From Rebecca billardiae RCC1528 (taxonomy: Eukaryota; Protista; Haptophyta), in the NCBI GenBank assembly GCA_965240325.2, contig OZ251222.1, forward strand, positions 930,001 to 994,000: a DNA stretch of 64,000 bases, written 5' to 3'. The notes below the pieces were generated by a model. The model was not told the DNA's origin and made no database searches. It worked only from the letters and a program-made list of their open reading frames with translations. Each line of letters begins with the position of its first letter. Position 1 is the first letter of the stretch. The position numbers and the translations under genes were made by a program. Positions 1-64,000 of this stretch are shown here, piece by piece.

Positions 1-833
1 CTCGGTGAGGCTGGCGAGCCCGCGCCCGACAAGAAGCAGCGTGGCGGCGCGCGCGCGCCGTGCTCGCGGTGAAGTGCGTGCTGCTCGCGAAGGGAAAGCA
101 GTTCAAGCAGGGACACCTCGAGCACTCGGTAGATGATCTCGCCGTGCTCGCCGCTGACGGCCAGCGTGCGAAGCGCGCTGCTGGCATACACGGCGTTGAG
201 CAGGTCACCGTGCGAGAGTGCTCCGTCAGACCCGTGGCCAAGGCCCTTGTCGATCAGCTGCGCTGAAGGGCGCGCGCAAGAGTGCGTGATGGAGGTCACT
301 TCCAGGCAGGCTCCATGTTGGCTGCAGCGCTGCGTCTGCGCAGCATGCCCCCGCACGCGCGTCTGCGGGCGCACGCCTGCGCTCATCTGCAACCTGCGCT
401 CGAGCTCAGCCTTGAGCGCGCTCAGCGTGCCCTTCAGCAGCTCGAGCTGTTCCTCCTTGCGCCGCGCGTCCGCGTGCGCCGCGAGTAGGTGCTTGTTCAG
501 CGGCTGCACCTGCACCGCCGCGTGCTCGACGCTTGCCTCGACCACCTCAACACGCACGCGCTCGCCGACGCGCTCCAGGGACTGCTGCGTCAGCTCATGC
601 GCACAGTGGAGCGCCAGAGCGACACCTCCGCGCCGTCCACAGCGCTTATCGCCGGGCTGAGCGCTATGGAGAGCTACACGTGTGCCGAGGGCTCGAGCCC
701 GACGACGCGAACGCAGTTCACCTCGCTGTACGACGAACGCCACCTCGAGCGCACGAGCGCATGCGTCTACAGCGGGAGCACCGACGGCCGCTCCGGCAGG
801 CTCGCCGCCGACTTCCCCAGTAGTAACTAGCAT
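1..833 (-). CDS. Partial hypothetical coiled-coil protein running off the left edge (probably spliced; true start may lie further upstream)
   Basis: Minus-strand frame open from ATG 833 to the window edge (…HELTQQSLERVGERVRVEVVEASVEH…ARRKEEQLELLKGTLSALKAELERRLQ…IYRVLEVSLLELLSLREQH). The + strand ORFs here read like its antisense shadows. Confidence 0.5.
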   Translation of the reverse strand, partial: MLVTTGEVGGEPAGAAVGAPAVDACARALEVAFVVQRGELRSRRRARALGTRVALHSAQPGDKRCGRRGGVALALHCAHELTQQSLERVGERVRVEVVEASVEHAAVQVQPLNKHLLAAHADARRKEEQLELLKGTLSALKAELERRLQMSAGVRPQTRVRGHAAQTQRCSQHGACLEVTSITHSCARPSAQLIDKGLGHGSDGALSHGDLLNAVYASSALRTLAVSGEHGEIIYRVLEVSLLELLSLREQHALHREHGARAPPRCFLSGAGSPASP

Positions 834-1521
834 ATCAAAGCCGTCTTCGGTAGCGCGCGAGGCTGGCTACAATACGGTGATGCTACACAACATGGGTTGC
901 GTCACGCGCAGCACCACATGAGCGGCCGGCAGCGGCGTACCATCGGCTGAGCTGTTCCTGAGTCACTGTTCCTCTGCAGAGGAACGTGCACGCGCGCGTC
1001 GACGAGCACTTACGCGCTCCGCGGCCTTCGGCACCTTGACATCATTGCGCGTGCGCATGACAGGCGCGGATGGTTGCGCACTTGCGTGTCCGTTAGCGGC
1101 GCGCACGATCCGCGAGCACCGTCCGCCGGGGCCTTGCCATTGTCGACCTTGGACGGCGCACGGCGCACGGCGGCGCGCTCGCAGATTCGGTCGGGTAGCC
1201 CTCGCTGGACATGTGCTGGCCTCTGTTGCTCCGCTGCTCATCGGACCGGGTGCCAATCAGTGGCCCACAATTGACGACCCGTTCGCCTGCCCCGCATGCT
1301 CGCACACGGGATGACTCAGCCTGGAGCCACCCCGGTCGAGATTTCGGGATGTCAAAGCAGTGGCCGAGCATGCGCTCAAGCGCTCTCGTCCGCATGGAGC
1401 GTGACCTCTACCGTTCTACCGTCTGAGCGTCTGCCGTCACATGAGTCGGACAAGTCCCCAAAGCTGGGTGCAACCAGTCCATCGGGAGTAGCCGCCAGGC
1501 CTCCCGCCACCACCGCAGCCG

Positions 1522-1906
1522 CGCCGCCCAGGGTTGTGAGTCCTGGGATTACCCGGGGTGGTCAGGCTGGCGCGCACGCTCGCGGACGCTTGGAACCCGC
1601 GCTCCCGCGCTGCGTCGCGTGTCACCCCTCGATCGTCGCCCCACCGCCACCTCTTCCATCCCATCACCACCCCTTCCTCGACATCCTCGGCCTTCGCCGC
1701 AGCACCGACGCCCCCGCGCGCGGCCGCTGTGGCAGCGGGCGATCCGCGTGCGCTGCGCCGCCGCGCCGCCGCGCCGCCCAGAGTTGTGCAGCGCGGCCTG
1801 TGAGTCCTGCGAGCTGCCCTGTGTGGTCAGGCTGGTGCGCACGCTCGCGAACGCTTCGAACACTCGCTGCATAGCGTGTCGCCCCTCGATCGCCGCCCCA
1901 CCGCCG
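1522..1906. repeat. Imperfect direct duplication (~130-bp cores about 260 bp apart)
   Basis: GTGGTCAGGCTGG..CGCACGCTCGC..GTGTC.CCCCTCGATCG.CGCCCCACCGCC occurs at ~1558-1648 and ~1823-1906. Confidence 0.7.
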
Positions 1907-3456
1907 CGTTTTCCTCCACGCACGGCGGCCGTCGCCGCCGCACGAGCGCCCCGCTCGCGGGCCGCGCGCCCACTGGGCGCAGGAATTTCGGGTGGGGATT
2001 TTCTTTTCCGAATATGTTGGTGATGCCGTCAGAGCACCACCAACCTCTGCCGCTGGCGGCTGCGCTGACAGCGCGCTGGGCGGCGCTGGAGGGGCGAGAT
2101 GGGCGCCGACTGCGCGCCCTCCTGCGGTAGTTGCGTGCCCGCGAAGGCGGTGCGCGTGGTTGAGCGCGGCTGAAAAGCAGCCATTTGCGTCGTTCCACCG
2201 CTCGCCGTTCGGAATCACTGCATCCGCCGCGCCTCAGGCCATCGCGTGCGCCGCACCAACAAGGAAGTTGTGTGCATTCCTCGGCTGACTGCACGCGTGC
2301 CGCGAGCAGCGGCGTCGGCGTCCGGCACTTGGTTGCACTGGGCAATGTCCAGGTAGTTTATGCACGCGGCATCGCTCGTCACAGTACGCTGCCTGGCATA
2401 CGCATCTGCACGGGTCACACAGCCGTCAAAAGGCATGATCGAGCATCACGCAGCGGTTGGCATCGACCTACGGCGAGGGTCGTGTGAGCATGCAAAGCAC
2501 TGACATGCGCCCTTCTGGATAGTGATGTAGTGAGCACATTCCCGCGTGAAAGGAGCGCGCGCCATTCAGGCACCGGAAGCGGCGTCGGGGCTGGATGCTC
2601 ACGTCTTAGGCAGGCTGATGCTGCCTTCCGGCTGCACGGGTGCGTCTATCAAGGCTGACCGTGTGTGCACGATGCGCACCGTCAAGTTCGACACGAACGT
2701 CCAGACGTGAGCTACTGCTTGACAAGGTAGTATACACACATTCATACACGCGCCGTGTCATCCGAGGAGGCACATACACGCAGGCCATCATGGGCCTCGT
2801 TCAGGTATATTCTGCATCAGCACGCATGCATGCACGTACTAGCTCGGGCCAAGATTGACGTCGGAGCACGAGTCAGGGAGTTCAATGCCGGGGCAGAGCT
2901 GGACAGCGGTCACGTGTGTGGCCACTCCGCGCGAGCGCACATGCTCCGCTTCACCGCAGATCAGCATGGCGTGCGCTGCAACGTCATCGTCGGGCCAGAG
3001 CGCTTGTTCGACCAATCGGCTCGTATGAATGATGCAATCAGCACACCTGAACGCAGCTGTTCGGACCCGCGCTCATGCGCGGCGGCGCAAGGTAGCGCAG
3101 TGCGTACAGCGTAGGCCTCGCCGCGCGGAAGCGCATGCTCCGTGTGTGTCTCGCCTCGCATGGCGCACGCGGGCGAGGCTGGCCGTGTGGCGGTGTGCAC
3201 AGACAAGTGCTGGCCCGAGGCAAGTACAGCCGAATGCGATGCGCGGCGCGAAGCGGCGAATGGCACTTCAGCACGACTGCCCAGCCTAGCTCGCCGGCTC
3301 TGCGCTCGCGGGATCGTCCACACGCACGGGAGCGCGGCGCCGTCGCCCGCTCGCCCGAGACGCGCGCGTCCGCCGCGCAGCGCGCGGCTGAATAAATGCA
3401 AGGCGGAAATAAAAAGCGCGCCGATTTTCTCCGACCCTGGGTGCCGTGTCCCCAGT

Positions 3457-3551
3457 GGCTTAATGTGGTGGCGGGATCCTTAATGTGGCAGTGGTCAACC
3501 GTCTGCCACATTAAGGCTTAATGTGGTGGCGGGATTCGGCTTAATGTGGTA
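3457..3551. repeat. Cluster of short CTTAATGTGG repeats, probably a transposon subterminal region
   Basis: CTTAATGTGG four times in direct orientation, plus one inverted copy (CCACATTAAG, ~3506). Confidence 0.55.
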
Positions 3552-4493
3552 ACCGGCTGAAGTCGACAGCTGCCAGCCTAGTACCTCCAGCTTCACCGCC
3601 TCCACGATGGCAACGCGCGGCGGCGCCGAGCTGCCGTCGTGCTGGCTGGGCGCTCGACTAGCCCGCGACACCCGCACTCCTTGCAGCCGCTTCAAGCACG
3701 TGGGCGACCGACAAAGATGATTGTAGACAGTGTACATACTGCGCGCGTTACTCTGCGCGCGTTCGCATGACCGATCACGCTGAAAGTGCCCAACAGCCAG
3801 TCGCGCGGGACACGCTGAGGCACATTGCTCGCTCCTTTCCTTGCGGCACGCCGCACGCGGTGTGTACACCGAGCGCAAGTCAGGCAGGCGCTTGGCGGGA
3901 GTGGTGGTATCGCTTCTTCGCTTGTCTTGGCGTCGATCGCAGGCGCGACGCGCGTACCCCTCGCAAGTACACCCTCCTCGTGCTCAGTGTCACTCGCGCG
4001 GAGCCCACGGTGAGGGATCTTGAGCTCGAGGTGCAGCGTACGAGTCTACGGGCGCTGAGTAGCAGCCTACCAACCGGCGCACGGGTGACGACCGTCATCC
4101 ATTACGATATGATACCCCTCCCAGCCTCACGCCGCAGCCTGAAGATCACCTCCGCAGCGGTTTGAGCACCATTCCAAATCTGCTTCGTGGCATGTTCAAA
4201 CGCTCGTTTGGCACTCCGTCTGGACGCCGTGGCACGAGAGAAGGGGAAGGGCGGTGGCGGCGAGGCTTGGGTCATCGATGGGTATGGTCCCAAAGATGCC
4301 CCCAAGCGTGCGCGCGCCCGCTCGCGCCGTCTACCTGCGCGCCCAGCGCTCCCACGCCGCCGCCCACCCAAATCTGCTTCGTATAGAAGCAGACTGCGGT
4401 AAGGGGATAGTGGCGGCTGCCTCAGGCGGTCTCGCCGTCTTAACTAGCATCAGCTCGCGCCGCGCGTCGTCGCAGAATCAGCTATGTCACGTG

Positions 4494-5351
4494 TCACTTA
4501 CTCGCCGGTGACTCTGACGACGTAGTCCGCCGTGCTTCTAAGTTCTCAACGTACTCTGAAGCAGCACAGACCGCAGCTGTTGCAAGGCGCCGCACCAGTT
4601 GCACCGAGTCTGAGCACCCCGCCTCTCCAGCGAGCACCAGCGGCATGACCCCTTGCCACAAGTCCTTACGATGAGGTGCGGACGCGTTGCTTGTATGCCT
4701 GCGATGCACGTAGCAGAGCTCGTTCGAGTCACACAGTCGACCCGCGTATGCCGGGTTGTTCTGTAGACTCTGGAAGAGGGCGTGGTCCTCAGCCCAGTTT
4801 TGGTCCGGCCATCCCATGCTCATGGCGAGGTCCGCCGATATCAAGCTTGCGCCGTAACCCTGTGCCCACTCGAAGCCGACAATATTCTCGAGGGCGCCAA
4901 TCGAGATGAACCACCGCCGGAAGCGGTGCCACACGTTGTGCTCGCCGATGTGGCCGATGTGCAACTCAAGGCGTGATGGAAGGCTCAGGTCGTCATCGTC
5001 AAAGGTGGCTACGAAATGCGCTGATGGTAGTGCGCGGGCGCCGAGAGTGCGTTTGAACCCAATCGACGACCCTGGAGGTGCACTTATGACAGTGCCCTCG
5101 CAGCCCGTGGATGCAAACGCGGCAGAAAGGGCACACGGCTCGCCGTCGTTCACGACAGTCAAGTGCTTGCGCGGGTAGGTTTGCGCGATGAAGCCTTCAA
5201 CCGCTTGCTGCACCATTTGGCGGCGAGACGGCCAAGTAGTGAGCATCACGCAGTTGATGATTGGCCCCCCACCCTCCTCCAGCCTTGTTCGCCTGTCAGG
5301 CGAACAAGGCTGGAGGAGGGTGGGGGGGCTGTCGGCGGCATTCGCCGCCAT
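4494..5351 (-). CDS. Glycosyltransferase family 2 (GT-A fold) protein
   Basis: PIINCVMLTT…QAVEGFIAQTYPRKHLTVVNDG, ATFDDDD (DxD motif) and WAED motifs. Start at 5351, or 5375. Confidence 0.85.
   Translation of the reverse strand: MAANAADSPPTLLQPCSPDRRTRLEEGGGPIINCVMLTTWPSRRQMVQQAVEGFIAQTYPRKHLTVVNDGEPCALSAAFASTGCEGTVISAPPGSSIGFKRTLGARALPSAHFVATFDDDDLSLPSRLELHIGHIGEHNVWHRFRRWFISIGALENIVGFEWAQGYGASLISADLAMSMGWPDQNWAEDHALFQSLQNNPAYAGRLCDSNELCYVHRRHTSNASAPHRKDLWQGVMPLVLAGEAGCSDSVQLVRRLATAAVCAASEYVENLEARRTTSSESPASK
5265..5327. repeat. Perfect 31-bp inverted repeat with a 1-nt spacer
   Basis: CCCCCCACCCTCCTCCAGCCTTGTTCGCCTG-T-CAGGCGAACAAGGCTGGAGGAGGGTGGGGGG. Confidence 0.95.
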
Positions 5352-5508
5352 GCTGAATTTCGGCTGCTTGTTCATCGTCCTCGCGGACAGCTGGTCGCTG
5401 CCTCGCTGGCGGAGTGTCGTGCACTCGTGCCGCGAGTCCACGACAGCCTCGTCAGGACCGCGGGAAGCGCGCCACTCGCGGCGCGACGCGCGCGGGCGGG
5501 GTTGCAGT

Positions 5509-6251
5509 ATGGCAGCCACGGCCCTGCCTTACATCGACACGCAGCTGGATGCCGATGGGGCCCGAGAGCGCGTGCGCAAGCTAATCGAGCAGGAGATGCG
5601 CTCATTCAAGCCATCGCGCGACTATGTGGCTCACCTTCCGATTCCCAAGCTAAGCCTCGAGGTGCGCGACAGGCGCTTGCGGCGAATGATGCGTCCTTCG
5701 GCGGCGGTGCGTCCTCCGTCGCCGCGCCAATCCGAGAGTCCCACCCACCCTTCCCTGCACCCCGCGTGCGGCTCACGCAGAATACACACCTCTTGCAGTC
5801 GGAGCTCATGCGGATGACTGATGGCCAGCCAATCGCCCCGCTGGACATGAAGCAGCTCGCGATTGATCCCCCGGCGCAGGGTCGCGAAAACCCTGGGGCT
5901 TGGCAGCAAACCATCGACAACGCGAAAAGTCAGCACGAACATCACGTCAATCGTGCAGACAACCTGGCGCTGCTCCAGCAGCATGGGCCGGCAGCTTGGC
6001 GCGCACACCTGGAGACGCTCAAGACCTCGCTGCGCGTGATCAGCACCCAGACGGATGCGGTGAGGGACGAGACGAACGCCATCAATCGCAAGCGCAAGTA
6101 TGAGCAGCTCGAGGCAGCGCGCAAGCTGCGTTCGCTCGAGAACGACTGGTTGGAGGCTGTGCAAAAGAACAACGCGATTGAGGCTGCCATTGCTCGCGTG
6201 CGCGCAGAGCATGACGCGCTTGCTCCAATGCTACCGCCAACCGAGTCGTAG
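5509..6251 (+). CDS. BCAS2: Pre-mRNA splicing factor SPF27/BCAS2; exons 5509-5661 and 5781-6251
   Basis: ALPYID…LIEQEM…W…NA..Q.EH…NL.LL..HG..AW…IN.KRK..Q family pattern. A GT-AG intron at 5662-5780 joins the two frames. Confidence 0.92.
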
Positions 6252-6729
6252 CTGTCACACAGCCTAACTGCCGTACGTCGGAGGCTCATCAGATATTCAT
6301 TCAGTAGCGCGCTCGGCACTGCCGGCGGCGCGCCGCTGAATCGCGGGGCCCGCGTGGCTGGAAGGAACCTCCCCTTGTCGGCGCGGGCGGCCCGGCGCTG
6401 GAGGACTACTAGGAACGTCAACGTACGGCCGCCGCCGCGCTCCGCCTGCGCAAGCAGCGCTCCGCCGCGCCCGACCCGCTGGCCGAGCAGCTCGGCAGTG
6501 CAGCGACCGCGCCACTCGCAGAGCAGCTGCAGCGCGAGGAGATGGATGGCAGATGCTGGCGGCGCGCGGGCGGCGGGACAGGCCGGCCAGGCCGCCACCC
6601 GACGGCAACGGGGTCGGGGGACGGGGCGCAGTCCTCACTCAGTCTCAGTCCCGGGGCAGTCGCAAGCAACGGCGGCAACGTCAGTCACGGTCTGTCTGCC
6701 ACGGAGGCAGCAGTGAGTAGTGACAGGCA

Positions 6730-6792
6730 GACGGAGGGAGCACCGCGGGCCCTCAACTGCGTTGGTTCTACGGAAGGACCGCGGAACGCGGT
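6730..6792. repeat. Dispersed repeat; inverted copy at 25983-26046
   Basis: 6755-6792 is an exact 38-bp reverse complement of 25983-26020, with looser similarity beyond. Confidence 0.8.
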
Positions 6793-6869
6793 ATATAATG
6801 TCATCGTATTAATTATAGCTAGTTATGGCGCACGGCCCCCCCGAAAGGTCTGAGCGTGAGGCGAAAGCC

Positions 6870-7690
6870 GGGGGGGGGGGGGGGGGCGGCGCACGTGCAC
6901 CGCAAAATCAAAAAAGAGGATGCGCGCAGGATTTGGGGGATTTTTGTAGGTGGATTTAGGTGTGAAATCCGCATTTGACTCGATATCGCTGCTCATGATT
7001 GCGTTTGTACTGCTCCTTAATCCTTGGATAGTAAGTAATAGAAGAAATCGAACTCGAATAGGACAAAGGCGTCTGCATCTTTCTGATAATTATGGTGGGC
7101 CGTTCGTGATTCTCCTGCTGATATACACTCTAGCTTGGTTTGCTGATTCCAATTCAAAGAGTAAAGTATCGTCTCCAATTATCCTTCTCCTCTGAAGAGA
7201 ACCACACTTCAAAAACAACGTTTCAGTATCAACGTATTATGGCACGACGTTCGTCATCGCGGCTCGTTTGTCTATTGGTACGTACCCGCGAAATGAACCT
7301 TGTTAGATCTTCGCCTAATCAAAAACGCCTAGGCACGCGATATGATGTCATGAACCGTCGCTTCTCAGTGGCGGGTATCATCAGGTTAAGCCCCTTGTTA
7401 AGCCCCTTGATAACCCTTGATTCATACACGAGTAATACACGGGAACATAGATTAGTAGCATCCCTCTCCTCTTAAGAGAACCGCACTTCAAAAACAGCGA
7501 TTCAAGCAGGTTGGGTGAGGGTGGTGGTTGGTTGGGGGCTGGCCAGGGTAGGGCTGGAGGCTTCGGCCGCCAGTCTGATCACCCGGAGCCCGTTATAAAG
7601 GGGAATTTAAAAAGCAGGTTCTTATTTGGTTAAGCCCCTTGATTTATACGTACATGATTCTTTGAAGCGAAACGCCATTTTTTGAGCTGC
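6870..7690. mobile_element. AT-rich repeat block, probably a transposon relic, containing a ~105-bp segment (7513-7616) found inverted at 48998-49100
   Basis: Poly-G at the start. Internal direct repeats AAGAGAACC.CACTTCAAAAACA (~7195, ~7474) and TTAAGCCCCTTG (~7386, ~7397, ~7630); the latter recurs inverted near 16660. Confidence 0.55.
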
Positions 7691-7759
7691 CGCACTTAAG
7701 GGACAGAGTGCTCGAAAAATACCCAGGTGCTTGCGCGGCTGCGCGCGCGCGGACCGCGA

Positions 7760-9389
7760 AGCCGCGTCGTCACGTCGGGCTCCAGCGAGGACGGCGGCGC
7801 GAGCCGCTCGTTCGCGGCGCACGAGCACGAGGCGGTGCTTGAGGGCGGCGAGCGCGTGCGCTACTCCGCGCTGCTCTCCACCGCGCCGCTCGACACGCTT
7901 CTTGACTCTGTCCTTTTTGGCGCAGATCGCCTCGCGGGCGCTGACGCTGGCGGTGACGCTGGCGGTGACGCTGGCGGTGACGCTGGCGGCTACCGTTACG
8001 GGTGCGCGACGCGGCTCGCGCAGCTGGGCGTGCCCGCGCTGCAGCTCGGCGGGCTCTCGGCGGCGGACGCTGAGGCGGTGGTGCGAGGCCGGCTCGGCGC
8101 GGCGGGGCGCACGCTCGACGCGCGGCAGGCCGAGGCGGTGCGCTCGGCACGCGGAGAGACGCCGAGCGCGCTGCACGCCGTGCTGCTCGCCGACGCGGCG
8201 GCGGAGTGGCGCTCGGGCGAGCCGCCGCCAGCGCACCTGCCCGCCGACGCGCGCGCCGCCGTCGCCGCCACCTTCGAGCGCGTCGAGCGGCTGCACGGCG
8301 CGATGCTCGTGCGTGCGGCGCCATCTGCGCGTCGCGCCGCGGCCTCTCGAGTGCCGAGCTGGAGGACTCGCTCCCTCTGCACGAGGACGTGCTGGGCGTC
8401 CGTGTTCGAGTTCTGGGTGCCGGCGGTGGTGCGGCTGCCCGTGTGGCTCGCCGTGCGCGACGCGCTCGGCTCGCTGCTCGCCGGCGGCGACGGCCCTTTG
8501 CGCTGGTACCACCGTCATCAGGTGGCCGAGGCGGCGGCGGCACGGTGCGCCCGCCCGGCCGACGCGCACGCGCTCGCGGATTTCTGGGCTGGCACGTGGG
8601 CGGGCGAGGCCGCCAAACCGCTGCGCCACCCGAAGGCCACCGGCGGCGAGGACGGGCGGCGGCGCGTCGCGCCGCAGCCCCTGCTCCTCTCCACCGCGCG
8701 CCTCGGCCTTCGCCGGCCGCAACGCCGCCGTGCTCAATGTGCGCCGGTGCGAGGAGCTAGCGCAAGCGCTGCTCGCGGCCGGGCGCGCGGCCGACGCGGC
8801 GCGCGAGCTCACCGACGCGGGCGCGGACGGGTGGGAGGCGCGCGCGCGGCACGGCCTCGAGACCGAGTACGTGCGCGACCTCGCGGACACGGCCGCGGCG
8901 CTCGCCGACGCCGACGCGCGCGGCGGCGGCGGCGGCGAGCCGGGCGCGGCCGCGCGCGCGGAGGCTGCAGCGCTGCGCGCGCGCGTCGCAGACTGGCTGC
9001 AGCTCGCGCGGCTGAGCGCCTCCGCCGCCGCCGCGGCGCCGGGCCGCTGCCTCGCGCTGTGCCTCGAGCAGCCGGTTGGCTCGGCGCCGCACGAGTCCGC
9101 GTGGGCGCGGCGCGCGCCGCGCGCCGCGCACCCGGCCGCCCGCGCCAGCTGGGCGCGCGGGCGCGAGCACTGCGCGCGAGCGCCCCTGCTCGCCGCGCGC
9201 GGGCCGTGCGAGGCTGTGCTGCTAGCGCACGCCGGCTGGGTGGAGGCGGTCGCACTCTCGGCCGACGGGCGCGTCGCGGCGAGCGCGGGCGACGACAGCG
9301 ACGCGGTCGTGCGGCTGTGGGCGTGGGACACCGCCGAGTCAGAGTGCGTGCGCGCCGCTCGAGGGGCAAGCCGGCTGCGTGAAGACTGA
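7760..9389 (+). pseudogene. Frameshifted fragment of a NACHT and WD-repeat (NWD1/NWD2-like) gene
   Basis: Pieces spread over three frames: FERVERLHG..LV, ASRRGLSSAELED.L.LHEDVL, VFEFWVPAVVRLP, LRWYHR, LNVRRCEEL, then one WD40 repeat (HAGWVEAVALSADGRVAASAGDD..VRLW). No P-loop is present, and it is truncated at both ends. Confidence 0.7.
7944..7990. repeat. 12-bp tandem repeat (GACGCTGGCGGT) x4
   Basis: Seen directly in the sequence. Confidence 0.9.
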
Positions 9390-9699
9390 ATGAAGAGCCG
9401 CGACACGGCGCAGCCCCCCGAGGCCGTCGATCGCGTCGATTACTCGCGCCCGCGCCTCCTGCACGGCGACGCGCCGGGCGCGCGCGCGCATCGTGATTCG
9501 GTGAAGAACGCGACAACTACTGTCAGGGCCGTGCGCCCTCAACTTCGTTGTTTACTACCCGAGGATCGGCGTAGCCGATCATATATATATATAAACAGTG
9601 AACCGCCGCCGCGGAGCTGACGCGGCAGCACGTTACGAGCTGCTGGACGAGAATGTGATGATGCCGGACGAGCGACGACGCGGCTGCGGTCAGCGGTGC

Positions 9700-10128
9700 G
9701 GCGCTGCAGGGCGGAGGCGCTGACAGTGACAGCAGCAACCTCACCGAGCAGAGCGGGGACTACCAATAACCAAAGCAGCGTCATACACCTCCTCAGTGTG
9801 CCGAGCTCACAAGAGTGGTCGGAGGAGAGTGTAGCGTGCGGTGTCGTGGGCCCCCTGCTCGGCTCGGCGCCTTGTGTCATGGCGCCCCCGTACCTTGGGC
9901 CGAGCCGCGCCGAGGCCAGAAGAGTCGCCTCGGATGGAACAGGAATCGCCGAGCAAGTCCTGCAGGCGGTGCCCGGTGCCGACCGGATTGGCTGCCGAAA
10001 AGGGGTCCGACCAGGACTGCGCGCGCTGGGCGGCGGGCGCCCCGGCCGGACAGCTGGTTGATGATGCCAAGCGAGCCGGATCTTGGTGTCACTCTTAGAC
10101 ACTCAGTTATTGTGCCAATAACGCCACA
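9700..10128. mobile_element. Repeat family member A with a subterminal hairpin (diverged copy at ~37300-37669)
   Basis: Both copies share ACC.(C/T)ACCGAGCAGAG, ATGGCGCCCC, GCGAGCCGGA.TCTTGG and TAGACACTCAGTTAT…ATAACGCCACATATA in the same order. Confidence 0.6.
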
Positions 10129-10535
10129 TATATCATCCTTACTTGATGTACGAGTAACGAGACGCACATCCCACATGCGCATGCGTGTGCAGCTGCACGC
10201 GGCACAACGACCCGAATCGGAATGCTCGGCCTCGCCGCGCCAACGCCCTGCGCGTCTCCGCGAGCCGACGCGCCGCACGCTGCCGGGCACGTAGCCGACG
10301 GTAGCCTGGCCGTCGTCGCCGCCGTGTCGCAGCGGCCAGCCATGCGCCATCGGACCTGCCCTCCGCGACCAGTGCGCGCGACGTGGTCGCTCGAGCCGCC
10401 CAGCCAGCAACGCGCGCCATCGCCGCACGGCCGGCAGCCCCTGGGGCAGACGCAGCGCGGCCGAGAGGGACGCGTCCGGGAAGAGGAGGAGCGGCGGCCG
10501 CGGCATGCTCGTTCGCGCGTGCCCATCGACGGCAG

Positions 10536-13500
10536 CTACAGGTAGAGGTCGCTCGAGCGATTGCCCCACGCCTGCCTGACGGCCTGCTTGCTGCTGTCCG
10601 AGAGCTTGTTGGATCTGGCGCCGCACGCGCGGCGTCACCCCGAGTCCGACACGCAGCCACGGCGCACGTGCGCGCACGGGAGGCGGCGCGGGGGCGGGCG
10701 GGGGCACGCGCGCGTCAGCCGGGGCGCCTGCCCGCGCCCGCGCGCGGCAGGTGCGGATGGGGGTGGGTGCGGAGCCGGCCAGCCGCCTCGGCCACATTGA
10801 CCTCACCGCCGACACGTGTGCGCGCGGCCCCGCCGCCCCCGGAACGCCGCCGCGAGGGCGGCGGCGAGGGGGCGGCGCGCGAGCGGCGCGCGCGGTGTAG
10901 CAGCGCCGCTGTCTCGCGCGCTCGTGCCGCAGCGCCGAGCGCGCCGCCTCCGCCCGAGCGCGTGCGCGCAGGTGCCGTGCGTGTGCGTGTGCGCGTACAT
11001 CAGGCCGAGCGTCTGCAGCGTGGTGTTGTGCTTGAGAGCGTCGGCAAGCGCAGTGCCCGAGGGGTCGCCCAGCGCGTTCGTACTGCACGGCGCAAGGGGG
11101 ACGGCGCGAGGCGCGGCGCGGCGGGGTGGGGCGAGGCGGCGCGCGCTCAGCGCCGCCGTCGCGCGCGCGCGGAGGGGCGGCGCGCGCCGGGCTCGACCCC
11201 GCGCGCACGGCTGCGCGCGCGCCCCGCCGCCGCCGGCCGCCGACACGTGTGCGCGCGGCCCCGCCGCCCCGACCGCCGCCGCGAGGGCGGCGGCGAGGGG
11301 GCGGCGCGCGAGCGGCGCGCGCGGTGCAGCAGCGCCGCTGTCTCGCGCGCTCGTGCCGCAGCGCCGAGCGCGCCGCCTCCGCCCGAGCGCGTGCGCGCAG
11401 GTGCCGTGCGTGTGCGTGTGCGCGTACTGCAGGTAGAGCGTCTGCAGCGTGGTGTTGTGCTTGAGAGCGTCGGCAAGCGCAGTGCCCGAGGGGTCGCCCA
11501 GCGCGTTCTCACTGCACGGCGCAAGGGGGTCGGCGCGAGGCGCGGCGCGGCGGGGTGGGGCGAGGCGGCGCGCGCTCAGCGCCGCCGTCGCGCGCGCGCG
11601 GAGGGGCGGCGCGCGCCGGGCTCGACCCCGCGCGCACGGCTGCGCGCGCGCCCCGCCGCCGCCGGCCGCCGACACGTGTGCGCGCGGCCCCGCCGCCCCG
11701 ACCGCCGCCGCGAGGGCGGCGGCGAGGGGCCGGCGCGCGAGCGGCGCGCGCGGTGCAGCAGCGCCGCTGTCTCGCGCGCTCGTGCCGCAGCGCCGAGCGC
11801 GCCGCCTCCGCCCGAGCGCGTGCGCGCAGGTGCCGTGCGTGTGCGTGTGCGCGTACATCAGGCCGAGCGCCTGCAGCGTGGTGTTGTGCTTGAGAGCGTC
11901 GGCAAGCGCAGTGCCCGAGGGGTCGCCCAGCGCGTTCGTACTGCACGGCGCAAGGGGGACGGCGCGAGGCGCGGCGCGGCGGGGTGGGGCGAGGCGGCGC
12001 GCGCTCAGCGCCGCCGTCGCGCGCGCGCGGAGGGGCGGCGCGCGCCGGGCTCGACCCCGCGCGCACGGCTGCGCGCGCGCCCCGCCGCCGCCGGCCGCCG
12101 ACACGTGTGCGCGCGGCCCCGCCGCCCCGACCGCCGCCGCGAGGGCGGCGGCGAGGGGGCGGCGCGCGAGCGGCGCGCGCGGTGCAGCAGCGCCGCTGTC
12201 TCGCGCGCTCGTGCCGCAGCGCCGAGCGCGCCGCCTCCGCCCGAGCGCGTGCGCGCAGGTGCCGTGCGTGTGCGTGTGCGCGTACTCCAGGTAGAGCGTC
12301 TGCAGCGTGGTGTTGTGCTTGAGAGCGTCGGCAAGCGCAGTGCCCGAGGGGTCGCCCAGCGCGTTCCGACTGCACGGCGCAAGGGGGTCGGCGCGAGGCG
12401 CGGCGCGGCGGGGTGGGGCGAGGCGGCGCGCGCTCAGCGCCGCCGTCGCGCGCGCGCGGAGGGGCGGCGCGCGCCGGGCTCGACCCCGCGCGCACGGCTG
12501 CGCGCGCGCCCCGCCGCCGCCGGCCGCCGACACGTGTGCGCGCGGCCCCGCCGCCCCCGGAACGCCGCCGCGAGGGCGGCGGCGAGGGGGCGGCGCGCGA
12601 GCGGCGCGCGCGGTGCAGCAGCGCCGCTGTCTCGCGCGCTCGTGCCGCAGCGCCGAGCGCGCCGCCTCCGCCCGAGCGCGTGCGCGCAGGTGCCGTGCGT
12701 GTGCGTGTGCGCGTACCCCAGGTAGAGCCGCTGCAGCGTGGTGTTGTGCTTGAGAGCGTCGGCAAGCGCAGTGCCCGAGGGGTCGCCCAGCGCGTTCTCA
12801 CTGCACGGCGCAAGGGGGACGGCGCGAGGCGCGGCGCGGCGGGGTGGGGCGAGGCGGCGCGCGCTCAGCGCCGCCGTCGCGCGCGCGCGGAGGGGCGGCG
12901 CGCGCCGGGCTCGACCCCGCGCGCACGGCTGCGCGCGCGCCCCGCCGCCGCCGGCCGCCGACACGTGTGCGCGCGGCCCCGCCGCCCCGACCGCCGCCGC
13001 GAGGGCGGCGGCGAGGGGGCGGCGCGCGAGCGGCGCGCGCGGTGCAGCAGCGCCGCTGTCTCGCGCGCTCGTGCCGCAGCGCCGAGCGCGCCGCCTCCGC
13101 CCGAGCGCGTGCGCGCAGGTGCCGTGCGTGTGCGTGTGCGCGTACTGCAGGTAGAGCTCCTGCAGCGTGGTGTTGTGCTTGAGAGCGTCGGCAAGCGCAG
13201 TGCCCGAGGGGTCGCCCAGCGCGTTCGTACTGCACGGCGCAAGGGGGACGGCGCGAGGCGCGGCGCGGCGGGGTGGGGCGAGGCGGCGCGCGCTCAGCGC
13301 CGCCGTCGCGCGCGCGCGGAGGGGCGGCGCGCGCCGGGCTCGACCCCGCGCGCACGGCTGCGCGCGCGCCCCGCCGCCGCCGGCCGCCGACACACGGCGG
13401 CGCGCGCGCCGGCCTCGCCCCACCCCGCCCCACCCGCGCGCAGCGCCCGCTCCCCCGGCCCGCGGCGCGCCACCGACGGCGGCAGCGGCACAGCGCGCGC

Positions 13501-15196
13501 ACACAGCGCGCGCGTGCGCGCGCTGTGCGGCGCACCTGAGAAAGAGCGTCCGCAGCGCGGGGCTGCCCTTGAGCACGCCGGCCAGCGCGCGCACGAGCTC
13601 CTCGCCGATGCCGGTCTTGTCGAGGTCGAGGAACACGAGCGCTTCGGAGGCGCGCACTAGGTGCAGCAGCGCGGGGCCGTGCTCCTTCACCACCGCCACC
13701 TTGCCCATCCATTTCGCCTCCGCGAGCTGCATGAGCGCCTCCGCCGAGGGCAGCCCCACTGCCCGCGCCAGCGCCTCCAGCTCCACCACCGTGATCACCG
13801 CTGCCGGGCGCGCGCTGCGGCGCAGCAGGGCCTGCACGAGCGGGTGCTTGGCCTGCTCTGCGCCCAGCACCCACTCTGCGGCGTCGCAGTCGAGGTAGCC
13901 GACGGGGTACGGCGCGCGCACGCGCCGCAGTGACGTGCTGGCCGCGACCGCGTCGGCGAGGGCCGTGAGCGCAGCGCCCGACGGCAGGACCACGAGGAGC
14001 AGCTCCACGAGCCCATCGGCGAGTCTCACCGTCGGAGGGCGCGCGCTGCGCTGCAGCAGGGCCTGCACGAGCGGGTGTGCGAGCTGCTCTGCGTCCAGCT
14101 CCATCACCTTGGCGTCGCAGTCGAGAACGCCGACGGGGCGCGGCGCGCGCACGCGCCGCACCGACTGGCTGGCCGCGACCGCGTCGGCGAGGGCCACGAG
14201 CGCAGCGCCCGACGGCACGAACGCGAGGCGCAGCTCCTCGATCGTGTCCGCCGCCAGCTCGTCGAGCGGCATGCCCTGCCCCAGCCGGAGCACGTACACG
14301 AGCGGGTTCATGCCCGAGCGCCACGAGGGGAGGAAGACTTTGGTCACGAGCTGCGCCAACGACGTGACCAGCGAGGCGGCGAGCACGTACGGGTTGACGG
14401 GGTACTCCTGCGCGTGCGTCACGAGCGCGTACTTGGCGAAGATGTACGCCTGCAGCAGCACCTGCGGCGTCGCTTCGAGCGCCGACTCGTACGCGATGCG
14501 CACCGTCGCGTACCACTGGAAGAAGGCTTCCAGCCGGCCGTAGTCTGCGGGCAGGCCGGCGCACGCGAGCAGCGCGCGCGGGATGTACAGCCGGTTGCGG
14601 TTGTACGCGCGCATGGCGAGGAGCACGTCGAGGCCGAGGATGCCCACCGGACCGAGGCAGACGGCGAGCATGAGCAGATTCTCCTCGTAGCCCAGGTCCT
14701 CGTCCTCGAGCACGCTCGAGCCGACGTAGCGGACGATGCCGAGCATGGTGGCGAGGCACTGCAGCGAGACGAACGCGGTAGTGAGAGACGCCCACCACGG
14801 GTTGCCCGTGCTGTACAGCTGCACGATCAGGTAGATGTCGAGCCCGGCGTCCGCGATGAAGGCCGTGTGCGACGCGACGCCGTGCAGGTACACGCCCGCT
14901 GCGAAGAGGGAAGGCACGATCACCCGAGCGAGCGACAACTTCGATATGAACTCTATCCACTTGGACCAGAGCGTGCGCGTAGCGCTACGCGGGCGGCGGC
15001 TGGACGATGGTGCGCCCGGCCCATTGTCGCGGTTGCTGAGCGCTGCCTCCGAATCGTCGCTCCGCGCCGCGTCGTTGTTGATGATCGGGGCACGCGGTGC
15101 GGCGTCGCTCCGCGCCGCGTCGTTGTTGATGATCGGGGCACGAGGTGCGGCCTCGACATCTTCGTTCCACGCGGAAGTTGATCCGCACGCGCCCAT
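10536..15196 (-). CDS. XK-related membrane domain + RI-like LRR protein, ~747 aa; exons 15196-13536, 13229-13146, 12800-12717, 12369-12286, 11940-11857, 11511-11428, 11082-10999, 10614-10536
   Basis: N-terminal MGACGS. XK-like motifs D.GLDIYL..LY..G.PWWASLT..F, ESALEATPQVLLQAYIF and SLVTSL. Six 84-nt phase-2 exons each encode a 28-aa repeat xNALGDPSGTALADALKHNTTLQxLxLx. All introns are GT-AG. The terminal exon encodes the cap SNKLSDSSKQAVRQAWGNRSSDLYL*. Spliced length is 2244 nt and in frame. Confidence 0.85.
10806..13393. repeat. Tandem array of six ~429-bp units (84-nt LRR exon + 345/347-nt intron)
   Basis: Exon starts are spaced 429, 431, 429, 429 and 429 bp apart, and the introns differ at only a few positions. 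Confidence 0.97.
13805..14217 (-). repeat. Older 231-bp (77-aa) internal coding duplication in exon 1 of the XK-LRR gene
   Basis: PSGAAL.ALADAVAAS.S.RRVRAP.PVG.LDCDA….L.AEQ..HPLVQALL.RSARP occurs twice. Confidence 0.9.
15054..15152 (-). repeat. 48-bp tandem duplication (AAPRAPIINNDAARSD x2)
   Basis: Seen in both DNA and translation. Confidence 0.9.
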
Positions 15197-15400
15197 GCGT
15201 ACGCGCGCGTGCGAGCCGTTTCGTCCGCACGGTCCTCGCCGGGGCCGATCGGGGCGCCGCCCCGAAGAGGCAGAAATGGAAAGTCGAGATCGGAGATCCC
15301 AACGAGTCAGGAGAGCTGCCCTCGTGCACACCTGTCCCTGCAGCTGTGTCTTTAAATTAGTCCACAGCACTTTCAACTTTACAGGTGCAGGCAGCCAGGC

Positions 15401-16589
15401 CAAGGGTAGTAAGGGTGAGCAACTCCGCTGGCGACAGCCGCGGAGGTCGGGAGGGCCAAGGGTGGTCAGGGTCGCCGACTCCAGCGGAGGCCGGCCCCGG
15501 AGCTTCGCTTCCGATTTTTTGCAGCGGCGCGGCGCGCTGGGCCGCCGCCGCTGTGGCGGGCCGCTCGGGGCGTGCACGGCGTGGGCTCGTGCGGCCGCTG
15601 CCGCGCACGCCGAGCGATCCGGCGCGGGCTCGCGGCTTGTCGATGGCCTCGCGCGCCGCAGCGCGACGCGCGCCTTGCCTAGCTTCGCCTGTCTCGCGCC
15701 TTGGCCGCCGTGCACGCGTGCGCCGCCAAACCGCAAGCTCGGCATACCTCTCAGCCGAGCGTGCACGTGCCTTGCGCGACGCGACGCGGGCATTGCCGCC
15801 AGGCGATGTAGCCGTAGTGCGAGCGCGCGCCGTGAAGCCTCGGCGCGGATCGAGAACAATGAAATGATGCCGCGTACGCGCGTGGACCGTCTGTTCGTTG
15901 AGCAGTGCTGAAAGCTGCACGACTGACTCTCTTGCCGGGGCGATCGTCACGTCGCATCGTCACGCAAGGCTCACACACACGTCATAGTGGCGTTCATCGT
16001 TTTGGCTACCACGCTCGACTAGTCTTCACGAGTCGCAGCGTCGCGATAGCCCATCGTTCAACGGAGGACCGTGATGTCCATTGGTGGTTGATGCGTCAGC
16101 AGTTGTCGACAGCTGACCGAGACGTTGAAGACACTCTCGATCCGCGCTGAGGCTTCACGGCGCGCGCTCGCACTACGGCTACATCGCCTTGCGGCAATGC
16201 CCGCGTCGCGTCGCGCAAGGCACGTGCACGCTCGGCTGAGAGGTATGCCGAGCTTGCGGTTTGGCGGCGCACGCGTGCACGGCGGCCAAGGCGCGAGACA
16301 GGCGAAGCTAGGCAAGGCGCGCGTCGCGCTGCGGCGCGCGAGGCCATCGACAAGCCGCGAGCCCGCGCCGGATCGCTCGGCGTGCGCGGCAGCGGCCGCA
16401 CGAGCCCACGCCGTGCACGCCCCGAGCGGCCCGCCACAGCGGCGGCGGCCCAGCGCGCCGCGCCGCTGCAAAAAATCGGAAGCGAAGCTCCGGCGCCGGC
16501 CTCCGCTGGAGTCGGCGACCCTGACCACCCTTGGCCCTCCCGACCTCCGCGGCTGTCGCCAGCGGAGTTGCTCACCCTTACTACCCTTG
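15401..16589. mobile_element. Non-autonomous foldback DNA transposon, P/Galileo-like
   Basis: 455-bp inverted arms (15401-15855 and 16135-16589, about 3 mismatches), termini CAAGG…CCTTG, and a 7-bp direct repeat GCCAGGC on both flanks (15394-15400, 16590-16596). Confidence 0.88.
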
Positions 16590-16866
16590 GCCAGGCACTC
16601 GCGCGGACGCCGAGCCTTGCGCGGGCGGAGTGCGCGTAAATACCGCCGTACCGGTAAGTAACAAGGGGCTTACAAATTGATGAGTACACCAGCTTGATCT
16701 TTCTAAGCCGCACCGCGGTACCGGTAGATGGTGGCTCACAAATTGATGAGTATCTACATACACGCTTCTTGATCCTTCTATATAACAAATCGAACCGCGT
16801 TCCTATTGAAATTGACTTCCTCTATTTCAAGCGGGTACATTTGATTACGGCCCGCGCCAGTCCGGT

Positions 16867-16897
16867 AGCAATGCCCCCCCCAGGGGGGGGCATTGCT
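16867..16897. repeat. Perfect 15-bp palindrome with a 1-nt spacer
   Basis: AGCAATGCCCCCCCC-A-GGGGGGGGCATTGCT. Confidence 0.9.
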
Positions 16898-16899
16898 TT

Positions 16900-18700
16900 C
16901 AAGGAGCGTGTGGCAGGATCCCGGGAACGCCCTTGTGTACCAGCACGACGTGGTGTCCACACTGGACTACAAGCTCAGTGCCAGCAAGCTCACCAAAGAC
17001 GAGCTGCGCAGCATGCGCACCACGATCCTGCGCCCTGTGTGGCAGCGTGTTGGGCTGCCGCACGCGTCCGCGCGCCGATCGCCGCGTGCGGCCCCGCCAA
17101 GACGTGGGGCATTGGCCCCGAGGATCCCCAGGCCAGAGATGCTGGGCAGAAGGTGACCACTCTGCTGAAGGCTGCGAACTCGCTGGCGGCGGATGGCCAC
17201 CTGGCCCGGAGCGCCCTCGGCGAGTGGCACGCCGGCCTGCACTCGCCTGGGTTTGCCCCTGCAGCGTACAGTACCCCTCGTTCGTCGAGGGCGGGCTGCC
17301 CGCGCCGAAGTCCAAGGCGCCAAGGCGCCAACGCGTGCCGCGTGCGAAAGCTGGACCGAGGTTACTCCGAGTCCGAGCTCCTGTCGCAGGACGGCATCGG
17401 GTCAATTGTGAGGGCCGTTGCACGAACTTCCGCGATATTGTGAGCTCGGTTCGCGCACATCCGCTCCTCGGCATGCACAGCGGCTTTGGCATGCGCTGCG
17501 CGCACATGAACGCGAGCTCCGCTGGCGGGGTGTCTGCACCGAGCACAAGGACGGCAAGGTCAGCGTGCTCATCACATGCTAAGACGACGAGTCGTCGTAT
17601 CAAGCGGCGCGTCGCAGTCGTCTGCAGTCGTCCCGACAGCGCCAACGTGTCCTCTGCTGCTTGCTCACCACCGTTGTCCCTGAGGGCCTTGTGCATCACA
17701 CGTGGCGCATCCCTCAGCGACGCTCTGGTGTCGTCGAGCTTTGCGAAGGGCTCTTGTCCGCACAAACGGCCTGGAGTCGTGCCTCTGCGGCTGCAATCGC
17801 CTCTTCAGGCCGCAACACGCGGTTGTCCAGCTGAAATTGCGACGGGGCGTTGCTCAGGAGGTCCGCCCCGAGTCGCTGGCGGCGCTGCCTGTCGCCATCG
17901 CCGCCGGCTCCCGGGCTCACGCCCACCGGCCGCGCCCGCTGGGTACGTGTGTAATGGCCGGTTAGTCCCCCTCGGGGCGCCAGTCCGGCTCAAAAGCGTT
18001 GCCCGCGGCTGGCGCGAGATGGCTGCCCGCATCGCTCCCAGCGTGGGCCGGCATCCGTCTCGCACAACGAGGGAGCGCCCACGCGGACACCACGGGCGCG
18101 ACGGCGCGTGTGGCGTTGCGGGTTGTGTGACATGTACGTGCTTGAGGTATCTACGCACATTGGCGCCTGTAATCTACCTCCATTGTCGCTTGGCTTGTGC
18201 AAGCGAGTAGCGACCGCTGCTGTGATCTTTGATAATCGTACGGCCACCCGCCCTAACAGCGCTGGCGCCCTGCTCGGATTCTTACCCTGCGCTCCTGGAT
18301 GAGTGAACGCGAGCAGTGCACGTAGCCTTCAGAGGGAGGCTGCCAGCGCGTGCGCGAGCTCTCGAGCCCATCCGATCCTTGCAGACACCCCCTGGAAGAG
18401 CTCCAGAGCCATACACGACAGAAGCTGCAGAAAAATCCCAATTCAAAAAGCAATCACCGTAATGCCTGGTATACTACCACAGGAGCGGAGACGCTGGCCC
18501 TGGAGCGGCGAGCGAAACTACATGCGAGCTGCGAGCGCTGACGGCATTCCATGAACGATGCGCAAACATCCACCACCGACAACTCCGGCCTCCCCCGGCG
18601 TTATGCACTTGTCTTTGCCCCGTGCACGGTCGGCGTGCACGTCGATCACAGGCCATGCGGAAGCAGGGACAACAGGAGCTGGAGAGAGGTGGATACGAGT
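16900..18700 (+). pseudogene. Degenerate non-LTR retrotransposon (LINE) ORF2 remnant, RT thumb-like region and downstream sequence
   Basis: Frameshifted LVYQHDVVSTLDYKLSASKLTKDELRSMRTTILRPVWQRVGLP…P.K.WGIG..D resembles the post-RT thumb segment of LINEs. No catalytic YxDD is seen, and the 3' boundary is uncertain. Confidence 0.45.
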
Positions 18701-18897
18701 CGCCCAGCGATGCCAGGGCCTGAAGAAGAGTCATCTACGACCATCAAACCCCATGAACCAAAAGCCTTGCGACGCGGCAACGCTTTTGGCTTTTGCCTCA
18801 ACTGCCGGCAGCCATCGTGCCCCGAGGGGGACTATTATTCACTATTCCGACCAAGGTTCCGTTTCAGACCCTTGCGATCGGCGACGAAGGGGCTGGC

Positions 18898-20320
18898 GAT
18901 GGCAACGTGCGTCGTGGGAGGGGCACGTTCGCGGTGCTGTGCGGCCGGGTGCGCGTGGGTGGAGAAGGCGAGGCTCGCGTACGTGCAGGAGCCGCAGCTC
19001 TAGGGCCTCAGGTCGCTCCAGCACGGCTGCGGCGTCGGCTTGCTCCCGCCCGCGCCTACCGTGGGCTACGCGCGTTGGCTCTTCTGCGACGAGCACGACC
19101 CTGCTGCTCTAGCGCTGATCGGCGACGTCGTCGTGGTTGAGAGCCTCTTCGGTAGTCCCGGTCCGCGTCGTCACGGCTATCTGAGGTGCGCGAGCGACGT
19201 GCGAAGCTGCACGTGCAACGCACTCTGCTCTCTCGCGCGCGCGCACAGTCGACAGCACGACATCTGCTTCTGGCGCAGCCTGTCATAACAGCGGCTTCGG
19301 CGCGCCCTCGCAGGCGCGCGCGGTTAATCCCTGTCGTGCAGCCAACGCGTGCGTGCGGCTGCGCGTTCGCGCACGCCGTCGAGCATCAAGGCGTCTTGCG
19401 TGCACCGCTGGTCCGCCGGTCGACGTCTGGGCGTCAGAGGCAGCCGAGTAGTCAGCATACGTCTGTATGATACTAGCGCTCTAGATAGCAGTGTCATTGA
19501 TGCGGTCGGCAGCGCGAGATCGGCCTGGGCATCTCGGATGATGTGCCCCTGAGTTGCAGTCAGAGGCGCCAGACCCAGATCGGGCCCGGCGCCTGAACCT
19601 GGGCTACTTGTCTGCGGCACGGCCGCAGCCTGGCCCGCTTCTTGCCGGCTTGGGCTGTCCACCCCGGTCGGCCAGCGGCCGGCGCGCGGCAAATAGCTCA
19701 TCCAGAGGCCGCGTGTCGCGCGTTCAGCCGCGCTGCCGAGCTCTAGCTGCACTTCGCCACGAGCTCATGCAGCGCCACGAGCGCGGTGTCGCGCTGCTCG
19801 GCGTACTCACCTCCTGGCGCCGCCACCGACAGGTCGATGCACACGGGCCACACGGCCATGGCGATGAAGTGGCCAGCGGCTGCGTGGGGCTGGCCCTCGC
19901 GCAACAGCCGCTGCCTGTCCACGTCGAAGCGCCGCGCGTACGCCGCCGCCTGCGGCGTGGCTGCGTACACTTGTCACCAAACGCCGCGTCCGCGTCCGTC
20001 TCCTCGCCGCGCACCGCGTGCCACTCAACGCGCAGCTGGTGCAGCTTGGGCACGGCGGGCAGCGCGACGCGGAGCGCGGCGTGGTTCGCCTCGGCGGCGA
20101 CGCAGTAGCGCGACGCGGCGCGCGCCGCCTCGTCCGCCTTGATCCCGGGCGTTAGCATGTGCAGCATGCTCTTTGTCATGTCGCCCAACCTGTGCGCCAG
20201 CGCGGCCAGCAGCTTGCCCTGTCAACTGACAGGCTTCACGACAGGCCGACGGACGCTTGAGCGTGCTGCCCAAGGGCAAGGGCTCAATGAGCAAGTGGCG
20301 AAGTGCCTGCCGCAAAGTCT
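18898..20320. pseudogene. Unassigned degenerate coding-like fragments (+ strand 18898-19288; - strand ~19600-20320)
   Basis: Protein-like stretches broken by stops and frameshifts; no family recognised. Confidence 0.3.
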
Positions 20321-20388
20321 GTACGTACGATCGACTACGAGTCGTAATATAATCTGACCCGCTGCGCGCGCGGCGTCAACCGCCGTAG

Positions 20389-20518
<130 letters not shown>

Positions 20519-21065
20519 CGTATATTAATACTAGAGTCGCAGTGCATGACGGTCACAGACCGCGAGGCCGAGAGTCAGGTGCCGCGGGCAGGCACTACCG
20601 GCGTCGCCGTAACGAATACGACGACTCAGTCACCGTCACGCCAAAGGACCATCATTTGATGGTCCTTTGGTCACGCGGCAGTCGCGGCACACCCGTGCAT
20701 TCCGTGCAAGTGCAACTCGGCCAATGCCGTCGAACCACTCGAACCGCGACTCCTAAGGCGGGCTCCTAGGGCAGTCCTGTGGCTGTGTGACGCGAGAGTG
20801 TCAGCGGCGCCGCGCAGGATTGGCAGGCCGCCTGGCCACGGCTGTCGAATGAGAGGCGGCAGGCCCGCTCTCGGCGGGCCCGATCAGTATTCCGCACTGT
20901 GCTGTGTGCACACAGTGACGCAGCGGGCACGCGCCTGCAATGGGTACGGATGGACAGCTCAAGGTGCCAACAGGCGGCGCCGCGCAGCGCTCACTCGGTG
21001 CGTCCACGGCGACCTATTGTCGCTCGTCGAACACACCCGCTGCCCACGATGGCTGCTGCACCCCC

Positions 21066-22130
21066 TCAGCGCTCGGCGCGGATGGGCACGACCTCCTCGC
21101 CGCGAGCACCGAGGCGTCCCGCCTCGCCGGCATCGTACTGCTCGTATGTTTGTCCAGCCGCGAGTGCCGCCGCGTCCCCGGCCTCGCCAGGCAGGAGCTG
21201 CTGCAGCAGTGAGTACTCGAGCTCGAGCTCCTCCTGGGCGAGCGTGCCGCCCTGCTTGGCGAGCTCGGCATCCGTGGCGAAGCGCTCGAGCACGTTCGAG
21301 ATCGAGCGCGCCTTCGGGAAGCCCGGCAGCCCCTGCACCTCGAACGTCTTGCCCACGGCCGCGGGCTCGACCAGCAGCCCGCACAGGAGCTCGGCCACGT
21401 CGTTGCGGTTGATGCGGCCCACGGCCATGTCGCCCTGGGACATGACCGGCCGCCCGACGGGCCAGTCGTCGTTCAGGCCCGTCGGACGCACGACCACGTA
21501 GCGGCAGCTCGTCCCGCGCAGGACGTCCTCGCTCTTGCGCTTCTCGTCGAGGATGCCAAACGGGTTGAGGCGCACGATGGGGATGTCCGCCGCGCCTGCA
21601 AACTTGGCACGCTTCTCCTCATCCCAGGTGGTTCGGGTCACGCCGGCCGAGGAGCACATGATGAGCTCGGGCGTGTCCGACGCTCGCCCGCTCGTCTCAC
21701 GCTGGGTGTGGATGCACTTGGCCAGCGTCTCCATGCCGTCAATGTCGACCGTCTTCTTCGAGTACAGGCTGATCAGGCCCATCAGCTTCGCCCACGCAGA
21801 GTCCCCGTCCGAGAAGCCCGTCGCACACCAGATGGCAGCGTCGGCGCCCTGGGTCACCTTCATCATCTTCTTCTCGTTACGCACGTCGCATCTCACGATC
21901 TCAAGCCGGCTCTTGGCTTCTTTCGACGCACGCGCGTTCTCCTTGATAAAGTCGTCGAGTCGCTCGCGGGATGAACTAGAGCGCGTGAGAGCAACCACGC
22001 TGGTGTTGGTGCGCTCGAGGAGCGTGCGAACCACCCGCGAGCCCACGCGCCCACTGGAACCAGCGACAACGACCCGCGACGGGAAGCGGGTGACCGCCAG
22101 GATCGACACGACCGCGGCGAACACGGTCAT
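21066..22130 (-). CDS. NAD(P)-binding Rossmann-fold protein (atypical SDR), probably plastid-targeted
   Basis: VVVAGSSGRVG, VDIDG, SSAGVTR, EKRKSEDVLR..YVVVRPTGL, GRINRNDVAE motifs; short hydrophobic leader. Confidence 0.88.
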   Translation of the reverse strand: MTVFAAVVSILAVTRFPSRVVVAGSSGRVGSRVVRTLLERTNTSVVALTRSSSSRERLDDFIKENARASKEAKSRLEIVRCDVRNEKKMMKVTQGADAAIWCATGFSDGDSAWAKLMGLISLYSKKTVDIDGMETLAKCIHTQRETSGRASDTPELIMCSSAGVTRTTWDEEKRAKFAGAADIPIVRLNPFGILDEKRKSEDVLRGTSCRYVVVRPTGLNDDWPVGRPVMSQGDMAVGRINRNDVAELLCGLLVEPAAVGKTFEVQGLPGFPKARSISNVLERFATDAELAKQGGTLAQEELELEYSLLQQLLPGEAGDAAALAAGQTYEQYDAGEAGRLGARGEEVVPIRAER

Positions 22131-22304
22131 GGCCACGCCGCGTGTCGGCTTCGGGTCGCAGCGCCTCCGCCGCCGCGCGGGCGGGCAAATAAGACGGGCG
22201 AGGCAGAAGCTTCGGGAACCTCCAGGCGCCCGGCAGGCGGTGGAATTCTTTTTTGGTGCAAATGCCAAATAACACCGATGGCGGCCCGCGGCTGATCGAT
22301 ATAT

Positions 22305-22548
22305 TGGCGTCAATCTCGCCTGCCTGAGCTGTGTGCGTCTCTTATTCTTAGTAAACTGTAACGACGTGGTATGCAACGGGCAGGCGTCAGAGTTAGCAAG
22401 CTGCTGTAGCAGCAGATCGAGCAGCAGGGACAAACACCAGGATCAGCGCTCCTCGCCGTCGTCCCCCCCCCTCGTAGCCGCCCATCACTCCATCGCCGAG
22501 CGGAACAGCAGCGCCGGCGGGAAGCTCGACGCTCACCGCTGGCGACGC
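22305..22548. mobile_element. ~55-bp dispersed motif (minus orientation, 22305-22360) joined to a ~190-bp repeat also present at 42688-42860
   Basis: Reverse complement of TACAGTTTACTAAGAATAAGAGACGCACACAGCTCAGGCAGGCGAGATT, followed by CGTGGTATGCAACGGGCAGGCGTCAGAGT… shared with 42690. Confidence 0.75.
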
Positions 22549-22996
22549 TCACTGTCGCTCACACTCACAGACACAGTCACGCACCCCGGGACGCGCAGTC
22601 TGGCGGCTATCATTGTCATTGACCGTATACTGACCCGGACTTATCGTCGTCCGACTCTAAGATTAATGACCTCGGTCACTACTGTTTCAGAATCATTCAC
22701 TTCATTCAGAGAGTTGAGTGAACTACTCACTAGTTACTTCCGCCGAGTGATTATCATTTGGCGATTTTCAGAGTAGCTGCCAGGAACAAAAAAAATTGAC
22801 TTAGATCTACGAAGGCCGTCTGGCCCCGACAACCCCGGCGGCGGTCGGCGGACCTTAGGCCCGAGACTCGGAAGTCGATCAGCTGCGACGATGAATGTCG
22901 CGACCATGAGGCATGACGCACCGTGCCCGTTGCCGTTGGTTGTGGGCCACTCGTGCGTGAGGTGTCCTCTGTCTCAGCGGCGCTCGTCGTGCTGCC

Positions 22997-24016
22997 TCAG
23001 AAGAAGCAGAGCTTGAGGACGAGCGCGAAGAGCGCGTGGCAGACCGCCATGCCCGCGAGCAGCATGTACCCCCGCTTCATCGACTCCGAGTCCGAGTAGG
23101 GGAAGCAGTCCTGCAGGTGCGCGTACACGTTGGAGAGGATGAACGCGCTCGAGGACGCGCAGCCGAGCGCGATCACCACCCAGCGCAGCGCGGAGGACGG
23201 GACGACGCAGACGAGCGAGACGGGGACGAACGTGGCGAGCGAGTACCCGTACAGGCACACGATGTCTACCAGCCGCTTGTTCGCCTGCATGTACCGCAGC
23301 ACGCCCCACGCCGCGAGCGGCGCCAGGGTCACGTACGTGTACACCGCGGACGAGCCGCCCGTGAGCAGCGTGAAGTCGTAGGTCCACGTGGGCTGCGCCT
23401 CGGACGCCTTGAAGGCCATGCGCTTGGCCAGGTTGCCGGTCACGCCGATCACGAAGACGAGCGTCGTCGCTATCCAGAACGGCCCGTACAGGTCGGCGTT
23501 GGACGCGATGACCTCGAAGAATTGCGCGCGCGGTCGTGGCAGCACGGCGTGCACGACGCGTGTCAAGATGTGCGCCGAGTCGACGTCGAAGAGCGGCTTG
23601 TAGTAGGCCAGCTGCCACGGCGTGGCACCCGCGCTCGAGCCGTCGCCGCTGTCCGCACCCCCGGCCGCGCCGCTGCCTCCCGTGCCGGCTGTCGGGCTGC
23701 CGACCTTCACGACGCTCGGCTTGGGCGTGCGGTCGTCGCGCAGGATGCTGGCCGATTCGCTGGCGCGGCCGCCGCCGCAGGAGCCCATCGAGCCGATCGA
23801 GCCACCGGCGTTGCCCACGTTCTGGGCGCTGGGGGACCCGCCCACGCTGATGTCCTCGAACTCGAGCGAGTGCGGGTTCAGCTCGCCGCCCGAGCCCATG
23901 TCGTCCACCTCCGGCATCGCAGCGCCGGAAGGGGTCGCCCCGGAGGCGGAGGCGGAGCCGGGGGGGTTGGACTTGTCCCCACCGTACACTGTCGACATCT
24001 CCTCCGAGCTCAGCAT
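22997..24016 (-). CDS. Yip1-domain Golgi membrane protein (YIPF1/YIPF2-like)
   Basis: WQLAYYKPLFDVD, DLYGPFWIATTLVF and CLYGYSL motifs with about 5 TM helices. Confidence 0.92.
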   Translation of the reverse strand: MLSSEEMSTVYGGDKSNPPGSASASGATPSGAAMPEVDDMGSGGELNPHSLEFEDISVGGSPSAQNVGNAGGSIGSMGSCGGGRASESASILRDDRTPKPSVVKVGSPTAGTGGSGAAGGADSGDGSSAGATPWQLAYYKPLFDVDSAHILTRVVHAVLPRPRAQFFEVIASNADLYGPFWIATTLVFVIGVTGNLAKRMAFKASEAQPTWTYDFTLLTGGSSAVYTYVTLAPLAAWGVLRYMQANKRLVDIVCLYGYSLATFVPVSLVCVVPSSALRWVVIALGCASSSAFILSNVYAHLQDCFPYSDSESMKRGYMLLAGMAVCHALFALVLKLCFF

Positions 24017-24244
24017 GGCGCCGTGCTCCGCCAGCGTGAGGCGGGCGGCTGCGTTGAGGCCACCGCGCGGCCTTTCGGGAGCTGGGTCGCTTGCCGCAAC
24101 GCGGCCGAGCCGCTCCTGTCCGGCTGAGCGGCAGGTGGACCCGGATTGACGACCGTGACGGACTGACGTCACGGTCTGAGTGTAAAGACTGTTAACAGTA
24201 CTCAGTAGTATCATCACTGATCAATACCGTATCATACTGCTGTG

Positions 24245-24639
24245 GTCAGCTACAGGCTGGGGTACTGTGGTTTTTCGGCCATCGCGGCCACCGCCGTTGC
24301 GCCGGCCAGAGCGGCGAGGGCCACACGTCTCGTCGTCAGCCAAAACTCGGAGTGGCCGCATGCACGCTTCGAACGACGGCACACCGATGTGGCGGACGCT
24401 CGTGGTCGGTTATCGAAACGGCAAGGCGATACGATTGGCATATGCGAGTGAGTACTTCTCCACACATTCTTGTAGGTTGTCCTAGGAGGCCCGTTTGTAT
24501 GAAAGTAATCCCCACGCCACATACAAAGAATCGAGATCGCGCGCGCGAACATTGTCCTATTTGCCAATACGGTAGAGGAGTCGGGGGGGGAGCATCAGGT
24601 AAAAGTGTGTTTTGTGTCAGCTACAGGCTGGGGTACTGT
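24245..24639. repeat. Segment bounded by an exact 24-bp direct repeat
   Basis: GTCAGCTACAGGCTGGGGTACTGT at 24245-24268 and 24616-24639. Confidence 0.85.
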
Positions 24640-25505
24640 ACTAGTACAGTAAGAGTACAGTGACACAGTACGTAAGCTAGTATCACAGTCTCACTCATCA
24701 CTCATCAGTGTCCGACTCTGTCCGAGACACAGACTCCGAGTGGCTGAGCCTGAGTAATGCGGATCCGATTACTACCGTAGCACGGTGAGCCGTACCGGAC
24801 CCGTTGCACGCGTGAGCGCCGAAAAAACGACACTTTGGCAGTGATAGTCATCAGCACCGTCGCCGCATCGTGGGCATGCCGCTGCCGCCGCCGGCGGCGG
24901 CAGCGGGAGCGTGGCAGCAGATCTACCACCTTCCGCGTTACGCGCTGCGTCGTGCGCGCCAGGTGGCAGGTTTCCCAGGTCCGCCGCGCGGAAGGCAGCG
25001 TGAGCGGTCGGCGAGCGCACGGAGATGAGAAGTAAGCGCGCATCGTGAGAGCTTCAGCAGCTTGCCCACGCGCTTCACGAAGGCGGTGTGGTTGCGTGCG
25101 CACGCCTTCTGTACCCGTCCCCGCGATCAAAGCGTGAGCCACTCCCTAGGTCTTGCCTGCGCATCGCGGGCCGCGCCTCGTCTCCTGAATCCTCGTTCAC
25201 GAGGACAGCACGTGTATCCGTGTACGCGCTCGCGGCCGATGGCGGCTCCCCGCGTCGAGAGCCGTTTGGCTGGAGCCGCATCCAAGGGCATGTATCCTCA
25301 CGGCCCCACCCGATGCTGACGCTGAGGTGGCGTGCTTGCCGAAGGTAGCCGCATTGGCTGATCTCTCTGCCTTTGGGCAACCCTTTGCAACCGCGCCGGC
25401 TCACGCTGCCAGCGCGCGCGCGGCGTGGCTTCGTGGTGGACACCTGCCCTGGGTTTTGTCGTTCGTTCTCAGCGACGGTTGGGTCGATTGACATGCGGAT
25501 TGGAT

Positions 25506-25538
25506 TGGTGCATTGCGAATCGGCTTCGCAATGCACCA
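25506..25538. repeat. 14-bp stem hairpin
   Basis: TGGTGCATTGCGAA-TCGGC-TTCGCAATGCACCA. Confidence 0.85.
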
Positions 25539-26109
25539 TTGCGCTCGGATCGGCGCGGACGTCAGCCATGCGGCAGCGCGAGCGACAAAACCGCGAGATT
25601 TCATACGCTTGTCGTTTTTTCATACGCTCACGGTTACTCACCCGTGCAACGGGTCACCGGTTAGTAACTCGTCCCGCCCCGGCGCTGGCCTGGCTAATTA
25701 CCAATGAGACGAGCCCGAGTTCGTGTCTTCGGTCCGCCTGGCAGTCGTCACCCCGCACCCGGCGGGGCCCGCCGGACTACACTCTACAGGCCCGGCCGCA
25801 GGCGGACCGGGCTGAACGATTTTTTCTGGCGGCGCTACCATCGGCGGCGACGGCAGTCTGAGTCATGAATCATGGGCGGTGACAGCAGACACTCTAGACA
25901 GTTGGCGGGCGTCAATCTCGCCTGCCTATGTAGTCAGCCTGAGCTCAGAGCTGAATGTGCGTCTCTTATTCTTAGTAATATGACCGCGTTCCGCGGTCCT
26001 TCCGTAGAACCAACGCAGTTAGAGGCCCGCAGTGGCACCCTCCGTCGGCTGCTGTCTCAGTCGGACATGTGTAACAGTTCGTTCGCCTGAGCTGCCACCG
26101 CCACAACTC

Positions 26110-27530
26110 AGTCAGTTGCCGCCCACCGGGCCGGCGGGCCGAGGACTGTCGCCGGCGGGCCGCCGCGCGGGGAAGCGGCCGCCGCGGCAGCGGCGCGCGC
26201 GCGCAGGCAGGGCGAGAGGCGCCGCGCGGCGCGGGCCGGCGCGTGCGCGCGTGCGGGCGCACCTGCTTGAGGCGCTCGCGCGGCGCCATGCGCTCGACGA
26301 CGGGCCGCTGGTCGCTCACTCAGCCGGCGCGCCTCGTGCCGGCAGACGGAGCGAGAGCGCGCGCCACGCAGTGCTGCCCCGGCCTGCGCTGCCGGCAGCC
26401 GCGCACCGAGACCGAGCGGAGCTCGGGGTGGAACGAGGCGAGCGGCGCGTCGCGCCTGCCGCCGCGCGTGCGCGCCTGCTCCACCGCGCCGCCGTGCTCG
26501 CCCGCCGCCTCCTCCGCCGCGTCGGCCTCGAAGACGGCTGCGGCGGCCCGAGCCAGCGGCACGGGCTGAGCCCGTGCGCGCTGGCACCCGGCGCCGATCG
26601 CCTCGACGGCCGTCTACTCCACAGCTGGCTGCTCGAGCTGCTGCACGGGGCGTTGCGACGAGGGCGCCACGCGCGCCCAGCGCGTCCGTCGCCGCGTCGC
26701 GCAGCGCGTCGAGCTCGGCGCCGCGCTTCGCCAGCTCGGCGCCCAGCGCCTCCGCACTCGCAGTTGGCATGCGCGAGCGCCAGCGTGCGCATGCCGGACA
26801 CGGTGCTGCTGCTGGACTGCTCCGTCGCGGCGGATGTGGCGAGCGAGACGATGGAAGGGCACGCGAGCAGCGCCGCCAGCAGCGCGCCGAGGTAGTCTCA
26901 CGTGGTGCCTAGGTTGCGCGTGCCCAGCAGGCTGAGCATGCCGGCCTGGCGCGCTGCTCGGCTGCTTGGAGGCCGAGCGAGTGCATCGGAGTGGAGGGCC
27001 GCTCCGAATCGCGCTGGCCCGCGCGCGGCACGCCTGCGCCTGCCGCCGAATCGCGCTGGTCGCCCGTGCGCGGCACGCCTGCACCTGCCGCCGAATCGCG
27101 CTGGTCCGCGCGCGGCGCGCCTGCGCCTGCAGCACCCCCGCCCTGACCGCGGGGCGGCGGCGGTGCTCGGGCGGCTGATCACCGTCGAGCGCTGCGAGCG
27201 GCGCGAAGCGGTTGGCGGCAGCGCTTGTGGTGAAGTCAGTGATCAGGCGTTTCGCGCCACCGCCGCCGAGCGTGCCCACCGCCTCCAGCGCAGTGCGGAC
27301 CCCTTCGATGAGGCGGGCGATCGACCCAAGATTGACTCCGTACTGCTTCCAAGGCCGCCGTCGTGAGCGCGCGATGCTTTCCCTGCACGACGGAGATGGT
27401 TGCAGCGACTGCCTTGAGCGTCTTCGCTGTTGGGGTCTTGACAACCTCAGATGCGCGCAGAGTGCTCAGTACGCGGAGCGCGCACTCCTCCTCGGCGCCG
27501 CACGTCAATGATCCACCCGTCGGCATAGTG
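26110..27530 (-). pseudogene. Degenerate gene fragments: a coiled-coil-like piece (26110-26890) and a possible LINE ORF1 relic (26900-27530) with 42-45-bp tandem repeats
   Basis: AELAKRGAELDALRDAA…; TTSAAANRFAPLAAL (NRFxPL-type motif); CCGAATCGCGCTGG at 27004, 27046 and 27091. Confidence 0.35.
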
Positions 27531-27608
27531 GCCAGCGATCGGCTCGTGTGCGGAAGCGCGACGCGGTCCGTCGGTCCAGGGCTATTGTGCCGGTAACTAG
27601 CATAAGAC

Positions 27609-28476
27609 TAAGAGACGCACACAGCTCAGGCAGGCGAGATCTAGCAAACAGCGCGCTCGGTACGCCGACATGCAGTTTGAAACAGTATATGACCCATGCA
27701 CATGCGCACTTTGTCAAAACAATACGGCCCTTGGACCGGCGACCAAGTTTTCAACGTCGATGAGACGATGACTAAACTTTACTGACAATGGCACGCCCAC
27801 CGGTTAGTTATTGACTCACGTCCGGGCGCGGCTATTTCGTCAATCGCGTCTTGCTAATGGAGAGCAATGGGCCAATGTACGTATGTACCCCTCGAAAACG
27901 GAAAAAGCGAAAACTCACCCTCCAACAGCCCTCAAAATCGTCCCCCGTCCCCTATTCTTTGATCAATAGATCTTTTTGACAACGTAGTGAGGGCCCCCGG
28001 CGGGGCTCCACGCTACGCGCTCCGCCCTGCACCGCGGGCCACATAAGAGACGCACACAGCTCAGGCAGGCGAGATCTAGCAAACAGCGCGCTCGGTACGC
28101 CGACATGCAGTTTGAAACAGTATATGACCCATGCACATGCGCACTTTGTCAAAACAATACGGCCCTTGGACCGGCGACCAAGTTTTCAACGTCGATGAGA
28201 CGATGACTAAACTTTACTGACAATGGCACGCCCACCGGTTAGTTATTGACTCACGTCCGGGCGCGGCTATTTCGTCAATCGCGTCTTGCTAATGGAGAGC
28301 AATGGGCCAATGTACGTATGTACCCCTCGAAAACGGAAAAAGCGAAAACTCACCCTCCAACAGCCCTCAAAATCGTCCCCCGTCCCCTATTCTTTGATCA
28401 ATAGATCTTTTTGACAACGTAGTGAGGGCCCCCGGCGGGGCTCCACGCTACGCGCTCCGCCCTGCACCGCGGGCCA
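27609..28476. repeat. Tandem duplication, 2 x 435 bp, apparently identical
   Basis: Constant 435-bp offset. Each unit starts with the dispersed TAAGAGACGCACACAGCTCAGGCAGGCGAGAT motif. Confidence 0.95.
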
Positions 28477-28953
28477 TAATAATACGAACTGAGTATAAGC
28501 TCAGGGCGCCACTTTCGGCACTTTGGCTTTGCGGCACGGTCCGGCGCGGGACCGGCGGGCCTTGGGCCTCGGGGCCCGGCCGGAGTGCACTGGCGGCACT
28601 CTGGCAGGTAGTGACTGTGAGGTACTGAGGGCATGCTGGCGGGACCACGGTTCGGGCGTTACGGGCTTGAAGTAGTGCCAGCTGCCCGCCGTAAAGTCTG
28701 CCCGGCAGCATGCCTCCATGACCGCGGGCGCGGCGGCCCACGGCCAACAGCCGGCCAGGCTCGCAGTGCGCGCAGCCGAGGCCATCGCCCGACGGTAGCT
28801 ACATACAGTGCACCACTCACCTGCCGGCTGCTGGCGGCGCCCGCAAAGGCTGCGCGGCCAGGCCTGCGGCCGCAGCGCGCGTCCCGGCGCCCGCCCGAGG
28901 CCAGGCCGACCGGCCGGGGCTGGTTCGGAACGCCGGGCCGTGCGCGCGAGCGC

Positions 28954-31900
28954 TCACTCCGCCCACGACGGTGCGTCGCGCGCGCGCCGCTCGTCCGCGA
29001 GCCCCAGTGCCGTGCGCAGCCCTTCGACCGTCGCCTCGAGCGCGCCGACGCGCAGCAGCACCGTCTCAAGCCTGCGGCCCTGCGCGCCCATCGCGCCCTG
29101 CAGCTCCTGCGCCGCCGCGCGGGGCGCGCGCGCCGGGGTGGTGCCGCGCGCGCGGCGAGCGGCGTGGCGCGAGCGGCTCAGCTGGCGCGGCGCACCGCCA
29201 CTCCGCGGGCGGGGCCGAGCCTCCGCGCGGCGCGGCGCGCGCACCTGACACTGCTCGGTCGCGACGACGCGCGGCGCGCAACTAGCGCCGCCCGCGCCCG
29301 CCTGCTCGCGCGCGCCGCCGCGCCGCGCGCTCAGCGCCGCGTGCGCGCGCTCGGCGTCGGCAAGCAGCTGCGTGAGGGCCGCGCGCCGTGCCAGCTGCTC
29401 CGCACGGAGCTCGGTCACGGCCAGGGCGCCGGCGCTCTCCTGCGCACGGGCGGCGCGCGCGCGCGGGCGGCGCGGGCGCGGTGGCCGCGCGCAGGAGAGC
29501 GGGGTCAGCGCGCCGCGCGACAGCGGGCGCGCGCGGGTGGCGCGCGGCGCGCACGCACCTCCGCGCTCAGCGACGGCTGCCACGCGCGCGCGAGCAGCCT
29601 GTGCAGCGAGCTCGCCCGCTCGGTGAGGTTCGCCTGGTACGCCTGCGCGAAACGCGCCTTGTGAGCGAGCGTGTCCGCGCGCGCCGCGGCCCGCTGTATC
29701 TCCGCCTCGAGATCAGAGAGAGAGTCGCGCTGCATCCCATGCACAAGCGCGCCGAGCCGCGCGTGCGCGTGCGCGCCGAGCTCGAGCGCGGGCAGCACGG
29801 CGTGATGCTTCAGCGCCATGGCCGCGGCGTGGTACGCTTCGAGCCCGCTCTCGCCGGCGCCGGCGCGCGCGAGCGCGGCCTCTCGCGACGCGGGCGGCGC
29901 CGCGTCCGTGCCGCCCAGCTGGTACAGCCCAGCCTGCGCCGCGCGCACGAGCGCGCGCAGCCGCGCGGCGTGCGCGCGGTGCGCGTCCGCCGCGCCACCC
30001 TCGCCCTCGTCCGCCGCGCCGCCCGCGCCCTCACGCCCGTCGGCGCGCGCCTCGTCCGGCCCGAGATCGTCGGAGCCGGCGGGTGGCGGCGGAGGCACAG
30101 CGTCGAGCGACGCGCGGCGGAGCAGACCGTCGACGCCGAGCGCAAGGATTTCGGAGCCGTCCGCGCCGACGGGCGCGAGCGCCGCGCACGCGCCGAGCAG
30201 CAGCGGGCGCACGCCCACCAGTGGCTGTGCGCTCGACGCGCCCGCGGGCCGGTGCGAGCCGCCTCGCACGATCCGAAACGGCGCGCCGAGATCCGCATCT
30301 CGCGCGCCCTCCTCGCCCTCCTGGGCGGCGGCGTCGTCGGCGTCGGGCGTGTCGGCGCGGGCACCGCCGCCGCGCGCCGCGCGCTCGTGCGCGCTCGCGC
30401 GCGCGCCCGCCGCGTCGAGCAGCTCCGCCTCAGCGGGCAGCACGGGGCGGGTGAGTCCGTGTGCAGCCGGCAGGTCGGGCGGCGCGTCCGCGCGCGCGGC
30501 CGCCTCCGCCTCGCCGCGCACGAACGCGCCGAGCGCCGCCGCCCACGGCACGTGCACGGCGTGCACGCCCAGGCAGTCCCGGACGAGCAGGCGGTCGTCG
30601 CACGTCGGGTCCGCCAGCAGCTCGACCCACGAGCGCGCGGCCGGCGCGGGCACGAGCTGGCTGGTCGTCGAGGCGTCCGTGCGGGCGCGCGCCAAGCCGC
30701 CGTCGTCAGCCGTCGCCGCGCGCACGCACGCGCGCGGCCACGCCACGCGCACCACCTGCATGTGCAGCAGCTCGGCACGGCCCTGCGTGCGCGCGTCAGC
30801 GGAGTCCTCGGCGCCGCCGCCGCCGCGGGCGTGGCGAGACCCGCCGCCCGCGCGGCGCGTGTCACTGAACGCCGACGCCGGCTCGGCACGCGGCGTCTCC
30901 GGCCGACGCGCGTGCGCCCAGCACGGCCCCGGCGGCTCGGCGACGAGCAGCAGGTGGACGCTGCCGTCGAGGTGCGCGCGCGCGAGCACGTGCGGCGCGT
31001 GGCGCGAGGGCAGCAGCAGCAGCGCCGCCGCGGCGGACCCGGCGGCCGCCAGCTCCCGGCCGGACAAGACGAGCTGCCCGCCGCCGTCGCCATCGTCGTC
31101 GCCGCTCCCAGAGCTCACGCGCAGCGGGCCCTGCGCGGCCAGCTCGCCGAGCGACTCGTCGTCTTCGGCGGCGCCCGCGTCGTCGGCGGTGCCCGCGATG
31201 CCCACGCCGTCGCGCGCCGACGACGCGATCTCGGCCGCGAGCGATCGCAGCCAGCGCGCCTGCTCAGCGCTCCCGCTCAAGCGCACATCGCGCGCGAGCC
31301 GGAGCGCGTGGCAGCGCGCGTGCGCGCACCGCGGCACGAGCGGGCACACGGCGTAGAGCGCGCCGCGCTCGGTGCACACGTACACCGTGAGCGGCGCCCA
31401 GCCCGGCGCGTCGGCGGGGCCGACGGCGAGCGCGCACGCGCGCTCCCCCGCCGCGTGCGCGTGCGCGTGCGCGTGCGCACGCGGCTGCTCAGACGAATCA
31501 GGCGCCGAGCCGTCGAGGCCCGCCGCGGCGCCTCCGGCCTCGGCGTGCGCGGCGGAGGGCGGCGCGCGCGAGGGCGGCGGGAGCACGCGCACGCTCTGCT
31601 CGGCGCACGCCACGTCCGCGCACAGGTTGAACAGCTCGAGCGCGCCGCACGCGCGCAGCACGAGCAGGTGCGTGCACGACAGCGGGTGCCACTGCACACT
31701 CACAATGGCCGTGGCGTCGGACGCGGCGGGCGGGGGCGTGCGCTCCGCGCGCGGCACGGCCGAGAAGGCGGAGGCGGGGGGCGTGCGCCCGGCGACCGAG
31801 ACCGGCGCGCCGGCCGCGTGCAGCGCCATCGCGCGCATCAGCGAGCCGCTCTCGCCCACCAGCACGGCGTAGCAGATCGGAAGGCTCGAGGCCTCGTGCG

Positions 31901-32384
31901 CGCGCCGCCGAGGCCCGAGCGCGTCGGCGTCGAGCTCGGCGACGCCGTCGGCGCCGGGCTGCGCGTCGGCGAGCAGGTGCAGCGCCACGACCGCGACGTG
32001 CCGCGCGCCGACCAGCGCCACCATGGCGCCGTCCGCCGTGAGCTGCACGGTGTGCACTTCGAAGGGAAGATCAGAGGCCGAGGCGCCGCCGTCGGCCGGC
32101 AGGTCACACGCCGCGAGGCACTGCTGCTGCCGCTCGAACGGCTGCGTGAGGAACTGCGGGTACCGGCGGAGCACATCCGCGGGCAGCACGATCGGCCGCC
32201 AGGCGCGCGACACGCCGGAGCCGCACGCCGGCGTCGCGCGCAGCACGTGATGCTCCGAGTCCCACGCGAGGATGTCGCCCGCCACGCTGTGAGCGATGAG
32301 GCCGCAGCGCCGCAGCGAGGGCATGCGCTCATCGAGGGCTTTGCGATGAGAGCTCGTCGGCTTGCGCGCCAGGATGCGCACCAT
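28954..32384 (-). CDS. NUP88: Nucleoporin Nup88/Nup82-like; exons 32384-29559, 29439-29245, 29106-28954
   Basis: Propeller motifs FEVHTVQLTADGAMVALVG..VAVV, VQWHPLS.THLLVL and WAPLTVYV.TERGALYAVCP, plus a C-terminal coiled coil. Two phase-0 GT-AG introns. Confidence 0.78.
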
Positions 32385-32702
32385 CGCGGGCACACCGGCG
32401 TGAGCGCCACGAAGCCGCGCGGCTCGCTCGGCCACTCGCGCGGTGCCCGATCGGCTACAGCGAGCGCCGTGGCAAAGAGAGGCCGCCCTCTGTGAGCGCT
32501 CCCGGACCCACCCGCACGGACACGGCAGTCCGGACCTTTTCGCCCGAGCGGGTAGACGGCAGCAGGCGATGGCGGCCAGCCGGCCGTGAAAGGTGCGCGT
32601 CGCCTTGGCCTTCTGATCAGCACCTGGCAGGTATCGGCAGGCGAAGGGGCGCGCAGGTCTCGTCTCGCTCACTCGTGAGGCTCGGCGTAAGCTGTCGACA
32701 CC

Positions 32703-33302
32703 ATGGCCGAGCTCGACTTGTCCGGCTTCAACTACGACTTTTCGGACGACGACGAGGAGGAGCCGACCGTCAACGAGCGCGCTGAAGCCGACGAGGCTCG
32801 CGAGGTGCACGAGGCGGCCTCCGCGCCGCCATCCGCGGACAACTCGCGAGAAAGCGCAAGAGGAGACGACGCTCAGCGAAACCTGCCGTCGACGGAGCCG
32901 CAGGCAGCGAGAGCGCCCCATCCGCCACCGCCGCCTCGATACTCAGTCGGTGGCACGAAGAAGGGCAGCTTCCCAGTGCACGTGGAGTCTCGCCGCGCAG
33001 GCAAGAAGGTGACCATCATCTCGAACGTGGCGGGCGACTCCGAGGCGTTCCTGCGCGATCTGAAGGGGGCGCTCGGCACAGGCGGCGTCGCGCGCGGCGC
33101 CGACGTGGAGGTACAGGGAGATCACCTCGCGCGTGTGACTGCATGGCTCACGCGCGTCGGCTGCATCGCAGGCGTCTCGGCGGCCAACAAGTCAGCAGCA
33201 CTTCCGCCCGCCAAGGCGTCGAAGCCGAAGCAAGCCAAGTCGATCAAGGCGCTCGACGCAAAGGCTGCAGCGCATAAGGCTGGAGGCCAGCGCAAGCGCT
33301 GA
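32703..33302 (+). CDS. SUI1/eIF1-domain protein
   Basis: VHVESRRAGKKVTIISNV…LK..LGTGG…VEVQGDH…V..WL. Confidence 0.85.
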   Translation: MAELDLSGFNYDFSDDDEEEPTVNERAEADEAREVHEAASAPPSADNSRESARGDDAQRNLPSTEPQAARAPHPPPPPRYSVGGTKKGSFPVHVESRRAGKKVTIISNVAGDSEAFLRDLKGALGTGGVARGADVEVQGDHLARVTAWLTRVGCIAGVSAANKSAALPPAKASKPKQAKSIKALDAKAAAHKAGGQRKR

Positions 33303-33562
33303 TCGACGGAACCGCGTACCTCATCGTGCTTGACGACGGTCGGACCGCTGCCGCCTACGTGAGACGAGTCGCGGTCGGAGACGCCTGCTGTCAGACCCAA
33401 ACCTCCCGCCCAGGTGCGTGAAGAGCCCGCGCGACTGGGGGAGCGCGACGTCACACGACGTCCGGTGACGCCGGAATGTGATAGTCCGGACTTCGTAGAC
33501 TGGTCAGGTCTCAGTCTGCTCCCAAGGCAGGCCGCCCGCCTGCACCACGTCCACGAACTGGT

Positions 33563-34185
33563 TATTGATGGTGCAAGAAAACCTAGAGCCCCGGCCCAGC
33601 GCGGGAAGCGGCGACACCGCCCTGCGGCGTGGTTCGCCCCGCGCTTGTGGGGGCTAGCGGCTTGCGCATCGCCATCGGAGGAAGTTCTTGGCGCCTGTGG
33701 GATGCTCGTGAAGTGCGTTTGCCCGCGCGAGCACGCGAGGGGTGCATTCCTCTCGCTCGCCTCGCGCCGGCGCGCGTGCGTGCGCTCGTTCGGAACAGCA
33801 TGTTGAACCCCGCGATCACGACCGCGTGAAGCCCACGCACGTGACATTGTGCCGGATGACAGGGCGCCTGGGGCCGGGCAAGTATACTACGGATGCATAC
33901 GTCGGGATGACATCGTATGCCACCCTCGCTAGTGCACCGAATGCCCCTGATGTGCTGTCCCGCGTGCATCACGACCGTCCGCGTGCCGTCGTCGAGAGTG
34001 ACCCACCCAACTTCAGACTGCAATATTAGGTCCCAGGGTGATGCTCAGGTCCCCGGGGGTGTTGGGCCTGTATCATGGTGTCAGGGAGACCCAGAATGAC
34101 TTATTCGCCGGATGGCCATCATACCGCTGAGACCTAATATACCCGTGTAACGGTCGGGGCTCTAGGTTTTCTTGCACCATCAATA
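33563..34185. mobile_element. MITE copy 1 (~620 bp, probable TA target site)
   Basis: Perfect ~30-bp TIR TATTGATGGTGCAAGAAAACCTAGAGCCCCG; near-identical inverted copy at 41963-42588. Confidence 0.92.
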
Positions 34186-34343
34186 CTGGACACCGATCGA
34201 TGAGAGTTTCCAGGTGGAGCTCATCGAGTCATCGGACACGCGTCTCGAAATTCGCCGCCCGCCGCCCCGCCAACGGGCGGACGCTTGATGCGTTGCAACC
34301 GCCCGAGCCGGCCACTCACGCCCACTTGGACCCAGCCGCCGTC

Positions 34344-36503
34344 ATGAAGTTCAAGGGCAAGGCGCTCTCCGTCGACACGGTTTCGCCCACGGGTACCACG
34401 CGAAAGACGTGGCTAGCCATCCCGGTGCACATCAAGAAGGGCGACTCGCGCTTGCTCTCGCCCCGCGGGAGGCATACGCCGCGTGCGGTGGCTAGCAGTC
34501 CGCAGGCAACCACCACAATCACCCTCTTCAACGATGGGCTGCGGATGGACGCGGTGGGGAGTGCCAAGCTCGGGCGTGCAGTGCACTCGCCTGTCTTACT
34601 CTCGCCCCTGCAGGCCCCGCGCTCGCCGAGGCTGCTGCACATCAGCTCGCCTCGCGTGCTGCGGAGCGATGTGCGTGCGCGTGGGCTCGCGCAGCTGGCC
34701 GGACGGCCCTCCAAGCTTGCGAGGCTGCCTGCGTTGATCAACGCGGGCTCGCAAGACATGTCGCAAAATGTTCGCGTGGACGCGGCCCGCTCCGCACGCG
34801 CGGGCGCGGGAGCGCCCGCCGTGATTCCGGTGGCGCCCTCGTCGTTGCGTCAGTCTCGGATCCCACCGACACCGCCCCTGCGGGCGCCGCTGCCACATCC
34901 ACTGCGGGGGCTCGCGAGCGTTCCGACCTCGCCTCCGAAGCTGGCGGGGCGTGGTCTTGCAGGAGGCCAGTCTCGCTCACTGCAGCAGACCCCACGTGGG
35001 CCGCAGCCGCCGCAGCACGTGACGGGCGCGGGCCCGAGCGGCCAGCCGGCTCAGCGCCAGGCCTGCACAGACCATGCCTGTGTGCCCCCCCCTCCGCTGC
35101 CGGTGGCGATCACGACATCGGGCAGCCCGCCTGGCGAGGCGTCTTCGCGGCGCTCGCCCTCTCCCGCAGCTGCGCAGGCGGGGCCGACTCCGGCGCCTGC
35201 CCTCCCATTGCGCCCATGTCGCGTCGCGTCACGCCCGCGGGTGCGCCCGCCGCCCAGCCTGCCGAGCCCGTTCGCTCAGCGGCGTGGAGGGGAAGCCCAC
35301 TCGGGCGCAGCGGCGGCGCAGGCCGCGGCCGTCCCCGCAGCCTCTCGCGGCGCCTGCAATGGCGAGCAGCTCGACGACCCCCACGTGCAGCTGATGGCCC
35401 TCCACCCGAGCACCTCCAATGCCGCGGCTCCCGGCGCACGGCCAGGCCACCGGCGCACGCTGACGCAGCCGCACGCTGTGCCCCGGCTGCGCATGCGGAG
35501 TCCCAGCCTCGCATCGCCGCCGGCAGCGCAAGGCATGCCGGGCGCGCGGCAGGCGCGGAGGCCGCGCACCTCGAGCGAGGCCGTCTCCGCGCTCGCTACC
35601 GCCTCGATCAACGTCGCCGGCAGCCCGGTCACCGACCTGGCCGCTCGGCTGCAATACCACGACATCGACGCCGAGCTCGCGGCCACGCCGCCCGCACCGG
35701 CAGAGGCGGACGCACCCGTGCCGGCGGCGGCAGCTTCGCACCAGGCGGGCGACGACGCGTCACGGAAGCTGGCGCGGATGAGGTCGGCGCCCGACGTGCC
35801 CGAGCCGCGCGCCGGGAGTCTGCTGGGCCGGACGCGGCGCAGGCCCTCACCGTCGGCGCGCGCGCGGAACGCACGCAAGGTGGTCGGGCGCTCTTCCGAG
35901 TATAACCACGAGGCTCTGGCGCAGCAAGCGTTCGCCACGTCAATGTCGCTGCGGATCGAGCTGCGCGGACGCGCGATCGCCTCGGCCGAGGCCGCCGGCG
36001 CCGCGTGGGAGGAGCTCAAAGCCGCCGTGGCGGACGGCGCGGCGCTCGGCCGAGAGCTGCTCGGCGCGGCGGCGCGAATGGATGAGCGCCCCTTCACCCT
36101 CTACCAGGCCCTGCTGCGCGGCGCGCGTGCCGCGGGCGTCGATGGCGACGACCAGGTGATGGCCTCGCCGCCGCTTGTGCGGCGCTCGCCCGGCTCGGTG
36201 CGCGCGGGCTGCAGCGACGGTGGCGAGCGCGTTCCAGCTCGCGTGCTGGCCGCCTTTGGCATCGACCCGTCCGATGACTTGGCGGTGGCGCGTGCATGCA
36301 GGCGAGTGGTGGCGCTCAAGCGAGCGGTCAGGCTCAAGCTCGAGGACGACAACGACCTCAGGCTCGCGCTCGCCGCCCTCGAAGAAGCTGCTGCCTTCCT
36401 CGATGACGTTCGAGCTGCCGCTGCCGCGGAAAATATCGACCCGTCGGCCGTGCTGGCACGTCTTCTCGCGGGAGTCACGCCGTCACAACGGTACGAATCG
36501 TAG
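34344..36503 (+). CDS. Hypothetical Pro/Ala/Ser-rich protein with a helical C-terminal region
   Basis: 720-codon ORF with protein-like codon usage in the C-terminal third; no family recognised. Confidence 0.6.
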   Translation: MKFKGKALSVDTVSPTGTTRKTWLAIPVHIKKGDSRLLSPRGRHTPRAVASSPQATTTITLFNDGLRMDAVGSAKLGRAVHSPVLLSPLQAPRSPRLLHISSPRVLRSDVRARGLAQLAGRPSKLARLPALINAGSQDMSQNVRVDAARSARAGAGAPAVIPVAPSSLRQSRIPPTPPLRAPLPHPLRGLASVPTSPPKLAGRGLAGGQSRSLQQTPRGPQPPQHVTGAGPSGQPAQRQACTDHACVPPPPLPVAITTSGSPPGEASSRRSPSPAAAQAGPTPAPALPLRPCRVASRPRVRPPPSLPSPFAQRRGGEAHSGAAAAQAAAVPAASRGACNGEQLDDPHVQLMALHPSTSNAAAPGARPGHRRTLTQPHAVPRLRMRSPSLASPPAAQGMPGARQARRPRTSSEAVSALATASINVAGSPVTDLAARLQYHDIDAELAATPPAPAEADAPVPAAAASHQAGDDASRKLARMRSAPDVPEPRAGSLLGRTRRRPSPSARARNARKVVGRSSEYNHEALAQQAFATSMSLRIELRGRAIASAEAAGAAWEELKAAVADGAALGRELLGAAARMDERPFTLYQALLRGARAAGVDGDDQVMASPPLVRRSPGSVRAGCSDGGERVPARVLAAFGIDPSDDLAVARACRRVVALKRAVRLKLEDDNDLRLALAALEEAAAFLDDVRAAAAAENIDPSAVLARLLAGVTPSQRYES

Positions 36504-37299
36504 TTCACTGCTTGCCCAGAGTCGTCCAAGCTATTAGCTAGACAGCAGCTGCAGCAATATGTGCAGTAGCTACCAGCGTCAGCGTGCGTACCGATGATAG
36601 TCGTCGGCTACTACTCGTCGTAGCTAATTAGCGCCCTGATGATGAATCAATAATAAGCATCATCATATTGCCGCATAACTAATAACGCGGCTGCCAGCCA
36701 TTATTAAGCATCCGGTCACGAATATATATATAAACTCCGCGTCGTGCTGTGACGATCACGATGATAGCTTATACAGTTTACTAAGAATAAGAGACGTACA
36801 CAGCTTAGGCGGCAGGTGAGATTAGGCGTCGTCGTCACTACAGCCTTAGCTATTATAAGCTACAGGCCGCCGGACAATTAGTGCTGACGCCTCTGTAGTG
36901 ACGTAGCTATGCTCACTAAATTTTAAGAATATCACGATTCACGCGCGACGACTAACTATATATATATATGTCTAGCCACTCCGTCATGCCCGGCTCGTAC
37001 AAGGCGTCGGGTACGAATGGACTCTGGAGCTGGATGGTCGCGGCGCGCGGCGTCGTGGAGTAGACAGACCACAATGATCAATCATGGAACGATCAGGTTA
37101 GCTATGTAGTTGGGATTTGAGCAACGAACGACAGCGGGCGCTGGCAGCGGCGTGGCGGTTGAGCTGCTGCCCGAGGTCGAGAGGGCGCCCGCGAGTAAAC
37201 GATGAAGCGTGCGGGTTGACGCGACAGCGGCGAGAGCAGGAGACCATATTGCATGAGGGGCGACGCGGCGAAGACAGTAGATGATGTCGTCGCGCCGCC

Positions 37300-37669
37300 G
37301 AACGATCAGGCGGGGAGCCGGGCCACACAGACAGCCAGCGACCTTACCGAGCAGAGGGGCTGCGCGACTGCGGTGCACCTCCTGCAGCGGAGAGTGCACC
37401 CGGCAGTGCTCGATGCAGGCGATTCCCTTGCCCAGCTCGGCGCCTTCGTCGTGAGCAGCCCCATGGCGCCCCCGAGAGCGAAGCCTGATCGATCCGATGT
37501 GAGCGGTAACCAACCGAGTCCTGCAGGTGCGCCCGCTGTGGGCCAGATTGGCAGCGCACCAGGACTCCTGCGCGCGGCGGTGCGCACAGGACAACGCAGG
37601 AATGCCGTGCGAGCCGGATTCTTGGCGTCGCTCATAGACACTCAGTTATAGGTTCCCTATAACGCCACA
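37300..37669. mobile_element. Repeat family member B with a subterminal hairpin (related to 9700-10128)
   Basis: Ends TAGACACTCAGTTATAGGTTCCCTATAACGCCACA|TATA. Confidence 0.6.
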
Positions 37670-38437
37670 TATACATATAGTTATAATGCAGTTTCTATGC
37701 CGACTATCAAAGTCGTGATGAAGACTATTCTAGCTAGAGAGAGAGAGAGAGAGATGGAATGATGCTCGACCGCCGGACCGTTGGGCGAGCAGCCGCCGCC
37801 TTAAAACAGCTTATCTATTGAATTATTATAAATATTGCCATCATCAAGCGCGGCTGCCCGTCACCCGGCGCGCGGGTCCCGGGTTGGCGGTCCGCGGGTG
37901 CGGCGGCGGGTGGCTGGGTGGGCGGGCGTTAGCTAGTGATTTGAACAAGCGGGGGGCCATGGCCATATATATTGATTGAGTCGTCGCGGACGACGTGACC
38001 CGACGATGGCCGATCGCGGAGTCAAGTGTTAATAAGTGACGAATTATAAGTCTAATAACGGTCAGTCACGCGCCGCGACAGTCACGCCTCACGGTGTCGG
38101 CGGTTAATTATTACAGTCGGTATGCACGGACCGTAGCGCAGCTACTATAGCTAGCTAGCAGTGCCGCTAGTAGTCGTAGTACTCCGCCATCAGCCGGTAG
38201 CCAAAGCCGACCGGACTCGCCGACCGGGTAGGCTGCGCCGTTAACTACTACTGCATGAAACTCCGGGCACGGAGTACTCTCTCCGAGCGAGATCACTGAT
38301 ATCAGACGCCATATATATAGAGTGATGAGACAGTAGTATCACGGATGAGCGAGGATGTCATGCTGAGATGTCGTGACAGACAATTCGTTCCTATTACTAG
38401 TTGTACGTACGGTTGCCGGTTATGGACGTCGTCATCA

Positions 38438-39896
38438 TCAGCTCAGATATGACGCCAGGGCTTGGCGCTGCTCGGCGATCTCGGGATCAGAATTCTTAGT
38501 CTCGTCGTCCAGCTTCTGGTAGAGCGCCTCGAAGCGCTGGAAGTGCTCCCTCGCCTTCTCCACCTCGTCATTGTTGTACAGGGTGATCGCGAAGTTGAGC
38601 TCGAAGAGGTGGTCACTGCGCGCGATGTCGCGCCGACCGCAGCGCGCGAGGTGCGCCGCGTGAGCGCGTGCCGGTGGGGACGGCGCGCGAGGCCCCGCCG
38701 CCGCGGCGCTGGTCCCACGCGCGCGCGCACTCTTCCATCTCAATCGCCTTCTCGTACGCGCTGCACGCGTTCTCAAAGTCGTCCAGCCGCGACAGCGTGA
38801 TGGCGAGGTACATGTAGCTCGAGGGGAAGTCGGGCTTGAGGTTGATCGACGACGAGAAGAAGTGGAACGCAGACGCGTACTGGCCCGTGTTCAGGTGGAC
38901 GAGGCCGAGGTTGTACGAGATGATCCACTCGAACGGGTCGAGGTAGAGCGCGCGCTTCAGGCACGCGATCGCCGCCACGTACCGCTGCTTGCCGAAGAAG
39001 CACATCCCGATGTTGTTCCACAGCTGCGCCGAGTTGGGCGTGGCGACCGCGGCGACGCGGTACTTGACGAGCGCCACGTCCATGTCCGAGTGGTCCTGGA
39101 TGATCGAGCCGGCGGCGAGGATCGTCTTGGGGTTCTTGGGGTCGTGGGTGAGCGAGTTCCCCAGGAAGTCGAACGCGCGGTAGTTCTCGCCCAGCCGCAG
39201 GTACAGCAGGCCGACGGTGGTGAGCATTTCCGGGTTGTCGGGCGAGAAGTCGAGCGCCTCCAGGTAGACCTCGATAGCGGTGCGGAAGTCCTCCTGCAGC
39301 GTGTACACCTTGCCGAGCTGCATGTACGTGGCGTCGTGCTGCTGGATCGAGTTCGCCTGCTTGAAGCAGTCGATCGCGCGCTCGTGCTGCTTGAGGTACA
39401 TCTGGCACAGCCCCTGGTTGTGCCACACCTCCCAGTCATCCTCGTTCAGCCGCATCGCCTCTCTGTACACGTCCAGCGCGGCCTTGTGCTTGCCGAGGAG
39501 GTAGAGCGAGCGGCCGACCTGCTTCAGGTTGTTGATGTTGTTCGGATTCAGGCAGGTCGCCGCCTGGAAGAGCTGCAGAGAGTCCTGGATCTCGCCGCGT
39601 TGCCTCTTGATCAGCGCTGCGCGGCGCGCGGGCCGCATCGCGAGCCGCACGCGGCTGCGCGTCAGAGCGCGCGGCGCGCACGCGCGGGTGCCGGCGCAGC
39701 GTGGCATGGGGTGCGCCGCACGCGCCGGCCGCCCACCTTTCACGTAGATCGGGTACTCGCACAGGCCGTTGTACTCCTTGAGCTGCTCCTCGATCCGCCT
39801 CAGGCACTCGTCGTAGTCCTGGTGGATGTACAGCACGTGGATCAGCCAGTTCGCGCGCTCGCGCAGCATGCTGGCGGCGCTATCGGGCGCGGACAT
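38438..39896 (-). CDS. BBS4: Bardet-Biedl syndrome 4 TPR protein; exons 39896-39737, 39616-38731, 38615-38438
   Basis: NWLIH.LY, GLCEY..YVK, NLKQVGRSL.LLGKHKAA, LWNNIGMCFFGK..YVAAI.CLKRA.YL.PFEW, QYASAFHF motifs. GT-AG introns of 120 and 115 nt. Confidence 0.96.
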
Positions 39897-40149
39897 GCCT
39901 CACGAGGCCGCCCTGGCCCGGCGGCACCAAGGCCCGGCGGCTGCGCGGCTCCGCCCTCGCCCTCGTGGCGGTTGTGAGCAGCAATGGCTGCCCGCTGCAC
40001 CGAAAGTCGTGCGTGCGGAGCAGTGGCGCGCCGCCCGTTGGCGCTGGCCGGGGCGGCTGCCGTGCGTGCGCGAGCGCCCGCCTCGCGTCGCGCGTCCTGC
40101 GCGCAGAGCGCGCGCTCGGCCGCGTGAGACGCGGCACAGTCTAGGCTGA

Positions 40150-41240
40150 CATGCATATGGCCCTCCTCGCGCCGCGCAACGCCGCCCATGCCCATCGCCG
40201 CTCGCACGCGCAGGCCTGCCGTGCACGGCTTGGGCTTGTCCGCACCGGTTGGGGGCGGCGCGCGGGGCCGAGGGCTCGGCCGGTGATGCGGCCGTGGGCC
40301 AGGCCAAGACTTGGCGAAGACGTGGGTAGTACCACCACCTGCCCGCATTCCGAGCCTCGCCGTCAGAGTGTACGTGCGAGGCGCGCTGTCGTGGTCGGCA
40401 GGTGAGGCGCTGCGGCTGCGCTCGCCTTCTGCGGAGCGGGCAGCGGAAGTACCGGCAGGCGCGCACACACACAGCGGGGCTATAGAGCTGCTTCCGGCTG
40501 AGTAGATCGACGACGCATGACCATGCCTTGGTCTGGGAGGCGTGTCCGGGTTCGGAGGCCGATGAATGCTCGGCGCGGACCCAGATGTCTTGCCGGGCAC
40601 GGAGGCTCGACAGCTCTGGCAGCCAGTCTCAAGGATGAGTGGCAGAGCACTCGCCGTCGTGCTGGCAGGCTCAACCACCGGGCCGATGGCCACGTCTCGG
40701 CCGAGACCCGACCAGTCCGCGAGTCCACCGTAGCCTCCTGCTGCCGTCGACCTGCCGCCCAAGGCCCGCGGCCGACGGGCCGCTCGGACTCTCGGAGAGG
40801 CCAGAGGAGACAGACACTAGGAGCAGGCTGCCGGGCGGGCTCGGCGGCGGCGAGGATGGTGGGGATGGAGGCGGGTTCGGCGGCGGAAGCGGCGGAGGGG
40901 GGTTCGGCGGCGGAAGAGGCGGAGGCGGGCTTGATAGCGGGCGCTCGGCGGAGGCGAGGTTTGCGGGTTAGGTGCCGGTGATGGTGGTGGGCTCAGCCTC
41001 AGCGGCGAGCTCGCCGGTGGCGACTGTGGCTGACTCGGCGGTGGGATCGGCTGCCGGCTTAGTGGCGGCGCCGGCGGCGGCAACAGCGGGGGGTTCGGCA
41101 GCGAGCTCGGCGGCGGGGTCGGCGGCAGTGCTGATGGCGGCGGTGATGGTAGCGGGCTTGGTGGCGGCGATGTGGGCAACGACGGCTGCGGGCGAATCTT
41201 CGGGGAGCGAATCTTCTGGGGGTGATGATGTGGGCTGTGG
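40150..41240 (-). pseudogene. Frameshifted Ser/Pro-rich (SPPP-linker) surface-protein remnant
   Basis: PSPPPS/PPPNPPP tracts are split between frames, with stops in the adjoining sequence. Confidence 0.35.
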
Positions 41241-41962
41241 GCAACGACGGCGCCGACGCCGCAACGGATACCCAGACACGAAGCAGGACTCTGCGGGCTC
41301 GTTGCGTCACTTTGGGAAGGCTTATTAGTCCGTGAGAGAGATAATCGTCAATACCGCCGTCGATTCTGGTAGAGTTCAAAGAGCTGACTTCGACTGACTC
41401 AGCGACTGTAGCCGTAGGCATCACGCGGTAATCAAACGCACTGGTCGCCGCCTGTGTAATTACCGACTCACGGCCACCTGTAGCCTCGTAATGACAGCGA
41501 CACTCGCAGAGGCTCAGCCACGCACCAAGCAAGGTCGCCGGGTGCACGAGAGCCCGGTGGGCATAGTTGCGGCGGAGCCGCGCCGAGAGACTGCGACTAT
41601 GCACAAAGACGTATGCATCGGGATTCGCCATTCGGGGCGCGGGACGCCGGTCGAAGGAGAGCAGATCCTCCAGCACTCTCGATCGGCGCTCCACCGGCGC
41701 ATGGACCATCATGGACACCTCCGACCGACCAATCTCAAACGCCTGCTTGGTCGACTCCATCGGATGCGTCCGAGGACGCCCTTCGCGCGATGCCAGGCGA
41801 TCGCGTAAATACACGATCAGATAAGAGACGCACACAGCTCAGGCAACATCAGTACTGCTGCAAGCAGCCTTCATCGATTCGGCGGAAGCGATCCGCTCAG
41901 AAAGTACCAAGATCGTCGTCATCCTACCAGCTACTGTACCTGCGAGACTGAGAGGCGGTGCA

Positions 41963-42588
41963 TATTGATGGTGCAAGAAAACCTAGAAGAGCCCCGACCG
42001 TTACACGGGTATATTAGGTCTCAGCGGCATGATGGCCATCCGGCGAATAAGTCATTCTGGGTCTCCCTGACACCATGATACAGGCCCAACACCCCCGGGG
42101 ACCCGAGCATCACCCTGGGACCTAATATTGCAGTCTGAAGTTGGGTGGGTCACTCTCGACGACGGCACGCGGACGGTCGTGATGCACGCGGGACAGCACA
42201 TCAGGGGCATTCGGTGCACTAGCGAGGGTGGCATACGATGTCATCCCGACGTATGCATCCGTAGTATACTTGCCCGGCCCCAGGCGCCCTGTCATCCGGC
42301 ACAATGTCACGTGCGTGGGCTTCACGCGGTCGTGATCGCGGGGTTCAACATGCTGTTCCGAACGAGCGCACGCACGCGCGCCGGCGCGAGGCGAGCGAGA
42401 GGAATGCACCCCTCGCGTGCTCGCGCGGGCAAACGCACTTCACGAGCATCCCACAGGCGCCAAGAACTTCCTCCGATGGCGATGCGCAAGCCGCTAGCCC
42501 CCACAAGCGCGGGGCGAACCACGCCGCAGGGCGGTGTCGCCGCTTCCCGCGCTGGGCCGGGGCTCTAGGTTTTCTTGCACCATCAATA
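41963..42588. mobile_element. MITE copy 2 (inverted relative to 33563-34185)
   Basis: Same TIRs (3-nt insertion in one) and near-identical internal sequence. Confidence 0.92.
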
Positions 42589-43234
42589 CAGCTTACTAAG
42601 AATAATAAGAGACGCACACAGCTCAGGCAGGCGAGATTACAGTTTACTATTAATATATATATTAATATATATATATATATATATATTAACGGCGTGGTAT
42701 GCAACGGGCAGGCGTCAGAGTCAGCAAGCTGTAGCAGCAGATCGAGCAGCAGAGACAAACACCAGGATCAGCGCTCCTCGCCGTCGTCCCCCCCCCCCTC
42801 GTAGTCGCCCATCACTCTGACATCGCCGAGCGGAAGCTCGACGCACCGTCTGGCGTCGACGCGCGCGCGCCACCGCGGTGGTCGCGGTGCCACGCGTCGT
42901 CAGCCGTCGTCTCGAAGTATAAAGAATAAGAGACGCACACAGCAGTGTCGTTAAATCATACCGGAATGAGTAGAACCGTGCCGCGTGCGCCAAGGCCCTT
43001 GCGTGCGCGACGATCTCAACCCCCCCCTTTCATTCCTTTGATCTCAACATCAGCGCGTGTGTTACCTCTACTTACTAGTAGTAGTTCATAATTAACGTAT
43101 CTAGTAGTAATTTATTAACGTATGGCTGATGACGCTGAAGCCCGGCCCGGGTGCGAAACGCATCAGGGATCTGTTACTGCAGCCCAGCCCGGCTCGCGCT
43201 CCTCCCCGTCGACGTCGACGACGAGCACGCCGCC

Positions 43235-43725
43235 ATGCAGCTCCGCGCCGCCGCCCTCAGCGCGCTGGTCGCGGGGGCGAGCGCCTTCACCTCAACGCCG
43301 CCCCCGTGCGACGTGACGGTCGACCGCGACGTGCCGCTTACGTGCAGCAGCGCGGTGCGCGGCGCGACGGTGAACGCGCGCAACACGACGGGCGACGACG
43401 CCGGCGACCACTTCTACGCGCTCTCGCTGAGCAGCCTCGGGCTGGGCTCGGCGACGAGCGTGACGGTCGACGCGTGCAACTCCGACTTCGCCGCCACGCT
43501 CCGCGTGTGGCGCGGCTGCGGCACGGGCGGGCTCGCGCTGACGGCGAGCTCGTCGCCGGCGGCCGAGGCGAGGAGCATCTCGTGCTACTCGCGGCAGCAG
43601 GACTCGACGCTGTCGTGGATCGGCTCGGTGAGCTTCGACATCGAGGCCGACGCGACCTACTATGTCCAGGTCGAGGGCGAGGACAACGCCGAGGGCAAGT
43701 ACGTGCTCAATCTCCACTGCAGCGA

Positions 43726-43757
<32 letters not shown>

Positions 43758-46700
43758 CGAGCCCGCCGCCGCCAAACCCGCCGCCGAGCCCACCGAGCCC
43801 GCCGCCGCCGTCGACGCCGCCGCCGAGCCCGCCGCCGAGCCCACCGCCGCCCACCCCGCCGCCCTCTCCGCCCTCCTCGCCGCCGCCGCCGAGCCCGCCG
43901 CCCGCGCCGTGCTTCCCGGTCGACATCCCGCACGCGCTGGTCTGCAACTACCAAGTCTCGGGCACGACGATGGGCGCGCCGCAGTTCGACGGGCAGATGC
44001 GGCGCTCGCGCTTCTACAAGGTGAGCGCCGACTCGCTCGGCATCAGCGCCGGCTCGCGCATCACCGTCAACTCGTGCGACACGCTCTTCCCGCACTCGCT
44101 GACGGTGCACGCCGACTGCCCGTCGCGCTCGACCTCGCGCGTGCTCGCGCCGGGCGCCGACGAGGACTACGCTGCGCACACCTCGTCCTACTTCACCGAT
44201 TGCACGTCCGCGGCGCGCGGCGCGAGCTTCAGCCTCCTCGCCAGCGTCGACTACTACGTCGAGATCCGCGGCGACGACGTGGACGGCCCCTTCAAGCTCG
44301 CGATCCGCGACTGCCTCAAGCCGAGCCCGCCGCCGCTGCCGCCCAGCCCGCCGAGCCCGCCCAGCTCGCCGCCCAGCCCGCCGCCCAGCCTGCCGCCCAG
44401 CCCGCCGCCCGGACCGCCGCCCAGCCCGCCCAAGCCGCCGCCCAGCCCGCCGCCGCCGCCCAGCCCGCCCAAGCCGCCGCCGCCGCCGCCGAGCCCGCCC
44501 GCGCCGCCGCCGCCGTGCGGCCTTGCACCGGTCAACCGCGGCGGCACGCTCCGTTGCGACAGCGGCTACGTGCGCGGCTCGACGGAGGACAACGTCGGGA
44601 CCGGCAACTCGTACATCCACTGGTACCATGTCAACACGGAGAGCGCGGGCGGCGTGCTGCGCGACAACGGCGGCGTGATGGCCGTCGACTCGTGCATCTC
44701 CGACTACGACACGTGGATCGACATCTTCCGCGGCTGCCCCGGCGGCAACGGCGAGCTGATCGAGACCAACGACGACCGCGGTGATTCACTCGCAGGGTGC
44801 GACGACCTCAGCTCACGCGCCACCTTCCAAGTCGAGCCGGGCGTCGACTACTACATCCGGCTGTGGGGCTTTGGGACCAACGAGGGCAAGTACACGCTGC
44901 AGGCGCTCTGCGGTATCTCACCCAGCCCGCCGCCGCCGCCGCCGCCGCCGAGCCCGCCTCCGCCGTCGCCGAGCCCGCCGCCCCCCCCCCCGGCGCCGCC
45001 GAGCCCGCCGCCGAGCCCGCCGCCGCCAAACCCGCCGCCAAGCCCGCCCGAGCCGCCGCCGAGCCCGCCGCCCAGCCCGCCGCCACCCAGCCCGCCCAGC
45101 CCGCCGCCCAGCCCGCCGCCCAGCCCGCCGCCGCCCAGCCCGCCGAGCCCGCCGCCGAGCCCGCCGCCGCCACCCAACCCGCCGCCGCCGCCGCCGAGCC
45201 CGCCGCCGCCGCCGCCGAGCCCATCACCGCCGCCGCGCGCGTGCGAGTACCGATCGTTCAACCCGGGCGGCGCGCTGCGCTGCGGCGCGACCGTGCGCGG
45301 CGACACGCGCAGCGGCGTCGACCGCGGCGGTGGCGCGTACGAGATTGGGCGCGAGCACGTGTACCGCTTCACCGCCGCGTCGCTCGGCTCGCCGCTGGGC
45401 ATGCGCGTCACCTTGGACACGTGCGGCTCGAGCGAGGACACGGCGCTCCAGCTGTGGCAGGGCTGCCCCAACGCCCCGGGCGCGGTGTCGGTCGCGCTCA
45501 ACGACGACGACAACACGGACATCCGCTGCAACGGCATGAACGCGCGGCTGACGGCGCCGCTTGCCGCGGACACCGAGTACTACCTCGTGGTCGAGGGCCG
45601 CGCCGCGTACCAGGAGGACGGCTGGCCCGCGCTCGTCGAGAACCCGGCCGGTGGCACCTACTTCAACAGGGCCAACGGCCCCTACGCGCTCACCGTCGTC
45701 GACTGCGAAGCGCCGCCGCCGCCGCCGAGCCCGAGCCCGCCGCCGCCGTCGTGCGGCGTCTCGCCGCTCAACCGGCCGCGCCGGCTCAGCTGCAGCGAGC
45801 GCGTCGTCGGCGCCGCGCCGCCCGCCGACCAGCCGCTCTTCTTCTCCTTCACGGCGGCCGAGCTTGGCGCCTCGCTGCTCGGGCCGGGCGCCGCCGCGCC
45901 CATCGAGCTGTTCGGCGCGCTGGACACGTGCGGCTCCGACTTCGACGCGAACCTCGAGCTCTACGCCGGCTGCCCGACCACGGCCGGCACGCTCGTGCGC
46001 CGCCGCAGCCTCGGCTCCAAGTGTGGCGCCGACGGCGCGCGCATCGACTTTACCTTCGAGCCGGGCGTGACCTACTACGCGCGGCTGGCCAACGCGGACG
46101 GGCGGATGGGAGGCAACTTTGAGCTGCAGATGTGTAACTGCCGCGTGAACATGCCGCCGAGCCCGCCGAGCCCGCCGCCGCCCGCCCCACCGAGCCCGCC
46201 GCCGCCGTGCGGCTTCTCCATCGGCATGGGCGCGCCGCTCCGCGTGTGCGGCAGCGCGGTCACGGGCAACACCGCGCGGCCGGGCGCGACGAGCATCCGC
46301 GGCAGCGAGGCGAACGACGGTTTCCACCGCATCGACACGCGTTTGATCGGCACGGCCGCGATCACGCGCGTGACGCTCGACCTCTGCTCGCCGGGCTTCG
46401 ACCGCCCCGGCGCGCGCTTCGACACGGTGATGCGGCTGTGGAAGGGGTGCCCGCGCACGGGCTACGTCGTGGAGCAGGTGGCGATGAACGACGACGACTC
46501 GACCGACGAGCGCTGCAACGGGCGCAACTCGCGCCTGCAGGTTGCGCTCGAGCCAGGCGAGATGTACTGGGTGCACGTCGAGGGGTTCGGCGGCGAGGAG
46601 GGCGCGTACACGCTCTCGCTCCTCGACTGCGCCGTGCCGAGCCCGCCGCCCAGCCCGCCGCCGCCGCCGCCGCGCCCGCCGCCGAGCCCGCCGCCGCCCT

Positions 46701-47755
46701 CGCCATCGCCGCCGCCGCCGTGCGACATCCAAATCCAGGCTCGGCTCGGCTGCGGCGCGGTGCGCACCGGCTCGACGGTTGGCGCGAGCAGCCTGTGGGG
46801 CAACGCCGGCGGCGAGCACTTCTTCGCCTTCTCGTCCGAGGAGGCGGGCGCGGTCTTCGCCAACTCGTGCGGCTCCAGCTTCCAGTCCTTCCTCCGCGTG
46901 TGGGACCGCTGCCCGCACCAGGCCCTGATCGACAGGGCCGGGCCGGGCGGCGCGGCCTGGCACGCGGAGACCGAGATCCAAGAGTGGCGCCGGCGCGGCT
47001 GCGCCGCGCTCAGCTTCGACACGGTCCCGGGCCGCACGTACTACGTGCAGGTGGAGGGCTGGGAGGCGCGCGAGGGCAGCTACCGGCTCGAGCTGAGCTG
47101 CACGCCCACCTCGCCCCCGCCGAGCCCGCCGAGCCCGCCGCCCACGCCGGTCTGGCAGCGCGCGCGCCGCGTGCGCGTGCGTTCCTCACTCACCGTCGAG
47201 GGCGACCTCGCAGACTTCACGCCGGGCACGCCGCTCGGCGACCGCAACATCCTGCGCATCCGCCAGGCGTACGCCGACTCGCTGCCCAAGCCGCTCGAGG
47301 CGGTCCTCTTCGCGGGCGCCACCTCGGGCTCGGTTCGGCTCAGCCTGGACGTGCTTGACGCCGACACGGGCGGCGGCAGCGCGCTCGCCAGCCTCATCGC
47401 CAGCAAGGCGGCCGAGATCCAGGCGGAGGTGCAGACCCAGACGGGGTACACCGTGCTCGCCGCGGCCTCGGTCGACGAGGTGGAGGTCGAGGGCGTGGAG
47501 AGCGGCTCGTCGTCGTCGGGCGGCTCGTCGTCGTCGTCGAGCTCGTCGGGCGATGGCGGCTCGGGCTCGTCCGCCTCCACCGCCACCATCGTCGAGGACG
47601 AGGCCGGCCTCTCCGCGCAGACGGTCGGCGTCATCGTCGGCGTCGTCGTCGGCGTCGTCGTCGGCGTGCCGTGCCTCTGCGCCATCGGCTACTTCCTGCA
47701 CAAGCGCCGGCAGGCGAACAAGGTCGCGCCGGACGCCAACGCCGGCGCCGCCTAG
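43235..47755 (+). CDS. Type I cell-surface protein: signal peptide, seven Cys-bracketed PPC-like beta domains separated by SPPP linkers, C-terminal TM helix
   Basis: MQLRAAALSALVAGASA leader; repeated D(T/S)C.S.(F/Y)DT.L.(L/V)W.GCP…NDD…Y(Y/W)V.VEG…G.Y.L; TM segment VGVIVGVVVGVVVGVPCLCAIGYFL followed by HKRR. Single 4.5-kb ORF. Confidence 0.88.
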
Positions 47756-48175
47756 GCGTCCTAGGCGCCGCGCCGCACACTGCAGCGAGCCGCCGCACGC
47801 CGCACGCTCGCGGCGGCTGCGCGATGCCCCTTCAGGGCAGCGGGCGCTGCGCGCAGACCGCGCCGAGCCCGCCTAAGTCTTATTTATTCCGCATCTGTTT
47901 CGTCCTCCCCTGCCACACCCGCTCGCGCCGCCGCCGCCGCCGCGCACGCTCGCGCCGCAGCGCCAGTGGCCGACGTTGTCATCGATCCACACGGGCGCAC
48001 GCGCCTGCGTGCATGCATGCCGTCGCCGCGCTCCGCGCGCGCCGTCCGTGCCCCGGCCCCGTGCCCCGCCCGGCGTGCCCGGCTGGAGCCAGCGACGCGC
48101 CGGTCCAGGCGATGATCGCACTGCGTCGGCCAAGAGAGCGGCGGACGGCTAATAATTGAACTTTGAATGATAATA

Positions 48176-48431
48176 CTAGATTTCGCAGAGTGAATATATT
48201 GATTATTGAGTGCCATGATGATGAGTCTGACGCGCGAGTCAGCAGAGCAGTAGCAGTACGTCGTCGTCAGATCAGCACGTACATTGTAATCGACATATAT
48301 CCTAGATTTCGGAGTGAATATATTGATTATTGAGTGCCATGATGATCGGTAAGCCGTCTGACGCGCGAGTCAGCAGAGCAGTAGCAGTACGTCGTCGTCA
48401 GATCAGCACGTACATTGTAATCGACATATAT
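48176..48431. repeat. Imperfect tandem duplication of ~127 bp
   Basis: CTAGATTTCG…ATTGTAATCGACATATAT occurs twice. Confidence 0.9.
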
Positions 48432-48669
48432 GGATATATAGTGTCTGACGCGGAGTCGAACAATGGACATTGCGTCGACCCTGCTCACTGCTGCCAGCCG
48501 TGAGCTGCGCGCGCGTTGCCGGTCAGGAGCGCGCCGATTCGTCACACGCACTAGCCGCAGCAGCTTTCATGCGCCCCCCACACACAATAGCGTCATCGTC
48601 CTAGCCGGAGCGCGTCAGTGCGTCAGCTCGAGGCCAGCTCGCGCCCCGCCCTCAGCCGCGGCAGAAGGG

Positions 48670-48990
48670 TGAGTCGAACCAGCGCTCTGCGTCGGCGAGC
48701 AGCGCGCGCAGCTCGGCGGCGAGCGCCTCAGAGCGGCCGTCGCGCTCCGCCTCGAGCGAGCCGACGATGCGGAGGAGCGTGACCTCGAAGCGGCGCGCCT
48801 CGTCGGGCTGCATGTCCGACAGCGTCGCCCACCCGCCTGCCCCAGCGCCTCCCGCGCACGCGTGCTCCAGTGGGAATGATGCGGCGCCCGTCCACCGCGT
48901 GCGCGTGTCCGGCCGCCTGGCGGTTGGCGCGCCGAGCAGGAGTCGTTCGCAGCCACCCCGGCGGCGGAGAGCTCCTGACGCAGCGAGAGC
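48670..48990 (-). pseudogene. Short gene fragment abutting the dispersed 48998-49100 repeat
   Basis: LSDMQPDEARRFEVTLLRIVGSLEAERDGRSEALAAELRALLADAERWFD is protein-like but lacks a full gene. Confidence 0.35.
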
Positions 48991-49099
48991 GCTTCACCTT
49001 TTTAAAATTCCCCTTTATAACGGGCTCCGGGTGATCAGACTGGCGGCCGAAGCCTCCAGCCCTACCCTGGCCAGCCCCCAACCAACCACCACCCTCACC

Positions 49100-51348
49100 C
49101 TACTCGGGCCGGGGGTTTGGTGGTAAGGATTTTCCGAAAAATCGGCGGCCGCTTTTTCGGAAAATCGCGGGACTGTGGCGGACGCGATCCATGCCGCACG
49201 ACGGTGATGGCCGCGCCGGGGGAGGACGCGGGACCGGAGGTGCAAGCAGGCCGCGGCTGCGATTGTTGCGTTGATGGGACGGGCGGCGCGGCGGCCAATG
49301 CGCCGGCCCATGATCCGGGCGATACCCGGATGTCGAGACCGGGGCACAAGTTCCCGAGCGGGTGCCGTAGGAGAATCAGCACCTGCTCACACGTAGCGAG
49401 CATTGCCCTTGGTCTTGTTCGCGCGGGGATCAATCTGGCCCACAGCTTCGCGATGCTGCGCACTGTGGGCCAGGTGATGCAGGCTTTCCAGTTCGCCGAA
49501 CTCAAGAGGACTGCTCGCACTGCCAAGGCTTGGGCCTGTACCGCGGTGGTGCTCGGCGGACCTGATCCAAAGCCACAGCTGTGGTTTGACCTCGCGGGCG
49601 TACATGGTCATGGCAAGACTGTATGGTCGCAAGGCCATCGATGTGAACGTGTGCACGGCACCACTCTGCCATGCTTCAACTCGTCTGGGTCGAGCTGAGG
49701 GCAATCATTCGTGCCCGGAGCATCTGTCAGGCGCGCGTGCATGCATGCGCGCTGCGCGCCGCGCTGCGGCCCGCGGCTACAGCTCCTGTCACCTTAGCAG
49801 ATATCTAATGCTGAGCAACCCTTTGCGCATCCTGTAGTAGGCTGTGACAGGTGGGTCTTTCGCGACTGCGCCCATCGTCATCATGTCGCCGTGATCATCT
49901 GTCAGCAGCTGATCGTCGAGTCGTCTGCAGCTGGTCAGACTGTCCGCCCGTCCGGGCCCGGCCTCAGGCTCAGGCTGCTCTCGATCGGGCTGGCGCCGAG
50001 CTCAAGTGCTAATCTTCGGCTCACACGTAGTCACATATCCGGCGGCGGATGGCAGCAGTGGGAGAAACAAGTCTCACGCGCAGGCTCAGCTGATGGCCGC
50101 CGAGGCCAGCAGCGCGTCAAAATCGTCAGTATAGTAGTACGCGTAGCATCATCGTCAACGGTCAGCGACTACTCATAGTCATACTGCATCCCGTCGACTC
50201 GTCCTCAGCCGCCGGTTGCGCCTAGGAGCGGGCGCAGCGTCGCCCTGGCGACCTCAACTGCAGGCCAATCGCGTCGGGCGGTAGCGGGGGCAGCATGATG
50301 AACGCCAAGTCGACGAGTGCGAGATTTGCCGCTGGCGCCTCGCCCGCCGCTCGCCGCGCAGCACTCTCAGGGATGACTGCCGGCAGCGCGCGCAGCTCTG
50401 AGCTCACCGGCGATCAGCGCGCGCAGCTCATGCGCGCGCGCTGACCGGTGAGCGTGCCCGCGCCCATCGCGCGGACGAGCGCGGCGTAAGCCGAGAGCAG
50501 TGCGGCTCTCCGCACGTACGTGTGCTTCGCCAAGCCCCGCGCGAGCTCGAGCTACACGCCGTGCGCAAGCAGCTCAACCGCATCGCACGCTTGAGATCAC
50601 TACGCGACAGAACGCAGAGGTCGGTGAGGCTTTCAGAGCGGCGCTCACTGAGGCGGCTTGCGCAGGGCGTAGCTCGGCGAAGCGCGACTGGAGATGAATA
50701 TCTGTCCCCGAGACGCAAGCCACGACATGTCTGTCAACTGGGACAGCACACTGAGGGAAGCATCAGCTGCGAGGTCAGGGTGTCTACTGCCAGACATCTG
50801 CCAGTAGAACGCCTCGCACCCCACCTTCGTGCCAGCTGGGCCGAGCAGGTAGCAGCAAGAGTTCGCGCAGTACGGTATGGCAGCGTCCACGAACGGCGAG
50901 AGGGTCGCCCAACCGCCATGTACTTGGATCGACAGCTCGGCGCACGCGCTGAACGATTGGAAATGTACTTCTGCGTGAACGGCAGCTTGCGCGCCTGCTT
51001 GCCCGCGGCAGGAGCAAGCACGACGGCGGCGCACGCAACAAGGAACGTCAGCACGCTCATGGCGAATGTTTGCCGTCCTCCGCCTCGCCGCTCGCATCCG
51101 ATTTGCGGCCGATTCGGCGACGTGCAGATGGGCGGCATGGCGCAGCCTCGCGGCCTGGTGAGCCCTATGAGCGCCCGCTCCCAAGTACCTGTAAGCTATT
51201 CGCACATAGGAGCCGGCTTCATAGGCGACTCGCCTTTGAATAGCAGCTGCCTTCATAGGCGCGCGCTCAAAATAGCGCACGCCGACGAAGCTGAAACAGT
51301 TTGTTAAAGTTACAAACTTCGCTACCGCCGAACCCCCGGCCCGAGTAG
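49100..51348. mobile_element. Non-autonomous TIR element, 2.25 kb
   Basis: CTACTCGGGCCGGGGGTTtGGtGGTA … TACCgCCgAACCCCCGGCCCGAGTAG (26 bp, 2 mismatches); 14-bp-stem palindrome at 49128-49166; no transposase recognised. Confidence 0.75.
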
Positions 51349-51381
51349 AACCTCAAACCACTGCCGAAGCCGGGGAACTTA

Positions 51382-54300
51382 CAGTCAGACCGTCTGAATC
51401 GGCCCCCTCGCTCAGACCAATTCTATGATTTAAAGACACAGGCACGAGGGCGCAGCTCTCCTGATTCGTCTGTCGAAGTACTGAATGGAGTTAATGGAGG
51501 ATGTCGCGGAGCGCGTTGGCCGCGGGTGAGGGAGTCGTCGTAACCGATGCTGATCACACGGTCACTGAGGTAGTAGGCGCCCGGGGATGCCGCTGTTTTG
51601 CAGTCGTCGTCGGCCTTGGTCATCATGTAGTTGCCCGCGTCGTCGTCGTCCGAGGCTGTTCAAGTTGATGCCGTAGTGCGGGTAGTGGATGTGGTCGCCC
51701 GGGCCGGTGTGCGCGGCCTAGTGGCCTTGCCGAGTTGAGGGAGTAGTCGCCCTTGCCGTTGAGGAAGTCGTCGTCCTTGCCGTTGAGGAAGTCGTCGCCC
51801 TGGCCGCAGAGGAAGTCGTCGCCCTTGCCGTTGAGGAAGTCGTCGTCCTGGCCGCTGAGGGTGCCTGCGCTGCCCAACCGGGCGCGTCTGGCGCGCCAGC
51901 GCCGCGCGCGGCTCTACGCCAGCGACGGCGGCACGGCGGCAGCCAGGTCACGGGGGGGGTCGCCGAGGGACGCGGTGCGAGCCTGCTTGGCCGGCTTGGC
52001 GTCGCTCCCGCCAGCGGAGGAGGGCCCATCCTCCTCCGCCGGCGTGGACGGCTCGGTCGCCGCGCGCTTGCCGGCTGCCGCGGCGCCGGGGGGCAGGACC
52101 AGGCGGTAGTTGGACTCCCCGAGCGCCGGCCTGGCCTGTTGCACCTCGGGCCCGTCCGACGGCGCGGCCGCGGTTGGCGGCTGGGGTGGCGGGATGGCAT
52201 CGTCGGAACCCTCCCCCTCGGGCTCCTCCGCCTCCGGGCCGGCGGGGTCCGCCGCCTGTTGGTCGGCCGGCTGAGGAGCAGGGCGGCGCGCAGCGGCGGG
52301 CGGCGCGGGCGGCACCGGTCTGAGCGAGGGCCCGATTCAGACGGTTTTTGGGCCCGCCCCACTGGCGAGCGCGCTGCGGGACGCACCTCGCACTGGGGGC
52401 GGTGCACACTGCACTCACGGCGCGCCGCGATGTGTTCGGGCGGTGGATGGGGCTGAATCGGCCGAGAGTGACGGTGCGATCGGCCGCGATGCGTCTGCCA
52501 TCACCCAGTGAGCTCGCGCGGTGCCAGCTCGCCCTTCGCTTCGTCGCCACTCGCAATCGCACCAGTCGCGCGCGTCCATGGCTTGCCTTTCGCGCGCTGT
52601 GTTCTCGCGCAGTGTGTGCTTGGCAGCAGGGTGCTCGTGGCCGGTGGTTGCCGTCGCAGAGGATCGGAATGTGCGCAGCTACGCTACATCCCAGACACCA
52701 TGTGCCCGTCCTCGTCGAGCGTTGGAGAGACACGCGTGTCGCGCATGCGCTCGCGGAAGCAGGCTGCACAGCGGCGCGCGGGCGTGGCTGCGCGCGCATG
52801 ACAAGGTGCACCACACAGCTGCCCCCGCCATGAGCACCAGCTGTGTACGCACCTCTTCCGTGTTGTCTGCTCCGCCAGGCCGCCACGGTGCGGAGACTGC
52901 GCGCGTGAGACACCGACAGTCAGCGGCCACGGCGCACACAGGTCACTGGCACATGCCATGGCGTGCAGCAGCTGATGCAGCCGTTGCTGCAGCTTCGATT
53001 GATGAAACAGCAGCAGCGCCGGTGGCAGTCACCCCAATCGCTGCCACTGGCACACCCGCACTCGCCAACAGCACTCGCAGCCCTTGCACCTCCGGCAGCT
53101 GTGGCACGATGCTCGGCTGAGCGGCAGCAATAGGCACCGTCGTCCGAGCAGCCGCGCGCGCAGCTCCTTCGGGGGCGCGCTGTCGCGGGAGTGCTGCTCC
53201 AAGGATCAGCAGCTGCTGCAGATGTTGCGGCTGAGACAGCAACTGCTGTTGCTCGTGTTGGCAGCCTCAACGCAGCCGTACTAGCGTTATGAGGGGAGAT
53301 GACTTGTGGAATGGGAATTGCTGCAGCCACTTTGAACTTTTTTTATTCCGCCACCGCCATTTGTTTTTATTAAATGCAGCTTGCAGCAGAGTCCGAGACT
53401 TAGCCTGTCAGAAGCTGTGCAGCAGGGCTCAACTCGTCACATACAGCATCGGCGCTCGGAGCCTCGGGAGTTTGCAAGAACTGGGCGTGGTGGGCGTGTC
53501 CCGCGCGGCGCGCAGAGCAGCGCTGTACGTGGGCGAGACAGCCGCTTCCGCGTCTCGCACTTCGGCGGCGGTGCCGAGGGCGGAGGCCGCCCGCCGCGCG
53601 CCTGACGGCAGCGCCTCAAGCAGCGCCGTCCCATGCGCATGCGGACGGGTGCGGCAATGGCGATGGGTTTCGCAACGTGCACAGCGTCAGAAGCTCGGCA
53701 CCTGATCCGCCCAGCTGCAGCAATAGCACCATCGGTCCAGCGCCTGGCGCTCAGTGGGCGGCGTGTCGGGCGGATGCAGATGCACTTGCCGTCTGAATCA
53801 GGACGCCGGGCATGCGTGCCGAAGCAGTTCGCGCCAGCGCGCGCACTCGCAGAGTGAGAACGGCCGCCCTGCCGGCCGGAGGCCAATGCACTCGCCTGGC
53901 GGCTGCCGGCGCACGGTAGACCAGGTCAAACGTAAGCACCCGAAACCACCACGGCGGTGGTGACCGAGAGTACGACCACGGGCGGTGGCGCGGCCGATGT
54001 CGCGAGCGTGAGCGCAAGCGTGGCCGTGAGCAAGGCGAGCAGCGTGAGCGATGCGCGGAGCGATCGCGCCCGCCCTTCCGACGAGGAACGAGGGCTTTAT
54101 TGCGCGAGGAGTCCCCAGCGGTAGGTGGCAGCGATGTCGCGCCATCGCTGAGCGCACCGACGGTGCCAGCCGGTCGACGTGGCCATCGCCTCCGAGAGAA
54201 AGCTGTGAGCCAGATTGCTGCCGCACGCAACCGTGTCAGCTGTGGCCGCTGACTGTCGGTGTCTGACGCGCGCAGTCTCCGCACCGTGGCGGCCTGGCGG

Positions 54301-54891
54301 AGCAGACAACACGGAAGAGGTGCGTGCACAGCTGGTGCTCATGGCGGGGGCAGCTGGGTGGTGCACCTTGTCATGCGCGCGCAGCCACGCCCGCGCGCCG
54401 CTGTGCAGCCTGCTTCCGCGAGCGCATGCGCGACACGCGTGTCTCTCCAACACTCGACGAGGACGGGCACATGGTGTCTGGGATGTAGCGTAGCTGCGCA
54501 CATTCCGATCCTCTGCGACGGCAACCACCGGCCACGAGCACCCTGCTGCCAAGCACACACTGCGCGAGAACACAGCGCGCGAAAGGCAAGCCATGGACGC
54601 GCGCGACTGGTGCGATTGCAAGTGGCGACGAAGCGAAGGGCGAGCTGGCACCGCACGAGCTCACTGGGTGATGGCAGACGCATCGCGGCCGATCGCACCG
54701 TCACTCTCGGCCGATTCAGCCCCATCCACCGCCCGAACACATCGCGGCGCGCCGTGAGTGCAGTGTGCACCGCCCCCAGTGCGAGGTGCGTCCGCAGCGC
54801 GCTCGCCAGTGGGGCGGGCCCAAAAACCGTCTGAATCGGGCCCTCGCTCAGACCGGTCTGAGCGAGGGGGCCGATTCAGACGGTCTGACTG
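51382..54891. mobile_element. Tc1/mariner/pogo-like non-autonomous element, 3.5 kb, with internal 617-bp inverted repeats
   Basis: Perfect 37-bp TIR CAGTCAGACCGTCTGAATCGGCCCCCTCGCTCAGACC with TA on both flanks; internal arms at 52314-52930 and 54242-54857. Confidence 0.88.
51741..51860 (-). repeat. 24-bp tandem repeat x5 (octapeptide G[KQ][GD]DDFL[NC])
   Basis: Seen directly in the sequence. Confidence 0.9.
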
Positions 54892-54957
54892 TAATACCCT
54901 CCAATCGATTAGAACTCCCGGTCAGCACGCCCGGACTACCGTGAACGTTGTCCGAAA

Positions 54958-56620
54958 TGGCGCCAAAGGTATCCGGCGACGGGCGCGGCCGTGGACGCGG
55001 CGCTCCGCCGCGGCGCGGCAAGTCCGCCCCGCGCGCACGAGCTTCCGAGGCGCCATGACCCCTATGAAGTGTGCCCGCCCGGTTACAACGACGAGAACGG
55101 CTTTCTCAACGGTGGCAACACCTACGATGTCTCGCGCGAGGACCTGACCGTTGCGGAAGGCAGACGACGACCCTGTCGTTGAAGGTCACGACGTCGATCG
55201 GGCCATAGAGGAGGAGGAAGAGGATGTGAATGAAGCCATGCCAATGAGCAGCTCTACCGGCCTTGGTCGACCGCAGCAACCGCAGCCGCCGCAGCCGCAG
55301 CACACCAGCGATAGTGGGAGCAGCTGTTGGGCAAGTCGGAGGGCGGCGTGGACGGGGCTGTCTTCGCGTCCGTCGAGGTTGACCTTAGCAACCCTTCGCG
55401 GCTACGCGAGGCGCGTGTGATCGGTTTGTCCATGTCAGTGATGGACGCGATGGGCAAAGTGCTCCGCGAGCAGGAGTGGCTGTGCTCCTTTCACTTGCCG
55501 GAGATCATCCCTCCGGCTGGCACGCCCATGCGGCTGAGCTCAGCGGCAAACTGCCGTCGGACGACACGCTGCCCGAGGTACTGGATGCCATCGAGCGTGC
55601 CTGGAGCCACACCTCTCCGAAGCCGGCGCTCCTCCTCACTGCGTCAGCAACACACTCCCCGCGCTCGAGACCGCGTGCGCGTGCCCACGCGTGCCATGGT
55701 CTGCCTGCATCGTCTGCGACACTGACCCCAAGAAGATGTGGGGCGTCGCAGGCACCGCCATCAGGGCGTATGCCAAGAACAACAGTGGTCGACAGCGCCC
55801 GAGCAAGGATCTCGTCTTCATTCACTCGTGCGTCGACGTCCTCGGCACGAGGCGGGCGGAGTGTTGTGACGATCGATTCCGGCGGGCTGGGCAAGCAGCG
55901 CAGTCGCGCTTCACCCGCGGCCAATCCGCGCTCGAGATCCTGGGAGGTCCCGCGCCGAGCCGCCTGGCAAGCGCGAGAGACGCGTGGCTGATCGTGTTGG
56001 ACGAGGATGTGTGGCTGCAATCAGCGAGTTGGCGCATGCCTAAGCTCACGGACATGCCAGCGCCAGCCGAAGCGCCGCCCGAGCTTGAGCCTGCACAGCC
56101 GATGCAGGCAGGCGGCTGCGGCCACAGAGCTGTGGCCGTGGCCGCGGCTGCGGCCGCGGCGCAGCAGCAGGGCGCGTGACGCCCGCCGCGGGCGCCCCCC
56201 GGGCGGGCGCCGCGTGTGGGTGCGAGCCGCCTATGTAGCAGTGGAGGATGCGCAGCAGGGCGCGCCGAGCGCGCCGCGCCTGAGCGCTCCTCGCGGGAAG
56301 GAGCCTGACATCGATGCTCGCGGATCGCGCAGCACAGCCCGCGCAGTGTTACCTGGCGGTGGCTGAGACGCTCCTCGACGGCAAGGGCGACCCGCTCCTC
56401 TCAAAGTCTCAAAGAGCGACTGCATGCAGTGCGACACAGACGCCAAGAAGATGAGCACCCCATGCGGCAGCGTCTTGCGCAAGCGCATTCGGATGCCGGA
56501 CTACCACCCCGAGGATCCGGGCGGCAAGGTGAGGCAGACGATCTGCGCGTGCGCCGGATGCACACCCCTGTGCGCCATGTACGTGCCACACGAACACGTC
56601 CATCTCAGGTGCGCCGTGAG
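54958..56620 (+). pseudogene. Degenerate, internally deleted transposase-like ORF with an acidic N-terminus and Cys-rich zinc-ribbon-like ends (possibly piggyBac-like)
   Basis: EEEEEDVNE tract; CIVCDTDPKKM (~55706) and CMQCDTDAKKM…KVRQTICACAGCTPLC (~56420); multiple frameshifts and stops; no DDD/E core seen. Confidence 0.4.
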
Positions 56621-56866
56621 CAGCGCTGCCGGCGCCGGTGGATGGAGCTTGATGTTCAGTGCGGACGCACTACCGCGAGGGAGGCGGCGGGGCCGCGTAA
56701 GCCAGGCTGAGTCAGAACAGCGGCCGCTATCGGCGGTTGCACAGTCGCCTCAGCGGCGCGGCGCTACCAACTGTCGTTCCCGTGCCCGCATACAAAAAAT
56801 CGTTACATGTCCTAGGCCCGCCGAAAAAAAAGAAACGGCATCGCCGGGCGCGAAAAGCGCGCGAAG

Positions 56867-58709
56867 ATGGCGGCCACCCTCGTCGATTCGCGGGCGCCTG
56901 GATCGGACTCGGATCCGGAGGACGGATCCGAGCCTGCAATGAGCGGAGGGGGAGATCCAGGCTGCCGAAGCAGGCAAGCAGCCAACGAAACTCATGGCGG
57001 CGGCCTCGTGCTAACCTCGTCGAAGGCGGAGATGCAGCGCGTGACCGTGGCGCTGCTGGTCGCCCTCGAGGTGTTGGCCCTCTCAACGGTGCGCCAGCAT
57101 GCGCGACTTTGGCGCCACCAGCCATGGTTGCGCCTGACCTGGATCTCCCCCTTCTCATTGCGCCACCGCCGCGCCCACAGGCACTCGCATGGTACTTTCA
57201 CCGACCGATCCGCGTTGTCGACATCTCCGCAGATGCTCCTCCGTCCGACGCAAGCCAAAGCGATGGCGGATCGCCGCCGCGCAGTGCGAGTGCCGTCGAG
57301 CCCCCTTCTGGAACCGACGCTCCCCTCACGACGGCGTCTCCAGCACTGCGCGCACAGAACCGCTCGGAGGCTGCGCCTGCGCCTGTCGTGCCCAGGCGCG
57401 CGATGAACCCGATGGCGCCCTGGCTGCAGGGGCCGCCGGTCCCCGGGGCCATACTGGTCGATCGCCATCTGCACAAAAATGGCGGCAGCACCATGCGCGA
57501 GATCCTGCTGGCGAACGAGCGCGCCGGCGTGTGCCAGTACTGGGGATACTGGCAGACCCATCCGGGCTGGAACCGGGTGTACACCGAGCTGAGCAAGGAG
57601 CTCGTCAACCGCTCCGCGGCAGGCGAGCCAGCCAAGCTGCCGTGGCTGTGCATGGAGGCACGCGCCCGACGCGCTCGACGCGCGCGCGCGCGCCCGCCTG
57701 TCCATCGCGCCCTCGCCCATCACCGCCCGCGCGCGCCCGCCCTGCTCGCCCGCGCGCGCCGTGGCGGGCGCAGGCGCACGCCTCTGGCACGACCGACTAC
57801 TTCATGCATTCCATGCTCGGCGATCTGCTCAGGCTGCGCGCCGGGTTCGCAGCGAAGAGCGTGCCTGTGCGCGTGTTCCTCGTGGCCAGGGTGCGAGAGC
57901 CCCTGTCTTACTACCTCTCGTTCTACAAGTGGAAAATCGCCGGGTTGCAGCGGCAGCACCCAGGCAACGCGAACACCGGCCGGCGAGCGCCGTACGGCCG
58001 AAACTTCACGCAGTGGGCGCCGCACAACCTGCAGGCGAGCGGGCTGCTGTTCGGCGACATTGACGCCTTCGCCGGGCCGATCTTCGACCCGCGGCGGCGG
58101 AGGGCCCAGCAGTTCGGCTCCAAGCAGATGGAGCGGCTGACGGAGCACCTGCGCGCGTTCGACGTCGTGGCGCCCATCGAGTACTTTGACGAGCACCTCC
58201 TGCTGATCAGCGACAGCCTTGGGCTGCCCAAGCTCGCGTACAAGGTCACGTCGCCCATGCAGATTGGCATCCCGCGCGACCAGAAGCTCAGCGACGCAGA
58301 CGTGTGCCCCGACGTGGCGTTGTGCAGGCAGCACATTGCGCGCATCGCGCCATGGGACCACAAGCTTTACGAGCAAGTGCGCTCGGCCTTTCGAATGCGC
58401 ATCCGCGGCATGCCGCGAGCCTTTCACGTGCGGCTGGCGCTCTTCCGCTCGGCAAACCGCCAGCACGCGTCAGCACCAGGCAAAGTGAACAAGCCGGGAA
58501 AGAACGACTGCTGCGCGCGCGTGACGAAGTGCCTCGAGAAGAAGGAGTGGAAGTGGCTCGAGCAACCACCTGCGTGCGTGCCTGGCTGGAGCAAGCTGAA
58601 GGAGCTGGTCATCAGCGACCGTGGCGGCACCTGCTGCACGACGCCGCCAGCGCGGCACAGCGCTCGTGCCCGTGGCCGGCGTTTCCGCCGCCGTTTGTCA
58701 TTCACGTGA
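56867..58709 (+). CDS. Membrane-anchored sulfotransferase; exons 56867-57088, 57181-57657, 57774-58709 (start uncertain)
   Basis: TM anchor, 5'-PSB motif HLHKNGGST and 3'-PB motif REPLSYYLSFY. One GT-AG intron (92 nt) and one GC-AG intron (116 nt) restore the frame. Confidence 0.82.
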
Positions 58710-59273
58710 ATGATGATGATCACGAATCGGCATACCGGACTGTCGACTCCCTTAGCCCGGCTTAGGAATTCTTAGACGAACTGCTTTCACGTCGTCAGAC
58801 ATCAATCAATTCATTATTCAGCAGACATTATTATTGGCAATAACTGAATGCATAATCCCGCGGTCTAGTCGGGACTCGGGTCTGTGAGCAGTGAGTGTGA
58901 CTGTGAGGTCTGTCAAATCACATGAATCATGTTTCATGATACAAGTTCCGAAAGTCGTAGGTCTAACAGTATTCGTCTGAGTTGAGCGCGGCAAGCGCGG
59001 CCGCGGCCGGGCGCGGGCGGGTCTGGCCGAAGTGGCAGCAGACCGCCAGCAGCCGATCTGATGGTTCGGCCAACTGCTGATCCCTCAGAGGATGAGCTTC
59101 AGGCACTCCCTCACGTCAGACGCCGCCCTGCCAACCCTGTCAGAGACCCGTACGGTACCCTGCACCTTTAGCAGGCGTAGTCCCCAGCGTCGCCAGCGGT
59201 CTGCAGGGGGCACGCTGTGTCCCCGGGCAGACGTGGCCGCGTGCACCGGTCACGCACGTCCACGTCGTGCGCC

Positions 59274-59666
59274 TTACAGGCCGTGGATCGGGTGCCTGCC
59301 CGGCGACGGGACGATGGCCTTGCGCCCCTTCTTCCTGCGGTTGCGCAGCACCCGCTGGCCGCTCTTGGTCAGCTTGCGAGCGCGGAAGCCAGAGACGCCC
59401 GCTCGCGCCTTGTTCGATGGGCCCGTGCGGCCCGGGATGGCCATCAGCACACGCGGCAGCTCGAACTGCTCCAGCTCATCAAGCGCGCCATCCACGAGCG
59501 CACCGAGCTGCTCGATCGCCGCCTCAATCGGAGAGGGTGCCGACGGGGCGAGAGCGGCAGCCGACATGGACGTGGTTGAGACGCGCGTCCTGCGCGACGG
59601 CGCGAGCCCGGCGGGCGCGTACGCGGACGCAGCCGCGACGCAGCAGGCGAGGAGCACCGTGCGCAT
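59274..59666 (-). CDS. rpl34: Nucleus-encoded plastid 50S ribosomal protein L34 with a bipartite leader
   Basis: Signal peptide ending ASA-YAP, Ser/Arg-rich transit peptide, C-terminal SGFRARKLTKSGQRVLRNRRKKGRK. Confidence 0.9.
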   Translation of the reverse strand: MRTVLLACCVAAASAYAPAGLAPSRRTRVSTTSMSAAALAPSAPSPIEAAIEQLGALVDGALDELEQFELPRVLMAIPGRTGPSNKARAGVSGFRARKLTKSGQRVLRNRRKKGRKAIVPSPGRHPIHGL

Positions 59667-59789
59667 CGCTGGGCAGGGCCTCGGTGGACTGATGAACCCG
59701 CGAGAGAGCGCAAGGCGTCAGCCGCGTGCCTTCGACTGCGCCGGGGGCGTCCGGGCGCTTTCAGCGTGCATCGACATCCGGACAGGCCG

Positions 59790-60950
59790 ATGGCCGTCAC
59801 AGCCGGCATGGCCATACCGGCGGCGTTTTTTGTCGCGGTTGGCCTCGTCCTGATCTTCACACGCAGGCGCAGTCGAGCTGGTACCCCCGCCGTCCATCAC
59901 GTACGCCTTTCCGACCTTGGCGACGACGTTTTACGCTCTGTGATTCGACACGTGTCACCCCGTGACCGATTCGCTCTCGAGCGCACCAGCCGACTGTTCG
60001 CGCGGCTGGCTTGGGCGTATGGTGAAGAGCGCGGCCGGCTTCCCGAGCAGCTTCATGGGCTGACGGCCCGAGAGCTTGTGACGTGTACCCGCGTACTCGT
60101 TGTGTATGCAGACGTTCGCGGCTCGCGCGGCGCAGCGGATGTGAGATGCAAGCTGCGAGCGGCGAGCTCGCGCCTGGCCGTGCGCTTGCACAACCTCCTC
60201 GATCGAAATGTCCCCGGGCCCGAGCTCGACGCATTCGACGTGGTCCTGGTCTTTCACAACGCTCTGGACTCTTGGCCGCGCGACGCTCTCGGCGACCGAC
60301 TGGCAGACTACGTCGACTCTGGTGGGGGCGTGGTTGTCGCTCTCTTTGCCCTTGTTGACAACACCGCGCCGTTTGACCAAGCTTGGCAGTACCAGCTCAC
60401 CGAGAGCGGCGGTAACCTCGCCCTCGGCGGGCGCTGGTCGCGGGAATCCTACTCGCCGATCCAAGCGGGCAGGCAGGATGAGCGCTGCACACCATGGGGG
60501 CAACTCAGCCTGGGGCAGTGCACGCGCCACGACCACGCTATCATGCGTGGTGTGAGGACATTGCGGGCAGGCTCGTGCTCCTACTTCTGCACCGGACCGC
60601 TGCGCTCCAACCCACCAGCTGCAGTCGTCGCGCACTGGCGTGCACCCCAGCCGTATCTCGACGGCGACGTGGACCTCGCATCGGACGACGACGTCGTCCT
60701 CGTCGCCCTGGGAGCGCCACCGACTCCGCCACAACCACCTGCTGCTGATGGCGAGTGGAGCGGGGCGCCAAGCGGTGTGGCTGCTAGGCCCCGCGTTCCT
60801 GTTCTGAGCCGCGGGACGGTGGTCGGGCTGAACTTGTTCCCGCCGTCATCGGACGCGGATCCCAGTCTGTGGGATGCATCGACGGATGGTGGTCGCCTCA
60901 TGGCAAACGCACTCCTGCATGCCGCCAGGGAACGGGCATTGACATTCTGA
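59790..60950 (+). CDS. F-box-like protein with an N-terminal hydrophobic anchor and a GATase1/ThuA-like C-terminal domain
   Basis: LSDLGDDVLRSVIRHVSPRDRFALERTSRLFARLA; LDAFDVVLVF…LGDRLADYVDSGGGVVV. Confidence 0.7.
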   Translation: MAVTAGMAIPAAFFVAVGLVLIFTRRRSRAGTPAVHHVRLSDLGDDVLRSVIRHVSPRDRFALERTSRLFARLAWAYGEERGRLPEQLHGLTARELVTCTRVLVVYADVRGSRGAADVRCKLRAASSRLAVRLHNLLDRNVPGPELDAFDVVLVFHNALDSWPRDALGDRLADYVDSGGGVVVALFALVDNTAPFDQAWQYQLTESGGNLALGGRWSRESYSPIQAGRQDERCTPWGQLSLGQCTRHDHAIMRGVRTLRAGSCSYFCTGPLRSNPPAAVVAHWRAPQPYLDGDVDLASDDDVVLVALGAPPTPPQPPAADGEWSGAPSGVAARPRVPVLSRGTVVGLNLFPPSSDADPSLWDASTDGGRLMANALLHAARERALTF

Positions 60951-61434
60951 TTCAGTCACACGCATATGTACGCAGTAGTGTGCATGATAATAATATGGCA
61001 ATAATAATCTCAGAATAATGCGATCCATCACCAGACACCATGGCGGCCGGCCTCGGCAGTGCCAGTGTAAGTGTTGCCAGTGTTGATCGGGCTGTTCACC
61101 CGGACTCGGCGGACCGTGAGCCGATTCGGTCCGCCGTAGCTGTGAGGCTTATCTAGCAGCAGAAGCTAGCTACTATTTCATTTCTTTCTCATTCAGCTGA
61201 ATATATATATATATATATATATATAATGTATTTAATTTATTTCAGAAATAATATATATTATTATTATAACCGCCACCGCGGAGTCCCAGGTACTTAGTAG
61301 TATATATTCTCAATTGACCGTAAGCAGATATGACTCTGGCGGACCATATCATTACAACTGCGCTTCTGACTGCCGTGACACGCGGCCCCACTGCGAGCTG
61401 CTAAGTACTCCGATGAGGCTGCCGCCGCTGGTAA

Positions 61435-62322
61435 CTACATCGTTGCCGTTGCGGGCAACGTGGGTGTTGGCCGGAAGGGTGGTACGGGCTGTGAGTAGCG
61501 CTCACGCACGTCATAGAAAGTCGGAAAGCCTGCGATCCCGGGTGAGTGCGCTCCAGAATTACTGGTACCAGCGCGAGTTGGCTGCGAGAATGAGGACGTC
61601 TCTCGCCTTACTGGCTTGCGCTTGAAGCTTGGACCTGTGTATGGCCGCCGTTGGCTTACGATGTGTGCCCCAGGCTGCTCGGCACCTGGTGGTCCGATGG
61701 CGACAGCAGAGAGCTCCGGGACCTGGCGCCTGGCCGAGAAGGTTCGCCCACCAGGCTCTGTGGCTCGCCCAGTGGATCGGCCGAAATCGGCCGTCACCGT
61801 CCTCGGCGCCACTGCTTTGTGATTAGGCGTGTAGCTCGCTGGCCCAACCGACGTTGTTGCTGCGCCGACGCCGCTCGAGAAGCCTGAGCCGTCCAGTGCC
61901 ACCGATCCAGGGGTGCTGGTGCTGATGGTCGGATGCCCACGATGGCGCACCCACCGCAGCTGTCCCATCTGGCTCGGCTGCGCGTTGATGTCCACGTACA
62001 TGACGTGACGGGCAAGCCCCACGGTGCGCATGTATCGGTTGGCGCGCGGCCCCATCGAATACGAGCGCCCAGATCTGCCCCAGTCATCCGACGGGGCGTA
62101 CTGTTGAGGGCCGGGGATGTCCATGTCATACTTGGATACCTGCATACGCGGCAGCGCAGACACAAACATGCTGTGCGTGGCTGCCCGTTGCATGCTGTTC
62201 CTCACGAGCTCCCCATCGTAGGCACCCGGGCCTGGCGTCTTGCGCGCCTCCGATTCGGGCACGGCGAACGACCCCGCTGGTGGTGCGCGCGATCTGAAGG
62301 GGACCGTTGTGATCGATGTCAT
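61435..62322 (-). CDS. SHIPPO-1/ODF3-like PGP-repeat ciliary protein (possibly spliced)
   Basis: TPGPGAYD, IPGPQQY and VGPASYTP repeats. Confidence 0.65.
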   Translation of the reverse strand: MTSITTVPFRSRAPPAGSFAVPESEARKTPGPGAYDGELVRNSMQRAATHSMFVSALPRMQVSKYDMDIPGPQQYAPSDDWGRSGRSYSMGPRANRYMRTVGLARHVMYVDINAQPSQMGQLRWVRHRGHPTISTSTPGSVALDGSGFSSGVGAATTSVGPASYTPNHKAVAPRTVTADFGRSTGRATEPGGRTFSARRQVPELSAVAIGPPGAEQPGAHIVSQRRPYTGPSFKRKPVRRETSSFSQPTRAGTSNSGAHSPGIAGFPTFYDVRERYSQPVPPFRPTPTLPATATM

Positions 62323-62583
62323 CGGTAACACCAACCCTGGCACGAATTCCACGTGGTGTGTTCGCAGCAGGCGCGCACCTAGCGCGCACGCCGCGCTTCC
62401 ACCGACTCCAGTCGCCAAGCGGTCGCCTCGCCGTCAAGCACTGCGCGACGATGAAACGTCGTCGCACAAACACCAGTCTCAAGTCACGACGATCGGTATT
62501 TTGCCCACACCAAATCGCCAAGCATTGCTGCCCGCCAAATTGAAAATGATTGCCCCCCGTAATTTCGTGCTCGATCATCAACG

Positions 62584-63003
62584 ATGACGTCGACGACGGC
62601 GCGTGTGGCGGTCGCCTTCGCGGCGCTCATGGTGTCTGCAGCTCAGGCCGCGGTCGCATCACATGTGCGCTTCTCGCGCATGCCGATGGCATCACTCTCC
62701 CAGCGCACACCCCTCTCGAGTGTCAACATGCTCGTCCCCACAGACGCGCCAGCCATGGTCGCGTCGAGCATGGTCCTGGCCGAGCAGCAGGACGTGTTTC
62801 GGCTGGCTCTAGCTGGCGGAGTTGGCATCATGATCTTCTCGATTGTGAACGCGATGGCAGTGGGTGCCGTCGCGCGTGGTAATTGGGGCGCCTTCGAGGA
62901 AGAGGCCGCGTCGTGGACCGAGGACAATCCGGAGATGAGCGAGATGAGGCGGCGCATGCTTTCAGACGAGGACTTTGAGGGCAACGAGGACGAGGCTCAG
63001 TGA
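62584..63003 (+). CDS. Small membrane protein, probably plastid-targeted
   Basis: Signal peptide, transit-like segment, one TM helix and an acidic tail. Confidence 0.65.
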   Translation: MTSTTARVAVAFAALMVSAAQAAVASHVRFSRMPMASLSQRTPLSSVNMLVPTDAPAMVASSMVLAEQQDVFRLALAGGVGIMIFSIVNAMAVGAVARGNWGAFEEEAASWTEDNPEMSEMRRRMLSDEDFEGNEDEAQ

Positions 63004-63489
63004 GTGCACGGGGAGATCACGCTTGAGCGCGAGGTGCCGACGCGGACATGCTGTTAACCGTACTGCGCACGACCGACGTGCATGGTTTTGGTGGCAGGGT
63101 CAGTCGCGCGGCGGGCTGGGACAACAATGGATTCGCGGAAACTCAAACTCTCAGCACCAAACAGAACTCTGAACTGCGGGCGGGCGCGTCGGACTTCAGC
63201 AGTCTCCGAAGACTATGTCAGACTGAAGATCTATGGCTTCAATCGGGAAGATCTATGGCTCGTATCATATCTGACAGCACTCCGTTGCCACTGGCAACAC
63301 TGTGCCACTGTCACTCACTGTGTCTAGGTACTGTCTGTGGCACTCACTTTATCATATGAGTCAGTATTGAGTCACTTCGCGCCTTCGCGGATGACGAACA
63401 GACGAATGACGATGCTGGCGGTCATGCTGCTGGATTCACTGCGCGGAATCTGCGGATCAATATTCAATAATAATGTTCGCGATCATCAA

Positions 63490-63501
63490 GATAGATGGAT
63501 G

Positions 63502-63545
<44 letters not shown>
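63490..63545. repeat. (GATA)n microsatellite
   Basis: Seen directly in the sequence. Confidence 0.97.
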
Positions 63546-63748
63546 TCTTAGACTTAAACGCGCGGCGTCGTACTCGGTCTCGTAGTAACTGCCGGCCAGG
63601 CCCGAGCCGCGCTCACCGCGTCTGACTCGTCTGAGGCTCCACCCATACGGGCATAGCTGTCGCGAGCTCACCTCGCAGCCTCTGCTCGCCCGTCTCGGCT
63701 GATCCTGCCGAGGGCGAACGGCAGTGCCGTCGGACCTGCCAATCGGAG

Positions 63749-64000
63749 TCACCACTTGATGGTCAGGCCGCTCTGCATCTTCTCGCGGGCGTGGTACTGC
63801 GTGTGCAGGTGCGCGCGGGCGGCAGCCGACATCGGGCCTCCGCTGAGAAGGGCGCCCTCGGCGTACAGCGCGGCTACGCGGTCGTCGACGGATGGCCAGC
63901 CCACGACTGCCTCGCCACTGCTCTCGTGGTGGAGCGCGCGCACGCGCGCCAGCCGCTCCTTGCCGCTCTCGCCGCCGTCCGCGGCCGGCCGTGCCTGCCC
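63749..64000 (-). CDS. 3' end of a hypothetical protein entering from the right edge
   Basis: Open frame …GWPSVDDRVAALY…HLHTQYHAREKMQSGLTIKW*. Confidence 0.6.
   Translation of the reverse strand, partial: GQARPAADGGESGKERLARVRALHHESSGEAVVGWPSVDDRVAALYAEGALLSGGPMSAAARAHLHTQYHAREKMQSGLTIKW

Follow-up and report, generated by a model that had tools for sequence, protein, structure and literature searches.

A tandem array on the minus strand of the analyzed window (the whole 64,000-nt stretch of Rebecca billardiae RCC1528 contig OZ251222.1) contains six copies of an exon that encodes a single leucine-rich repeat (LRR), and these exons differ from one another only at four codons of the predicted binding face. 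We consider it probable, at roughly 65%, that this is a homogenized germline repeat array whose binding face is under diversifying selection, carried by a membrane protein. Tandem Repeats Finder run on the window returned 10806-13393 with a period of 429, 6.0 copies, and 97% matches; the exon/intron boundaries agree with this, giving six 429/431-bp units, each made up of an 84-nt exon encoding one 28-aa RI-type LRR and a 345/347-nt intron, as the initial annotation of this DNA had described. Unit number and order are given as they stand in this single assembly, and the ends of the array are the limits of intron homology. The features of the predicted gene are listed below in order of transcription, with a slash marking an exon boundary.

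13536..15196, minus strand: exon 1, 553 codons plus 2 nt; starts MGACGS and ends ...LRTLFL, then AG/gtgcgc
14351..14878, minus strand: XK-related membrane domain, residues 107-282 (Pfam PF09815; Foldseek top matches XKR8/XKR9)
13806..14241, minus strand: older 231-nt (77-aa) duplication with LRR-like strand-helix modules (Tandem Repeats Finder)
10806..13393, minus strand: tandem array, comprising the 164-nt upstream-intron tail, six exons, five internal introns, and the 193-nt downstream-intron head (Tandem Repeats Finder)
13230..13535, minus strand: upstream intron, 306 nt; its last 164 nt are the 3' part of every internal intron
13146..13229, minus strand: LRR cassette exon 1 (T N ... LQELYL, ends CA)
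12801..13145, minus strand: internal intron 1, 345 nt; junction microhomology at 12955-12964
12717..12800, minus strand: LRR cassette exon 2 (E N ... LQRLYL, ends GG)
12370..12716, minus strand: internal intron 2, 347 nt; retains the head variant of the downstream intron
12286..12369, minus strand: LRR cassette exon 3 (R N ... LQTLYL, ends GA); run X1 has a variant of it
11941..12285, minus strand: internal intron 3, 345 nt
11857..11940, minus strand: LRR cassette exon 4 (T N ... LQALGL, ends AT)
11512..11856, minus strand: internal intron 4, 345 nt
11428..11511, minus strand: LRR cassette exon 5 (E N ... LQTLYL, ends CA)
11083..11427, minus strand: internal intron 5, 345 nt
10999..11082, minus strand: LRR cassette exon 6 (T N ... 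LQTLGL, ends AT)
10615..10998, minus strand: downstream intron, 384 nt; its first 193 nt recur as the 5' portion of the internal introns, where intron 2 has 1 mismatch
10536..10614, minus strand: terminal exon, (I)SNKLSDSSKQAVRQAWGNRSSDLYL plus stop, C-terminal cap; the cap motif ...QAW is shared with P0001

All six cassette exons are bounded alike, by ...gtgcag/ upstream and /gtacgc downstream. The first base of each exon is the third of a codon begun upstream, and its last two bases open the codon completed by the following exon, so both flanking introns are of phase 2; as had been claimed, the units are in-frame modules, every exon being 84 nt long and of phase 2-2. The internal introns (345, 347, 345, 345, and 345 nt) lie within the variable strand itself, LxxLxLx/xN, and predicted splicing rebuilds LxxLxLxxNxLxD at every junction, with all six units reading LQxLxLxxNALGD. 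The resulting strands, LQELYLHEN, LQRLYLGRN, LQTLYLDTN, LQALGLIEN, LQTLYLHTN, and LQTLGLISN, reproduce letter for letter those of the initial annotation. GC content in the exons is 65-68%, with a coding-like codon-position bias. Coding read-through of the introns was ruled out, as they are 86-87% GC, lack the codon-position bias of the exons, and in the case of the 347-nt intron break the frame; ORFs on the plus strand across the array were rejected as Arg/Ala-rich artifacts of GC content. Rfam, applied to 10300-15400, found no known RNA that might account for the conservation of the introns. In collections that do not include this genome, the spliced-junction DNA pattern had 0 matches (JGI metagenome/transcriptome contigs), as did the exon-plus-donor genomic pattern (metagenome contigs).

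Since the splice sites are identical and the phase is 2-2 in all six exons, any exon skip would stay in frame, joining positions 3-7 of the strand from one unit to position 8 from a different one. Combinatorial splicing, in which the use or skipping of same-phase exons is the main source of diversity and yields several receptor isoforms per locus, has been proposed for the ROCO genes of Ectocarpus, where LRR cassette splice variants are reported (PMC11378527). We regard it as unlikely to be the main source here; it might operate together with selection on a germline array.

When the six exons were compared, exactly 8 of 84 columns varied, and these are bases 1 and 2 of the four codons at positions 3, 5, 7, and 8 of LxxLxLxxN; the remaining 76 columns showed 0 differences, and 0 of 28 third codon positions varied. 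All exon differences are non-synonymous, and dS is 0 across the array, which leaves the dN/dS ratio undefined. The five internal introns vary at 3 substitution columns and one 2-nt indel only. Mean pairwise difference was 6.4% for exons, 0.41% for introns, and 67.5% for the 8 variable columns, and variable columns are enriched in exons relative to introns (Fisher p = 1.5e-4). Each of the corresponding statements in the initial annotation thus held up: that the introns are nearly identical, that the exons are identical apart from four non-synonymous codons in LxxLxLxxN, that exons are more divergent per base than introns, and that variation is limited to the solvent-facing x positions of the LRR strand. 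Strand positions were assigned from the exon-1 LRR in the AF2 model and textbook LRR geometry; positions 3, 5, 7, and 8 of LxxLxLxxN point outward from the concave sheet and its ascending loop. At the protein level, 24 of 28 residues are invariant, and repeat identity is 85.7-96% over 168 aa. The older 231-nt duplication in exon 1 of the same gene has 79% nucleotide identity, with differences at all three codon positions, so the codon-restricted pattern is special to the array.

The identity of introns and scaffold means that the copies are either recent or homogenized, which would suit a neutral young duplication whose copies carry unselected mutations. The distribution of differences refutes this reading, to which we give next to no credence: at least 14 changes, all non-synonymous, occurred in the 8 exon columns, whereas the introns vary in 3 of 347 columns, and the probability of the 8 columns falling on precisely the pre-specified set among 84 is 2e-11.

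A second way to such a contrast would be programmed or targeted diversification, somatic or germline, that rewrites the first two bases of the four codons, with an outcome comparable to that of diversity-generating retroelements or lamprey VLR cassette copying. The near saturation of 8 bases against a divergence of ~0.4% or less over the rest of the 2.6 kb would fit it, as would the many codon pairs that differ at both bases with third bases fixed within the assembly (including a non-preferred T) and, in 4 of 6 repeats, the use of one and the same codon at both position 3 and position 8 (permutation p = 0.034). The 64-kb window, however, holds no other copy of the cassette exon or intron and no donor cassette or template, and a limited scan of five coding-like ORFs in the window (a NAD-binding protein, a Yip1 protein, a TPR protein, and two without a Pfam match) detected no reverse-transcriptase or deaminase domain. 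The changes span all transition and transversion classes and are therefore not deaminase-like, and the variant in run X1 (see below) changes two third-position bases as well. A very large population under selection could, in our view, give the same ratio without extra mutation, and the fungal and brown-algal precedents are accounted for by selection plus concerted evolution. On balance, targeted rewriting seems to us highly improbable, and we infer that selection is responsible. Homogenization that spares 8 interleaved bases nevertheless requires either a very young array and many sweeps or very fine-grained conversion.

The array, or its unit number and order, could also be an assembly artifact in which reads from paralogous or allelic copies were misjoined; the near identity of the repeat across 2.6 kb would fit this. 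The only independent contigs come from run X1, which is DNA-like with short contigs and a depth of ~2; at that depth, no X1 contig matches any of the six assembled units across the variable codons, and the single one that crosses an exon is unlike all six there. This contig holds a further unit, identical at 257 of 264 nt with introns included, whose differences sit only inside the same variable codons; two of the bases altered are third-position bases, one in the position-5 codon and one in the split codon before it. A misjoin would not yield the codon-restricted pattern, which is independently visible in the X1 contig. In addition, the units bear, in consistent register, distinct variable codons and intron markers (the 2-nt indel and three substitutions), both ends of the array match the unique flanking introns exactly, and the reading frame and splice sites are intact throughout. 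It is therefore very unlikely that the array, or its unit number and order, is a product of misassembly.

Every internal intron consists of the head of the downstream intron (193 nt) joined to the tail of the upstream intron (164 nt, 100% identical), and the two meet at a 10-nt microhomology, GTGTCGGCGG. The 431-bp unit retains the variant of the flanking intron. The 429-bp unit is the derived form; it has spread into four introns and occurs on both sides of the ancestral 431-bp unit. P0001, the closest relative, aligns colinearly and has one LRR where the present gene has six. The chimeric introns indicate that the array grew from one exon by unequal recombination located in the introns, and in this respect the earlier proposal that intron recombination lies behind the array was borne out for the building of the array. 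An introner or mobile-intron origin was ruled out, as the window contains no copy of the intron beyond the array and the intron is a chimera of the local flanking introns.

We propose that in the ancestral gene exon 1 and the terminal exon flanked a single 84-nt LRR exon, and that unequal or illegitimate recombination at the 10-nt microhomology between both flanking introns would have produced a 431-bp duplicon. Later rounds of unequal crossing-over or gene conversion would have expanded this to six units, and the same processes may maintain the near identity of the introns and of 76 of 84 exon bases. Substitutions on the homogenized scaffold would build up only at positions 3, 5, 7, and 8, most likely retained by diversifying selection for new binding specificities. 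Diversity would then arise in the germline over evolutionary time, through the four codons per repeat and through changes in unit number and order, and the symmetric phase-2 exons would hold any rearrangement or exon skip in frame.

The unit belongs to the RI-like LRRs (LRR_6 class), which are 28-29 aa long with an LxxLxLxxN/CxL strand followed by a helix; it is 28 aa long and has this arrangement. A single 27-aa exon scored below the cutoff against Pfam LRR_6 (E = 0.12) because it is so short, but a six-unit profile searched against the PDB matched LRRs of the RI-like kind in LRRC34 and tropomodulin (E = 2e-4). In a comparison with 22 family proteins, the predicted spliced domain aligns across its junctions to the LRR domains of relatives that bear LRR_6 (best P0004, 5.5e-41). 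When the read-through ORF with four LRR exons was used as the query against the protein collection, no match was found, probably due to GC-rich intron words dominating the candidates; a 40-residue region around one unit gave no match either. Among proteins of 317-1008 aa in the searched collection, which does not include this genome, none carries the unit.

The predicted gene product is 747 aa long and comprises, in order, a probably acylated N-terminus, the XK-related membrane domain, LRR-like modules, the six RI-type LRRs, and the C-terminal cap; the array would be its ligand-binding part. Exon 1 has a GC3 of 0.91 and is 50% identical to P0001. Its only Pfam match is XK-related (34.1-34.6 bits against a cutoff of 24.8, model positions 4-171 of 337), which 16 of the 22 relatives also match; no ROC-COR partner and no NACHT or NB-ARC domain was found by Pfam in exon 1. 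The AF2 model has a mean pLDDT of 72.5, with 10-residue block means of 77-95 across the helical domain, and shows strands and helices alternating over the older duplication. Foldseek placed XKR8 (8xej and 7dce) at ranks 1-2 and XKR9 (7p16) at rank 13 with probabilities of 0.99-1.0, on weak scores (E of 0.08-0.33, TM by target of 0.35). The protein might be a receptor-executioner in which a diversifying LRR sensor sits on an XK-type lipid-scramblase domain, recognition leads to membrane changes or regulated cell death, codons or exon usage are perhaps programmed, and the locus is part of a genome-wide repertoire of cassette LRRs; taken as a whole, this joint proposal is decidedly unlikely.

Near-identical copies that vary at four ligand-facing residues are known already from candidate immune receptors of brown algae and fungi, and the comparisons with Ectocarpus and Podospora drawn in the initial annotation proved apt. 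In brown algae (Ectocarpus and Saccharina), LRR-ROCO genes encode one LRR per exon in phase-2 exons of fixed length that undergo tandem duplication, and these LRRs have been proposed as variable recognition domains, with positively selected sites numbered 14, 16, 18, and 19 in a repeat of 23 aa (Zambounis et al. 2012, PMC3341825; Teng et al. 2024, PMC11378527). By our renumbering, these are positions 3, 5, 7, and 8 of LxxLxLxxN, the same four that vary here, and the present array shares one LRR per constant-length exon, symmetric phase 2, and exon duplication. It differs in having an 84-nt exon and a 28-aa RI-type LRR rather than a 72-nt exon and a 24-aa plant-specific-type LRR, in being paired with an XK-related membrane domain rather than a ROC-COR GTPase, and in having an intron that cuts the variable strand. 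Introns and scaffold, unlike those of the brown-algal genes, are almost identical, and the founding junction is still legible in the introns. The genome is also much richer in GC than that of Ectocarpus, which is 50-55% GC.

Fungal HiC repeats (the WD40 repeats of HET-D, HET-E, and NWD, and also ANK and TPR repeats) are defined by an identity of 85% or more across 100 aa or more (Paoletti et al. 2007, PMC1805685; Dyrka et al. 2014, PMC4986451), a level that the present repeats reach. The WD repeats of Podospora have four selected codons and are otherwise homogenized (PMC1805685). Both systems have about four hypervariable codons per repeat on a binding surface, and the present array, like the fungal repeats, would combine homogenization by unequal crossing-over or conversion with diversifying selection. 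Here, by contrast, the repeats are LRRs, each is split by an intron, the introns are homogenized too, and the NACHT or NB-ARC domain of fungal NLR-like proteins is missing from exon 1. RIP has been proposed as a source of mutation in fungi; its C-to-T signature is absent from the array.

A third comparison is with the XK-related proteins (XKR8, XKR9, and XK; PF09815), to which the N-terminal membrane domain is linked by a match above threshold that covers only the first half of the model. To our knowledge, animal Xkr proteins have no LRR domain, and a full-text literature search on XK-related, leucine-rich repeat, and alga found no paper. In lampreys and hagfish, VLR diversification is somatic, with flanking donor cassettes copied into an incomplete germline gene and cytidine deaminases involved. 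VLRs likewise have LRR modules, joined in differing number and order, with variable residues on the concave face; unlike in VLRs, the germline gene here is complete, and the 64 kb contains no donor cassettes.

Our best reading is that the array resembles brown-algal ROCO cassettes and fungal HiC NLR repeats, although its partner domain and LRR class are new; it would extend these two fast-evolving receptor designs to another alga, with a partner domain not described in such a role. What is new is that the internal introns are chimeric, with a downstream head and an upstream tail joined at a 10-nt microhomology. This makes the locus an unusually legible case, as the founding junction is kept in the introns and the nearest relative still has a single repeat. 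The 8 saturated bases stand in extreme contrast to a near-invariant scaffold of 2.6 kb, and the homogenized introns offer a built-in neutral yardstick for selection versus targeted mutation.

Tandem Repeats Finder placed an array with a period of 429, 6.0 copies and 97% matches at 10806-13393 of the window, in a gene on the minus strand whose predicted model has canonical GT-AG sites throughout and encodes a product of 747 aa.

Exons of the predicted XK-LRR gene (window coordinates)
15196-13536, minus strand, exon 1, 553 codons + 2 nt, starts MGACGS
13146-13229, minus strand, LRR cassette exon 1, 84 nt
12717-12800, minus strand, LRR cassette exon 2, 84 nt
12286-12369, minus strand, LRR cassette exon 3, 84 nt
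11857-11940, minus strand, LRR cassette exon 4, 84 nt
11428-11511, minus strand, LRR cassette exon 5, 84 nt
10999-11082, minus strand, LRR cassette exon 6, 84 nt
10614-10536, minus strand, terminal exon, encodes (I)SNKLSDSSKQAVRQAWGNRSSDLYL and a stop

Each of the six LRR exons is preceded by gtgcag| and followed by |gtacgc, and the five internal introns measure, in order, 345, 347, 345, 345 and 345 nt. The first base of each LRR exon is the last of a split codon and its final two bases begin the next; the introns are therefore phase 2 on both sides. The anatomy described in the initial annotation, six units each of a phase-2 84-nt exon and a 345/347-nt intron, was thus recovered, and the spliced strands obtained in exon order (LQELYLHEN, LQRLYLGRN, LQTLYLDTN, LQALGLIEN, LQTLYLHTN, and LQTLGLISN) were identical to those it listed. 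Together with the splice sites, several features support the predicted splicing: the canonical motif LxxLxLxxNxLxD is reconstituted at all predicted junctions; relatives' LRR domains align to the spliced domain without a break at the junctions (5.5e-41 for the relative P0004, in a search among the 22 family proteins); a profile of the unit finds RI-like LRRs in LRRC34 and tropomodulin; a C-terminal cap motif is shared with P0001, the closest relative; and the read-through frame is broken by the 347-nt intron. Combinatorial skipping of LRR exons would also be structurally possible.

Residues 107-282 match Pfam XK-related with a score over threshold. The AlphaFold2 model (mean pLDDT, 72.5) shows a helical membrane domain, across which 10-residue block means are 77-95, and then strands alternating with helices from about residue 320. 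In the Foldseek ranking, human XKR8 took the first two places and rat XKR9 the thirteenth, at probabilities of 0.99-1.0 but with weak E values and TM-scores; the predicted membrane domain resembles Xkr scramblases. On the established N-myristoylation consensus, the MGACGS start fits the pattern (G2, S6) and leaves a cysteine free for palmitoylation, and the N terminus is probably acylated. A 48-nt tandem repeat at 15055-15155 (2.1 copies, 96%) in the coding N terminus duplicates a 16-aa stretch (…APRAPIINNDAARSD…) in a region of low AlphaFold2 confidence. A 462-nt inverted repeat (15394-15855 and 16135-16596; 99% complementary, 279-nt spacer) begins some 200 nt upstream of the start codon; it may represent an inverted duplication or, at the promoter, an element that forms a hairpin. 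Elsewhere in the window are a (TA)52 microsatellite (20392-20495), a less GC-rich 435-bp unit in perfect (100%) tandem duplication (27609-28476), and CCG-rich short-period repeats extending over several kilobases (43726-47140), possibly proline- or glycine-rich coding sequence.

Among the six exons compared, 8 of 84 columns vary, namely the first two bases in each of four codons, and none of the 28 third positions does. All differences are non-synonymous, as the initial annotation stated; chance alone would place eight variable columns on this pre-specified set with a probability of about 2e-11. Pairwise difference is 67.5% at the variable columns, 6.4% over the whole exon and 0.41% in the introns, so that exons are indeed more divergent per base than introns; at least 14 changes fall in 8 exon columns, whereas 3 of 347 intron columns vary (plus one 2-nt indel), an excess of about 200-fold per column. 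The codon-restricted variation is real and far beyond chance. GC content is 65-68% in the exons and 86-87% in the introns. Ordinary repeat divergence in this gene is shown by an older 77-aa (231-nt) duplication of LRR-like modules in exon 1 (13806-14241; 79% nucleotide identity), which differs at all three codon positions and whose second copy is absent from P0001. In four of six repeats, the codons at strand positions 3 and 8 of one LRR, which the intron separates, are the same (GAG/GAG, CGG/CGG, and ACG/ACG twice; permutation p = 0.034), and positions 5 and 7 are coupled (GGC with AT; TAC with CA, GG or GA).

The pattern was repeated independently in sequencing run X1, which yielded short contigs from the locus at a depth of about 2. 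Three match the window without any difference; a 264-nt contig (window 12142-12405) covers exon 3 and both intron flanks with seven differences, all in or immediately beside the variable codons, the flanks being identical. It encodes SN...LQRLWL, a seventh unit variant that would be an allele or a unit of a paralogous array. Two of its changes fall on third bases (TAC to TGG; split-codon T to G), so third bases are able to change.

The flanking introns point to how the array arose. Every internal intron ends in the same 164 nt as the upstream intron (13230-13535), and internal intron 2 shares its first 193 nt, but for one base, with those of the downstream intron (10615-10998); these blocks overlap at a 10-nt microhomology, GTGTCGGCGG (coding strand), in keeping with the proposal that intron recombination built the array. 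Since the limits of homology coincide exactly with the Tandem Repeats Finder limits, 10806 and 13393, the array was founded when a single exon was duplicated between breakpoints in its two flanking introns, giving a 431-bp unit. This type is ancestral, and the 429-bp unit, with a 2-nt deletion and one substitution, is derived; the latter occurs in four internal introns out of five, flanking the ancestral type on either side, a distribution that requires additional unequal exchange or conversion. P0001, the nearest relative found (50% identical), comes from a transcript-like JGI contig of 1.9 kb and is colinear with the XK-LRR gene, with one LRR in place of six. The reading as a recombination-built, diversifying array with a putative binding role is supported.

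Searched in full with HMMER, a set of 1.84 billion representatives returned only 22 relatives at E ≤ 0.001. Among 22 scanned sequences (the query and 21 of the relatives), Pfam XK-related was found in 16 and LRR_6 in 7, and ankyrin, pentapeptide/decapeptide and filamin repeats each in single members, so the XK-like membrane domain recurs in fusion with repeat-type binding domains. Differences among the relatives' LRRs are spread along their whole length, and the near-identical scaffold appears specific to the XK-LRR gene among those compared. At relative loci L002 and L003 (70% GC Logan contigs), the XK and LRR parts are adjacent ORFs, probably one gene interrupted by an intron or frameshift. 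P0017, another highly conserved repeat protein (891 aa), consists of about fourteen near-identical 55-aa repeats and came to notice by weak similarity to the exon-1 77-aa module.

The most economical reading is unequal crossing-over and conversion, homogenising the repeats and altering their number, combined with diversifying selection, which would preserve differences at the few residues contacting a putative ligand. A targeted diversification mechanism acting on the variable codons is improbable and has nothing positive in its favour: there is no template or donor copy within the 64-kb window and no relevant enzyme among five neighbouring ORFs scanned, and the mutation spectrum holds all classes of change. 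In a very large population, we infer, many selective fixations would be possible while neutral sites diverge by 0.3-0.4%, so no extra mutational mechanism would be required. RI-type LRRs are usually cytosolic. Speculatively, a sensor LRR coupled to a domain that perturbs membranes would make an attractive receptor-executioner design.

Podospora WD repeats are an established case of homogenisation with diversifying selection (PMC1805685, PMC4986451). The same process has been proposed for the ROCO LRR exons of brown algae, where four sites of the 23-aa repeat, 14, 16, 18 and 19, are selected (PMC3341825, PMC11378527). Renumbered, these are strand positions 3, 5, 7 and 8, the same four that vary here, and the likeness to the brown-algal exons drawn in the initial annotation extends to the individual site.

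Follow-up and report, generated by a model that had tools for sequence, protein, structure and literature searches.

An algal gene that joins the N-terminal half of the XK fold to a variable LRR array

Xkr proteins are built from ND and CD repeats (PMC8298096; PMC12334663), giving eight TM plus intramembrane helices. In hXkr4 the chemistry relevant to scrambling sits in the ND repeat, where a vestibule containing D125, D129 and E313, together with P316, has been linked to membrane thinning and scrambling; K+ occupancy has been reported for this vestibule, and the cavities C1 and C2 sit at the ND-CD interface (PMC12334663). The Kell-associated protein XK belongs to the same family; it has both repeats and no LRR, and its partners are VPS13A and Kell. 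A second system for comparison is LRRC8, which likewise originated when a membrane domain was fused to LRRs (PMC6363415). A third comprises the NLR-type proteins and the one-repeat-per-exon LRR receptor candidates of brown algae and fungi. The gene described here combines half of an XK fold with LRRs. It belongs to a rare family, and literature searches (XK-related proteins with LRRs; algae or protists) yielded no earlier description and no characterised protein of this layout, in keeping with the statement of the first-pass annotation that none was known.

The gene lies on the minus strand of the window, by which we mean the whole 64,000-nt stretch of DNA analysed, with its start codon at 15196. 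The translation of 13536-15196 opens with MGACGS, and all the motifs on which the annotation had been based (MGACGS, FIADAGLDIYLIVQLY, NPWWASLT, YESALEATPQVLLQAYIF and SLVTSL) are found in the minus-strand translation of 14330-15196. Exon 1 (13536..15196, minus) comprises 553 codons plus 2 nt, ending in ag before a donor gtgcgc at 13535. Within its single ORF an N-terminal tail leads into the half-XK membrane domain, after which come two 77-aa units and then the first of the RI-type LRRs; the exons downstream are six LRR exons of 84 nt and then a cap exon. The membrane region and the LRRs had been assigned to one gene, and this assignment stands; they lie in a continuous ORF in this alga, and within a single ORF or a single transcript in relatives. 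The third-position GC content reaches 0.94 within the XK part and 0.91 over exon 1 as a whole, compared with 0.63 just upstream of the ATG, a contrast that is evidence for the reading frame as well as for the start codon. The locus is an intact gene with a predicted length of ~747 codons.

The single-repeat, ND-only membrane domain occupies aa 76-306 (14279..14971, minus), as delimited from Pfam and an AlphaFold model. Its relationship to XK had been proposed from short motifs. An HMM search now gives a match to PF09815 (XK-related) of 36.2 bits and E 4.5e-09 over aa 107-282, where the curated gathering cut-off is 24.8 bits. The match spans only positions 4-171 of the 337 in the profile, so that the earlier view that about half of the fold is present holds, and the half can be specified as the ND, the N-terminal repeat with TM1-4 and its intramembrane helices. 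When the family profile was compared with the PDB, XKR4 (2e-08), XKR9 (3.6e-07) and XK (residues 6-184, E 3.7e-03) were matched, each time in the ND region. Several weak Pfam matches (EBP, AzlD, EACC1, Auxin_inducible and Reovirus_L2; E 0.17-2.3) fall far under their cut-offs and were discarded as noise.

The AF2 model of the domain (pLDDT 83.6, pTM 0.75) places TM1 at aa 88-129, TM2 at 133-162, the IH1 hairpin at 170-198, TM3 at 220-258, TM4 at 269-293 and an IH2-like helix at 298-306. As modelled it has the ND fold, with TM1 and TM2 splayed around IH1 and with TM3 and TM4 as a parallel pair. A structural comparison ranked rat XKR9 and human XKR4 first and second among 48,161 PDB chains, with Z of 12.2 and 11.2 respectively, although Z ~12 is not decisive alone for helical bundles. 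Superposition on rXKR9 (7p14_A) gives Z 12.8 and an rmsd of 3.3 Å over 158 aa, involving chain residues 4-195 only. Foldseek matches to XKR8 and XKR9 were weak by E value (0.24-0.37), though with a probability of 0.99-1.0. A structure search of the ESM Atlas gave a best TM score no higher than 0.31, and the Atlas feature search returned sub-threshold leads only, these being short PF09815 clusters with scores of 0.85-0.87.

Compared with Xkr8, Xkr9, Xkr4 and CED-8, the algal protein thus has a homologous ND made up of TM1, TM2, an IH1 hairpin with a Gly-Pro turn, TM3 with E..PQ..LQ, and TM4. Unlike them it lacks the CD repeat (TM5-8 and IH3). The rest of the gene and the relatives contain no further conserved TM segment, and tblastn with the half-XK domain and the relative P0001 as queries found no separate CD gene or second XK-like piece in the window, a search that a very divergent CD would escape. 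With the CD absent there is no ND-CD interface, and hence no C1 or C2 cavity. The algal protein also differs in lacking a C-terminal inhibitory helix or caspase site, in carrying an LRR solenoid at its C-terminus and an acylation motif at its N-terminus, and in being known so far from an alga and other microbial-eukaryote-type sequences and not from animals.

The residues linked to scrambling can be traced by alignment. TM1 (14810..14935, minus) carries F113, D116 and D120, which phmmer alignment to 9boj_B equates with Y122, D125 and D129 of hXkr4, and with F23, D26 and D30 of hXkr8; the D-x3-D pair is therefore kept. TM3 (14423..14539, minus), containing the YESALEATPQVLLQAYIF motif, carries E237, E241, P244 and Q245, and on alignment by phmmer and the family profile E241 corresponds to hXkr4 E313 (hXkr8 E141) and P244 to hXkr4 P316. 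Within the family D116 and D120 are each retained in nine of the ten members, E237 and P244 in all nine, Q245 in eight of nine and E241 in seven of nine. Judged from the sequence, the acidic residues of TM1 and TM3 that characterize the apoptotic Xkr scramblases are in place. The member P0008 is without D116, D120, E241 and Q245, yet has the same architecture, so the acidic vestibule is not indispensable to the family.

The membrane domain is joined directly to the first LRR-like strand by the motif GMPLDELAADTIEEL (aa 308-322; 14231..14275, minus), modelled as a helix (311-316) followed by a strand (321-323). At this position P0017, P0006, P0008 and P0003 have G(L/M/V)P..(E/A)L, and G308 is invariant in the family alignment. 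There follow two 77-aa beta/alpha LRR-like units (13806..14241, minus), repeats that had been noted earlier and that TRF recovers as a 231-nt tandem of 1.9 copies with 85% matches. Both include a segment resembling an RI-type LRR, L.L....PSGAAL.ALADAVAAS.S...V, and are modelled as alternating strands and helices, with pLDDT of 77-84 in the first unit and ~50 in the second; no Pfam family was matched by these units. The last part of exon 1 (13536..13805, minus) includes in its translation a clear RI-type LRR, LVFLDLDKTGIGEELVRALAGVLKGSPALRTLFL, modelled as strand-helix-strand.

The variable LRR array that had been annotated is real. It is a 429-nt tandem of 6.0 copies holding six 84-nt phase-2 exons (10999..13229, minus) bordered by ag and gt, at 13229-13146, 12800-12717, 12369-12286, 11940-11857, 11511-11428 and 11082-10999, and separated by near-identical introns of ~345 nt. 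The six exons read xNALGDPSGTALADALKHNTTLQxLxL, conforming to the RI-type 28-aa repeat L..L.L..N.LGD.G...LA.AL..N.., and differ only at codons 1, 24, 26 and 28 of the unit. A lone exon scores only E 0.12 with LRR_6, since the 24 positions of that profile extend across the exon border. The terminal exon (10536..10614, minus; acceptor cgccag) encodes SNKLSDSSKQAVRQAWGNRSSDLYL and the stop, and forms an LRR C-terminal cap. P0033 and P0011 also carry its motif N.LSD...Q....AW at their C-termini, and P0017 has QLEQAW. The C-terminus is therefore an LRR solenoid plus cap exon, and not the caspase-cleaved inhibitory tail of Xkr proteins. With the NLR-type proteins and the brown-algal and fungal candidates the array shares RI-type (LRR_6) repeats that are predicted to be cytosolic, and cassette exons with variation confined to binding-face residues. 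It differs from them in having no NACHT, NB-ARC, ROCO or TIR domain (a Pfam search of exon 1 with an E limit of 10 gave no match to NACHT or NB-ARC), and in having a membrane-embedded half-XK as its partner.

Relatives are rare, with 16 matches among 1.84 billion representatives. The known range covers Rebecca billardiae, one MMETSP algal transcript and environmental assemblies, all being microbial-eukaryote-type sequences. Word-index protein searches gave P0001, P0011, P0016, P0042 and P0043, and pattern scans of metagenome and viral contigs yielded no relatives. The closest relative is the MMETSP transcript (protein P0017). A survey of XK plus LRR layouts of the kind first proposed shows the half-XK with LRR_6 in several relatives within one ORF or transcript: in P0017 (transcript), P0003 (an 888-aa ORF), P0008, P0011/P0033 and P0002+P0004, with LRR_6 scores of 39-83 bits. 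Exon 1 is colinear with P0001/P0017 at 50% identity over 448 aa. The lineages of the family share only 24-38% identity, and conservation along the protein is highest in the membrane domain.

At the N-terminus, MGACGS (15179..15196, minus) matches the N-myristoylation consensus (Gly2, Ser6) with Cys4 as a candidate site of palmitoylation. The closest relative's transcript opens with MGSCAS immediately after an in-frame TGA, and the protein P0017 has MGSCAS as its start, so that the acylation-type start with its nearby cysteine, pointed out in the first-pass annotation, is kept there as MGxCxS. This fits a predicted pattern of dual acylation, by myristoylation and palmitoylation.

From the topology of Xkr proteins, the distribution of charge and the acylation motif we infer that the LRRs lie in the cytosol, as would the N-terminus, in common with Xkr proteins. 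Lys and Arg are concentrated on the predicted cytosolic loops, and the relatives have no conserved hydrophobic segment after TM4. Any sensing would on this placement be intracellular, and not at the cell surface. Two hydrophobic stretches at aa 322-343 and 390-420, both within the 77-aa units, would put the LRR on the outer side if they were truly TM. They were rejected as extra TM segments on the basis of their RI-LRR pattern, their modelling as strand/helix units, and a hydrophobicity that is not conserved in relatives.

The best overall explanation, which we consider to have an even chance of being correct, is that this is an LRR-controlled, membrane-tethered intracellular recognition protein, with the half-XK as a membrane-perturbing effector. 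With both termini in the cytosol, the LRR domain would be held just beneath the membrane. The ND would retain buried D116, D120 and E241 and the TM3 proline as in the vestibule of hXkr4 and hXkr8, and it is this retention of scrambling-linked residues that makes such a recognition protein the most likely reading. Ligand bound at the LRR face would alter the state of the ND, homo-oligomers would probably stand in for the missing ND-CD pairing, and the result would be lipid scrambling or a local perturbation of the membrane. In its design such a protein would resemble LRRC8, where a cytosolic LRR is combined with a four-TM pore domain (PMC6363415). A more specific proposal, which we regard as distinctly unlikely, is that these are single-repeat XK scramblases in which at least two ND-only subunits pair into an ND-CD-like assembly. 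Pairing would be controlled by a hypervariable cytosolic LRR binding a pathogen or damage ligand, and an algal immune receptor inside the cell would then act directly through scrambling, phosphatidylserine exposure or cell death. On this reading the family may also preserve the XK fold as it was before duplication.

The half-XK could alternatively be a passive anchor or adaptor that tethers a cytosolic LRR scaffold or recruits a partner, as XK recruits VPS13A, and that by itself neither scrambles lipids nor perturbs the membrane. This is somewhat unlikely, but there is evidence in its favor. XK (9yg5_D) carries the annotation of a membrane adapter, rXKR9 did not scramble in vitro (PMC8298096), the cavities of the ND-CD interface (PMC12334663) are absent, and P0008 keeps the architecture after loss of the acidic residues. 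Against this, an anchor would have no need to keep buried D116, D120, E237, E241, P244 and Q245 across lineages of 24-38% identity, nor would its membrane domain be expected to be the best conserved part of the protein, and the predicted acylation motif would already provide attachment to the membrane.

A quite improbable explanation is an oligomeric channel or transporter, with four-TM subunits around a central pore regulated by the LRRs as in LRRC8/VRAC, generating ion or solute flux and not scrambling. The layout does match that of LRRC8, which has four TM, a short intracellular link and cytosolic LRRs (PMC6363415) with a proposed regulatory role towards the membrane part. Cations could be coordinated by the buried acidic residues, as with K+ in the hXkr4 vestibule (PMC12334663). 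However, the likeness is one of analogy only. The membrane domains are unrelated, a pannexin fold as against the Xkr ND, and LRRC8 proteins have typical-type LRRs and form hexameric anion channels. No Pfam pannexin match was obtained in exon 1, and pannexin chains give Z of 7.8-8.6 with rmsd of 6-8 Å, below XKR9 and XKR4 (pannexin/connexin Z overall is only ~8-9, with poor rmsd). Channel activity of the XK family is not described in the literature examined. A decaying remnant or artefact, either a truncated XK pseudogene beside an unrelated LRR array or separate TM and LRR genes, is very improbable and already largely refuted: in its favor are the repetitive locus, which has a 462-nt inverted repeat immediately upstream, and a break of frame within the domain of one relative (L004/L005), but the ORF runs unbroken from membrane domain into LRRs with high third-position GC, the architecture is colinear in one transcript and, among several divergent relatives, in single ORFs, and both the MGxCxS start and the N.LSD..AW cap are conserved.

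A natural ND-only protein bearing the residues important in hXkr4 is a ready-made minimal construct with which to test the sufficiency of the ND. It could also test the origin of the XK fold from a homodimeric half. Its diversifying LRR recognition module is linked to a domain whose animal relatives expose phosphatidylserine in cell death, suggesting a testable route by which recognition could lead to a cell-death or membrane response in a phytoplankton lineage. After LRRC8, this would be the second instance in which a cytosolic LRR has independently captured a four-TM membrane domain.

Between the acylation motif and the membrane domain lies a predicted disordered tail (aa 7-75; 14972..15178, minus), with pLDDT of 29-36 over aa 1-70. 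It contains a 16-aa tandem duplication, AAPRAPIINNDAARSD x2, which at the DNA level is a 48-nt tandem of 2.1 copies at 15055-15155. The locus as a whole is highly repetitive, and the host alga is GC-rich.

The gene lies on the minus strand and begins with an exon running from an ATG at 15196 to a splice donor at 13536/13535, giving a stop-free ORF of 553 codons. Translation of 15196-14330 (-) begins MGACGSTSAW, and the motifs quoted in the first-pass annotation follow. GC3 reaches 0.94 in the membrane part and 0.91 in exon 1 as a whole, compared with 0.63 in the 300 nt upstream, a contrast that makes both the reading frame and the start codon credible. Six LRR exons follow on the same strand, at 13229-13146, 12800-12717, 12369-12286, 11940-11857, 11511-11428 and 11082-10999. 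Each is 84 nt long, in phase 2 and bordered by ag and gt, and all lie within a 429-nt tandem array. Their consensus product is xNALGDPSGTALADALKHNTTLQxLxL, and the variable positions are confined to codons 1, 24, 26 and 28, with changes only at codon positions 1 and 2. The terminal exon (10614-10536, -) codes for SNKLSDSSKQAVRQAWGNRSSDLYL and the stop codon, and its N.LSD...Q...AW motif is present again at the C-termini of related proteins. The total length is about 747 codons; searches were made with exon 1 or single exons rather than the joined protein.

The membrane domain is a genuine XK-like domain and not a chance match. Residues 107-282 score 36.2 bits against the Pfam XK-related profile (PF09815; E 4.5e-09), for which the curated cut-off is 24.8, and human XKR4 is found by plain phmmer against the PDB (E 0.01). 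XKR9 and XKR4 are built of two structurally related repeats with pseudo-two-fold symmetry, the N-terminal repeat (ND) comprising TM1-4 with intramembrane helices and the second (CD) comprising TM5-8 and IH3 (PMC8298096; PMC12334663). Only about half of the canonical fold had seemed to be present, and that half is exactly the ND, since the match is limited to profile positions 4-171 of 337 and to residues 4-195 of XKR9. An AlphaFold model using an alignment of 11 family members (pLDDT 83.6, pTM 0.75) has TM1 at residues 88-129, TM2 at 133-162, an IH1 hairpin at 170-198, TM3 at 220-258, TM4 at 269-293 and an IH2-like helix at 298-306. Foldseek gave a probability of 0.99-1.0 for XKR8 and XKR9 only, with query-normalised TM scores of 0.46-0.49 and weak E-values. 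VIA-align places model residues 25-246 on residues 4-195 of rat XKR9 (7p14_A), with Z 12.8 and an rmsd of 3.3 Å over 158 residues. A search of 48,161 representative chains that did not use Foldseek put XKR9 first (Z 12.2) and XKR4 second (Z 11.2), followed by generic four-helix bundles with Z of 9.8 or less and far fewer residues aligned. The family profile finds XKR4 (2e-08), XKR9 (3.6e-07) and XK (3.7e-03), with every match in the ND and none in the CD. The remainder of the gene holds no CD, and tblastn with the half-XK and P0001 as queries found none elsewhere within the window.

The N- and C-termini of Xkr proteins are cytosolic, and an N-terminal acylation motif, the pattern that MGACGS fits, needs a cytosolic N-terminus. 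With an even number of TM helices, the end of the ND returns to the cytosol. Lys and Arg were counted in the exon-1 sequence using the helix limits of the model, and total 7 in the N-flank, 6 in the TM2-TM3 region and 3 after TM4, all predicted to be cytosolic, compared with 0 in the TM1-TM2 loop and 1 in the TM3-TM4 loop, both predicted to be external. The relatives have no conserved hydrophobic segment beyond TM4. On these grounds the LRR domain is most likely cytosolic, and most likely kept close to the membrane by GMPLDELAADTIEEL, a short conserved junction. Within the 77-aa LRR-like units (13806-14241, -), two hydrophobic stretches were considered as TM segments and rejected; they match the pattern of RI-LRRs, and the model builds them as strand/helix units, with good confidence in the first unit and low in the second.

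We infer a membrane-tethered intracellular recognition protein in which the ND would be the output module. The cavities of canonical Xkr proteins are placed at the ND-CD interface (PMC12334663). As this interface is missing from the algal protein, and a pseudo-two-fold axis relates ND to CD, the fold would most simply be completed by homo-oligomerisation. In hXkr4, D125, D129 and E313 (D26, D30 and E141 of hXkr8) lie at the bottom of the ND vestibule, their neutralisation reduces membrane thinning in simulations, and TM3 is broken at P316 (PMC12334663). In HMMER alignments the algal D116, D120, E241 and P244 fall on D125, D129, E313 and P316. These positions are conserved within the family: D116 and D120 are each kept in 9 of 10 members, and E241 and P244 in 7 and all 9 of 9, alongside E237 (9/9) and Q245 (8/9). 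The exception is P0008 (contig L006, 702-2783), in which D116, D120, E241 and Q245 become S, G, H and M with the half-XK and LRR layout intact; judged by its sequence, it would in effect be a natural charge-neutralised variant. The half-XK might otherwise be a passive anchor or adaptor, in the manner of XK with VPS13A.

A well-documented analogue of the proposed recognition protein is LRRC8, in which an intracellular link joins four TM helices to cytosolic LRRs that are believed to control the membrane part (PMC6363415). LRRC8 originated when a pannexin became fused to LRRs (PMC6363415), and the membrane fold of the algal protein is that of the XK ND. An LRRC8-like channel is a further alternative to the recognition protein.

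When 1.84 billion representatives were searched exhaustively with phmmer, only 16 proteins were returned at E ≤ 1e-3, a krill Xkr being the one named match. The closest relative, P0001, is 62-64% identical within the domain and lies on a transcript-like contig of 1,931 nt. Its MMETSP version, P0017 (603 aa), starts MGSCAS, and on the P0001 contig the corresponding ATG is immediately 3' of an in-frame TGA, indicating that the MGxCxS start is conserved. Half-XK and LRR_6 occur in one ORF in P0003 (888 aa), whose neighbours on a genomic contig are BTB-BACK-MATH and Mpv17/PMP22 genes, and the same layout is found in P0008 (693 aa) and P0011/P0033 (422 and 476 aa). As the TM region and the LRRs lie in a single ORF, here and in relatives, they are parts of one gene rather than separate genes, and a pseudogene or gene-model artefact is an unlikely source of this arrangement. 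In one further relative (L004 1483-4049; L005 372-2938) the gene is divided between two ORFs, P0002 and P0004, overlapping by 4 nt, with the frame broken in the IH1-TM3 loop in assemblies from two different runs; a genuine frameshift, a very short intron and an assembly error common to both could each explain the break. P0006 (528 aa) has a half-XK and a long C-terminal tail with no LRR family at E ≤ 0.01. The CD half is absent from all these relatives, whose contigs are all GC-rich (62-70%). The protein is thus a member of a known family, XK-related, in a single-repeat form fused to LRRs; the first-pass annotation knew of no characterised protein of this architecture, and full-text literature searches on XK-related proteins with LRRs, algae, protists or named algal genera likewise found no description of the combination.

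Relatives lacking MGxCxS have cysteine-rich stretches just before TM1 (P0003 residues 66-80, P0013 residues 96-118; for example CCQAILICLCCPCRC), which may be alternative palmitoylation sites. In the present gene the coding N-terminal tail contains a 48-nt tandem duplication at 15055-15155 (2.1 copies, 96%), with AAPRAPIINNDAARSD occurring twice, and its GC3 of 0.76 is below that of the remainder of exon 1. The second and third LRR exons (12800 and 12369) are spaced by 431 nt rather than the usual 429, through a 2-nt indel in the intron, and the last three LRR introns differ from one another at only 1-4 positions. About 200 nt upstream of the start codon begins a 462-nt inverted repeat (15394-15855 and 16135-16596; 99% complementary, 279-nt spacer), which may be a foldback element or the end of a transposon, or may have arisen in assembly. 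A 435-nt unit bearing no relation to the LRR array is duplicated in tandem at 27609-28476, its two copies being 100% identical.
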